DNA of 64,000 bases, taken from NCBI RefSeq assembly GCF_964355755.1, contig NC_092678.1, positions 24,693,365 through 24,757,364 on the forward strand, read 5' to 3'. The position numbers were made by a program, and so were the translations under genes. Of the stretch, positions 1 to 64,000 are shown one piece after another. The notes beneath the pieces were generated by a model, which worked only from the letters and a program-made list of their open reading frames with translations, made no database searches and was not told the origin of the DNA. The stretch is from Antedon mediterranea. Its lineage: Eukaryota; Animalia; Echinodermata. Every line of letters begins with the position of its first letter. Position 1 is the first letter of the stretch.

Positions 1-3000
1 AAACTAACTGAAATAAAAGACCAGTGGAAAGCAGGCTTAACATTGATATAGAAATGTAGTTTGTAAACTAGTTGTCCAACTGATTAGCCTAGTAAAAGAA
101 CAAGTTATGGCCAAGTATATGATAGCTTGGTCAAGGTATTTAACTGTTTGTTGTTGAGATAATTCATTCAACAAATCCTTAGGATTAGTGCAAGCCATTT
201 TAAGCCTTGTTTTCATCCTTTAATCCGATTTTAATCTTGATAAAATTCTTCTACCACATAAAGCTACTGACAACCATTAGTTCATTTTGATTTCAATCTA
301 TCGATGTTTTGACAATTTAATATTCTTAAAAATTAATTTAGGAACCATAACATAAGTTTTATGTTGAATTTGTTACAAATCTGTTTCAATTTTTATTTTC
401 ATTTGAAATTGGTAACATATTAATTTAATGTCTTCTAAAGCTCTATCTACACTTTCAAACTTTTTGTGACAACATTTCTGATGTGCCCATATATACATGT
501 TGATATTACTACAATATTTGGGCACATCACAAACTCAACTTACTTTTTTGCTAAAGTTTTCTGAAGTTTGTTAATCTGACTTGCAAATCCGCCAAGGCCA
601 TCAACTAATTTTAAATCTTCGCTCTCAGAAGTTGAATCTAAATTTTCATCATCGTGATCTAAAAAAACAAATTAAAAAAATGTATGCATAAATAATAATG
701 GTAGTCTTATATAGCGCTTATCCAAAATAAATTTTCTCTAAAGCGCTATGACCACAAGGCTCGAAACAAGGTAGAAATTACGTCATTTCATATGCTAGGC
801 AAAAGAGATGGGTTTTCAGTAATTGTTTAAAGATGTCAATATAATTGGCATTCTACTAAGCGCTTTATACACAAAAATGATCCATAAAATATCTTAAGAT
901 TGGTAAAAAAACAAAATAGGAAGAAACATTAGGAACAGGCATACTATATCGGAAGGTAGTCATGGGTGCATTCTATGGGAATAGACACCTCTTCCTCAGC
1001 TTTTTATAAGTACATGCCTGGATCCACTTTAAGTACCCCTTTCTTATCCTGATGTTAGCATACCCCTACAATGACTGCAACATATGATATATATAATATA
1101 ATATTATGACTGAAATCATTGAAAAGGAAGGGAAAGGTCAAGGGTAAGCTCATTTGGGAACGTCAAATTCATGTCCCCTGGCGCAACTAACAACAGGCTG
1201 TATTTTGTATTCAACTGTACCACCATAAATCAACCTGATAGATTTTAAAATTATGCTCTAATAAAGTATATAGCATTGTTTGTATAATAATAATGCATTG
1301 TCCTTGCAATCATTAGGGAATGTTAGTAATATGAGCCAAATGTAACTTGATCTCATAAGCTATATAAAAATTACATTAATGTGTTTATGATTTGTGAATG
1401 TTTATTATGCTAATGAATGAGGTTGTTGAAAGGCAAAACTGTTCCACAGTTCTTTCCATTCTTGTCGCTTATCCTTTCCCCTAAACAATATTAATCATTT
1501 GAACAACTTTCTCAAAACAAGAAATTAAAAACTTTCCCAATAATACAACTTATGTATCTAATTGTTTTACTGAAAAAAATGTGGCGTATTTGATTAGGAA
1601 CTTCAACATTAAGTTTGTTTTTTTAATTTAATTTAGTTATAGAGAAATTAGTTCCAGACATTAAACGAACAAGCTAGTTTTCTTTCCTGTTAAGCAAAAA
1701 GATTTGATTAGATTTTGATGATTTGAATTCATTTTGAAAAACAAATTCATAACATTTCTACTGAAATTAATGACAAATATCATATATTAGTAGCATAGTA
1801 GTATACTGCCTATATAAGAAATATTTGTTTGTGATTAAATGTATGAAATCACAACACAATTATAGAATGTTCATTTAATTGGATCAAGGCTTTATCTAGA
1901 CCTTCACTACAGTTCTTTACATAATAAGCAAATATCATTCAATATAACTTGTTATTAAGCAGATTAAACTAGTCAAACAAATGAACACATTTCAAAGAAT
2001 TAAGAAAAAGCCTTGATTCATACTATAACTGTTTACAATTCTGGAAAAGTCTTTCAATTTATTAAAACATGGTTAATTGTATTTAGTGTTTTATTCTATA
2101 GATTTAAGACACTCAACATTATGTGGTCAATCTTGCCCTGTGGGGACTATCAGGGCCAAGGTTAGTGAGAGGAAACATGAAATTGCTAAAAGAATTATAA
2201 CAAAACTGTTTTTAGAAACCCACAAACTCTGGCCGAGGTTTGACAGAATTTTGAAATTGCCCAAATTGACAGAATTTAAAACTTGCCCAAATTGACAGAA
2301 ATTTGAACTTTCCCAAATGAAAAGGCAAAAGCTGAAAACAGTGGTCTCCAAAATAGATTTTGATTTCATTTTGTTTGTTGGCTATGCATATTTAAAGATC
2401 GAGAAAAGTAATAAAAATAGTTAATCACAAAAAAGGTTGTGTATGATAACCAAAAAATAAGTTTAAAAACAAACTTTCAGTTAATAATTAATAAAAGCCA
2501 GTCTACCTTGCAACTACAGCATTAGTATTATGGCGCCTAAGTATTGGCATTAGTGAAGTTTCCAACACAGTTGAATAGTTGAACTTAGTCTGACCTTGAG
2601 GTACCTATACAAAATAGTGCATGCCTTATGAAATAGAAGCTGGCTTAATTCAAGATCAGGGTGATAATGCCTTGATCAGGGTTAACTTTCATACAAGCTT
2701 CCTATACAACACTACAGTAGACGTATATATACGAGATATTATCAGAAACACTCATGTAATGATTCAAGATTTTCAGGTGACAACACATCTATTAAATAAA
2801 ACTTAATTCATGGTGTTGTTATTTTCAATGTCAATGGAATATTGACAATGACACGAGGAAAATATCCGACAATGAGTTTGTGTTAATTAATAATTTGTTG
2901 TTAATACTCATAATTAGTTTCTTTCTCTGCATAACAGGATAATTATAACTGTACCATCAGATTCCCATGATTTAAGATGAAATGTTGCATTCTACCAGGG

Positions 3001-6000
3001 TGATTTATATAAATGATCAAATCAGGTACATTATTGTTGATGACTCAATTTGGTGCCATGAGCATTTTGTTGATGGAGACTAGCGCATATAAGTTTATTG
3101 TCATAAGTTGACATACATTTGGAACAAACATGTTTTTTAAATTTGCATCGTTCCCTGACCCTAGTATAGTATGCTAACATGATGAAAGTTGCAACCCTAC
3201 TCTTGAAGACACTGTTGGATGTTTGCTGAGTTTGAATGGCATCTCACAAGAGATGACATCACTAATGATTTAAAGTCCAATGTAACCTAGCCCTAAAGAT
3301 AGGAGCCTAAAGGCTTCAAACATTTCGAACAAAAAACAAATTCCAACGTTACGAGAAAGGACCGATCAAATGTTTCTAAAAAACATCAACATAGAAGAAT
3401 TCCAATGTTACAAGCCCTCAGGATGCGGGCTTAAGACACAATCCAGCCTAAAGGTGTGCACATCAAAAGTACCAAAAACCAGGGCTTCAAAGGGCACACA
3501 TCAAAAGTGCCAAAAACATCAACAAAATGAAATTCCATTGTTGTGATCATACAAGAAAGCACCCAGCCTAAAGGCACACAAACTTTTTATACATTTTTTC
3601 AAACATTCATCCCTGAAAAACAATATTTGCTATACAGTAAGATTACTAAACTGAACAAAGCAACCTAGCCTGGGGAGGCTGACTTAGAGCAAGATAATTC
3701 CATGAATGTTACCCTGTAAAATTCCACAGTTAAATAATTGACTTACTAAGCTTACATTTAGTGGGAAAAAACACAATGCCAGTTTTTGGTATCTTCTTCA
3801 GCAATGTGATAACAAATTTGGCAGAACTAAACAATGTGTTTGAATGCATTGAAATGTTGGTTCCCTGAACTCTGACAGCAACATAAGAACGGTTACGCAA
3901 ATAATTTTACAAATCAGAAGTGATGGATTATCCAAATTGTCTCTTACGATTGGTCAAATTGTGTCGCTAGTTTGAACCAATCTTTACCATAATAATCAAT
4001 GCATATATGTATACCTATTTTGTAAGCCAAGAAATGAATGCTTTACTTTACTCAATAAGCATTTTACAAACACAATGACTTAACACCTAACTTCCTTTAG
4101 GGTAACACTTACTACTAATCTGTTTCAAGATCTACTCAAATGCAATTAGCTAGTACAAGTCAAGTTTAAAAACCCAGGTTGAATTGAAGAAATATGACTA
4201 GCAAAATGTCACTTATCACAAACAGAACCTTTTCAAGTAAAAGTATTAAATAACCAATGTGAAACCTAACTACTTCATCAAAAGCAAAAAGCATATTAAT
4301 AAAGAATTGATAAATGAGAATAAAAGTTGGAAAAAAGTTTGCAACACAAAGAAGCTATTATTATAAGTAAAGTTCGGCTGACTTTAGATGTTGTGTTAAG
4401 TTTCATCTTAACCCCTTCAGGCACGTCCCAGTTTCTTTAGTAGAAGTTGTTTTAGATACTTTTATCCTGGTATTGTATCAAAGTTCAACTACTTCAAATA
4501 TAAATCCATAAATGCCATTAACTTTACGTTGTGAATGTCATAAAAGAAACAAATTTATAATTTTGACAGGTATACACAATTATCAAAAATACTTTGAAGT
4601 GAATCAAACGTATTTGAATAAATTGAACAATATTTCAAAAGATCAAATAATCATTGCTAAGGTAAACTTCCTTAACTTTTACTGGTTTCACATAAAAGCA
4701 AAAATTACATGACAAATGAAATTCAATTTACTATATTCCCAAAATGTCAGTATCACATCTAAGCCTCTCTACTGTATTTCTAAGCCTCTCCATCATTTCA
4801 CTTTTTAACAATAATTAATTATCACTTTGGAAAACACTAGCTGTCGACAATGGTGTTTATGGTTACAAAGAATAAAGGATAGATTTGGATGAGCAAAAAT
4901 GAATGCTGCTTAGAGCTCATTTTGAGATAATTTATTGTTCAGGTACATTTACTGTATGTATATTAAAAAATGTTTAAAAAATCCAGGAGAATTGGAATAG
5001 CAATAGTTTGAACATCAACCTCAACAATTTAAAAATTAAACTTCTAAATCTACCTGGATAATACAGTAATACTAGACAGGGAAACCACATCATGGACGTT
5101 GTCTATACACACTCAAAATATAGACCCACAAATGACTAACATGACAAAAAAGAAATTTGAATCATTTTATAAGCATACTGTAGCATCCGTACAAACTGTA
5201 TAATTATAGAATGAGACAATATAAAGACCGCAGAATCACACTTGACCATTCAGTCGTTGACCCGCGATACCTGACATTAATATGTTTTGCTTAATGTTCC
5301 TGTTGCTAGTACTTATTATTTTTCTTATGAGCAATATTAGGAAATCGTTAAAACTATAAGATTAAGTTATATAAAACCCAATAATAAACCACTATACGGT
5401 TAAACAAGTACCACTAATAGTCTAGTACTCATTATTTTTCTTATGAGCAATATTAGGAAATCGTTAAAACTATTGTATTAAGTTATAATATAAAATCCAG
5501 TGATAGCCACAATAATAGTGAACCAGTACCAGCTACTTAAGAGAGTACTTTACACAATGCAATACCTCTTCTAAAAAGTTGGTTACTTAATTTTAAAGTC
5601 ATTTTTCTCCTTGTGTTTTGAACGACAAGCTACAAAAATCTATTTAGCACTTTTCTTTTTCAAATGTTGATGGAGCTCATCACAATAAACAATGCTTTTT
5701 GATATCATCAAACAATAATCAACTGTTAACAGGCAACAGAATAAATTTGTTGATTTTTATCAATTTTGTTACAACATTTCTTTTGTCATGGACAAGTTCT
5801 TTGTTGATTGTATTCTACCGAAAATGACAAAAACAGCAATCCAATCCAAAAAAAGGAATTTGATTGAGAAAATCTTCTATATTGTCACAAAACCTTAGTA
5901 ATGAGAAAGCATGTTTCACTTAATCTAATTGTATGAATTATATTACCAAATAATGGGCCGTTCCAATGAACACAATACCATCATTGATAGATCTATTACA

Positions 6001-6060
6001 AAGTTAGCAAGCAACTTAAAATACACAAACCAACAGTGGTGTTGGTAGTCTATGAGTGCC

Positions 6061-6229
6061 GCTTACCTGGATAAACCAACATAAGCCTCTCTCTCCGACG
6101 AGAGGTAAACATTACGAAAAGAAGAACATTAATAACATTAATTTTTCCCCACCCCCGTCGGATAATGGATCAGTCCGCCACCAGTACGCCCTCAAGTGAG
6201 ACACACCCACTTATCATCGTCATCATTTC
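6061..6229. repeat. DIRS inverted terminal repeat (3' end of the element)
   Basis: Exact reverse complement of 11209-11377 by manual comparison. It is preceded by a terminal extension at 6022-6060. Confidence 0.95.
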
Positions 6230-6265
6230 TCAAGACCACCTGCCTGAGGGGACGGTAGGGAGGGC

Positions 6266-6363
6266 GTTTATCCAGGTAAGCGGCACTCATAGACTACCAA
6301 CACCACTGTTGGTTTGTGTAGTCTATATCGTGCCTAGCTTACCTGGATAAACCAACATAAGCC
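6266..6363. other. DIRS internal complementary region (ICR)
   Basis: 6266-6320 is the reverse complement of the left terminus (from 6022) and 6319-6363 is the reverse complement of the right terminus (to 11395). The two halves overlap at TA 6319-6320. Confidence 0.95.
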
Positions 6364-6426
6364 AGTGTAGCACCGGACTAGAGTGTAGTCGGAGGCGGGA
6401 GGCAAGGTAAACATTGTCATACATAC

Positions 6427-9294
6427 CTAGTGTCTGGGCTTCAAGATTGAAGCTGCCACCGTAGACTGGTTTGCGGAGGTATCCGACAGGTAGTGGGATG
6501 TGAAGGTGGACTGTGATCGCCACCATGCCGCTTGCAGGATGTCTGGAAGGGGCACCCCAGCAAACAGCGCCCATGAAGCGGCTATGCCACGCACTTGGTG
6601 CATATGTGCCGGAGGAGGCGTATTTGTGGAGTCGTAACCAGCCCGGATGGCTGCCACGACCCAGTTTGCCAGCGTCGACCGAGCAGCCGGTCGGAAGGGT
6701 GCAACTGTCGATATGAACAGATGTGACGCTGAGACCCGAATGGACTCTGTGCGTTTGATGTAAAACTTTAGTGCCCGCACCGGGCACCAAAGTCTGTCTT
6801 CCTCAACCCCTGAATATGCAGCAATGGTGGGAATAAACACAGTCGGCGGCGAGAAGTTCAATGTCTGAGATTTTGCAAGGAAATCTTTTCTAAAAACCAA
6901 CCGCGCGCCACCCCGTTCAAACCTGATGTGCCCTGGCTCCAGAGAAAGAGCATGCAGTTCACCTCTGCGCTTGCACGAGGCTAGTGCAATCAAAAAGGCA
7001 GTTTTGAGAGTCAGGTTGTAAAGTGATGCCCTACTCAGGGGCTCGAAGGGTGGACGCATAAGAGCGGCTAGGACGACATTGACGTCCCAACGTGGAATCA
7101 GGGCCTTAGTAGGAGGCCGTTCTCGAAACATCCCGCGAAGCAAACTGGAAATTGCAGGGGATGAAGAGATGGTCGAGCCGTCTTTAAAATTCGGAATTAC
7201 TGCAGCCAAGGCAGACCGATAGCCGGATACGGTGCGAACCTGCAGACCTGACTCAAACAGGTAATGTAGGAAAGCGCAGACCTGGCCCAAAGTCACTTTC
7301 ATAGGGTCGGTCTTCTGGCGCTTGCACCATTCGAAAAAGTGTTTTAATCGGCTATTGTAGACAGCAAGAGTGGATTCCCGTCGGGATTTCGCCGCGAGGG
7401 CGGCCGGACCATCTGGAATGCCTGAGTCTCTGAAACGATCCCTGACAATGGCCATACAGTCAGGTCGAGGGATATGAGGTTCGGTAGAGCAAACCGAGCT
7501 CGGCCCTGCGTCAGCAAGTCGTTCCGAATCGGAAGACGTAACGGCTGATCGTACAGAAGGCCTAGAAGCAGTGGAAACCACGGCTGCCTGGGCCAATACG
7601 GCGCTATTAGTAGGACTCGGCATTGATGGCGCTGAATGTGCGTCAGGACCAGTGGCAGTATTGAAATCGGTGGAAAGGCATATGCCCAAAGGTTGTCCCA
7701 TGGTATGGACAGGGCATCCACCGCCCACGCATGTGCATCCCGATATCGACTGCAGAACGTCGGGAGCTGCGTGTTGCCTGACGTCGCAAACAGATCTACA
7801 TGGGGCCGCCCAAAGTGGTTGAAGATTTGGGTGGCGATTATTGGAAGGAGACGCCATTCCGTAGGACGTAGAAGTGGACGGGACAGTGCGTCCGCCACTA
7901 TGTTCAGACGACCCGCAATGTGGGCCGCTGACAGTTGGATGTTGTGTCTTATACACCACATTAGCAACGTCCACGTGTGGCAACATAGCGTGGGGGACCG
8001 TGTACCCCCTTGCCTGTTTATGTATGCCACGACGGTTGTGTTGTCGGAATTGACGAGAACATGGCGATTCGCCAGATGGGGAAGAAGAGCCTCCAACGAG
8101 CGCTCGACTGCCCAAAGTTCGAGCAGGTTGATGTGGGCGCGCGTCTCCTCGGGCGACCAGAGGCCGGAGACGCGAATGTCCGGAGACGGTATGTGACCGC
8201 CCCAGCCTACCTCGGATGCGTCCGTTTCCACACGGACATCCGGAATTGACCTTTGTATAGGTGTGCCCACAAGTAACCTGTCTTCCACGAGCCACCATTC
8301 GAGATGCGAGATAATGAACGCATTCGTTGGAACCACTTTGTGTAGAGAGTCCGATCTTGGGCGGTATGCTGCCAGAAGGTGCAGATGTAGAGGCCGCATC
8401 CTTAACCGGCAGAACGGAACGAGGGCGACGAAGCTGGCCAGTGACCCCAAGGTGCGTAGCCAGTCGTACGCCGTCGGAGCCTGAGCATTGATAAGATGCA
8501 GCACTGCAGTTCTTGCCTTGGCCACACGCTCGATGGATGGGCACGCACGGCCCGTAACCAAATTTATTTGGGCTCCGAGATACAGAGGGTTCTGAGAAGG
8601 GAGAAGACATGACTTCTCCTCGTTTATTATGAACCCTGCTTGTTCCGTCACGAGGCGGACAAAAGATAAGCTGCTCAGCAGCTGGTCCCTGGACTGGGCC
8701 ACGATCAACCAATCGTCTAAGTACATGAAAACTCTGATGCCGTGTTGATGAAAGAACGCCGCCAGGGTTCTCACTAGACGAGTAAACACTCGTGGGGCCG
8801 TTGAGAGGCCGAACGGCAGAGCTACGAATTGGTATACCTGATCGTGAATGCGGAAGCGCAGCCAACTCTGGTGTTCTTGCGCAATAGGCACGTGAAAGTA
8901 CGCGTCTTTCAAGTCTATTGTGGCTGCCCAGTCCCCTCGTCTTAGCCCCAACAGGATAGATGAGACAGTCTCCATCCTGAACCTGCGGGGCCGGATGTAC
9001 CGCTTGTTCAGACTTTTGAGGTTTAGGATGGGTCGCCAATCGCCCGATTTTTTCTGGGCGAGGAAAACGGTGGATTCGTGTCCCGGGATCGTAAGTTGTT
9101 CTTTTTGAACATGCACCACAGCTCCTTTCTGGAGCAGTGCTTCGAGGCCCGTCATGAGCGCTTGACTCTTTTCCGGCTCTGACGGAATCCTCGTGTGCCG
9201 GGCACCTCCGCTCACCGGAGGGCTCGAGAATTCGATACGATACCCGTGTGTCACGGTGGAGAGAACCCATCTGTCTGTGGTCAGGGTCTCCCAA
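6427..9294 (-). CDS. DIRS tyrosine recombinase (domain in the C-terminal ~330 aa) with a long N-terminal extension overlapping pol
   Basis: SAM-like region (STLAVYNSRLKHFFEWC...RTVSGYRSAL) and catalytic residues R (KRRGELHAL), HxxR (HQVR), W and Y (WWRSQSTFTSHY). The frame is open back to the gag stop at 9367. Confidence 0.93.
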   Translation of the reverse strand: MGDPDHRQMGSLHRDTRVSYRILEPSGERRCPAHEDSVRAGKESSAHDGPRSTAPERSCGACSKRTTYDPGTRIHRFPRPEKIGRLATHPKPQKSEQAVHPAPQVQDGDCLIYPVGAKTRGLGSHNRLERRVLSRAYCARTPELAALPHSRSGIPIRSSAVRPLNGPTSVYSSSENPGGVLSSTRHQSFHVLRRLVDRGPVQGPAAEQLIFCPPRDGTSRVHNKRGEVMSSPFSEPSVSRSPNKFGYGPCVPIHRACGQGKNCSAASYQCSGSDGVRLATHLGVTGQLRRPRSVLPVKDAASTSAPSGSIPPKIGLSTQSGSNECVHYLASRMVARGRQVTCGHTYTKVNSGCPCGNGRIRGRLGRSHTVSGHSRLRPLVARGDARPHQPARTLGSRALVGGSSSPSGESPCSRQFRQHNRRGIHKQARGYTVPHAMLPHVDVANVVYKTQHPTVSGPHCGSSEHSGGRTVPSTSTSYGMASPSNNRHPNLQPLWAAPCRSVCDVRQHAAPDVLQSISGCTCVGGGCPVHTMGQPLGICLSTDFNTATGPDAHSAPSMPSPTNSAVLAQAAVVSTASRPSVRSAVTSSDSERLADAGPSSVCSTEPHIPRPDCMAIVRDRFRDSGIPDGPAALAAKSRRESTLAVYNSRLKHFFEWCKRQKTDPMKVTLGQVCAFLHYLFESGLQVRTVSGYRSALAAVIPNFKDGSTISSSPAISSLLRGMFRERPPTKALIPRWDVNVVLAALMRPPFEPLSRASLYNLTLKTAFLIALASCKRRGELHALSLEPGHIRFERGGARLVFRKDFLAKSQTLNFSPPTVFIPTIAAYSGVEEDRLWCPVRALKFYIKRTESIRVSASHLFISTVAPFRPAARSTLANWVVAAIRAGYDSTNTPPPAHMHQVRGIAASWALFAGVPLPDILQAAWWRSQSTFTSHYLSDTSANQSTVAASILKPRH

Positions 9295-9326
9295 ACCCGT
9301 GAAAACCGTTTCAAGCGACCCCCCAC
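7344..9326 (-). CDS. pol: DIRS reverse transcriptase / RNase H / Dam-like N6-adenine methyltransferase polyprotein
   Basis: RT motifs VGGRL, WRPILNLK, IDLKDAYFHVPI, LPFGLSTAP and YLDD; RNase H motifs TDAS..GWG, INLLEL, SDNTT and ADALSR; MT motifs VDLFA, DAL and YAFPP. The frame is open from 9377, and the listed start is GTG, so the true start is uncertain. Confidence 0.95.
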   Translation of the reverse strand: MGGRLKRFSRVWETLTTDRWVLSTVTHGYRIEFSSPPVSGGARHTRIPSEPEKSQALMTGLEALLQKGAVVHVQKEQLTIPGHESTVFLAQKKSGDWRPILNLKSLNKRYIRPRRFRMETVSSILLGLRRGDWAATIDLKDAYFHVPIAQEHQSWLRFRIHDQVYQFVALPFGLSTAPRVFTRLVRTLAAFFHQHGIRVFMYLDDWLIVAQSRDQLLSSLSFVRLVTEQAGFIINEEKSCLLPSQNPLYLGAQINLVTGRACPSIERVAKARTAVLHLINAQAPTAYDWLRTLGSLASFVALVPFCRLRMRPLHLHLLAAYRPRSDSLHKVVPTNAFIISHLEWWLVEDRLLVGTPIQRSIPDVRVETDASEVGWGGHIPSPDIRVSGLWSPEETRAHINLLELWAVERSLEALLPHLANRHVLVNSDNTTVVAYINRQGGTRSPTLCCHTWTLLMWCIRHNIQLSAAHIAGRLNIVADALSRPLLRPTEWRLLPIIATQIFNHFGRPHVDLFATSGNTQLPTFCSRYRDAHAWAVDALSIPWDNLWAYAFPPISILPLVLTHIQRHQCRVLLIAPYWPRQPWFPLLLGLLYDQPLRLPIRNDLLTQGRARFALPNLISLDLTVWPLSGIVSETQAFQMVRPPSRRNPDGNPLLLSTIAD

Positions 9327-9366
9327 CTGCCCGCCCTCGCTTGGAGGGACGGGCGTCCCCGGGCCG

Positions 9367-10896
9367 TCACCGGCGCTTCACATTATAATACCGGCGACCA
9401 CTTCTGTTGGTGGCGCCTTTGCCACCCCTATTTCGCATTCCGCGAGGGGGGTGTGAAGCCTGTCTTGATGTAGAAGCCTGACTTTGCATAGGCTGAGCCG
9501 GTGGCGGCGGGGGAGGCTGCATCTGCTGAGGAGCAGCAGGGACAGGCGGCGGTCGTGCGGCTGTCCTTGAGCGTGAATTGCTAGCTCGGCGTTTTTGCGG
9601 GAAGCGCGCTCTTGTCTCCCGACGAGCTTCCCTCTCACGAGCCCATTTATCCTCCTTCTGTGAGAAGGAGCCAAAGAACAAGTCCTGCGCCCCGAAGGAG
9701 TCAGACGTAGTAAACCTACGGAAATCGGTCGGTGCGATGTCAGTTGCACCCAAGACGTTAACGCGACGGGCCGCGGCCGCAGATAATGAGATCGTTGCCT
9801 GTTGATCAACAACCAGGCCCATGATCTGCTGTAGTAGAGCTATCACGTCCGAATCGCCCTGAGGCGGATGTTCTGGATCAGCCAGAAAGGATAGCAAGTA
9901 CCCGGCCATAGAGGCGGCTCTAAGCGTCTCGCGTGCGGCCCTGTCGACGGACGTAAGGACATCCTCTGTCCGGGATTCCGAAGGCTTCAAAAAATTAGTC
10001 CTGGACGGGTCCAGGTTCTGGTCCTCACGGACCCGTTCCTTCGCTGCCTCCGGGACGCTCGGCGCCGCGATGTACAGTTCGAATTGTTTCTGCGGCACCG
10101 GAAAAGCCGATGACAGGCTATAAGGCATAGGCCTACGAATCTTGGACTCCTTAGCGATCAGCTCCACACGTTCCACAAGTTCTGGATCGAGAGGCGTAAC
10201 CGGGCACGAAGATACCTTCTTAAAGGGCGTGCGTACGCCAAAAGTGGAAAACCGCTTAGACGAAGGAGTATGCTTAGGCTCTCGATACGTGAAATCGACG
10301 CCGAGAAAGGACAGCACCGCGGGGACCGTCCGCATAACTAGCGCCTGCAGACCTTCCTCCCCTGGCCCGGCCTGCTCCCGTAAGCTATCTCTATCATCGT
10401 CAGAGAGCGAGGCCATCGTCCTGTCACTATCGTAATCCCTTTGCCGGACGGACGAACCATCGAAAAACGAGGTCTGCTGTGGGCCAACATCAATGTATGG
10501 AATATGGGGAGGAGGTCTAATCTGAGAGGGTACCTCAGGCTCATCCCTCGGCAGAGCTCTCACAGCTGCAACAATGGCTTGCAGTAACCCCGGAGAAATC
10601 TCATTCACCCCCGGAACCGCAGAGGCCGCAGCCGGTGCAGGCATATCTGGAAGGCTAACTTCCGGCGCGACGGCAGGAGGGCCTGCCGTATCGGCGGTAC
10701 CCACCTCCGGAGGTGGTACAGCTTCCGTGCGCTCCTTAGGCTTAGGGAGCGATTTGAACTTGGACGGTGTCCAGCGGACACAAACATCGCACGGCGACAA
10801 CTCGGTACACGTGCGGCAATGTATGCACTCCAAGTGGCGGTCCCACTTCACGGTAGAGCGGGGACCCCTACATTTAACACACTCCTGCTTAGGCAT
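9367..10896 (-). CDS. gag: DIRS Gag-like protein (509 aa)
   Basis: First ORF of the element. N-terminal Cys/His cluster (CVKC...HLECIHCRTC...CDVC), helical central region, and a Pro/Arg-rich basic C-terminus. Confidence 0.88.
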   Translation of the reverse strand: MPKQECVKCRGPRSTVKWDRHLECIHCRTCTELSPCDVCVRWTPSKFKSLPKPKERTEAVPPPEVGTADTAGPPAVAPEVSLPDMPAPAAASAVPGVNEISPGLLQAIVAAVRALPRDEPEVPSQIRPPPHIPYIDVGPQQTSFFDGSSVRQRDYDSDRTMASLSDDDRDSLREQAGPGEEGLQALVMRTVPAVLSFLGVDFTYREPKHTPSSKRFSTFGVRTPFKKVSSCPVTPLDPELVERVELIAKESKIRRPMPYSLSSAFPVPQKQFELYIAAPSVPEAAKERVREDQNLDPSRTNFLKPSESRTEDVLTSVDRAARETLRAASMAGYLLSFLADPEHPPQGDSDVIALLQQIMGLVVDQQATISLSAAAARRVNVLGATDIAPTDFRRFTTSDSFGAQDLFFGSFSQKEDKWAREREARRETRARFPQKRRASNSRSRTAARPPPVPAAPQQMQPPPPPPAQPMQSQASTSRQASHPPRGMRNRGGKGATNRSGRRYYNVKRR

Positions 10897-11208
10897 GGTG
10901 ATCTAACAGACCTACTTCTACCCACTAGCCTAACGAACAACAAAAGATCTTCCAGTATTTCTATCCAGGTGAAACACACTGGATAACGGCTTACAACGCT
11001 AAATTTTAACTCCTGGCAACTAGCCAAGGGTAACGATTCTAAACGTATCCAACCACAAGATAACGATCTACTACACTTAGCTTCGTTTTCTTGCTCTATT
11101 CTTCTCTTCCAGTCTACAGTATAAAAGTCTTTATCGCAAATTCCTCAGGAATTCCAGGAATGTGTTCAGAAAAAGACGTACGTACACAACGACGTTACGA
11201 AAAGAAAT

Positions 11209-11377
11209 GAAATGATGACGATGATAAGTGGGTGTGTCTCACTTGAGGGCGTACTGGTGGCGGACTGATCCATTATCCGACGGGGGTGGGGAAAAATTAA
11301 TGTTATTAATGTTCTTCTTTTCGTAATGTTTACCTCTCGTCGGAGAGAGAGGCTTATGTTGGTTTATCCAGGTAAGC
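11209..11377. repeat. DIRS inverted terminal repeat (5' end of the element)
   Basis: Exact reverse complement of 6061-6229, followed by the terminus TAGGCACGATATAGACTA (ends 11395). Confidence 0.95.
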
Positions 11378-11834
11378 TAGGCACGATATAGACTAGCTTT
11401 TATCCATCCATACTAAGTAACACCGGAGGCTTGAAGTAAGCGTCTACCCAGATATTCAAGGGAACTCCTTTAGTTACTCAGTATGAAATGGGTTATTTAT
11501 AGTACAAATGTGAATGAAGAAGACTTGTGCAAGTGCCAACACTGTTGGGAATGCTATATTCTCACCAGTTCCTTATGAATGAATGTAATGTTACCTTCAG
11601 TATTCGCTAATAAGCCACCTAGTCGAAATAACTTGCAATAAAATTTGAAACCAAGTCAATTGAAATGCAAATGTATGTTTAAAATAGAAAATAATAATAT
11701 TTCCCAACCTTTTTATGAACTAGGGATTTCATCTAAAGTTTATAGTTTTTATTATGGGAAGTAATAGGCTTATAGTAAGATTATCCAGGTAAGCTATAGC
11801 CACAAAAGTGACATTAATATATTCTTATAGGAGA

Positions 11835-12155
11835 AACTGTGAAATGGTTGCAAGATGGGTTGCTGTGAAATGGTTGCGAGATGGGTTGATCTGAAATGGT
11901 TGCAAGATGGGTTGCTGTGAAATGGTTGTGAGATGGGTTGCTGTGAAATAGTTGCAAGATGAGTTGCTGTGAAATGGTTGCAAGATGGGTTGATATGAAA
12001 TGGTTGCAAGATTAGTTGCTATGAAATGGTTGCAAGACGGGTTGCTGTGAAATGGTTAAAAGATGAGTTGCTGAGAAACGGTTGCAAGACGGGTTGCTGT
12101 AAAACGGTTGCGAGACGGGTTGCTGTGAAATGGTTGCGAGATGGGTTGCTGAGAA
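11835..12155. repeat. 26-bp minisatellite, about 12 copies
   Basis: Unit GAAATGGTTGCAAGATGGGTTGCTGT. Confidence 0.9.
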
Positions 12156-14697
12156 TCCACCACTGTGGTATTCACAAATCTTGATCACAACGTGTTCAGG
12201 AAATGAATACGTGAATTTAGACCGCCAAGCATTTGATAATTCTTCATTTGACCTTTTGGGATATGGTTTCAGCTTGTATTAATTTGATCAGGGTTGTTTT
12301 CTGTGACACAATCTCCAGATTCCCCCACCTATCAACAAAAACGCACTTCATTATAAAGTGCAACGAATGAAATTTTAAAAGAGGTTCTAAAAACAAATTA
12401 CTAAAACATTACTATTTAATGTTATGTTTTCAGTACATGTACATGACAATACATTTAATCTGAAATAAAAAGATGATTGAAAAAAATAGACTAATAAATA
12501 ACAAGCTTAATCTTAATATTTAGCAGGTTTTATCATATTGAAATAATAACAGTAATGTATATGACAGCAACAGGAAATCCAGCCAAATACAAAATATGCA
12601 GAAAACTTTATCATCAAGGTCAGTTTTGCATTCAATGTTAATTATGCAGTAATCATTATTATGTTTACTTGGAATGTGATATACATGCTGATCAATTTTA
12701 AGTAAGATTAATTAAAGTCTTATTTGCCATTCACCATTGTTCTGTCTCTTCAAGGGTTTGTTACTTCGATAAGAGATTCCACTTTGAAATCATCAATCTT
12801 GAATGGAGGTATTTGGACAATATAATAATATCATCACACATATTCTTTGTTGCACATGTCTCTACTTTGATGCAATATTCCTTTAGAAATGCATCCCTCC
12901 CATTTGATGATGCACCCTATTCTCTTATGATGAACCCTTCTCTCTTTTAGCACCCCTCATCTTTGATAGAAATGCCTCCCTTCTGATGATGCACCTCTCT
13001 CTTTTAATTATGCACTATCCATTGTGATAACAGTACACTGTAACACCACATGTGTCAAAGTTCAATGAAGAACAGTGAAAGGATTTAAAACAAAAGAGTG
13101 CAGTCACCACACAGACACTGTACAGATACCAATTGTTGTTAATTTGTAAACGCACCCGACTTGGTTGATTTAATAAAGCCTAATGGAGTAGAAAAACTGC
13201 CTTGGTAAGGAAATGATTGTCAGATAATATGACCTCTTTTACCCTTTATTCATTTAATAAAATAACTACTAGAAATTAGGGATAAATATATGAGAATAAT
13301 GTGGTTAAGGCACTGGGCATTCTGGATGAGCAATATTGATCATTTTATACCTCCATATAGTTTGATCAGGTTTGAATCATTTTTTCCTACCTTAGAACTT
13401 TTTTTTGCATTAAGGCCACAGTTAAAAGTATTGTTTCTACTTTACTACTTATTTAACAAATTAGTAAGAAAAAAAGATGGGTTAAGACTTAATATCTTAA
13501 TCCTTTAATTAGGTTGAATAATAGCAGATTCAGGTCAATACTAGCGTAGTAAGTAAACTAAGATTTCCCTTCAGATGTTTCCACAGAGGAGGAAGTTAGA
13601 AATAAATTGACCGTAATAATGGTGATAGACATGTGATTGACAGTTGTACTATTTAACTTGGCAACCAAAATACAAGCAGAAGATCTTCTATATTTCAAGC
13701 AACAACAAAGTTAAACAATTATTAACAGATGAAAAAGCATGTCCATCAAATATATATAACTCTCAATTATTATAATCAATTTAAGTGAATATAATTTTGA
13801 CTGTATGTAGTTTATATTCTGAAAATAAAGTTATTAGGCCTACTTAACAATCATTATTTAATATAGACATATTGGTATGATATAGGTGAGATGATAAGGC
13901 TATACATATACTTATTTCATCGCATAAAAGTTTTTCGAAAGCAAAAATTTGTGTAATACAATCAAAATGAAAAATGAATGTGTACTAAAGTTCAAACAGC
14001 CCAATTCCCAAGTATCTTTTGACCCTGTGTTGACCTAGATAGTGTCACTGACTGCCATTAATAAAATACTGATTGCTACTGAAAGAACGATGAGTAAAAA
14101 CGCTGCATACAAATCTGACAACAGAAGATAAACCTATCCCTAACCGTACATCTTTCATCTATCAACAGCAGTTTAACATAACAAGTTTTGAACGTTAACA
14201 ATATAGAAGATTAAATCTTATCATCATTGATTAATGAATTATAATAGAATGTCATTTTTGATGCAGGTTATCACAACGTTTCCATTAACCTTACAATCTC
14301 AGGCCAGATTCACGTCCCCAGCGCTTTAATTGTGGAACCTCGTAACGAGGAGTCTATGGTTACAAGCAAAGCCCAACTCAGCAGGAATTCTTCTAGCCTG
14401 GATTGTATAGCCTTGTCGCCTATCGTTTACACATCTTAATCAAGTAGCCAATTCGTAATGAGTTTGTATTTGTGTATCTTAAGATATGCAACTACGATAC
14501 GTCATTGTTTGTTGCTTTGAAATGAGCTAAAGGTCATATGAAAATTTAAATAATCTTAATTATGATTACATGATAGAATGAAAAGGAAACTAAAATTGAA
14601 CTGAAACAAATAATACAAAATATAGATTTTACCGATTTACTTGAATGGCATATTTACTACAGAACTCATAAAACAGAAAGGTTATGCTGTAGTATAT

Positions 14698-14781
14698 TAC
14701 ACAAACCAACAGTGGTGTTGGATGAGTGCTAGCTTACCTGGATAAACCGACAATAGCCCTTCTCCTTGAGAGAGTAAACAT
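14698..14781. mobile_element. Solitary diverged DIRS terminus
   Basis: TACACAAACCAACAGTGGTGTTGG...GCTTACCTGGATAAACC aligns with 6022-6110 and starts at the same TA. Confidence 0.85.
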
Positions 14782-14863
14782 GTCTACAGAACTCATACAA
14801 CAGCAAGGTTATGCTGTAGTATATACTGTATATATTACAGTATGTTACTACAGAAATATCTTA

Positions 14864-14938
14864 TGTTTTACATTTCACCTGAAGAGTGCGGCCAGCTACA
14901 TGCTGGTCGTACGAAACAAATTTGTAGTGATTAAAACA
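14864..14938 (+). ncRNA. Type I hammerhead ribozyme motif
   Basis: TCAC (stem I) - CTGAAGA - GTGCGGCCAGC/GCTGGTCGTAC (11-bp stem II) - GAAA - CAAATTTG (palindromic stem III) - TA - GTGA (stem I'). Distal TGTTTTA/TAAAACA pairing extends stem I. Confidence 0.85.
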
Positions 14939-15818
14939 ATAAAGTAACCAAGTTTTCTGCTGTTATTTTATTTATTTATACATGTATCTATATCTATTTT
15001 TTTCGCAACACCTTCAGACAGTTATATTCAAGAGGATGGAAGCATTATACTGTATCACACAGAAGCTTATAGTTTACTAAAAGTGAAAAAATGGGAATTT
15101 GTAAACTCCTTTTTATTTATGTTGGTATAAAGAATTGTATAAGCTTTAGAATAAAGTTATCCCATGAATTTCTGGATGAGCCAACTATCTACCTAACAGT
15201 ACTATCCTCTTCAGTTGATGAAATCTAGTTGATCTCAAAAGGGTCAGACATGTTTTCATAGCCATGATAACAAGGGGCATGTTAGTTTGTGTGTAAATTT
15301 CAACAACATATGAAATTCTAAGTGAATTATTGAGGTACTAAAACTGTCTTATTCTATCTGACAAAGCTACTTCAACTTTAGGTTTAGCAATTCTACCACC
15401 CACTGTGTTCCATATCTTTATCAGAAAAGTAGTTCATTAAAACAGACAAATGCAAAGTTTTTAAGATTCAAATTGATGAATATTATCTTTAAAAGTGACA
15501 TTTATAATTGATTATTAAACTGCCATCACCTACAAGGATGAACATATTACTACTGATACTGTAAATAGACCCTATATTTATTTAATATTAGATCTTCATT
15601 TAAAAGCTCCTAACAATGATCTAAGGAGTACAAAAAATACTACTCCTTAATTTTTCCAGACACAAGCAGACTAACGACGAAAATATAAATATAAATTTCC
15701 CAGCTATTTAGTATTAGTTAGCTCTTCTCTTATTTCTTTGAATGAAGTTCTGACAACTTTCAAGAAAAGAAAGTTGGTCGGGGAAACCCACATTCAATGT
15801 AAATAAAACTTGTTTTAA

Positions 15819-16661
15819 GGGCCTGTTTCTATTGAAAAATAAAAAAAGAACGGTTTTTTGGAAACCGGTTTCGGCTGTTGTTTATAAATAAAGATCGCGT
15901 TGCAGCTCAATTTTTACTCCAATAAAACCGGTTCCGTCCATGTGCGTTCGTTATGAATGACATCATTATATACACCACAATGCAGTTCGTTAGGCGGAAG
16001 CGTGATTGGATCGAGGTCATGTTTACTTTTTTTCGCATAGCGCGATCCCCAAGAAATAGCATCCATTTCATCATAGAAGGGGGAATTATTACCTGAAACG
16101 TTATTGTGGTCCTTGGTTAAAGTATAGCTACGTCGCACCCTCTGATATCGTCAAGTTGAACTCGTCTAGCTTTCACACGCTTTACAATATTCTTAAAAAC
16201 ATGTAGGCCTAGGCCTACGTGAGTCTTTCTTCCGACTCCCGACAAGTCCCTTCACATATTTTTTACGAACCTCGTAATGGCATCGGCCAACATTTTTTAG
16301 TTAAATAAAATACTCACTATCTAGAGAAATAAAAATGACTTAGGCCGAGGCCTAGGTCCTATCGCGCAGGTTTGACTGCGAGTTGACCGCAATCGTCCCA
16401 GTGCAGCAGACTGCAGAGTTCAGTTTTTGGGGTCAAATTGAGACCGCGATTGTGTTGCAGCTAAAAATTGCTCCACGGAAACCGGTTTCAGAACGGTTCT
16501 TTGCGATCGAGACCGCAATCAATTGGGGTTTTTGAAACCGTTTTTAAGATCGGTTCTTTTTTGTGGTTTTTTGTGGGGACCCATTTCTGCTGGCAAGAAA
16601 AAACGGTTCTTGAAAAGAACGGTATTCAAAACCGTATTCTCTGCTCTATAGAAACAGGCCC
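15819..16661 (-). mobile_element. Non-autonomous PIF/Harbinger element
   Basis: TIR GGGCCTGTTTCTAT/ATAGAAACAGGCCC with TAA on both sides. An internal relic, KDHNNVSGNNSPFYDEMDAI, resembles the Myb/SANT-like ORF of Harbinger elements. Confidence 0.85.
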
Positions 16662-17300
16662 TAAGGCATCGACATCCAGCATAATTTCAGCACAGCACTC
16701 GCACAAGATGTTTTGATTGCTTTTTTTTATCCACTTATAGAATTCTCTTCATCCTGCAACATTTTAGGTCTTAAAATTCCTCACAATACTAAAAAAAGTC
16801 TGTAGAGTACACATGACAAGTATGGTTGATCCATCTTGGACTTGGCCCAATAGTAATAGTGTTTATGAATGAAAGCCACGTCACAGGTGAGATGGTGCTA
16901 CCTGAAGCCATCAGCATACTTGCTGGCTCAGGTGTTTAAACAAGTCATACACAGGTGAGAGAAATACCTTAAAGATACAATCCACTGATAATGAAACCTT
17001 TATATTTGTTAAAGACCCAAACAAACAAAATAAACTAAACTTAAACTTTTTACCATTGGAGAACAATTTACAAAAATTTAATATAATTTTGGAGATTACT
17101 ATTAAGCTTATACACTGTTTGATATTATTAATGTTTAAAGATATGGCAAAACATTTCACAATTGTGACTGTATGGACACAGTAGATACTCTTGCATTTTA
17201 AAGAGCAACGCAAATATTTTCATAGAAGCTATCAGCCTTCCTTTCATATTATTATACAATAGTATGTTGGTATCTTTACAAACTTACTGTACATACTTAA

Positions 17301-17926
17301 AGACCCCTTCCCTGCAGTTTTGGACGTTTTTTGGAATATAATACATATATATCACTTTAAAAACATTAAACCATGTCATTCCTTGTCTTAAATGTACGTT
17401 TTATGGTAAATTATGATAAAAAGTGAGAAACAATGCACTACCTAAGTAGCTCGCGGCGATCGACCTCTCGTGGACGGTCTTAGGCCTAGCCTAGCTAGGC
17501 TTAGTTTTGTAGGCCTAGCTGGTAAACATTGATAACGTACGAACATCGTACGCTAGCTATATACCTAGCCTGACATTGTATAGTTGCTGAATTAATTGTC
17601 TTTCTATTTTTGCCAGACTCCGTTGATACAAATTGGGGAAAACCCGGTATTTTCGCTGAAAAGTTAGGAGTCTTCCATTTGTTTTGGCTTCACGATCGAT
17701 CGAAAAGTGGGCGAATTACAGGTGAAAAACAAAAATATCAATCCGCGCGCAATGCATTTTGGGATTTATAGCGGGCCTCTATAATTATTAGAATCGATTT
17801 ATTTTTCACATTTTTAACCGTTTAAAGACGAAAAAAGTTATCGCAATAGGACCATATAGTATTATTTTTACATTAAATATAGTTTTTGATCTTAAAATAG
17901 ATCTAAAAAACGTAGGGAATGGGGCT
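17301..17926. mobile_element. TTAA-flanked MITE (Kolobok-like)
   Basis: TTAA on both sides and imperfect TIRs AGACCCCTTCCCT/AGGGAATGGGGCT. The superfamily is inferred. Confidence 0.65.
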
Positions 17927-18975
17927 TTAAGAATGTAGCTTTAGTTGCATCGTTTAAAACTTTATTATAATTTCTAATTATCTGCTTCCTTCATTATTTT
18001 CATAGAAGCTATCAGACTTCCATTCATATAATATAATAGTATGTTGGTCGCATCGTTTAAAACTTTATTATAATTTCTAGTTATCTGCTTCCTTCATGAG
18101 TCTGTTTCCTATACTGTCTCAATGATGATGTCATCAACGACCCGCACATTCTCACAATATCCTGAATGAATTAAATCCATCAGTTGGTTTTCGTGTATGA
18201 AATTTTGCATAATTTCCCATGCTACCAGCAGTTGCCTCAGTATATCCTAAACTTTAAAATCATTTTTTAATGTTATGATACGAAATCGCTTATCTCTGCA
18301 AAATGATAAGATAAGACTGGTATATCTCTCAATAGGTGCAATATTCTGATACTTTATCAAGATATATTTATTATCTGTTCAAAATTACATTCTAACAGCC
18401 TTTATTGTTACTGGCTTTCTTGTGAAAATGTGCAGTTCAACTAATGGTACAGAATTTTCTATGAACTCTGTAACAATGGAAGTTAATACTTAGGTACCAG
18501 TAGACATCCATTTATTCTTTCATTAAATAAGTAACAAAAATGCAGTTTCTCAACTACTACTAATTTATTATTTAGGGAGGGGATGGGTTGCTTTACATCA
18601 ATATGTCATTGTCTGTAATAGAAGAAGCCATGAACTTAATTTAGAGAGTTGGGAATAAGTATGAGATTGAATTCAAGTCCATACTCATGAACTTTGACAT
18701 CAATATGGTATAATAGCTGTATTCACTGCTGAAACTATCAAAGAAAAATACCTAGAAGGGGTTTTCAACAGATACTTAGACCAATCGATTCCCTTGTGAG
18801 CTAAGTTAACTAAAACAAACTTAAACGACATGGGTAGTTTGACATTCGTTGATGGTAGAGCACGCCTCTTGATGGTCATATTTCGGCTCTCTTTCTATCT
18901 TACCTATTAGCTACCCATCAAGCATGACTTGACCTATCTCAGTTAGATATCCTAGTAACTGTTTGACCTCATTAA

Positions 18976-19948
18976 AGGGGGTTTGAAGCCCAACGAATAG
19001 AATTCATTCATTTTCTTTCATTCAACAATCACCAATACAAAGATATTATATTATAATTGGCATACTCATATCTTTTTTTTATATCTACTGCTTAATTTTT
19101 ATTGAATCATCTTTATAATTTCAACTTTTTTTTATATAACTAGGCCTGCCAGTTTTGCTATCTATTAAATAAAATCTAATGATTATACTGTCTATTCCAA
19201 ACTGTATTGTATTCAATAAAATTTCTGTTGAAATCAATAAAATAATAAAGTTTACGTCATATATCCATAATGATGTTTAATGTGTTTGACAATGTGACTA
19301 CATCGCCCTAACATTAATGACATTAATCTCAGATCAAGAACATCAGAACTACCACATGACCATGGTCACCACTCATTAATGTCGTTCTGCAAAATAAAAC
19401 GCTATTTTTGGTTCAGCAAATGTCAAAATGAATCAAATCTTAATTCAAGAGATAAAGATGCTTACACTGAAAAATTAGAAATTAAAGAATCCTTGGTTTT
19501 GCAAGTCACACATTAGAAGAGACTACGATGTACATGACCAATTTAATTTAAAAAAATGTCATAAACTTTTCATTATCTTATTAAACTTCTCTGTCTATTT
19601 CCCCTATTCTATTTCCCCTATTCTATTTCCCCTTAGGTTCATAAATATATCTACTACTTTTAGTTTTATTTAGCTCGTTAAGGAGAATAGTCTGTTGTTG
19701 GTGTATCCAAGTAAGATAGGCACAAATAAACCTAGAATTCTGAACTAGAAAAATGTAACATTTTAATAATTCTAATATTATTTTACAGATTGGCAGATAC
19801 GTTTGAGTGCCATTATATAAAATGGATCGCATAAAACTTTTCTTCAGAACATGTTGGTGAAATATTGCAAACTTTTTGTCCCAATCTCAATTAAAATCTT
19901 ACTTTAACCTAAAAAAATCATGATTGTTTAGGGGTTCAAGCACACCCT
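18976..19948. mobile_element. Degenerate TTAA-flanked MITE (Kolobok-like)
   Basis: TTAA-AGGGGGTTTGAAGCCC ... GGGTTCAAGCACACCCT-TTTAA, with imperfect TIRs. Confidence 0.4.
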
Positions 19949-20374
19949 TTTAACAAAATTCTACATCTGGCCAAGAAATATAAAACCAAATTTGTATTTC
20001 CTATAAAAACAGATCTGTAAAATGGATTGAAAGAAAATATAAGTGAGCAAAGTTTACCCAAAGTGGCTAATAGATTGAATGTAGAAATACTATCCAGGGT
20101 TGTGTCACAAGAGACCTACGGTGTCAAGTGATACACAATGAATTACTTTTTCTTTCTTTATTTCCACTAGTTGTATGTATCACACAAAGGTCTATTTAAC
20201 TGTGTCAGTAGGGATAGTGTTCATATTTTAATACCACCACAAAACAAATAGATAATTGTTAAATGAATGTATTAACAATAATAACAGAATATATGTGTAT
20301 TTACAGTTGGATAGGGTCTTTTCTGGTCCTACACTAAAGTCCTCCCACCTCTCCCCACCCCTAATTTTTTTATT

Positions 20375-20592
20375 TATTTTTTTTATTTCATATGCATCCA
20401 ACAGAGAGTAACTCTCCAATTACAGGATGGATAAACTGTTTAATAATTTATCATACTTTAAAAGTAAGTCTCATTTGAGGCTTAGGGACTGGAGTTGAAG
20501 AGTCGTGACTTACAACTCTGGCACTAGGTCAGGATTGAACCCCGGCCCTTGGGATTGGAAGGCAAGCACATTAACCACCAAACTTCAGCTCC
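20375..20592 (-). mobile_element. tRNA-derived SINE
   Basis: Minus-strand head with TGGTTAA and a B-box (GGTTCAATCC), plus an A-rich tail. The 3' part (CATATGCATCCAACAG...CCAATTACAG) recurs at about 44200-44240. Confidence 0.7.
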
Positions 20593-22327
20593 ACTACAAA
20601 TGAGTATTAGTGTTTATGAATGAGAAATTTATTAATTTTATATAGTCAAATTATAGCCCCCTTGTTGTCTTATAACAAGTACAATATCCAACCTTTGTAA
20701 TTTAATTTGGTGATTAAACGGTGGCATCGTTATCAAAGGCTAAACAGTTGAGTTAATTGTGGAATGTTAAATTGTGGCCTAGATCTGAATAATGGGTACA
20801 ACAGAGTGACCATTGTCTCTGGATGGGTATATCGCATTGCACTTACAAGAGAACTAGCCAATCAACATGCAGCTAGTCGATGCAACTAACTGCGATTTAA
20901 CAGTGCCGTGTAAAAATTAAGACTATTCAACTGACCTATCCCTGTATATATGCACTCTCCACCAATTACACTCATTGCGATCAAATTTCATAAAACACAC
21001 AGAAAATATTGTTATGGGAACATGAAATATCACAGCTTGGAGTCGTATTGTACAACGCAAGACTCAATGCCATTTGTTTTTAATAATTGGGACAAGTATA
21101 GCAGTTGACACCCTTTTACAGTATTTTCAATATGTAGTTGAAGTCATAACTTGAATACATAAAAGTTACTTTGTGACCCATTTTTATGTTTGTATTTCAC
21201 ATAGTGTTAATACTTCAGACATAGAAATAACAATTGTTAGGTTGTTGGGTTCAAATTTTAGCCTTGTTATACCAAGTTTTGTGGCATGGTAACAGAATAT
21301 TTTCCAAGCAATAAGGTTTATAAAAATGTTGATTTTAAATTGTGACCCTACCAAGCAAGTCACACTGACTGAGACATAACATTTGAGAAGGAAATTGATG
21401 CATTAATAATTTAAATACTTTTATACTAACTGGTTAAACATGATTTAACTAAGTCCTCTAAACATTAAAGCTTAAATCATATCCCATAAAGATATCAATA
21501 TAGTGCAATTAATTGCCTGTGACTTTACTCATTAGGCGTGTCCGACGGATCTAACTCCTCCAAATCTTTGCTGTTTTTATACGAGCATTGCGAGTAGATC
21601 TAAAGCGAGTCGTTAAAAATAAAGCAACCAGTCGATTTCGCCAATGTCAACGTAACATAGAAATAATAATTACAAAGCTGAAAATTATTATTATTTTAAA
21701 TTTTCTTCGTCTAAACATAATTTATAATGTTAAAGCTATGACTCATCTTGTGAGTGAAACCTTTCTATTTGGCTGTTTTCAGACATATTAATAAATCACT
21801 ACATCCTACCATACCTATCCAGGGAATTCAAAGATTTCTTATGGTAAAACTTAAAAGCTTACGATTTCCCTGTGTAAATTAATTACCCAAAATGCTAACC
21901 TTACTATTTCAGAATAAAAGAATCACATTTATTTGAGTACAGAAAATGAGGAGGAGATAATTTGTTTTTTTCTCTGTCTCTGTTTCTTGAATCTCTCTTT
22001 TTTGGATACAAGATCTCTCTTTAAGGGAAGAAGCTATTTTTAAGGAGACAAGCTCTGTTTTAGAGTGGAGAAGATCGCCTCTTTAAGAGGAAAAGGTCTC
22101 TTTTTTAAAAGGACAATCGCTCAGAACCAGTGAACAATTTACAATTAATATTGAAGATCAACAACATCAGGTTATTCACAGAAAAGGAATTCCCCTTGAG
22201 TCATAGAAGAACAGATGTAGCAATTGTCTTGTAATGAAATTCCGTTTATTAATGATAATAGTACCCTGGATGTTACAACCCTCAATCACTAAACAAGTGT
22301 TCATACAAAGACTAGTAGTAGTAGTGC

Positions 22328-22545
22328 AGTGTGGGACATGCTACAGTTTTGGTTGCAGCTTGGATGCAATCAGTGTGGGACATGTTACAGTTTGGTTGGA
22401 GCTTGGATGCAATCAGTGTGGGACATGTTACAGTTTTGGTTGCAGCTTGGATGCAATCAGTGTGGGACATGTTACAGTTTGGTTGCAGCTTGGATGCAAT
22501 CAGTGTGGGACATGTTACAGTTTTGGTTGCAGCTTGGATGCAATA
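22328..22545. repeat. 43/44-bp tandem repeat, 5 copies
   Basis: Unit CAGTGTGGGACATGTTACAGTTT(T)GGTTGCAGCTTGGATGCAAT. Confidence 0.92.
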
Positions 22546-23734
22546 CTAGGACGTAAAACCACTTTTATTTTGACCAATCACAACATGATGGGTCATCCTT
22601 GTAATTGGTTGGTCACTCTTTGGGTCTACAGTACGTCTGTGTTACTACAAAGTAGGAACCAAGCAATTGGTCAAAACTCAACAATTCAGAAACTCCTCAT
22701 TTTTACAATATCGTATTAATCTGCCAAACAATCAATTCAAAATAAATATTATTTTAACGAATTGAAAAGTCAAAAAGTTTAGATGAAGATAAAGTCTAAA
22801 AATGAAACTAACTTCTAACATTATCCTATGATTCAGGGTATAATATTGTTGAGTTAAGTAAAGTCTTACAATGAATAAAGTGAAGACAAATTACATTAAC
22901 CAAATTACCTTTAATTTAGAGTCCCTTTAAGTACATTTCAGCAAGGTACTTGGTGTAGACTATTTATTTTCTTAACCACTCACCCACTGGAAATTGGAAA
23001 ACTATCATGCAAAAAAATTAGCTGGATCTTCCTCAAAGTTTTTTTTGAGACAGTGAAGCTGCAAAACTTTTTTGATACTGTAAATATTATTTAACAAATA
23101 CCAAATTATTTATTTATTTCTGTATAATTTTAAAATGCATCGGAACCCTGCTGCATTTCATCAAGACTTGCTTTATGATGGCTACTGTAGTTTACATACA
23201 CTATCATGACAAATTTTGTTATACAAGATTTGGCTGTATAAAATAAGCAAACACAATACATATCCCAGATCTTAATCTGATCCCAACAATTCACAATGAA
23301 ATTGTGCCAAAAACTATCTAATAATATTTCTATTCAATATCTGTTACGCCACACAATCTCTTTAGAAATCTACAAAAATCACTTTGTTTTTATTAATAAA
23401 TTATAACTATTTTGTTTCTTCTCAATCTCCTCAACAATCTAAAAGAATCAGTTTGTTTCAATCTTGATAGCTCATAGGCCAGCTGCCCGAGGCGACCCGG
23501 TGATGGTGTGGGTTTACATGTCCAGTCTGCATGTGTTCCCAACTTGACCCCTTGATATACCTTCATCAGTACGGTTCCCAATTATTGGATAAACATAATT
23601 GGTTACAGAAATTGGTAACAATTTCACTATGAACTTCCTAACAGGGTGCCTATTATTCGTGACTTGTGTAGAATATAAGTAAACCACTAGCGATTAGGTT
23701 TGTTTTATACAGAATTATTTCTACAACTTACAAG

Positions 23735-24300
23735 ACTTAAGTCTGTGAATACCACCTACCAAACAAGACAGATACTTGAACTTAACTTTTAATTTGATAA
23801 TATCTAAGAAATTAGTACTTTAAAATATTTTTTTATCTTATAATGTTTGGCAATAACTATACAGCAGAAAAATTCTACAACTAATACAAGACTTACAAAG
23901 TCTGTAAATACCACCAACCAAATAGATACTTTAAGTAAACTTTTAATTTGATAATATCTGAGAAATTAGTAGTTTAAAATTGAAATAATATAAATAATAA
24001 TCTTCTTATAGGTTTGGAAATAACTATACGGCAGAAACATTTAAATACAACTTAAAGTCTGTGAATACCACCCACCAAACAGATGCTTTAACTAAACTTT
24101 TAATTTGATAATATTTAAGAAATTAGTAGTATAAAATTGAAATAATATTTTTTTTGGTTTGGCAATTACTATATATGGCAGAAAAATTGAAAATTAAGTG
24201 AATACCACCAACCAAACAGATACTTAAACTGAACTTTTAACTTGATAAATATAAAAAATAGTAGTTTAAATTTGATATAATATAAATAATAATCTTCTAA
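23735..24300. repeat. Degenerate tandem repeat of about 150-160 bp, about 4 copies
   Basis: Recurring GTGAATACCACC..CCAAA..AGATACTT..AACTTTTAATTTGATAATAT..AGAAATTAGTAG. Confidence 0.8.
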
Positions 24301-25821
24301 AGGTTTCGCAAAAATACTAAAGAATGTTGATCAAACTTAAAAACGTGACCAGGTTTGTTCCGTTTAACCACCATCATTTTGAAAATACTGTATACGCAAA
24401 CCATTGAAGGTGGCATCCATTAAAACTATTTATACAAAGACTATTAAAAATTGGACTATATTCAACAAGGATTTAGTGGAATAATAGCAATTCTAGAAGT
24501 TGTAACAAAAGGATTCTTGCGGTCTATTGTCACCAAACCAGTAAACTTTTAACAATATTTTATTTGAAAATCAATAATGGAATTAGCAGTAATTTAAAGA
24601 AATATAACAATTAATAAAGACATGCTCTGGTATGTAAACCAAATATAAAATATAATAATGATGAGCTGTCCGGGTGACATATCATTTTTTATGCTTAGAA
24701 ATGTTGAAAAAGGCGGGATAATCATTGCATGTGGGTTTGAAAGAATAGAATTAAGGATACGGAACCTCCAAATAAATGCCATTAAAACACGTTTATCTAT
24801 ATTTCTTTGTTAATTGTAAGCAGCACGTGCTGTGTATAAAATAAAACTATCCACATCCGACTATTAATCAACTATTCTTTTTAATATAGTTAAGTCTTTG
24901 AAGGTAATTCTAATGAATGAAACATCTTTCCGGTCAAAAACCACAATTTACCGGAACATTAATATCTTAACAATTTACAAAATGCAAAGAAATTTTGAGA
25001 AACTACAGTAATGATTTTTGTTTTGTATTTTGAACCAATACTATTTACTACATTAAGTTAGATTCAAGTCACTAATTAATTAATTTTGTTGATGTCATCA
25101 TTCATATTTATTTGGCCCATGGGAGGATTAAGATTATGTTTTATGAACAATTCTTCACAAATAGATTTTGGTAAAAATGAAGTCAGTGACTGGTAATGTG
25201 TAAATTGTTTTCATATTTGCTGCTACGTGTCTATTGCTATTGTTATAATCACACGCGAACTTCCAAAAATCTACATAATGGCTAATTTTAATACACGCTT
25301 ACAAATTTTCTCAAAAGAATATTAAGCATTGTAAGTTAAGTGCTTTTAGAAAAATATTTCATGGTTGATCAATAAAATATATACATTTGTTTAGAACAAA
25401 ATATGGCATTTTGTAGACTAATGTATCATTTTAATATTCTGCACTTTTAAAGAAAAGACTTCTGCTTTAAAAAAGTCAGCTTTTTGTAAATGTTCAAAAT
25501 GATTGGCATAATAAAGATATAAATCGATACTATTTTGGTTATCTCTATTTTTAAAAATAAACTATAGTTTCTGAAAAAGAGTGTGTACAGCTTTTTGGTC
25601 TTTCAAATTGTTGACTATTGCAAGCATCGATGGCATGGTAATACTAAATATAAGCAAGAAATGCTGTATTAAAATGACATGAATGGTCCTGTTTTATACT
25701 ACGTTTACTAATTACAAGACGATTAATAATTCTAAAAATGTCTCGTAAATATGTCATGTCATTAATATCTTGTACAACTGTGAATCATAAATTATCTCTT
25801 CTTACTCATCTAAAAAATATT

Positions 25822-26090
25822 TAAGTTGAAAATTCTGCATTTATACCAGCCAGCTGAGTATAAAACTAAGTTGAAAACTCTGCATTTATACCAGCCAGTC
25901 ATTTGAGTATAAAACTAAGTTGAAATACCAGCAAGCTGAGTATAAAAATAAGTTGAAAACTCTGCACTTATACCAGCCAGCTGAGTATAAAACTAAGTTG
26001 GAAACTCTGCACTTATACCAGCCAGCTAAGTATAAAACTAAATTGGAAACTCTGCACTTATACCAGCCAGCCATTTGAGTATAAAACTCC
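25822..26090. repeat. Minisatellite of about 45 bp, about 6 copies
   Basis: Unit AAGTTGAAAACTCTGCAYTTATACCAGCCAGCTGAGTATAAAACT. Confidence 0.88.
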
Positions 26091-27892
26091 ATTGCTCTAT
26101 GACCTACATAGACCGCCTTTCAATGCTTACATTTAGTACTACTGTATGGTTATTAGTTTTTCTCATTAAAGCTAGGCTGGCCTACTGTTGAGCAGAGCCA
26201 ATTACTGAAGGTCAAATACGCGAAAGTTGACAGGAAGGCTAAATGACTAACTCCACTCAAACACATTTATACTTAACATTACAAACATACAGAACAGTAC
26301 TTACTTGATTTGATTGGGAATTTACGCCCAAAAGAAAATCTACAAAAGTACTTTTATATTTGAATGGTACGCTAAAATGTAAGGTTGTTTATTTTGTGAA
26401 TACAGAAAAATTTGTGAGACAAATATTCAAAGTTAAAAGATTAAAACAGAAGAAAGCTATATTAGTGTTCCACCACATTTTTGAGAAAATGGCTCTGCAC
26501 TGAAAATGGTAATAGAAAAACAAACACCTACCTTTAACTCCACATAAATTCTTGGTTTTATCTCGTTTTTTGGGTAAGTTGTGATATATAATATGCGATT
26601 TAGTGTCCATTTCACCAGATATATCAACGTTTGATTGGTTTTTAATTGGTTCAACGTAAAAGTCGCCATCAATTGTTTTAAAAGACCCAAACTATATGAA
26701 AAAAAACCAAAAACATTATACAATCAAAATTTTATATCTATCATTTAAAAAAATGAAGTGAAACAGGCCCTACAGCTTGCGAATACAGCATTTTGGAATA
26801 AAGTGAGGGGGATTGGGGCGATTGCCTAAAAATGGTCAAATCAAATGCTGAACTTAAGTGCTAATGTCCTATTTTTTGCATTATCATTTAAAAAAATTGG
26901 TGGGGAAGGGGAAAGCATGGATCCGCTTAGCTATATCACAACATTTTCTTTTTATGACAATTATTAGTATTTCTACTAAATATCAATTTTTTATGTACTG
27001 TCTTAAACTAGTATAAGCACATCTTCTTAGGCACTGATGATAATGGAATAAAGTTATCTTGAGGTTTAATGTAGATAGGTGATTTTTGATATAATTTATG
27101 CCCACACCAGTCTGTCAGTAAACCTATCCAATTCTGTGTTTTTATTATCTTACACACTGACCTAGTAATAAAACTGAAAACTTATATCCAGGGATAATTG
27201 GTTGTCATGACAAACATTAAATGCTGACCTTGGAATCTTGAGATTTTTGCAAATCCAATTTTTCAAGTAAGCTATGTGCAAAGTTTAGTATTATATGTAG
27301 GACACTTAATAGTCCCAGGGAGCTGCTTGAGAATGAAATTTGGGGACAATTATTGGGTAGGATTACATTCGGAATTTAATAACAATTGAATATGTTTATC
27401 AATTGTGCATGTGACTTCTATACTTTGTTATATTTTGACATACTCATTGATTGTAAACATTACAGAACAAAAAATAGTTTTTAATAGATATTAATGCTTT
27501 AAATAAAAATCCTTGGAAATAAGTCATAAATTCGCGCCGTTTAACTTAAAATAGGAAGGATTGATCCAACAGCTTCTGTTACAGCTGGATGCAATTACAC
27601 TATCCCCGTCAGCCAGTCTAAACATTTAGGCCAAATCAGAAGAACATACAGTGCTTTTTCAGAAATAATTTTAAAGGAGGAAAGAAGAATTAGAAATGAA
27701 TTTATAATTTTTTTTCTTTGTGATATTTTTTATTTCTAAAGGGTCTTACGACTACAGACAATTATTTGTCTCTGTAAAATCCTTGTAATGTAAATATTTA
27801 TATATTGCTGAAATGCGAATTGATTAATAAAAGTGTAAATTGATGAATATTATAATAATATTTTATTAGGAAAATAACTGCAATGATCTTAC

Positions 27893-28248
27893 CATGCCAC
27901 TACATAGACTAATGACAGCAGTGGAGTCTGGATGGCTATTAACATTCCCAGAATAAAAGCAATGATGTGGCGCGTCCATTTGTAACGTGTCATATATATC
28001 ATCACCGTTGGAACCTATCGCATCTACTACAAAATTTGAAGCAATGAACGAATCGTCGTGAGATAACGTTAAATGAAATTCATGCCCGAATGCTTCAATT
28101 AAATACATAGTTTCATTTGAGTCTTTGTGAAAATCTTCTTCTTCCTCCGGTGTCGGAACACTCCGTTTTCTAAAATGACGTCCATTTTTTATTGATTCAT
28201 GATTTCTATTTATACGAATTGGAGTGACAACTTCATAGTCCATGTTAT
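27893..28248 (-). CDS. ADAMTS-family metalloprotease, coding exon 2 (reprolysin/M12B prodomain)
   Basis: TTTAG acceptor and GTAAG donor. Motifs YEVVTP, furin site RKRS, YLIEAFGHEFHLTL..DDSFIA and HCFYSGNV....STAVISLCSGM are typical of ADAMTS prodomains. Later exons were not recognised in 1-27892. Confidence 0.9.
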
Positions 28249-28786
28249 CTAAAATAAACATAAAGAATGTTAATATTTATTAAAAACACAAATATATATA
28301 TATATATATATTTAGTACTACAGTATTGAATATTCTTATGTAAGTAACAGATCTTAATTCATAATTAGGGACTAAAAAGTATGTGATTACAACAAGTATG
28401 TGTCTTTTACTAGCCTACTATAAACTGTAATTAGGCCTAGCCTGGAGGAGAACTACCCCTGGCCTAATCATTTAGTCTGGTCGTGGGAGAAAGTTGTGGG
28501 TTATACACGACTAAATCATGGTGTCAGGAGCATCATACTACCCTACTTAGTTAGCACCAGTACTACTAAATGCAGTTTATGGCCAAACTCAGTGCTATCA
28601 GTTATAATAGTTTATAAAGATTACCTGCCAAGATTTAGGCCTAGACCCCTTAGTGTATTTAAGGCTATTTAAGGTTATTTAAGTCAGCCCTATAATCTAA
28701 GCACGAGCCGTCTGACACTGTACTCAGGCTGAGCGAGTCGACCCGGTCCCTGGACAACAACAAGACCATGTGATGTGTGTACTTAC

Positions 28787-28874
28787 CAGACAGGCTTGGA
28801 ATGACTGCTCCTTGAGAAAAATAAAAACAATTGAGTATGGCAAAAAGAAAGACGGACAGCAAAGAAGAGTCCAT
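28787..28874 (-). CDS. ADAMTS-family metalloprotease, coding exon 1 (signal peptide)
   Basis: MDSSLLSVFLFAILNCFYFSQGAVIPSLS is a hydrophobic signal peptide followed by a G|GTAAGT donor. Its phase 1 matches the next exon. Confidence 0.8.
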
Positions 28875-28984
28875 GATAAATGTTTGATTTAACTAAACGA
28901 ATGAATAAAGCACATGCTAACTTTAAGAATCAGCTGTTTATAGTCGGCTCAGGGCCAAAACACTCGTAGGTGGCACAAATCCAA

Positions 28985-29120
28985 ACGTACGTTTGTATAT
29001 AGCGCAGACGGCAGAGAAGTTCATACATCAATGCTTACAATCGTAACTCCGCCTACCCAAACTAATATTCAACCAATCAGCGCTTTAGGAAGTTAACATA
29101 AAATTAAACCGGAAGTACGG
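28985..29120 (-). promoter_or_regulatory. Putative ADAMTS promoter region
   Basis: TATATA near 28996, CCAATCAG near 29073 and ETS site CCGGAAGT near 29109, all just upstream of the first coding exon. Confidence 0.4.
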
Positions 29121-29511
29121 CGGTCGATCAAACAACAAAATTGACAAATTAATAAAATAAAGGTATTTTAATTGCGGTAATGAGAAAAAAGGTAAAATAA
29201 ACTTTCCAAACGGTACGGTGTGGATGAATTTTGACAATGAGCCTTATTACTTAAGTATGCATACTCAACCAATCCAAGTCTTGAAATTTCATAAATTATT
29301 GTACGAAATATAATAACACTTTAAAAAAAACTGTTTAAATTATTTATTACAATAATGCATATGCATAGAGAGAATACACTAGCAATGCATCGGCATCTTT
29401 ACATTATTTCTATATAATGTGTTCCTAGTTTTCTGACAGCTTAGGTGTTCTTACAATTGAGGGCGCCAAACATACAATTTACGAGATCGAAAGGAGGTGG
29501 AAAGCCACAGA

Positions 29512-29756
29512 AAAAAAATATGGTGTGCTCCCTTGCCTCTAGCACGGTAAGGCTCTCTCACAGCCTTGGGGGTACCACGACATCAGATGCTTTGATGTTA
29601 TCGCCTCATAATGCCGTGGTGGAAAGGGGGACGTTTAATCTGTGAACCCCAAACACAGAAGCTCGCATAGCTTTAACTCTTTTCCACCGACCGGCATGGG
29701 GTTTGAACCCATGATAATCGTGTTCCACGACGCTCTACCGACTGAGCTATCCGGCC
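29512..29756 (-). mobile_element. tRNA-derived SINE (second family)
   Basis: Head GGCCGGATAGCTCAGTCGGTAGAGCG (A-box) and GGTTCAAACCC (B-box) without a proper anticodon arm, followed by a GC-richer body. Confidence 0.7.
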
Positions 29757-30358
29757 CTCTGGTTTATATGAACAATAAAACTATATTAATCTCCACAAAA
29801 TGACGTCATGCAAATTTATGACGTAACGATTAGATGACGTAATATGAAGCGCGTATAAGAATACTATTGTCACTCTTCACTACTCGGGTAAATTGTGGAA
29901 AAACGGATAGTGCTCTAATAACTATCGTTTGAATTCTCTTAGCTCTGTTTAGCTGGGGTTCGAACCTCTACGAAACCCTTTTTTATTAAATGAATATAAA
30001 ATATTTTTCTTTTATTATTATTATTATTATTTATTCAGGCAAAAGACACATTTACAAAATATAATACAAATCAACAAATTAAACAAACTCAACGCAAAAG
30101 AAAACATAAAATCATAGTCACTAGCTGCCAGGAAAGCACAAAAGCAGCCTAAGCCACTGTCACCCATTAGGTGTGTACCTCCAACCAGTGACTAATTATT
30201 ACAAATAATATATATAATATAATATATAAATCCAAAGGCAAATTACTGAAAAAAATGACAATGCTGTGGGTATCAGTGGCTGGATCTCAATGGAGATACA
30301 AAAATATAAAGCGAAAAGCTAAATCTCAAAACGATCAAGTAAACAGCCAGAAAAGTTA

Positions 30359-30395
30359 GCAGAGCTTTCGGGCAACACTAGCCCTTCATCAGTGC
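30359..30395 (-). ncRNA. Minimal (Penelope-type) hammerhead ribozyme motif
   Basis: Minus strand GCA-CTGATGA-A-GGGC(tagtgtt)GCCC-GAAA-GC-TC-TGC, with palindromic AGCT in place of stem III. Confidence 0.7.
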
Positions 30396-30967
30396 AAGTG
30401 AAGGATTTTGGATAACGTCATAGTATAATATAATATATAATATAGATGATGATGATTTTATTTCGAAAGAGAGATATTTAGAGAGTCAAGTTAATTTAGG
30501 ATAGGCAGGGACTGGTCCTGTAGACTAATTGTATTCTTTCCATATTTTGAGGTCCAATTTCCGGGCACCTAACAACTCTTTTTCAAAATTATTAGCTCGA
30601 TCCAACCATGGCGGGCTGGTCCTGTAGACGAATTCCGTTTCATATCAGTGTATACGTACGTGCAATTAGTTTCTTTTGGTCCATGGTGATTATTTTGTAC
30701 CTGTTTTTTTTCTATATTTTTGATAATATAAAGAGTTTTTTATTTGTTATACTGTATTTTTATATGTACAATGATTATGAAATAAAGAATGATGAATGCA
30801 TTTTTATAAAATGTAGTGCTGGTTGACGATGTGTATTTTTGTTTTCAATTTTTTTAAATAAATAAAGCTACGCCGAGTAATTTAAAATAACTATTACTAC
30901 ACATAAAACTTTTGGCATCATATTAATACGTTGGAGAGAGGCAAAGGAAAAACAAACAAAAAATAAG

Positions 30968-31039
30968 GGGCTCGTCCGGGAATTGAACCCGGGGCCTCTC
31001 GCACCCAAAGCGAGAATCATGCCACTAGACCAACGAGCC
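30968..31039 (-). tRNA. tRNA-Pro(TGG)
   Basis: GGCTCGTTGGTCTAGTGGCATGATTCTCGCTTTGGGTGCGAGAGGCCCCGGGTTCAATTCCCGGACGAGCCC, followed by a T-run terminator. Confidence 0.97.
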
Positions 31040-31485
31040 TTGTTAGTTTTAGGAAATAATTTTGTGAATTTATCCCCAACAAATTATTACATCAGCTTTT
31101 GACAGGAAAATTGCCGTAACCTTGACAGCGCCACGCGCCGCCACGTCAACAATATTAAATACGCAAACTTTTTAAATGGCAACAAAATTACCTTTAATTT
31201 ACTGTTTTAGCAGGGAAAATTAATTTCACTCTTCCCTGGTTAAAGTAGCTAATAAAATTAAAATTTTATCCAAACTTATAATTATTCACATACTGTACGT
31301 GGTTAAATTCGATCATTTTAACCATTGGAAATAGGAATGTCCTAAACATACAATAGAAAATATGAAAAGTATATTAGTATATTTTAAAATGAAAAACAAA
31401 ACATATTTAAAAACAAAGAATAGAAAAAAATATTAATTTAAAAGCGAAAATAAAAACGTTTATTAAGAAAAAAACAAAAAAAACG

Positions 31486-31557
31486 GGGGTCATCCGGGAA
31501 TTGAACCCGGGACCTCTCGCACCCTAAGCGAGAATCATGCCACTAGACCAACGACCC
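31486..31557 (-). tRNA. tRNA-Pro(AGG)
   Basis: 72-nt cloverleaf with anticodon loop TTAGGGT, acceptor stem GGGTCGT/ATGACCC and a downstream T-run. Confidence 0.95.
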
Positions 31558-32029
31558 ACACATGCTCGAATGGGCGTTTTGTATGACTATATAGAGTAAA
31601 CCTCGGAAAATATTATTTTATTTGTTCAAACGGTTAATTTTTAAGCATCTTTAGTGGTATCAATGTTTATTAATATTATTATTTTATTTCTGCATTTCAG
31701 AGAATCAGAAATACAGACAGAAGCTGCGGAATCGAATTCCATTGTGACGTCACACGATCGAAGGGGAATACCCCTTACGTCATACAACGCCACGTAACCA
31801 CTTCGGTAAACAAAAACACATGTTGGTCATCGACCGTTCAGTAATTCATTATTGTTATGTAGTTATTATTAATGTAGTTAATGATTATAGTTTAATCTGA
31901 CCGGATATTCTGATAATATTACATTTAAATGTTATTTATTAATAATATTAACAGAATTTATTAACACAAACATCATTAGCAGCCTATAATATGAATACAG
32001 TTTCCTGATACTCGCTCACAACTACTGAA

Positions 32030-32101
32030 GGCTCGTTGGTCTAGTGGCATGATTCTCGCTTTGGGTGCGAGAGGCCCCGGGTTCAATTCCCGGACGAGCC
32101 C
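32030..32101 (+). tRNA. tRNA-Pro(TGG)
   Basis: Identical to the 30968-31039 copy in the opposite orientation, followed by CTTATTTTTT. Confidence 0.97.
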
Positions 32102-34322
32102 CTTATTTTTTAAACAAATATTTTGTATTAAACTAAAATACTTCTAATGCATTCCTTTGTTCAAAAAAAAGTTTATTGTATTAAAAATAAACTTGGGAGG
32201 ATGGGTGTAAGTATAGGCCGAATAAATACACAGTTAATGAATGTTAACTAATGCACAAAAAAAATCTAATTATTATAACTTAAAATGTAAATACAGTATA
32301 TATGTTTTTGTTAACTATTTCTGAAAGACTATTATGTATTGTTATTGTTCTCAATTGGAATGCTCCTAGATTTGCTCCTGGGGTACGCAAAAGGTAAGTT
32401 CATCTTTTTAATAAAACGAACGGAAAAATCTTATTGCAGGTAAGTTTTATCTATTAGGGGACCCCTCAGGATGTAAATCCCATTTTGGGAACTTAGAGGG
32501 CTATTCCTGGTACATTGCAAAATTAATGGTTATTTTTATCTGTATTTGCTAACTTTGTATGGTATAAAAATCAATGAAATCAAATGTCTGAGCACAAAGA
32601 ATATGCAAATAGAATATGACAATTGGACAACAAATAAACCATGACTTCGATCAAATGTTTTCTGGAAATTATCAGATTTTCAGATTTATTGACAGGCAAC
32701 AGTATACTAAAATAAGAAACAGCGCGAGACAGTATTAAATCCTCCACAACTCCCACTAGAAAGAATAATTAAAAGATCCTATATAATATTATGCATGTTC
32801 AGGTTCACATTCATTTGTACCCTTTTTCTTATTTCTTATACGTATATATATATATATATACTTTTTTTTTATTCAAAAAGAATGAATTATTTTTCATACT
32901 GCAAAATCAAAATGTTTTAATCGATAAATAAAATGTAAAAATATGATGGTAATCTGGTACATAAACTTGGCAGCAACGCCATACAGCAGGACTCTGTGTA
33001 TTTATTACGATTGGTTGTCAGAAGTATTAAAAAATAGATAATTCTACCTCCAGTTGAAGTCACATCTGCTATTGTCTAGCCTTTAAATATTGAATACACC
33101 TTTTGTATGACATATCCAAGATATTAAGTGGGTTCTTAGTGACACATGCTTAAGGCTAAAACTGTTACTTCCTTTACTACAGACGACAGCAGTAAACTTA
33201 ACCATCAATAGTCATGCAAACCGATTTCTTTATTGACAAATATTACAAACATAAATTTTTTTTATTTGGTCGATGTTAAAATTGGAACTCAATTGTAAAA
33301 CGACACGGACTGTCACATTAAACAACACACATTGTAGTGTGATACTTTGTCATTTTGGATCTTATAAAAATATTTCTTAAGTTGGTTCTTAACATTTTTT
33401 TTTCAATCCCTTCATTTAAACTATTTTCAACTCTTTTCTCTCACGTTGCTGCTAATCTACCAAACTTCTGGTTTCATGCCGAACAACGCCCTCTGTAGAC
33501 ACATGGAGCTACTACGACGACGTTCATATGGCTGCATTTTGAACCAAAGAACTTGCATCAAGTGAACATGCATGGTTCCTAGCATGTACTGTATCTTTAT
33601 CATATTCCTCCATAGTGCAGTATTCCACACTACCATTTCCTATAAGAATAAAATTGATTTCTTTTTTTATTTCAACAATATTTTAAGAGATTGATCCATT
33701 CAGCCGAAGTTGATCATTAGGAACCCTCACAAACATAAAATATGACAAGACATAAACATGTAAAAAATTAAATAATGAACAAAATAATTAGAATCTAATG
33801 AGAAATCAATTAAAACAATGAATTAAATTGAATAATTAAATTAATTAAAATTAAATTAATAATTAAATTGGCCATAAATAAATGAGTTAAAACCTTCATA
33901 ATATATGTTTTCATTTACAGTAATGTGCAATGGCATTCATTAAGCATAGGATATATTTAAAAATATTAGCTAGATGAACTACAATGATGAATATCGTTCT
34001 ATAACATAATCTTAAAAATCTATTTTTAAAAAATCTATTAAAAAAAATGAATGTGATATGTAGCTATCAAGCTGAGATGAATAAAGCCACATGACACTCT
34101 GCCAAGAAAACATCAGGATACATGACCATATTTTAAATTAAATCTTAAAATATAATTAAGGGAGGATGAAAGATAGACTTATACTAAACGTTAGGACAAC
34201 AATGTTAAATTAGAGATTTTGTTGAGTCACATGCAATGATGTTGAAATAAAAATGAAACGTTTAAGATGATCAAATTAATGAGAGAGAAGAGAATAGAGA
34301 TTGTTTTGATCAAGATAACATT

Positions 34323-34352
34323 GATGACGATGATGATGATGATGATGATGAT
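34323..34352. repeat. (GAT)n microsatellite
   Basis: About 10 GAT/GAC units. Confidence 0.85.
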
Positions 34353-34568
34353 AGCTCCGGCTGTATCTTGGCTAACTTTTGTATTGATTGTTTGATACAA
34401 TAAAGAGGAATTATTGTCAGATAATTATGACAGATTATAAAATTAATGATGATGTCATTATTGTCAGATAAATATGACGGATTTTAAAAATACTGATGAT
34501 GATGATCTACATGTATTTTTTATTTTTCCTTTGAATAAATACTAATATTTCTAAACAAAATTGTGACT

Positions 34569-34702
34569 TTACCGATTGCCAGTTGAGTTGAATATTTGGT
34601 CCGAGTCAGGAGCGCCCTTTGGATGATAAAACCTTGGCTTCCTGTCTCTTGTTGGCGTAGCAACCGCTACTGTTGAAAGCCTTGTTATCTGCGACATTGT
34701 CT
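34569..34702 (-). CDS. UPF2: UPF2 terminal coding exon
   Basis: TTTTACAG acceptor. ETMSQITR...RDRKPRFYHPKGAPDSDQIFNSTGNR* matches the conserved metazoan UPF2 C-terminus (HPKGAP). Confidence 0.9.
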
Positions 34703-37700
34703 CTGTAAAAGTTAAATTAATATTTTACGTCAGAATAACCTTTATTGCAACAAAACATTTTCTGCTTATGAACTAATGAAGCCATAGGTCCATACAGCGA
34801 TGAACATTTAATAGAAAAACTGGAAAAAGTAATGAAAGTGATCTCATAATAGAAGCTTGTTAATTTAGGTTTTTACTGTAATACAAATCAGTTAACACAC
34901 CCCAGCTTGAATACAGCCTTTCATTACAAACTAAATAGTTTATTTATTCAACATAAACCACAGTAACACCTGTAGTCATTGATGTATGCCCAGCAGGGAA
35001 CCCTCATCACACCTACCAGCATTTGTCATATCACTGTAAAATACACCAACAAAAAAAAAAGTCTAATTCCAAACCTATTACACCTATGTGTTGATTAAGA
35101 ACCTGTTTAAACGTAATTATTCTTATTTATAGACGGGGTGCCATATACAGATAAAGTAATTGATGTCAATTTGTATTTTGTACTGTACTTTGGCGCCCCA
35201 TACTAACCAAAACACTAAAATGGAGAAAGTACTTTTTTGGTAAGGCAATTAGTGTGGTTTACTCTTAAAACACCATGCAGATACAAATATCTGAAAATAC
35301 TTTGTTACTAGGAAATTAATTTGAGTATATTTGTTTAGACTAGTAAAGCCACAAACCAACCCTGTGAATCATAAGAACAGATTGATGAGGGTACTTTCAA
35401 TTTAACAATTGATTTCTCTCTAAAGCTCTGTCTACACTATCAAACTATTTTGACAAAAAAAAGTGTGATGTGCCCAAATATAATAAACTCAAAACATAAC
35501 AGAAAATATAAATCTTTTTAAAAACAACTTTTTATTTCATAGTAAAATTTCAATGTAGACTAAATAAAAATAGGCAAAATATAGGATCAAAAGACAAGCT
35601 GGAGAAATCAATCAATCGTTCAATTTATATAGCGCCATTCCAAGTTTATCAAGAAGAAAAATTCAGATATTTTCAATTTGCTTAAAAAAAAAACTGGTAC
35701 AGCGACCAACCTGATAAGTAGGTCTACAAGAAAGGTACAAAATGACTACGACATTGAAATTGATATTAAAGTTATCACACCTGTTTGTTTGGCGAATACA
35801 CTATCAATATTTTACCTGTTAGTCTACTTTTTATAGAGACCCCACATGGCCTTATAAGAGGTATATTGTGGGTAAAACATACTAATAAATAGGCTATTAC
35901 CTGTCAGGTAAAATTATAGTAAAATACAGACTGTTAGATACTACTGTAACCTTTAAACCGATGACATCTTTTTTTTTAAAAGGTTACAGTATATGTTACC
36001 ACACTACATTGTCCTATTCAGTGTATTGATTTGATATTAATAGGCCTGCTGGTTATTTACTACTGCTCATATAAAACCAGTCTATGAGTTAAGATTTACA
36101 CAACTGTTCTATTTTTTTAAATTATAAGATTTTGAAAATGATAAGCGTGTGAAAATATAATTTACTAAAAAATCTTTCTTTAATAAAATTAAACAATATT
36201 TTGAATTGAGACAATATAGAATCAATCACCTGTCAGAATACACATCAAATATTTGGATTTATTATTATTTAATTATACTATCTTGAAATATTGCTTCTTC
36301 TTGATGATATAAAACACATGGATGTTGAAATCCCTTGATAAATTTAACTTTATCATTTTTTTTTATAAATTAAATGTTAACTTTTTTTTATAAATAGATT
36401 GCTTAGTGTCAATACAATTATCCAAGTATGTGATTGATTATTCTTTCTCTTTTTTAAACATTACTAATTTGCATATGACCCTGTTAGGCGTGTCCACTGA
36501 CTAGTGGTTGGCCTTGTTTGTTTCATGAAAAAGTGTCCCTTTGAAAGTTGTTGGCAGTGTGTTAAAACATTATATCCCCACTCCTTAGCTCCACTCGGAA
36601 AATGTCCTTTTAAAGTGTGTCCAAAGAATTTAGAAATGAATTCATAATGTTATTTACGGCATTTGGTAGGAAGAAATGGAAAACTCAACTAATACCAACT
36701 ACACCTACAGTATTCTATTCATTGAACAACAAGAACATTGCAGCATAATAAATCACTCCACCCATAGAGTATAAAATCTCTACTATGCTCCACCAGACAA
36801 CAATGCATAGTAAATGCTTATCTAACAGCTATGACTAATTCATATTGTCTAATAGGTAGGCCCCTATGACTAATATATTAATGTAATACCAAGATATGAT
36901 ACAATTCATACAAACCTCCATCTGACAAGCTGAACCAACCAATCAGAAAGATAAACATTGTTGCAAATTGTGGTTATTGAAAAGACAGTAGGGGTGATTA
37001 TAGCGCTATCCACACACACAAACCATGTCATTCTGCACTAAGGTATAGCAATTAAAGGTCTTAATGAGGTGCTTTACTGATGTACTCAAGTTGCAGCAAC
37101 AAGGTGAATGACCAGTACTGTGGTCAAGTTACTACATTATTTGATATACTTTAACATTAATGTTGTAAATGAAAGAAAAAGTCTAGAAAATATATTCAAT
37201 TAGTACATAACGTTTTTTTTTACAAATTTTCTAAAAGCAGTTTTCAACTTGTTTGCCAACATTGTTATACTGTACTTAAGGTACTGTACTTATGTATTGC
37301 ACTTAAATTAAGCATTACATATTAAGCATTAAGCATTACATACCACTACACTATCACTCATCAAATGTTCTTTTTAATTGCACCTGGCATTATAAATTGA
37401 GCTTCACAATCTGCAATTATTATTCAATCATGTTGAACACAGTCTCTGTTAGCAAACACAAAGAAAATCATTTTCTGGTTCGTGAAAAACCACATTTGTA
37501 AAAAAGAATCTATCCATGTTAAACCACAAAAAGAAATTAAGCAGCAAGTTTAAATACAGTTAACAACTGTTGAAATGACAGAACTTCGGCAACAAGAAAG
37601 GGTTGCAAGAGATTGACAGACAGTTGCGGTAGAACAAGGAAGGGTTGCAGAAGGTTACAGACAATATCGGTAAACTTCTATGGGAATATTCAGGTAGATT

Positions 37701-40700
37701 CTGGGTGTGAAATGACATGGATCAGGAGGTAGAAACAAACAGGGATGGTTTTCAAAAGGTCGCCTATCAAGAGAGTAATAAAACAGTTTACTACCCCAAA
37801 CAAGGGTGCCAGTGTGATGCATATGTACTTTTTTAAAGGTTCTTTTAGCAGGATTCAACTCCAGGGTTTTATTTATTTTTTTCTTTGTGCCCCTATATCT
37901 TTGCAGAACCTTAATTTATGGGGACCCTGCCAACATATTTTATCAAATTTAATATTGATGAGATAGCAGGCATAGGGTGATGTGTCAAAAGCCAAACCCA
38001 TTCAGACTTGCAGATCAACACCCTGTAAATCAAGTGTACAAGGTGTATAGCACATAGAAGGAGTGGTGGACAAGTAAAAAGTACCAGTAAAGGCTAAATA
38101 ATGTGAATCAAGTGTACAAGGTGAACAGCACATAGAAGGAGTGGTGGACAAGTAAAAAGTACCAGTAAAGGCTAAATAATGTGAAAACTAATTTTGTTTG
38201 TATATTTCTATGACCCTTAAAAGCTCTGTCAAAAAATGGACATGATGATGTAATATCAATACCATATTAGGGAATATCACTACCCTATTTGGGCAAATCA
38301 TAATTTTTTTTTAGTCAAATGGCTAATAAGAAGAAATTAAATCTTAAATGGTCATAGAGTAATTAACTCCAGATGGTACAAGAACATACTATGTTCAGTT
38401 TTAATGTTCTAACAACATAGATCCTGCCGACATTCAAAACACATTTAATCTAACTGTATTCTGAACCTCAAGAGAAGTAAAACTGCTAAAATCGTTGTGT
38501 CCATCAAAATCAAGAGAACACACAGGGGGGTAAATCAAATCACCACGGGGCAACAAAGTGTAAAAATAATGGAGGAAACGGGAAATACTTAATTATAACA
38601 AAACAAGAAAATTAAAAGAGAAAGTGAAAATAACATAATAAAAGTGATCAAAGAGATGAGAAGATTTAAGCAGCAGTAAACTTTAAGTTATTCAACTTTG
38701 TATTATTGTGCCTTATGATGTTGAATGATGAGTAAAATCATTCCTGAGGCGCTGTCTGGTGACGACTTTCTTGAAGAGAATAACTTGTCATTAACTAGTA
38801 GTAGCAACCCATGCATATTTTCATGGAATTTCAGAACAAGTAGTACAATTCTATGCACAATTAACAGGTTTTTTTTATTTTGTTTTTTATATTCATGTAA
38901 ACACTTTACCCTTGGAATGGTGACACAACTGTGGTATGGTCAAACACACACAAAAAAAACCAAAAACAAATAAATTAAACTACAGTAAATAAAAATGGCT
39001 ATAGAGTAAAATGAAGTGCTTAAATGAGGTAAGGTGTTCCCCCTCTGTCTGAATTCATCTATGACCTGTATACAACTCTATGAAATGAGTATTTGATTGA
39101 TTGGGAAGGAAATCAAATCTGTACTTTGCCTTGGTATTATGATTTCACTGACCAGGGACCACCATTAACATCAGAAAGATCATTTCATTAGCAATAGATT
39201 GAAACAACATTGGCAGGTTGAGGTGAGCTCTGTGGTATTAAAGCTACATTTCTATATGTCATAAATTTGTAGTTGATCTGGTAGACACGTCTTCTCCAAT
39301 TATTAAATATATATTCTACATGACAGTGTTTGAAATATCTGTTCTCCTGGACAGCTAATAAAAGTCACCAATCACACAGCAGTCACCAAAGACCTATCTA
39401 TCACCAATAGTTAGCTTTATTAGGGTCAGAGTGTACAAAGGCCAGGTATTGGTAATATGGTGTATAAATTTTAACAGCTTTCTGACCACAGTAAACTAAA
39501 ATCATTGAATAGGACATAACATAAGTTATTAGAGGCATTCCTCCTAAAAAGGAGCCCTAAATTTAAAGATCTTAAATTACAGTTATTTTGAGGTAAAGAT
39601 CTGTCTACTCTATCAAACTAGTTTTTGACAAAAAAAGTGTGATGTGCCTAAATATGGTATTGGTAGTGATATACCCAAATATGGTAGTGATATGACATCG
39701 TCTTGTCCATATGGGTACATCACATAGATTTTGATAGTGTAGACAGGGCCTAACATTTATCTTTCCAATTTTTGATCAAGTGAATAAAGATTAAAATGAC
39801 ATTAAAATGGCATATTCAATAACAAAACATTATTTTTTCAGGGGGAAATTTATCTCTTGGTAAAAGTGATATCAAATTTATTTTTCTGGAGAATCTCTAA
39901 GTACCATCAAGGGTCCACTTCCTTTAAGTAAGACAGTTACTTATTATTAGTCATTTTGTAAAAAGTGGTAACTAGCAAGTTCAAGGTTTTGCCGTTTTAG
40001 ATTTTACATCGTTGTTGCTCTCGTGTGATTAAAACTTTAAAGCACACATCAAGAAAGTCAGGCACCTTAAAGGAAGCTACTATAAATGTCTGTTAGTCAC
40101 CAGAAAAAAAAAGTTAAGTTCAGTGGTAAGATTTGAACTAAGACATCCGACACCATGTTAACCACAACAATGATTGCTATGCTGGTACAGTATGTACAAT
40201 TGAACAACAATAATTGCTATGCTAGTACAGTACTGTACAATTGAACAACAATGATTGCTATGCTAGTACAGTACTGTACAATTGAACAACAATGATTGCT
40301 ATGCTAGTACAGTACTGTACAATTGAACAACAATGATTGCTATGCTAGTACAGTACTGTACAATTGAACAACAATGATTGCTATGCTAGTACAGTACTGT
40401 ACAATTGAACAACAATGATTGCTATGCTAGTACAGTACTGTACAATTGAACAACAATGATTGCTATGCTAGTACAGTATGTACAATGATTGCTATGCTAG
40501 TACAGTACTGTACAATGATTGCTATGCTAGTACAGTACTGTACAATTGAACAACAATGATTGCTATGCTGGTACAGTACTGTACAATGATTGCTATGCTG
40601 GTACAGTACTGTACAATGATTGCTATGCTGGTACAGTACTGTACAATGATTGCTATGCTGGTACAGTACTGTACAATGATTGCTATGCTGGTACAGTACT

Positions 40701-43700
40701 GTACAATGATTGCTATGCTGGTACAGTACTGTACAATGATTGCTATGCTAGTACAGTACTGTACAATGATTGCTATGCTAGTACAGTACTGTACAATGAT
40801 TGCTATGCTAGTACAGTACTGTACAATGATTGCTATGCTGGTACAGTACTGTACAATGATTGCTATGCTGGTACAGTACTGTACAATGATTGCTATGCTA
40901 GTACAGTACTGTACAATGATTGCTATGCTAGTACAGTACTGTACAATGATTGCTATGCTGGTACAGTACTGTACAATGATTGCTATGCTGGTACAGTACT
41001 GTACAATGATTGCTATGCTAGTACAGTACTGTACAATGATTGCTATGCTAGTACAGTACTGTACAATGATTGCTATGCTAGTACAGTACTGTACAATGAT
41101 TGCTATGCTAGTACAGTACTGTACAATGATTGCTATGCTGGTACAGTACTGTACAATGATTGCTATGCTGGTACAGTACTGTACAATGATTGCTATGCTG
41201 GTACAGTACTGTACAATGATTGCTATGCTAGTACAGTACTGTACAATGATTGCTATGCTAGTACAGTACTGTACAATGATTGCTATGCTAGTACAGTACT
41301 GTACAATGATTGCTATGCTAGTACAGTACTGTACAATGATTGCTATGCTGGTACAGTACTGTACAATGATTGCTATGCTGGTACAGTACTGTACAATGAT
41401 TGCTATGCTGGTACAGTACTGTACAATGATTGCTATGCTGGTACAGTACTGTACAATGATTGCTATGCTGGTACAGTACTGTACAATGATTGCTATGCTG
41501 GTACAGTACTGTACAATGATTGCTATGCTAGTACAGTACTGTACAATGATTGCTATGCTGGTACAGTACTGTACAATGATTGCTATGCTGGTACAGTACT
41601 GTACAATGATTGCTATGCTGGTACAGTACTGTACAATGATTGCTATGCTGGTACAGTACTGTACAATGATTGCTATGCTGGTACAGTACTGTACAATGAT
41701 TGCTATGCTAGTACAGTACTGTACAATGATTGCTATGCTGGTACAGTACTGTACAATGATTGCTATGCTGGTACAGTACTGTACAATGATTGCTATGCTG
41801 GTACAGTACTGTACAATGATTGCTATGCTGGTACAGTACTGTACAATGATTGCTATGCTGGTACAGTACTGTACAATGATTGCTATGCTGGTACAGTACT
41901 GTACAATGATTGCTATGCTGGTACAGTACTGTACAATGATTGCTATGCTAGTACAGTACTGTACAATGATTGCTATGCGGTACAGTACTGTACAATGATT
42001 GCTATGCTGGTACAGTACTGTACAATGATTGCTATGCTGGTACAGTACTGTACAATGATTGCTATGCTGGTACAGTACTGTACAATGATTGCTATGCTAG
42101 TACAGTACTGTACAATGATTGCTATGCTGGTACAGTACTGTACAATGATTGCTATGCTGGTACAGTACTGTACAATGATTGCTATGCTGGTACAGTACTG
42201 TACAATGATTGCTATGCTAGTACAGTACTGTACAATGATTGCTATGCTGGTACAGTACTGTACAATGATTGCTATGCTGGTACAGTACTGTACAATGATT
42301 GCTATGCTGGTACAGTACTGTACAATGATTGCTATGCTGGTACAGTACTGTACAATGATTGCTATGCTAGTACAGTACTGTACAATGATTGCTATGCTGG
42401 TACAGTACTGTACAATGATTGCTATGCTGGTACAGTACTGTACAATGATTGCTATGCTGGTACAGTACTGTACAATGATTGCTATGCTGGTACAGTACTG
42501 TACAATGATTGCTATGCTGGTACAGTACTGTACAATGATTGCTATGCTGGTACAGTACTGTACAATGATTGCTATGCTGGTACAGTACTGTACAATGATT
42601 GCTATGCTAGTACAGTACTGTACAATGATTGCTATGCTGGTACAGTACTGTACAATGATTGCTATGCTGGTACAGTACTGTACAATGATTGCTATGCTAG
42701 TACAGTACTGTACAATGATTGCTATGCTAGTACAGTACTGTACAATGATTGCTATGCTGGTACAGTACTGTACAATGATTGCTATGCTAGTACAGTACTG
42801 TACAATGATTGCTATGCTAGTACAGTACTGTACAATGATTGCTATGCTAGTACAGTACTGTACAATGATTGCTATGCTAGTACAGTACTGTACAATGATT
42901 GCTATGCTAGTACAGTACTGTACAATGATTGCTATGCTAGTACAGTACTGTACAATTGAACTGAGAACTGTGCAAAAAAGGGCTAGCATGTTGACTGCTA
43001 ATATATCATCCAAGGACTGGAATTTGATTTGAACCAGGAACTTCAATAAAAGGCCAGCACGTTAACTGCTAATAGTTTACTACCATTTCACCCAAGGACT
43101 GTGGAAGTGGATTTGAACTGTGCAATAAAAGGCCATTATGTTAACTACTAATATATCATCCATGAACTTGAATTGGATTTAAACTAGGCCAGCATGTTAG
43201 CTGATACTAGTTCACATCCATTCCATCCAAGGACCAGAATTGGATTTGAACTAGGAACTTCAATAAAAGACCAGAATGTTAACTACTAATAGTTCACTTC
43301 CATTTCACCCAAGGACTTTGGAAGTGAATTTTAACTGTGGACAGCATTTTAACTGTCTGCTAATATATTATCGAAGGACCGAAATTGGATTTGAACCAGG
43401 AACTTAAATAAAAGACAAGCATGTTTACTGCCAATCTAAGTTTTCCACAGAGATAAAAATAGCAACAGTAGATATGCCCTTTATAGCATAATTGAGATTG
43501 ACATGTTATGACAACTTCAGCATCTGCAGTGCAGTAGTTGGTCATGCTTGAATGAACTCATATGCCCTTGGGTTTATAGTATTGCTGGAACAAAAGAACA
43601 CGCTGGAGATTCTAGTCTTTCCAATCACCAAAAGATTTAATGCCCTACTTTTCTGAAAACATTTTTCATACACTGGGACTGTAGCAATAATTTTAAAATA

Positions 43701-46700
43701 TATTTTCGTAACAGTACAATCTTCAATGAGTTTATTTTCCAGCATAATTTTTGTGCGCCGCTCCTTTAGGCAGTTATATTGAAGAGGACGGAAGCATTAG
43801 GAGACACAGTTAACATACAGTAGCTTATAATTTACTACAGCTGGAAAAATGGGTATTTCGAAACTCGGACTGGGCACACACCTCAAAGCATGTCTGGGAA
43901 AAGAGTCTAGTGAAAACATTTGCTGATAAATATTGAGATGCATGTAGAGATACATGTAGACGGTAGTTATCGTCAGATGAGCGGCGTTTTTGTAAGAAAT
44001 ATTTCTTGTTTAGAAATGTAATATGAGGTTGTACATTACCTTGGTATTCCTCCTCTTCTTGTCGTTCAGTTATATCAAGTGTTATTTGTTTTACTCGCTG
44101 TTTTTCTGCAAGTTCAGCCTAAAATAATAATGATAAGAAATAAACGACTCCTGGTAAATCAAACTTAAACATCGATTTCATTCTTTGTTTAAAAAAAATG
44201 TCATATGCATCCAACAGCAAGAAACTCGCCAATTACAGTTACTATAATTTATCGTGATTATAAATATAAGTATTATTTGACGCTTAGAAAGTGGATTAGA
44301 AAGAGTTGCGAGTTATTTTAAAGAATTCTATAATTATAGAAAGTTAAATCCATTTCTGATATTGAATGGAACGGTGTGCATACACAGTCAACTACCATCC
44401 TAAACAAAACCTTACTACTAGTGATTGAATGAATGAAAGTGTTCCACCAACCTGTTCTCTATTCTTTAAATTAGCCACAAGGTGTGATGTAAGAGGAACC
44501 TCAAAGCCTTTGAACTGTTGTTTATTTCCTTTACGAACCACAAGTGTAAAGTTGATCATATCGGTCTTGTCTGGTTCTTCGTCTTCCAACTGGTCTTCCT
44601 GGAGAAACGTGAAACTCTTTGGGTTGCGTTTCATGTGCATAGGTACGCTTACGTCAAACTGGGGTACTTTAATTACTTCGTTATTGCGGTGCTGTCAAAC
44701 AGATTACAAACAAATTAAGACATAGCGTGTTATAATCAACTTTATCAATAAAATAATATTTTATAGCCTTTATCGTTTCAAACTAACTAATTAAATTTCT
44801 GTATATTGCTAGGCTGTTTGGAAATAATGTTCTGTGTTTAATAAAACATTAGGATAAATAAGGATACTGCTGTCAACACTATCAAACTTTATGCGACAAA
44901 AAATGTGATGTGCCCATGGACACGATGAAGTCATATCACAACCATATTTGGGCATATCACTATCATGTTTGGGCAAATCATACTTCTTTTGTCAAACTAG
45001 TTTGATAGTGTAGACAGAGCTTAAGAAGGAAAGATCTTCATACCTGGTTTGTTTCTGCCATCATTTTATCAAATGCTGATGTGAAATCTTCATCCTCCTG
45101 ACAGTTGATAACCCTTGACCTCTTGTTTAATAATGTGACCTACAAATAATGTTTATAATGTTTATAATCTAGTCATTGTAATGTAGGGATGAAACTAGTT
45201 AAAGGAGCAAGATAGAGAGTAACATTTTAAAGGATTTATTGCTTTTTGGTATTATATATTATTGTAATTATTTGAATAGCTCTGTAAGTACAATATTGTT
45301 CTGATCTTTGATCAAACTTAAAGCCTTGGCTTAATGCATGCTCCTCACACAATTATATTTATTAATTTATGTTCTGTATATTGTATTGTGTGAAACAATA
45401 AACTTGAACTTGAAAAGTTCATATTGTATATATTATTCTCAATTACTTACACTATCATCATCTTCATCTTCACCGGCTGAGTCCAGCGTAATATCAGTGT
45501 CATCATAATCAACCTAAAAACAAACAAAATTGGAAAATTTAAGAACCTTTATTCAATCAATAACATATGATAAAAAGAAAACACTTCGAAATGGGTTACA
45601 AAAATACTAACCCCAGTTTCAGGCTGATGCTGTGATAAACTTTGACCTTGACTTCCGCCTGTACTTGCTCGGTCCATGCGGTCTGAGAAGTCAATGTCAG
45701 AATCGTCATCATCATCTTCAACAAGTGTGTTGGATCCTGTGAGTGAAAAGAAACGGGAAATATATTTTGGTAAGAATATGTATGAAGTAATCAAATAAAA
45801 TTTTATCATAATAGATATAAAAACTTACCTGATGGATCAGTTTCACGACTTTCTAAAATTGGTGCCAAGCCTTGTCCAGGTTGATAACTAGCAGTAGCAA
45901 CAGTACTTACTGGTGCTGAAAAAAGATTAAAATATCAAATAAAGATTTTACAGGTTTAAACCATGGAAATATAACATTTTTATTTTCATAATTGTATACC
46001 TCCATCATCATGGATTACTATAAAATGTAGCCGCTGAACGTCGTCGTTTTTGGATACTTAGTCTCAGACACGTAGCCGCTGAACGTCGTCGTTTTTGGAT
46101 ACTTAGTCTCAGACACGTAGCCGCTGAACGTCGTCGTTTTTGGATACTTAGTCTCAGACACGTAGCCGCTGAACGTCGTCGTTTTTGGATACTTAGTCTC
46201 AGACTAAAAACCTAAGCACAGCTTTCTTACCCAATTTCTGTACATATTCATTCTGTAGTGCTAGGACCTCATCACTTGCCTCCTCTAACGTGGCAGCCAT
46301 TTTCATTTTAGGCCTCAGTGCTTCTAGGGTGTCTGACAACATATTATCAACATCCATTGGAAAGGGCCTTGTATCAGCATCCCAAATAGCAAGACTCTTC
46401 TTATACAAAATATATTGCTGAATAAATAAAAGCAGTAGTTTGTTATTCATGTATGTTTCTTCGAGCTGAAAAAAAATTGCGGCCTAATAGGACAGTTTCT
46501 GTCTATTGATAATATCAATATTATTGGATAATTCTTTTTAAATTTCTCTCTGGCAAATTTCATGGTTTAACATGTTACAGACACAAATACTTCACTTAAT
46601 AACATTAAAAATCCATTTTGTCTGATTTTTAGTAAATAAAATTGTAAAAGTTTCTGTAATTAGTTTTACCTGAAAATAGACAAGAAAGCAGTCTAGCTTC

Positions 46701-49700
46701 TTTTTGGTGCTACCACGGTCAAAGAACTGACCACAAGTGTCCAGTAGTGTGCATACAAGCCGGATACGAAACAAATGCTCTGGCGGGTCGAATGGTGTTG
46801 GAGTTCCTATAAAAAAATAAATGAATAAGTAAATTATTGGCACTGTGGCTTTTGGTTTAAATTGGTAATTTGTCAGTAAATACTTTAATAGCAATGTGGG
46901 TTATAAGGTGTGGGTGAATTATCTGGCTGTAATTTGATAGTAAATACTTTAATAGCAATGTGGGTTATAAGGTGTGGGTGAATTATCTGGCTGTAATTTG
47001 TAATAAATAAAATAAAATAGAGACTATTGGCACTGTGGCTAAGTATCTGATTCTGGGTTCAAATCGGTCCTTAGTCAGTAACTACTTTAATTTTAATATG
47101 TGACTTTTTTTTAAAAACATTTTTTATACTGGGAGCCTGTTCAGAAGTAAACTACTGTTATGCCACAGTGCCCAGAATAAGTGGGGTAAGTAGTGTGGCT
47201 GAATAAAAATGTTAATACCAACCATCAAGAGATATTCCAAACTTAATAAGTGTGTAGAGAGTCTTGAAGATGACAGCTGACTCCACCATTCTGTAGTTGT
47301 ACAATTCACCAAGGTATTTCAGCATACTTACACGTCGTTGGTTGAACTCAGCAAGGTTGATCTAAATCAAAATACATAGAACATTTTAAAAAATTGGGAT
47401 TAGAAAGGGATTTGAACCTAAAACATTATGGTTTAGTGAAACAAGCACAACCTAATTTACAGACAATTCCTATTAAATTGCTGTGATAGTTCTTATCAAT
47501 ACAATTATAATACAGTAACTGGTTAATTGGTTGTTTTGAGATGTTTTTTTTTTAATTGTGAGACAACTTGATTTAAATCTTTATGATAATTAACAATCGA
47601 TGGGTTAAAGCATTTACTAAAATCAAAATATAATTACCTCCATTCCGAGTCGGATATCTTCCATAACATTATCAACTACCATTATACCAGCATCATCATG
47701 GTATGCAACAAGACCAGCAACTAAGTTAGCTAAGCAATGGATATTGCTGTACTTAACATTCCAAACCAATGCTAGACACTTGGTAGTGTATGCATGGATC
47801 TAAAAAAGTAAATAGTATATCATTAATCTAGTGAGAAAAAAACTTGAATTTTTAAGTCTGTACATTGGTTTACAAAGGAACATGTTTAGTTTAAAACTCC
47901 CTCCTGTATATGCAAATGTTAACATCACAGATTCAATTGACCCTCCTGTGTACGTAAATGTTTATTACCTCTGGATCAGACCATGGTAACTTGCGAATTT
48001 GTCTCAAAGTCTTCTCAACCGTTAATTTAGTTAGATCTTTAAACAACAACTTTCTGATATACTGATGCATCGGAGGACGGATTTTTATTTCAGCCTGCAA
48101 AATAAAAAACAAAATACTTTATTATTAATTTTGCATATAACATCGGAGGATTTGAGCAAGAATTAGAAAGAAAATAGTTTATGACTAAAAGCACAATGAA
48201 ATGTCTAGAATGTTAAGGTCTGGTTGTGGGAATGTTTTCTATAAAATTTCATTCAAGAATTTTAGTATTTTTGAAATGAAAATTGCATAATATCTACCTT
48301 CTGTGTGTCTGGAGGGTTACAAAAGAAGAAAGCATTTTCAACCATAGTTGAATACCGATCACTCAAGTGTAGTCGCGTCTTCTTCCGCATCATTTGCTCC
48401 TACCAAAAAATAGTATTAAATATAAAAATTTGGAATAGATGGATGGAAATTCAACCAATGATGAAAAAACAACTTAAAAATGGACTAGAATGTGTTTAGA
48501 ATATTACTTACCAGCAATGCATTAGTACGAACATAAGAGTCGGCTGAGCGATACAGAAAACGACCACAAACTTCCAGCAAGGCACAGGTCATGTCAATAT
48601 TATGATGCCGAAAATCTGACAGTAATATCTGTATGAAAAGAATTGTTTTATTAAAGAGTTTTTGTTTTAATGATTTTCAATTGTAAAATCTGAAAAAATT
48701 GGAACACGCTTCAGTTACCTTAAGACACTGTAGGGTATCTGCCTTTGGGCACATCTTAAACTTGGTCAATTCACCTAATTAACAAAAACAAGACATTTTA
48801 GAATAAATATGCTGGTGCAGGTCACATTAAACCAATCAATAAATCTAAACAAAACATTATCTATATGTTCTTAAAAGTATTGTACTTACCTAAGAAACGA
48901 ACAGTTTTAATCTTGGATTCAATGTTAATCTGATCTTTCTTTTTAACCTGTTAAAATGAAAAACTGAAATTTACTCTCTGGTATTTTAAAGTAATAAATA
49001 ATGTTAACTAAAAAGAGTAATTGAACACTAAACAATTTTATAACTCTATTCTACAAAGAACCTAAAGTCAAAATATAGTCATGTCTCAAGACGATTCCAT
49101 GGTCAATTTCTTTATCAATATTTTCAATCATGAACATTATTTGATCAAACTTCAACGATGATTCAGAAAATGTTAATTAATGTTGTTTGGTTAAGGAAAA
49201 AAAAGTAATATTTACATGGTACTTAAAGTCTCCTTTAAGTCTGTCAACTAAGTCAGTTGCAACATCCGGCATACAGGGAAAGAGAGTGGCAACTAACCGG
49301 GAATAAAACGACAACAGATCAAGCCTGTAACAAAAGCATATATTAGGAATTATGAAATTTCTACAATCGATGTCACACCAAGGTCAAGACAGATATTATT
49401 TGAAAAAAGACGAATATATTTTGGCATTCTTTACCTTGTTCTAGGAACACTGAATAAGGTCTTCACTAATTTCTTTCTGTTTGATTTTGTGTTATAAGTC
49501 ATCACAAATTCTACAGCCGCCTAAATGTAAATAAAGATATTGAAAAATATAATTGCAGTAGTGGACACCAATTTACTGTGTCTAACCAGGTCTCTGCGAT
49601 ATGCAGATCAGTTAACTGCAATCTTTGGTCTTAAGCTCTGTCTACACTATCAAACTAGTTTAACAAAAAAGGTGTGATGTGCCCAGATAAAAAGGTTCAA

Positions 49701-52700
49701 AAGTTAAACGTACAGAGTCAATGAATTCCCTGTTGACACACGTGTGCAGTCTTTGTAAGAAGCTGTCCAATTGCATCTTCATGTTAACATTTATCGTTGT
49801 CACTTCTTCTTCTTCAGGCTCAACAGGTTCTAAAATTTACAGCAAAGTGTTCCAATTAAACCAATTACAATCAAATTCTAGTACATTATAAATTTACTTC
49901 AATTATTCTTTCCCAATTGTCAGGAAAAGTGTAAACAGGGGGATTTACCTTCAACTTCAACCTCAAGATTGTCCACTAATTCATTGGTCTCTTCTATTGT
50001 TTCATCCTTCCCTTCATTCACTAATTCTTCTTCTGGCAATTCAACTAAAAGACATTGGGAATGAGATGAATAGAAGAATGCCTATACTAATAGATAAACT
50101 ATTAAGCTGTCTACACTATCAAACTAGTTTGACAAAAAAAGTGTGATGTGCCCAAATATGGTAATGATATGCCCAACTATGGTAGTGATATGCCCAACTA
50201 TGGTAGTGATATGCCCAACTATGGTAGTGATATGCCCAACTATGGTAGTGATATGCCCAACTATGGTAGTGATATGCCCAACTATGGTAGTGATATGCCC
50301 AAATATGATAGTGATATGACATCATTTTGTTGTCACATAAAGTTTGATAGTGTAGACAGCGCTTTATGATGGTTAAGATTTAAATCTATTTTACCTGATT
50401 CAACCTTATCAATTTCTTCTTCGTTCTGATCTCCTGGGGCAACCTGTTTCGAATTGTCCTTAAAAAGTATCTGGAAAAAAAAGAGAAATGTCTCGTTTTA
50501 GTAATGCCTTTGAAATAGAGCATGTATGGTTACAATGGTAAATGTTATTTTTGCGTCTCTACGAGTGTACTTACTGCAGGAACGATAGTTCGAAGGTCAG
50601 TCAAGTTTTCATGGAATGTTCTCGTCTCCTCATCTTCCCACAACGATGTCTCAAAATCAAATTCTCCGTTGGATCTCATTCCACCAAGCATACCAATTAA
50701 ATCATTTTCTCGTTCTTCTCTCAATTTTTCTGAAATAAAAACATTTAAAACATAATGTAACTTAAATTTCCCTGCGTGGGTATGGTGCATGTTTTCTGGA
50801 TGGTACTGTAACTTAAGCTACATTTAGGCTTAAACAACCATTTATCATATTCAAACTAAAATAAAAATTAATTACCATCTTCTGGAAGGTCAGGCATCTC
50901 CAGGTCAAGCAGATCCTAAAATATAAAAACAAATATAACTGTAATACTGTAGAACTGTCTTAACACTGGACATCCATGAGCTGGCATAATATAACTGATA
51001 CACTAGAACTCTCCACTGGACATCCATGGGCTGGCATAATATAACTGATACACTAGAACTCTCCACTGGACATCCATGGGCTGGCATAATATAACTGATA
51101 CACTAGAACTCTCTTAACACTGGACATCCATGGGCTGGCATAATATAACTGATACACTAGAACTCTCCACTGGACATCCATGAGCTGGCATAATATAACT
51201 GATACACTAGAACTCTCCACTGGACATCCATGGGCTGGCATAATATAACTGATACACTAGAACTCTCCACTGGACATCCATGAGCTGGCATAATATAACC
51301 GATACACTAGAACTCTCCACTGGACATCCATGAGCTGGCATAATATAACTGATACACTAGAACTCTCCACTGGACATCCATGGGCTGGCATAATATAACT
51401 GATACACTAGAACTCTCCACTGGACATCCATGGGCTGGCATAATATAACTGATACACTAGAACTCTCCACTGGACATCCATGAGCTGGCATAATATAACT
51501 GATACACTAGAACTCTCCACTGGACATCCATGAGCTGGCATAATATAACTGATACACTAGAACTCTCCACTGGACATCCATGGGCTGGCATAATATAACT
51601 GATACACTAGAACTCTCCACTGGACATCCATGGGCTGGCATAATATAACTGATACACTAGAACTCTCCACTGGACATCCATGAGCTGGCATAATATAACT
51701 GATACACTAGAACTCTCCACTGGACATCCATGAGCTGGCATAATATAACTGATACACTAGAACTCTCCACTGGACATCCATGGGCTGGCATAACATAACT
51801 GATACACTAGAACTCTCCACTGGACATCCATGGGCTGGCATAATATAACTGATACACTAGAACTCTCCACTGGACATCCATGAGCTGGCATAAAATAACT
51901 GATACACTAGAACTCTCCACTGGACATCCATGAGCTGGCATAATAATATAACTGATACACTAGAACTCTCCACTGGACATCCATGGGCTGGCATAATATA
52001 ACTGATACACTAGAACTCTCCACTGGACATCCATGGGCTGGCATAATATAACTGATACACTAGAACTCTCCACTGGACATCCATGAGCTGGCATAATATA
52101 ACTGATACACTAGAACTCTCCACTGGACATCCATGGGCTGGCATAATATAACTGATACACTAGAACTCTCCACTGGACATCCATGGGCTGGCCTAATATA
52201 ACTGATACACTAGAACTCTCTTAACACTGGACATCCATGGGCTGGCATAATATAACTGATACACTAGAACTCTCCACTGGACATCCATGAGCTGGCATAA
52301 TATAACTGATACACTAGAACTCTCCACTGGACATCCATGGGCTGGCATAATATAACTGATACACTAGAACTCTCCACTGGACATCCATGGGCTGGCATAA
52401 TATAACTGATACACTAGAACTCTCCACTGGACATCCATGAGCTGGCATAATATAACTGATACACTAGAACTCTCCACTGGACATCCATGAGCTGGCATAA
52501 TATAACTGTTACACTAGAACTCTCCTAACACTGGACATCCATGAGCTGGCATAATATAACTGATACACTAGAACTCTCCACTGGACATCCATGAGCTGGC
52601 ATAATATAACTGATACACTAGAACTCTCCACTGGACATCCATGGGCTGGCCTAATATAACTGATACACTAGAACTCTCTTAACACTGGACATCCATGAGC

Positions 52701-55700
52701 TGGCATAATATAACTGATACACTAGAACTCTCTTAACACTGGACATCCATGAGCTGGCATAATATAACTGATACACTAGAACTCTCTTAACACTGGACAT
52801 CCATGAGCTGGCATAATATAACTGTTACACTAGAACTCTCTTAACACTGGACATCCATGAGCTGGCCTAATACGTCTAGTTTTCCAGAAATTCTGGTATT
52901 CTGAATGTGTGTTTCTAATGGTAAAACGTATTTGGGAACTTTGGACCTCAAGAAAAGTCTGGTTTTGAGTTGGGCGAGTCAACTGTATTTACCATACAGT
53001 AAAGTGTCCTAATACAAACAACCCTTGAATAAATATAAATTATTACAGGACTCTATGCGATGTTAATGTTGAATACATACCGAGAGATTAGTTGTATTAA
53101 CCAACAGTTTCTGATAAATCACTTGAGCCTCTTCTAAGTTTTTCCTTCTTTCCTCACTAAGCTCACCCTTAGTCTGAAATCAAGTATAGGTGTAGGTAGG
53201 TGAACTATGCATAGGTCAAAGATCGTTGTATATTCAAAGCTCCCTCTTAGTGCAGTTTGTGATGACTTCTTACCTGTAATATTTTTCTATTCTGCTTTTC
53301 CCTATTCTGTAAATCCTTATGTTGTCTAACTAGGTGCTTAGCTAGTATAGTATAGTGGTCTTTTAACAAATTACGATATAAAGATTGCACCTGACTTGAA
53401 AACACTTCACTCGTTGGTAATTTTAAACCAAACTTCTCCACTAACATTCTGCAATTGGAAAAGAATACAAAATTATACTAACTTATTTGTTACAAAACTG
53501 AGAAGTGACTGTAGTTGATTGGCTGAAATTATGCATGCAAAATGTACATGAGAATCAAAGTACAGTAATACATATCTCATATATTCAAACACATTTTCAT
53601 GGACATGATGATGTCATACTACTACTATATTTGGCACATCCCATTTTTTTATCACATAAATTTGCAACTATAGACAGAGCTTTAGCTTATAATATTACCT
53701 ATACTAGATTTGAGTATATGTTGTAAATGTTTACACATATAAGTTGACATAGATTTAGACTGTGGAATTACAGTGTTATTTAAATAAAGCTTAATAAACA
53801 TGATAATATTACTCTATAGAGTTGTGTCAAACCTGTTTTTCCTTGGTACTAATCCAGCATAGTCCTCACCACAGTGTTTTACAAAGCTGATGATGATTGA
53901 GATATGCGCATGATTTTCACGATCTGATTTCAAGATTGATGAAAGTAAAATGTTTAGGACCGGTAAGCCTTCCTTGTCTGTGAATATTCCATGCACAATT
54001 AACTAAAATAAAGAAGACAAAGTTAAGAAATGTGCAATTTACCTTATTTGGGATGATTATGGTTTAATAATGTAGTGTACTGAACTGAAATGCTTTATTT
54101 CTTCACTATCATAATAAATTAACAATAGAAATTCATCTTAAAGATTGGAAAATATTATTACGATAAAAACATATAAGTATATAATATAAAACAAAAATTC
54201 ATATACAGAGTACACACGCAATGTTGCACAAAAAGCGGTAGGGAGGTTTCAAGTTGTAATATAGTGGATTTAAGACATTAACAATTTTGGAGAGAATTAA
54301 AAAGACTTAATTGTTATTACCTCAGACAGTAGACGAATCTCAACTCGTACTTTGCTGTCAAAAATAACCTAAAAAATATAAGAATATGTTTATTTACCAA
54401 AAAAGATTATTGTAGTAAGCAAGGCATTTTTCATTGTTCGAGACACATTCAGTTAAATTTAATTTATTCCGGATTTTACAATACAAACAAAACAACACAT
54501 ATGCTAGACTCAGGGGACTCCAACAGTGAACTTAACCACTTTTGATGGGACATCCCAGCCAGCAGTGACATTAGGTTTGATTCTCCAACAAATATATTAC
54601 AACATGTTTTACTTTTAGAAAGCGTAACAGTTATAATTAGAGTAGAATTTTTTAACTTGGAAATTAAATAACAATACACATGTTAAAGATTGTTTAATGA
54701 TACGTACCGGCTGGGAATCTTTTTCCTCTTTCTTTGGTGTCTGCGGCAAATTCTTCTGGAAGTTTTGAAGAAGCTGCGGTGCGAAATCTGCAAAGCGTTG
54801 ATGAAGCGTTGACGAGATGCTAATTGCTAACGGAACGTCGGACATCTTAAGTTTAGCTTCATAGATGGCGCTTGCGACCTCGCCAATGTACTTGGTCAAA
54901 TTTAATCCTTTCAGTTCATTCACTAAAGAATCACGATTCTGATCTCCCATCATTTTCTATCAAATATAATTGTTTAATATTTTAAAGTGAAGTGGAACGT
55001 ACTTAAGAATTTTGCTTTAGTTCTTCTTCTTTTCCTATCTTTATATCTGAAGTTGTACTAAACTAAACCAATATGAAGTAAGAACTAAGATCCCAATGAC
55101 AGGAACTAAGCATTTAATACAGATGTAAGGGTACACAATGAGAATGTATTCTTATTATATACTGCCATGGACGATTGTAAAAAAATAGATCTTACAAGCT
55201 TTTTAATAAAAGCAGTGTTCTTCTTGAGACTTGAGTCCAATTTATGGAACACATCTTCATCCGGTCGACCACCTGGAAAATAAATCAGTATTTCAAGAAT
55301 TCAGTAAGAGTTAAATATAGTATACATAGATAATGATAATAATTTTTAGCTTCAATGAAAACATGATACAGTATGTATTTTGTCAGGATTGATCACTGCC
55401 AGCTAACAGAGTAGTAAATGTACCAACAATCAAAGCTTACTGCAGTAATCAGTTGACACCTACCTGCTGCCTTTAAGTTTTCTTCTCTCATTTTCATTTT
55501 ATTTCTAATCCTCTCTTTTACTTCGGTTTCAATTTCTTTAGCTTGTTTCTAACATGAGAAAACCAAACATATTGTTGACTGTATAAGACCTAATTATAAA
55601 GTTTTCCATCTAATAATGTAAACACATATTATGCAACATAAACTGCTTCTCCCTCCTAAGAACTTACCTGTTCTTCTTCTTCTCTTATTCTGGCATCTTC

Positions 55701-56992
55701 TTCTTCTTTCTTTTTTGCATCTACAGCTGCTTCCTTTTCCTACAAAAATAATCAAATTAGACTGTAAATTACATCAAATACACTTGTGCATAATTTTATC
55801 TATATTTATTTATTCAAATTCTAATCAGAAATTTAAGAAACCAACTCAACAAACTGAAATTAATTTAAAATTGGATGCTACAACTTACTTTAATTTCTTC
55901 TATTGGTGGAGGTTTGGTTTGGCTGGCAATCTTGTCAATTGGTTCATTCTTGTCCTTGTTTCCTTCTTTTCTTCCTACCACCTTAGTATCTGATTTGTTA
56001 GATGTTTTCTTTGTTTGTTTAATATCACTTTTCTTTTTCTCATTCTCCTCTTTCGTAGCAACATCTCGTTTTCTGTTATCACTTCTTCTGTTTTCTTTAC
56101 TGAATACTTCGGTCTTCTTTCCGGTATCTTTTGCGAGATCTCTTGAAGGACTTTTATCCTTTCTTCCAAAATGTTTAGTCTTATATTCTGGCTTGCTAGC
56201 TAAGCCGGCTTTATCGGCATCTTCCTTAGCTCGTCCTTTATCGGCATCTTCCTTAGCTCGTCCTTTATCGGCATCTTCCTTAGCTCGTCCTTTATCGTCA
56301 TCATTACGAGTGCCGCGACTCCCCCGTGCAGGCCTCTCAGATCTTTGAGCTGAATAGCTTTTAGGGCTTTTTCCCTTGGTGTCTTTACCGAGTGAAGCTT
56401 TGATTTCACTAACAGGTTGAGTAACTGGTAAATTCCTAGGAACTATGACTGTTTTCACTGGTTCTATAACTGTGGTCTGGTTCTGCCGAAACTTAGCATT
56501 GTTGTTTGCGTTCAGTGTATCTGGTGAATTGGAAGGTACTGGTGAGGGTTCATCACTAAATTCTGATGGGCTGATAGGTGTTGCACTCTTTAGTGGAATA
56601 TACACTTCTGCACCACCCGCTTCACACAAGCCAGAAGATACATTGTCATCTATTGTTTTCTCGTCTGCTGTTACAGCCTCATGTTGTTCTCCTACATCAT
56701 TGGTACTTTTAATGTCTTTGTCAATGACATCATTTACAACATTTTTTGGAGTACTGTTTGCGCTACATTCTACGTCAGAATCTTTGACATGAGTCAGAAT
56801 TGTTGGGTCTTTTGTCATCACAGTTTTATCTTCATTTTTACTTCCATCATCTACAAGCTCTGTCATGTTTTCGGTCATCTGCACTTCTTCTTCATTTTCT
56901 TTTTGATCTAGACCTCTACAAGGTTTTTCACTTTCGTGCTCAACAACTAGGCCCAAGTCATCTTCAACCTTTTCTTTTTCATTCTTATCCAT
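34569..56992 (-). CDS. UPF2: Regulator of nonsense transcripts 2 (UPF2), spliced, 32 coding exons
   Basis: Motifs LDSSLKKNTAFIKKL, LNLTKYIGEVASAI, LWEDEETRTFHENLTDLR, LHTCVNREFID, DFRHHNIDMTCALLEVCGRFLYR, FRIRLVCTLLDTCGQFFDRGS, RKGNKQQFK and C-terminal YHPKGAPDSD. GT-AG exons: 56992-55889, 55739-55668, 55548-55464, 55272-55196, 54956-54708, 54368-54321, 54002-53833, 53448-53274, 53173-53081, 50915-50876, 50729-50575, 50470-50395, 50044-49949, 49829-49714, 49520-49435, 49324-49216, 48947-48890, 48774-48719, 48628-48512, 48399-48298, 48094-47969, 47799-47638, 47361-47223, 46806-46670, 46417-46231, 45915-45829, 45736-45612, 45513-45451, 45139-45044, 44691-44452, 44118-44040, 34702-34569. Confidence 0.96.
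39598..39750. mobile_element. Copy of the same MITE family
   Basis: CTGTCTACTCTATCAAACT...TTTGATAGTGTAGACAG. Partial copies also lie at about 438-535, 35422-35482, 38221-38301, 49633-49684 and 53598-53681. Confidence 0.8.
40168..42956. repeat. 30-bp minisatellite array (about 90 units, with 39-bp variants at the 5' end)
   Basis: Unit ACAATGATTGCTATGCTRGTACAGTACTGT, located in the last UPF2 intron. Confidence 0.98.
42957..43435. repeat. Degenerate tandem of SINE-head-like units of about 60-80 bp
   Basis: Recurring GGATTTGAAC (reverse-complement B-box)...AGGCCAGCAYGTTAACT..TAATA...CCAAGGAC. Confidence 0.65.
44868..45021. mobile_element. Copy of the same MITE family
   Basis: GCTGTCAACACTATCAAACT...AGTTTGATAGTGTAGACAGAGCT. 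Confidence 0.8.
46027..46204. repeat. 45-bp perfect tandem repeat, 4 copies
   Basis: Unit GTAGCCGCTGAACGTCGTCGTTTTTGGATACTTAGTCTCAGACAC. Confidence 0.95.
50105..50363. mobile_element. Harbinger-like MITE with an internal 21-bp tandem expansion
   Basis: TIR AGC(TC)TGTCTACACTATCAAACT with TTA on both sides. The internal unit GATATGCCCAACTATGGTAGT occurs about 7-8 times. Confidence 0.85.
50955..52870. repeat. 50-bp minisatellite (about 38 units)
   Basis: Unit TGGACATCCATGRGCTGGCATAATATAACTGATACACTAGAACTCTCCAC, located in a UPF2 intron. Confidence 0.98.
55889..56992 (-). CDS. UPF2: UPF2 first coding exon (368 codons, low complexity)
   Basis: Long ORF ending in AAA|GTAAGT, in phase 0 with the next Glu/Lys-rich exon. 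The acceptor is at 57068-57069. Confidence 0.8.
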
Positions 56993-57482
56993 GTTTCAGT
57001 ACATTTTTCCTTTTTCATTCATTAAAAATCTTTCACTTTACACAGTTCTTTCTCTTTTTTTGTCATTCTGTAATTCAAAAATTGTCAAGAAAACTTTAAC
57101 AAAATAATGATTTATAAACCCCTGGTGGGCCAAAAAGGAAGATCTATGATGTAGGCCAAGACCACTCCGACCTACAGGCCTAGACTGTAGAGTTCTTCCT
57201 GTCCGGCCCTAGGCCTAGCTAGAGAGGGCTATACCCCTGTCTATTGGTGGAGGGAGAGAGGCCAGCAACAGGCTACTCCTCCTTTTACTTGTTGTTGTAA
57301 CCGTCCTAGACTGAGGCTAGCTAGGTAGGCCTACTATTATAGCTAGGAAATATAGGCCTACTAACTAGGGCCTACTAGGACTTAGGTTGGAGAGGGCCAG
57401 CCTGGTACATGTAAATATTAACATGCTCTAGGCCCAGGCCTAGCCATAGTAGGAAATGTAACTCTTATTTATGCTTTCTTAC

Positions 57483-57570
57483 CAGAAACAACTTAAAATC
57501 AGTTATTTATAATTTATAAATAAATATTATTGTTAAACTTTTCATTCGTCACTCCACCACAAAACATCAC
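57483..57570 (-). other. UPF2: Putative non-coding first exon of UPF2
   Basis: CTG|GTAAGA donor at 57482, with a matching TACAG acceptor at 57068 upstream of the start codon. The 5' boundary is a guess. Confidence 0.5.
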
Positions 57571-58090
57571 TTATCACAGAGGGCGGTATTCAATATTGGA
57601 ATATTAAACCGAATACTGTTAGTATTTTGACAGTTTTTAACATTAAACATTTATAAAACGTACAATTGAATATCACAATAAAATCAAATTAAATGTTAGC
57701 ATGTACCTGATAACATTTTATATCATAAATACCTACCGGGCGATACTGGACGTAAATTAATATGATCCTAACCTGTTCACGCGTCAGTAGTCACAATATA
57801 AATAAAAAAGAGCGCCATTAACGTCAATATTTTGACAGCTAAGTTCCGACAAAAATTCATTTTTGGAAGATGTCCTGCATTTTATTTTTAATAAAATTAG
57901 TACAAAAACTCATAAACTTATTAATAACCAAAAGAACCCTTTTTTAAAACAAAAACAAACAAGAAAATGATAACACGTATTGCGCCTGCGCAACTTCGAC
58001 AAAAATCGGATCGGATACTAACGAGTGGATCCGAAGTCTCTTTCTGACTATTGACCAATCAGATCACGGGATTTTTCTGATTTTCAATCG
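57570..58090. promoter_or_regulatory. Putative bidirectional promoter
   Basis: GGGCGG at 57581, NRF1-like TGCGCCTGCGCA at 57981-57992 and CCAATCAG near 58055, lying between two outward-facing splice donors (57482 minus, 58159 plus). Confidence 0.55.
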
Positions 58091-59423
58091 TCTGCGCTGA
58101 TTTCGTTTCTTCTTTCTCTGCTGCTTGACTTTTTTCCACCATCAAAAAGATAATAAAAGTAAGTATATAAGCCTAATAATTTGAGAAGGCGCATACTACA
58201 CATAGTATATATATAATATACATCTTTAAGAGTCCTGAAACATTGTTGTGACATAAGTAGACTTCAGTTTAATTAAAATAAAACAGGTGCTTTGCTAGGC
58301 CTATCTAGGCCCTTGCATTTTCGATACCAGCAGTGTGATGTGATGTAGGCCTAGTCCTACTACGCCCATCATCGATATGGGTGTCATATTATTTTCAAAT
58401 GAGGGTGCCGAGTACAAGTTTGTATAAAAATCATTTAAATAATGAATGCGACCAAACATATTACATTTTCCTATAGTGCTAATGATATATTTATTTACTG
58501 GTAAATTATGAATTCTGGAATTCATTTATCTTTTTTTTCTTCTAGATACTGGACAGTCACGTGACACTTTCTGCGTGGTAAATACGAAATGGCGTTGGTG
58601 AGATTAATTTCTATTTTAAAATCCATTAAAATCGGACATTTTTAATTTGAAATTTATAAATTAATCATAGTTTTATATAAAAATAACAGTTAATTATAAT
58701 TTTCTATTAATCATATATAAAAGAAAGCGATTATTTCTGTGAAAATTCGGTGCTATTTTTAGCCTAAGGCTAACAGAATTCCTTATATTTTAGAAGTTAC
58801 CGAATCGATTTTTTAAGTGGTTTTTAATTTGTACTTAATTGGTTCCGTATATTTTCTTAGGATTAATCCATTATAAAAAGTAGGGGTGCTGGCACTACTT
58901 TACTATCATCACACCTAACTTCGCGGTCACTCAACATCACCACCGCTCAGTCAGCAGGTAGATGTTAATTGGACTACCTAGAGGCTTAGTACTAGTAGGT
59001 AGCCTATGTTAGTTAGGCTACCTACTACTACTAGGCCTAGTACTAGTAAGTAGCCTAACTAACATTCACCCGCCATGTACATGCATGCAAGTTTAAAATA
59101 AATTTCTTAAATATTTATAGTACACATTTTATATTTATTATAGGCCTAGCCTCAACATAAAAATTTGAAAAAAAAATTGACATTTATAAATTACTAATTA
59201 ATATTAATAATAGTAACTAGGCCTAGCTAGAACTTAAGAAAGGCACTCCGAGAGTGCATACCTCCGCCTACTACTAGTGTAAGTAAGGAGTAATAAGTAG
59301 TTTAAGATTTATCTTGAATTGAAAATAAATTTTATTTTTGTGTTAATGCTCTGTATGATTAGGCAAATTTCACTACACCCTTGTGAATGTGACTTTGGTG
59401 TAATGGAGCATATGTCCAGCCTT

Positions 59424-60103
59424 ATGCACTTGTCAATTGTATGACGCACTATACGACCCCCGGGTGAGGTGCGTCATTTGTCCGATGTGAGTCATACCTT
59501 TGTATACCATGACGCACCCCTGCGTCAAAAAAGTGACTTACCTTTACTAGACAATGACGCACCTATTTTTAAATTAGCGACGGACCTTTTAGTGAATTAT
59601 GACGCACCACGACTGTCTTTTTGACGTACCTTCACTGACGATTGTTGACCCCGACTACTGCAGTGCATGCGGTGTGATATCAAAAATCTCAAACTAATAC
59701 GCGTGTCTGGTGCTATGGAGGCGCACCAGGGTTGTCGATCGATGTTAATCAGGCCGGCTAGGAACGTTCTCGTGCGATCACAATCACACAAAGATTGGAA
59801 CGGCTATTTTTATAATACAAATATTATGTCATTTTCCAGTTTGGCCGATAGAGGGCGCGAGTGATGACGCTCTCAAGCGTGACAATGTACAACCTGGCCG
59901 CCCCTCCGCAATCGTCAAGGCCTTGTTTTCAGGCTTTTTGGGTGGAGCGGGTCGGTGGTAAAGTGACGGACATTGACGCACCATTGAACATTGAGGAGAC
60001 GCACCATTTGGGTTCTTTGACGCACCCCTGTGTCATTAATTATTTGTACATGACGCACCACTCCCGGGGGTCGTATAGTGCGTCATACAATTGACAAGTG
60101 CAT
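59424..60103. mobile_element. MITE with long TIRs (about 55 bp) and repeated TGACGCAC motifs
   Basis: ATGCACTTGTCAATTGTATGACGCACTATACGACCCCCGGG with its perfect reverse complement at the right end. Confidence 0.88.
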
Positions 60104-60293
60104 TACACAGTAGAGGTCCCTGGTTCAATCCCTGCTGAGGAATTTGTTTTCATCATCCTTATTATTTTTTTATTAATTTAAAAAATAAATTTTACTATTA
60201 ATAATAAAAAATTAAAATACAATATATTGTTAGTTTATTAATAAACATTAAAATGATTTAAACTTTTTTTTTTTAAACATTTCGATGATGTCA

Positions 60294-60610
60294 TCAAGCA
60301 ATGCTTGATTTTTCCCTAATATTGTGAAATCTCCACATGAGTTCATCCAGATATTCACTGAGCCACCATTCTCTTTTTACTCCCCTCATTGCCTTTAGCT
60401 TGGCCATCACTTTGTTCCAAAATAAGACTGGACATTTTAAATAGGGGTGGGTCCTGTCGTCTCCTGGATTTAACAAATGACAGGAATGGTTAATGGTTCG
60501 ATGATCCGCAATCCTGGAAAATCCCCATCACTCTTATATATACAGCCCATTTGTCAGAATAGATAGTGCTAGACCAACCAGAGTGTGGTCTTTGATGGCC
60601 ACAGGTGTCG
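60294..60610 (-). pseudogene. Decayed Merlin/ISXO2 (IS1595-like) transposase fragment
   Basis: Frameshifted motifs STIYSDKWAVY, NH, WNKVMAKLKAMRGV and LSEYLDELMWR. Confidence 0.75.
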
Positions 60611-60702
60611 CTGCAGAGCGGTCTGGTACATAGGTATCCACATGCTGGCCTTGTACTAATGGCTACCCGCCCACTTCTCTTACTGCGGTGCTTGACCATG
60701 TC

Positions 60703-62252
60703 CAGGGCTCGATTTAGTGCTAGCCCGGCGTACAATGGCTAGTAAAAACAGCTCCGGGCTACCTAAAGTATCTTCCTTTAAGCCCGGATGGCTAGTAGGT
60801 TGTGGGAACTCGAAATTGGGACGAAATGACCTCATGAAAATAACTCCAGCATAAAAGACATGTCTTGGCAACATCAGCAAAAAAAACCACTCGCGCGCTG
60901 CTGTGGCCATAACAAGTGATGATGTAGGCGGAGCCTCTCATAATCAAGCAAATTTCCCGAATTATGATTGGCCATTTATGTTTTTGTCATCCAGGTTATT
61001 GTGAAGTAGGCGGAGCTTCATTATCAGGTCAAATATGTCACAAAAATATGACCATAAATAACGAACTGTGATTGGCCAAATGTAGTAGAATTTTGTCAAT
61101 GTTAAAAATAACTTGTCTAGTCTTGTCAGCAGGCCTGGTTGTCACAGATCAAAGCTAGGGATATTTTGTAGGGCCGGGTGGCTGGCTCTATCCCTGTAGG
61201 AGGCCATATTTTATAATATGCGTAGGCCTAGATAGAATCAAAAGCCATCGTTTGGCATCGCCATCTAGGCCTAGCTAGATACTGCGATCTAGGGTAGGTA
61301 GGTCTATCCTAGCTACCCTACTATAATAATAGGCTCTAGGCTAGGCCTAGCCTAGCTGGTAGACAGAATCTAATTAGTTTTCTTGGCTAGCCCAGGTGAA
61401 AATTCCAGTTGAGACCAGTTGGAAATTCCGATTGGTACAACTGGTATTCAACTGGTCCAACTGATACCAATTGGTTCAACTGGTTTTCTGAACTGGTCAG
61501 CTATTTTTTCCAACTGGTTTTCAATTGGTCCAACTGGTTGGTTTTTCCAACTGGTTTTCTCAACTGGTCAGCTGGTTTTCCAACTGGTTTTCAATTGGTC
61601 CAACTGGTTTGTTATTCCAATTGGTTTTTCCAACTGTTTTTTTTCCATAACGTCAACTGGTTTTCCCAACTGGTCTCCCCAACTGGTTTTTTCCCCATCA
61701 GGTCAACTGGTTTTTCAAGCACAAACTCAGTATAGGCTGGTTGTTTTCTTAACTGGTCCAAAACAGATTTTGCAACCAGGTAAATTGGTATTTCCCAACT
61801 GGCTTTTATAATCAATTCTGTGCAGGGAAAGGGAGGGTAGTGGGAGAGGGAAAGGGAGGGTAGGGGGAGAGGGAAAGGAAGGGTAGAGGTTGAAGCCCAA
61901 CAACAAAAAGACCTCAAAAAATCGATTCTGTGAATATGGTGAGCATGAAATAGACTATGCGTCGCGACGCAAAGTTAATTTTTATGTGAACAATAAAGAA
62001 ATACAATTTTGTGTAATTTTTCATGCAATAATAGTTTAATACAGTATGTATGTACGTAAATGTGTAGCAATTCTCGAGCGTTTAGATTAGTGCGCCCTCT
62101 ATTGTACAAAATGCCTGAATTCATTTATATGGCGGCCCTGCTATCACGGTGCGATAATAAGAGTGGGCTAGTAAAATAATGTATGGGCTAGTGAAATTTA
62201 CAGTGAACTAGCCCAGTGGGCTAGCAACATGAAAAAGATAAATCGAGCCCTG
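60703..62252. mobile_element. Non-autonomous hAT-like element with a 6-bp TSD
   Basis: TIR CAGGGCTCGATTTA/TAAATCGAGCCCTG, subterminal GGCTAG/CTAGCCC motifs at both ends, and CATGTC on both flanks. Confidence 0.8.
61405..61803. repeat. CAACTGG/CAATTGG-rich degenerate repeat block
   Basis: More than 20 short units such as TTTTCCAACTGG. Confidence 0.8.
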
Positions 62253-63160
62253 CATGTCCATTCTATTTTTTTTTTAAACATAATGATATTAGTAACATTA
62301 CAATTAGATACATGTTCCGATTTCTATTGTCTCTATATCTTGCAGGAACTATGTCGACATTCAACCTCAGTTTTTGACCTAGATATTTTCGAATCACCGT
62401 TTATAGAAAAAAAAAATTGCAGAAACTTAAAATCAATGGTAAGTTGAATTTTATAAAATATAGTTTACAATTTGTTTTTTTTTTCTTAAAAATGTTGTTC
62501 CACAGCAATTTAGCAAGTTGTTTTAATCAACATGATTAATTGCAAACCCTCCAATACTAGTGCAAAGGCCATTAAAACTGCCAACATTTTCAGTGGCAAA
62601 TATAGCACCCTCTATTTAATAATCAGCGAATCATGTTCCTGTGCTACCGACCATAACATAGGCGTAGAATAACTTGTGTTATTAATATATATATATATAG
62701 TAACTTATATAATAACATAGGTCTATGTTATTGTTTCTTTTAAAATTTGGTTAATTTTTTTCTGAACATATGTATGGATGCATAAGAAATAACCATGTAT
62801 GAGCAACGAGGCCTAAACTACATGCCCTCATGTTTCGGAATTGCCAGATGTAGAATTTCTACAATATTTATTTTTTTATAAAATTTAATTCTTTGTGAAT
62901 AATATTGCTGCATTGCAGATTCACAACATTTTAAAGTAATTTGGGAAACATAATTTAGAATTATTTTCCTCTATATTTTTGCAGAAACCAGCTAAGGAAT
63001 AGATGAAAATACAACTAAGTTAGCTGTTGCAGCTACACATGAAGGTAATGTATGGTTCAATGGTTTTCAGTGCAAAATACAATCGTCATAGCATCATTGC
63101 TTAGAATATTGCCAGGGTGTTACAAGGGTTGTTAAAAAATATTTCAATTTATTGCACTAT

Positions 63161-63595
63161 AGGACAACTACCCCCTTAGGATAACTACCCCCGGTCAACT
63201 ACCCCCGGACAACCACCCCCTCCCTTAGGACCCCAATCCAAAAGTAGACAAATATATAGGACCGGTTTCTGTAAAAATGAAATCATCTGTTTTTAACGGG
63301 TGTTTCGAAACTAGAGACCCGAGACCAGAGACCTGACACGAGACCCAATACGAAAAGGGAGACCTTTATTTGGGTCTCCCTTTTCGTATATTAGTTGTCC
63401 GCAGGGTAATTACCCCAGGGGGGGGGGGGGGGGTAATTGTTCCTAGGGGGTAATTGTCCAGGGGGTAGTTGTCCTAAGGGGGTTGTTGTCCTAAGGGGGT
63501 AGTTGTCCAGGTGGTGGTTGTCCGGGGGGTAGTTTTCCGGGGGATAAATGTCCAGGGGGTAAATATCCGGATACGGGCAAATATCCGGATACGGT
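63161..63595. repeat. Inverted GGACAACTACCCCC repeat arms (foldback/MITE-like) with an inner hairpin
   Basis: C-rich units at 63161-63230 and complementary G-rich units at 63392-63570. The hairpin ATACGAAAAGGGAGACC/GGTCTCCCTTTTCGTAT lies at 63348-63389. Confidence 0.7.
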
Positions 63596-64000
63596 CCTAC
63601 AGTAGCTGGTCTATCCATGATGGTGTGGTACCATTAGGTCTGCGAAACTTGATAATTATGCTGGACAACAATTATCTCTAAAATTTTACTAGTAAACTAC
63701 TACAGTATACTCAGTTATTTTGACTCACCGTCTGTATGTGTCATTGCTGGAATCAACTGCAGACAAGCTTCTAAGTAAGCCTAGACTTTAGTCAGCTCCA
63801 GCTCAGTTAACTATAGCCTCGCTCAATGCAGGCTTGAGTCAGCTCCTGTAAAACATTGTACTATAGGCTTCTCCATGCTTTCCACAACAAGCCACACATG
63901 CCAAATGAACTAACAATTTGCTCAAGCATGCAAAGTTCTAATTTACATACAATTTGTATAAAACATCTGGTGATGCAAGCATGGCTATACTTTAAATACT

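Follow-up and report, generated by a model that had tools for sequence, protein, structure and literature searches.

The window, a 64,000-nt stretch of the Antedon mediterranea genome (NC_092678.1, positions 24,693,365 to 24,757,364), carries on its minus strand an element that its repeat structure and ORFs identify as an intact DIRS1 retrotransposon (Table 1). The hallmarks of DIRS1-like elements are present: inverted terminal repeats (ITRs), an internal complementary region whose two halves overlap at 6319-6325, an RT/RNase H ORF, and a tyrosine recombinase (YR) at the 3' end of an ORF that overlaps pol. The gag-like protein has a Cys/His-rich N-terminus and a basic low-complexity tail, and a Pfam domain search with this ORF returned no match. 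The RT frame matches RVT_1 (E 6e-23) and RT_RNaseH (E 0.004, under the curated cut-off) in Pfam. No Pfam match to a methyltransferase-like domain was found after RNase H in the window element, and the translation contains YAFPP, which we take to be a methyltransferase-like motif. The YR frame consists of about 630 Ser/Arg/Gly/Pro-rich codons overprinted on pol, followed by SAM-like and phage-integrase-type domains at residues ~659-962 of the frame; its matches to Phage_int_SAM and Phage_integrase are below the Pfam cut-off (E 4e-4 to 0.016). R, HxxR, and Y are visible in the YR translation, and are presumably the tyrosine recombinase motifs. Viral-contig scans for relatives found none.

Table 1. 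Features of the DIRS1 element in the window (positions of the window).
Feature	Position	Strand	Remarks
Whole DIRS1-type retrotransposon	6020..11394	-	Ends approximate; from repeat structure and contig loose ends at 6018/6022 and 11393/11394
Left inverted terminal repeat	11209..11377		169 nt, 100% complementary to right arm
Right inverted terminal repeat	6061..6229		From repeat structure
Internal complementary region	6266..6363		Halves match right end 6017-6076 and left end 11351-11395
gag-like ORF	9370..10896	-	509 aa; ATG at 10896
TGA in RT (+1) frame	9378..9380	-
Last gag codon, CGG	9370..9372	-	P-site codon at the stop; NXX pattern
gag stop, TGA then CGG	9367..9369	-	Type II readthrough context; proposed three-way switch
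RT/RNase H(/MT) frame	7344..9368	-	674 codons from stop; +1 to gag
GC hairpin	9329..9354	-	10 bp, one bulged U, 5-nt loop, -18.5 kcal/mol; role putative
YR frame	6427..9366	-	979 codons; first AUG at 9270

The gag stop junction in the window

The sequence-only reading of this DNA had placed gag and YR in one frame split by a single TGA, and this arrangement is confirmed. After the gag TGA, the same frame continues for 979 stop-free codons to a stop ending at 6427, beginning with the 24 stop-free codons described earlier (RPGDARPSKRGRAGGGSLETVFTG), and the predicted length of the Gag-linker-YR protein, 1489 aa, is correct (509 + 1 + 979). The stop context is indeed UGA-CGG, within CGG-TGA-CGG on the minus strand. 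The view that UGA-CGG or UGA-CUA with a 3' stem is a viral readthrough signal agrees with the type II signal of alphaviruses and Virgaviridae, as described in excerpts of PMC3159437. In two studies of organism A, the dominant contigs are identical to this junction. What the first reading overlooked is a second open frame at the same place, since the RT/RNase H frame, open from 9377 to 7344, is +1 to gag and opens at the gag stop.

The GC hairpin 12 nt 3' of the stop is also present (spacer 9366-9355), and it is kept in both the MFE and the centroid folds of a larger 94-nt piece. When it is excised exactly, its stability gives a z of -4.3, but with bounds that were picked post hoc; in unbiased windows compared with shuffles, z is -0.94 (94 nt) and -0.91 (47 nt), with an empirical p of 0.37, and its stability is ordinary for such a GC-rich stretch. 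Across families, excess structure 3' of the stop is a trend only (paired p 0.08, 0.16, and 0.08), and the hairpin sequence is not conserved among linkers that have diverged too far for covariation to be assessed. The presence of the hairpin holds, its part in the readthrough signal is putative, and we regard stimulation of readthrough or of a +1 shift by this 3' hairpin as possible, with the odds somewhat against it. An upstream hairpin, 50-60 nt 5' of the stop, yielded p values of 0.003, 0.03, and 0.07 in three tests, uncorrected for the many windows, and was not accepted.

Layout and stop context in related families

Of 78 classifiable loci, 70 have gag in the YR frame, 5 have it in the RT frame, and none in the third frame; 3 could not be assigned. 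Counted by family, 61 of 65 have gag and YR in one frame, interrupted by a single stop, with linkers of 30 distinct lengths between 16 and 412 nt. The other four have a mirror layout where gag is in frame with RT and YR lies in the -1 frame. The mirror-layout families sit at four separate places on a tree, and a -1 slippery heptamer is present in just one. This tree is a quick one, with two rows that have broken RT frames on long branches.

The gag stop of the 61 families is TGA in 50, TAG in 10, and TAA in 1, whereas TAA is the YR frame's own stop in 19 of 34 (p 7e-10). TGA-C or TAG-G is present at 43/61 gag stops, compared with 6/34 YR ends and 7/40 RT ends, and by this bias the gag stops of the relatives match readthrough types II and III, the latter being UAG-G with a pseudoknot, as in MuLV (excerpts of PMC3159437). 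TGA-CTA is found in 16 of the 50 TGA families, and TAG-G in 8 of the 10 TAG families, while 18/61 families have neither TGA-C nor TAG-G. The exact UGA-CGG is not shared, occurring in 1/50 TGA families, the window's own (CTA or CGG follows the stop in 17/50). The RT-frame footprint of TGA-CTA (DY) appears in 11 of 59 database RT proteins that are unlike the loci, against 0.9 in shuffles. When each of 29 clades is given a single vote, the leaky context receives 21, the NXX pattern of the last gag codon 20, and TCC, TTT, CCC, GTT, ATT, or CTT as the last codon 9.7. Judged by this comparison, the single in-frame stop together with the leaky context is far beyond chance across the relatives.

The first AUG of the YR frame lies anywhere from codon 8 to codon 551, and the frame is stop-free up to this AUG in 61/61 families, where about 340 stops (~305 + 37) would be expected. 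Over its full length, the YR frame is open in 44 of the 47 families with an intact RT frame, and the 42 stops observed in those 47 families, against 1263 expected, all fall in three of them. A downstream frame that stays open and lacks a conserved start is as expected for type II readthrough. That the linkers have no frame-0 stops follows in part from how they are defined.

The RT frame and the last gag codon

In the linkers, which total 1289 codons, the RT frame contains 1 stop where 38 are expected, compared with 46 against 39 expected in the third frame. Substitutions in the linker show no codon periodicity (0.45/0.41/0.47), and therefore do not locate the switch. Because of the RT-frame TGA in the window, ribosomes could enter that frame only within the final three codons of gag, at the stop, or in the linker; upstream of the gag stop this frame is open for only 11 nt here, and for at least 101 nt in the other families. 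Entry upstream of the gag stop was rejected, because the composition of the gag tail explains this openness; the last 66 gag codons contain 18 RT-frame stops, with 21 expected.

The codon before the stop is strongly biased. An NXX codon ends gag in 44/61 families, against a gag-tail background of 26% (p 1e-13, solely at that position), and is absent in the other 17, while an antizyme P-site codon is found there in 22/61, against 11%. When the last gag codon encodes Ser it is TCC (7/7), and when it encodes Pro it is CCC (6/6); TCC, CCC, and TTT are enriched at the last codon only, with synonymous specificity. The xAA codons, 16 of the 44 NXX codons, may reflect the known effect of 5' adenines on readthrough rather than slippage, and for NXX without AA the worst-case p after clade correction is 0.06. 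According to excerpts of PMC1874602, antizyme +1 sites have UCC, UUU, CCC, GUU, or AUU before UGA. The P-site codon of the window, CGG, lies outside the known antizyme sites, and its re-pairing in the +1 frame would be poor. The position of the RT frame, +1 to gag and opening at the stop, and the biased codon before the stop are new here.

Readings of the gag stop and comparison with known systems

We propose that the gag stop of the window DIRS1 element is a three-way translational switch, a reading towards which the balance tips slightly. At the gag stop, termination by most ribosomes would yield Gag, in-frame readthrough by some would yield the Gag-linker-recombinase, and a +1 slip by others would yield a Gag-RT/RNase H of 1183 aa. 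The Gag fusions would package RT and recombinase, and the ~600 overprinted codons would serve as a tether in which stops are avoided to let readthrough ribosomes get to the recombinase. Readthrough at the gag stop is probable, and readthrough into Gag-linker-YR is well supported by comparison, since the layout, the context, and the open YR frame all point to it; as first proposed, however, it was incomplete, because the same stop is likely the entry to RT. A +1 shift at this stop is also somewhat favored. The broader reading, in which each product of the DIRS1 stop is essential, their ratio depends on the P-site codon and the 3' context, and some lineages have swapped the in-frame enzyme, could equally well be right or wrong.

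The readthrough contexts, which are the strongest signal, would also fit a case where readthrough yields Gag-YR but RT is made otherwise, by non-AUG reinitiation, a -2 shift, or an unseen splice. The xAA codons agree with readthrough, the CGG of the window is poor for shifting, and the frame data do not separate +1 from -2. We nevertheless consider this unlikely, because synonymous specificity confined to the last gag codon and an RT frame open across the linker from the stop both argue for entry at the stop, and the RT frame has no conserved AUG, with an AUG near the junction in only 15/61 families.

Splicing could yield RT and/or YR if TGAC or TAG-G were a branch point or acceptor, as TGA-C and TAG-G respectively resemble; the linkers are pyrimidine-rich, and the acceptor score at the junction is slightly above background (p 0.03) on splice scores that are crude and hand-made, with donors scanned near the stop. 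Yet the first AG 3' of the stop falls in no consistent phase (18/22/10, p 0.11), there are 0 RT-frame stops before this AG where 5.8 are expected, and an AG stands immediately 5' of the VGGRL motif in 10/61. Donor-like sites are no denser near the stop than in the background (10/61 families), and no acceptor position before YR is common to more than 4/40; neither a conserved donor nor a conserved acceptor was thus found at the junction or before YR. A splice that skips RT would have no need of 600 stop-free codons, and splicing is improbable overall.

We would give just as little credence to RT and YR beginning at their own internal AUGs, through subgenomic RNAs or leaky scanning, with the in-frame stop a historical accident and the overlap already known. 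The conventional three-ORF annotation (excerpts of PMC3266345 and PMC3950715), the minor internal promoter reported at the Tca2 junction (excerpts of PMC2194720), and an AUG (M638) right before the YR domain in the window are consistent with it. However, the M638 column is M in 14 of 40, L in 19, and V in 7, so that no conserved AUG just before the YR domain was found, and the first YR AUG wanders with the frame open upstream of it. The first RT-frame AUG of the window, at 9155, lies 57 codons beyond the conserved VGGRL motif (starting at 9326), and the biased stop context would be left unexplained. That a +1 shift to Gag-RT is the sole reason for the weak stop, with YR translated by way of the RT frame or in some other manner, is very improbable: antizyme likewise keeps a weak UGA stop for its +1 shift (excerpts of PMC1874602), but frame 0 has no stops across linkers as long as 412 nt and on to the first AUG, and UGA-CUA boosts readthrough selectively over frameshifting (excerpts of PMC9841425).

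The literature searched does not explain how both RT and recombinase arise from a single DIRS mRNA, and one codon can now be named as the putative control point; a three-way switch would explain why ~600 pol-overprinted codons stay stop-free. Our literature search found no paper on recoding in DIRS elements, and no natural case where readthrough and a +1 shift at one stop both yield needed proteins; it did not cover the reviews by Goodwin, Poulter, and Butler (2001, 2005, 2015) or Cappello 1985, which may mention the in-frame stop. The 61 families are a natural library of recoding contexts.

The known systems are compared here as far as excerpts of the sources describe them. The window element shares ITRs, the internal complementary region, a right extension, gag, RT/RNase H, and an overlapping YR ORF with DIRS1-like elements. 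For Dictyostelium DIRS-1, which has one 4.5-kb mRNA with three overlapping ORFs (PMC3266345, PMC3950715), the translation of ORFs 2 and 3 is unexplained, whereas here a conserved leaky stop and a biased P-site codon offer a concrete route to both enzymes. The stop contexts are those of type II and III readthrough, both types occur among the relatives, and the window has a 3' stem; unlike in type II, the spacer is 12 nt and not about 8, and the stem is short, local, and not demonstrably conserved. In contrast to viral readthrough, the predicted product carries the recombinase after an overprinted linker of 630 codons, and another useful frame begins at the same stop. As in antizyme, a P-site codon from the antizyme set precedes a weak UGA in some of the relatives, and the +1 ORF2 lacks an AUG (PMC1874602, PMC9841425); antizyme also sometimes has 3' structure. 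In antizyme, however, the +1 product alone is useful and is polyamine-regulated, whereas here frame 0 would also lead to an essential enzyme, and the CGG of the window is not in the antizyme set. The gag-UGA-pol junction of Candida albicans Tca2 alone gave no readthrough in S. cerevisiae (PMC2194720). Like the window element, Tca2 is a retrotransposon whose gag is followed by an in-frame UGA, with a structure predicted 3' of it, but it is an LTR element whose frame runs on into pol (PMC2194720).

The gag-YR junction in the window element and its relatives

The sequence-only reading placed gag and the recombinase (YR) of the DIRS1-type element in one frame split by a single TGA, and this is confirmed in the window. 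The UGA-CGG context and downstream hairpin that it described are also present (CGG-TGA-CGG, 12 nt, then the stem). The element is an intact DIRS1, because it has identical 169-nt ITRs, an RT ORF, a YR domain and an ICR that matches both element ends. In two studies of one organism, the deepest contigs cover the junction with 3 and 5 differences, 0 of them inside it; one of the underlying runs may be the source of the window itself. The element ends are TAG and GTA, not the NTT at the ends of 23/28 DIRS1 elements in the available text of PMC3266345. In the runs examined, contigs over the termini are about 10-40x as deep as over the interior, suggesting that the ends recur in many related or non-autonomous elements.

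Features of the window (the hairpin and the gag, YR and RT frames belong to the DIRS1-type element)
Feature	Position	Strand	Remark
gag	10896 (ATG) to 9369-9367 (TGA)	-	509 codons
gag frame beyond TGA	to 6427	-	979 stop-free codons; 1489 aa in total
10-bp hairpin	9354-9329	-	12 nt past gag stop
TGA closing RT frame upstream	9380-9378	-	
First RT-frame AUG	9155	-	57 codons beyond VGGRL
Weak 5' structure excess	9430-9390		before gag stop
Element ends	11395; about 6021		TAG; GTA
Termini of raised depth	6000-6363; 11278-11450		
16-nt match to ITR core	11779-11796		400 nt outside left end; adjoined by 26-nt array
26-nt tandem array	11837-12155		
Minisatellite	40453-42956		30 nt x 83 copies, 97%, homogeneous
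Minisatellite	50964-52872		50 nt x 38 copies, 96%, homogeneous
Stop-free frame	55865-56995	-	376 codons

The RT frame, a point absent from the sequence-only reading, is +1 relative to gag. VGGRL is the start of RT in most homologues; because the first AUG lies well beyond this motif and the frame is closed upstream, RT should also need a non-standard entry. The predicted entry point is the last three gag codons, the stop or the 43-nt linker.

A query alignment of 59 RT proteins (the window and 58 of the 120 listed matches, among which the nearest named proteins are echinoderm, 48-55% identity) retrieved 373 loci from metagenome contigs, which may be collapsed copies. The best 80 of 373 were kept, and L046, L049 and L077, which start too near the junction, were dropped. 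Across the 78 loci including the window (median pairwise RT identity 42%), gag shares the YR frame in 70 and the RT frame in 5, never the third frame, and is unassigned in 3. When clustered at 80%, these loci fall into 65 classified families, 61 with gag in the YR frame and 4 with gag in the RT frame across one stop (L042, L055/L057, L056 and L074). In these 4 families the YR frame is in -1 and opens 28-106 nt ahead of the gag stop, and only L056 carries a -1 heptamer (A AAA AAC), where the YR frame opens. Two linkers are unusually long, those of L079 (412 nt, with an internal duplication) and L042 (504 nt), with both coding frames still open.

The linkers (1289 codons, 30 lengths) contain 1 stop in the RT frame vs 38 expected by shuffling, and 46 vs 39 in the third frame. 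The zero frame-0 stops in linkers are partly definitional, and the long ORF upstream in frame 0 is the non-circular part. In other families, the openness of the RT frame ahead of the stop arises because the gag tail lacks hydrophobic codons. The first YR-frame AUG lies anywhere from codon 8 to codon 551, and the frame is free of stops up to it in 61/61 families, where about 305 would be expected within RT and 37 in linkers; over 600 RT codons it is fully open in 44/47 families (1263 stops expected). At the AUG column before the YR domain, 14 of 40 carry M, 19 L and 7 V; the column marks a hydrophobic residue rather than a start.

Stop context and the last gag codon

TGA is the gag stop in 50 of the 61 families; 10 have TAG and 1 has TAA, while the YR ORF of these same elements ends in TAA in 19/34. 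TGA-C, proposed earlier as a context to seek in relatives, or TAG-G is found at 43/61 gag stops vs 6/34 YR ends and 7/40 RT ends. TGA-CTA occurs in 16/50 TGA families and TAG-G in 8/10 TAG families, contexts of readthrough types II and III in the portion of PMC3159437 available; by its context, the gag stop of relatives is of the leaky type. The specific UGA-CGG signal occurs in the window alone among the 50 TGA families. With one vote per clade (29 clades, quick tree), the leaky context remains significant (21/29), and TGA-CTA/CGG weakens (worst-case p 0.09). Asp-Tyr, the RT-frame footprint of TGA-CTA, appears in 11 of 59 further database proteins vs 0.9 in shuffles. L015, L024, L037, L051 and L064 share CCC-TAG-GG(G/A)-TGC-CC just past the stop (AAA precedes the stop in L064), which the RT frame would read as PRGAHPT-like; the occurrence of PKGAHPT in several database proteins points to a TAA-G variant.

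In 44/61 families the last gag codon is of the class NXX (e.g. CGG, TCC, AAA), vs a gag-tail background of 26%; elsewhere in the last 30 positions the share never exceeds 38%. It is an antizyme P-site codon, by the set taken from the accessible part of PMC1874602, in 22/61 vs 11%; Ser is always TCC (7/7) and Pro always CCC (6/6). A further 16 families have xAA, which may serve readthrough instead of shifting. With the same clade votes, NXX (20/29) and the TCC/TTT/CCC/GTT/ATT/CTT set (9.7/29) are significant, and NXX without AA weakens (worst-case p 0.06).

RNA structure and splicing

In unbiased windows the hairpin does not exceed shuffled sequences in stability (z -0.94 and -0.91, p 0.37). 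Strong stems 8-23 nt past the stop occur in 12/61 families at p<=0.05 vs 42/365 background windows; raw stability there exceeds background, and the composition-corrected excess is only a trend (p 0.08, 0.16, 0.08). The window hairpin may be a stimulator. A weak structure excess is also seen 5' of the stop, 50-60 nt before it in relatives (p 0.003-0.07, uncorrected).

Splicing would bring RT or YR into frame by another route. A crude, hand-made acceptor score is slightly raised at the junction (p 0.03). The phase of the first AG past the stop is not fixed, and the RT frame ahead of this AG contains 0 stops vs 5.8 expected. By a hand-made score, donor-like sites are no denser than background, and at most 4/40 share any acceptor position ahead of YR. 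One clade (L020, L026, L028) has strong donor-like sites at linker +7 to +16, where the RT frame encodes a conserved Val-Ser/Asn.

A candidate three-way switch

The available parts of PMC7192593, PMC5633606, PMC9210276, PMC6681497, PMC3783388, PMC8547959 and bioRxiv 2021.04.08.439009 give no DIRS translation mechanism, and that of the frameshifting review PMC5009743 does not mention DIRS; in the literature searched, which did not include the main DIRS reviews, no recoding in DIRS was described. The long pol/YR overlap (PMC3266345, in part) and a single mRNA with three ORFs for DIRS-1 (PMC3950715, in part) are already known. We modestly favour, as the most likely reading with its parts taken jointly, a single stop acting as a three-way switch. 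Termination would give Gag (509 aa), readthrough Gag-linker-YR (1489 aa) and a +1 shift Gag-RT (1183 aa); readthrough alone is clearly probable. UGA-CUA in reporters raises readthrough and lowers frameshifting in exchange, according to excerpts of PMC9841425. Four points count against the switch: the window's P-site codon CGG is not among known shift codons, the 4 families with gag in the RT frame sit at separate tree positions, linker substitutions show no codon periodicity, and the Tca2 junction by itself gave no readthrough in yeast in the text available from PMC2194720.

Elsewhere in the window, the 376-codon frame contains a 27-nt repeat and has no Pfam match, and the minisatellite with 30-nt units is partly palindromic, which produces long spurious ORFs.
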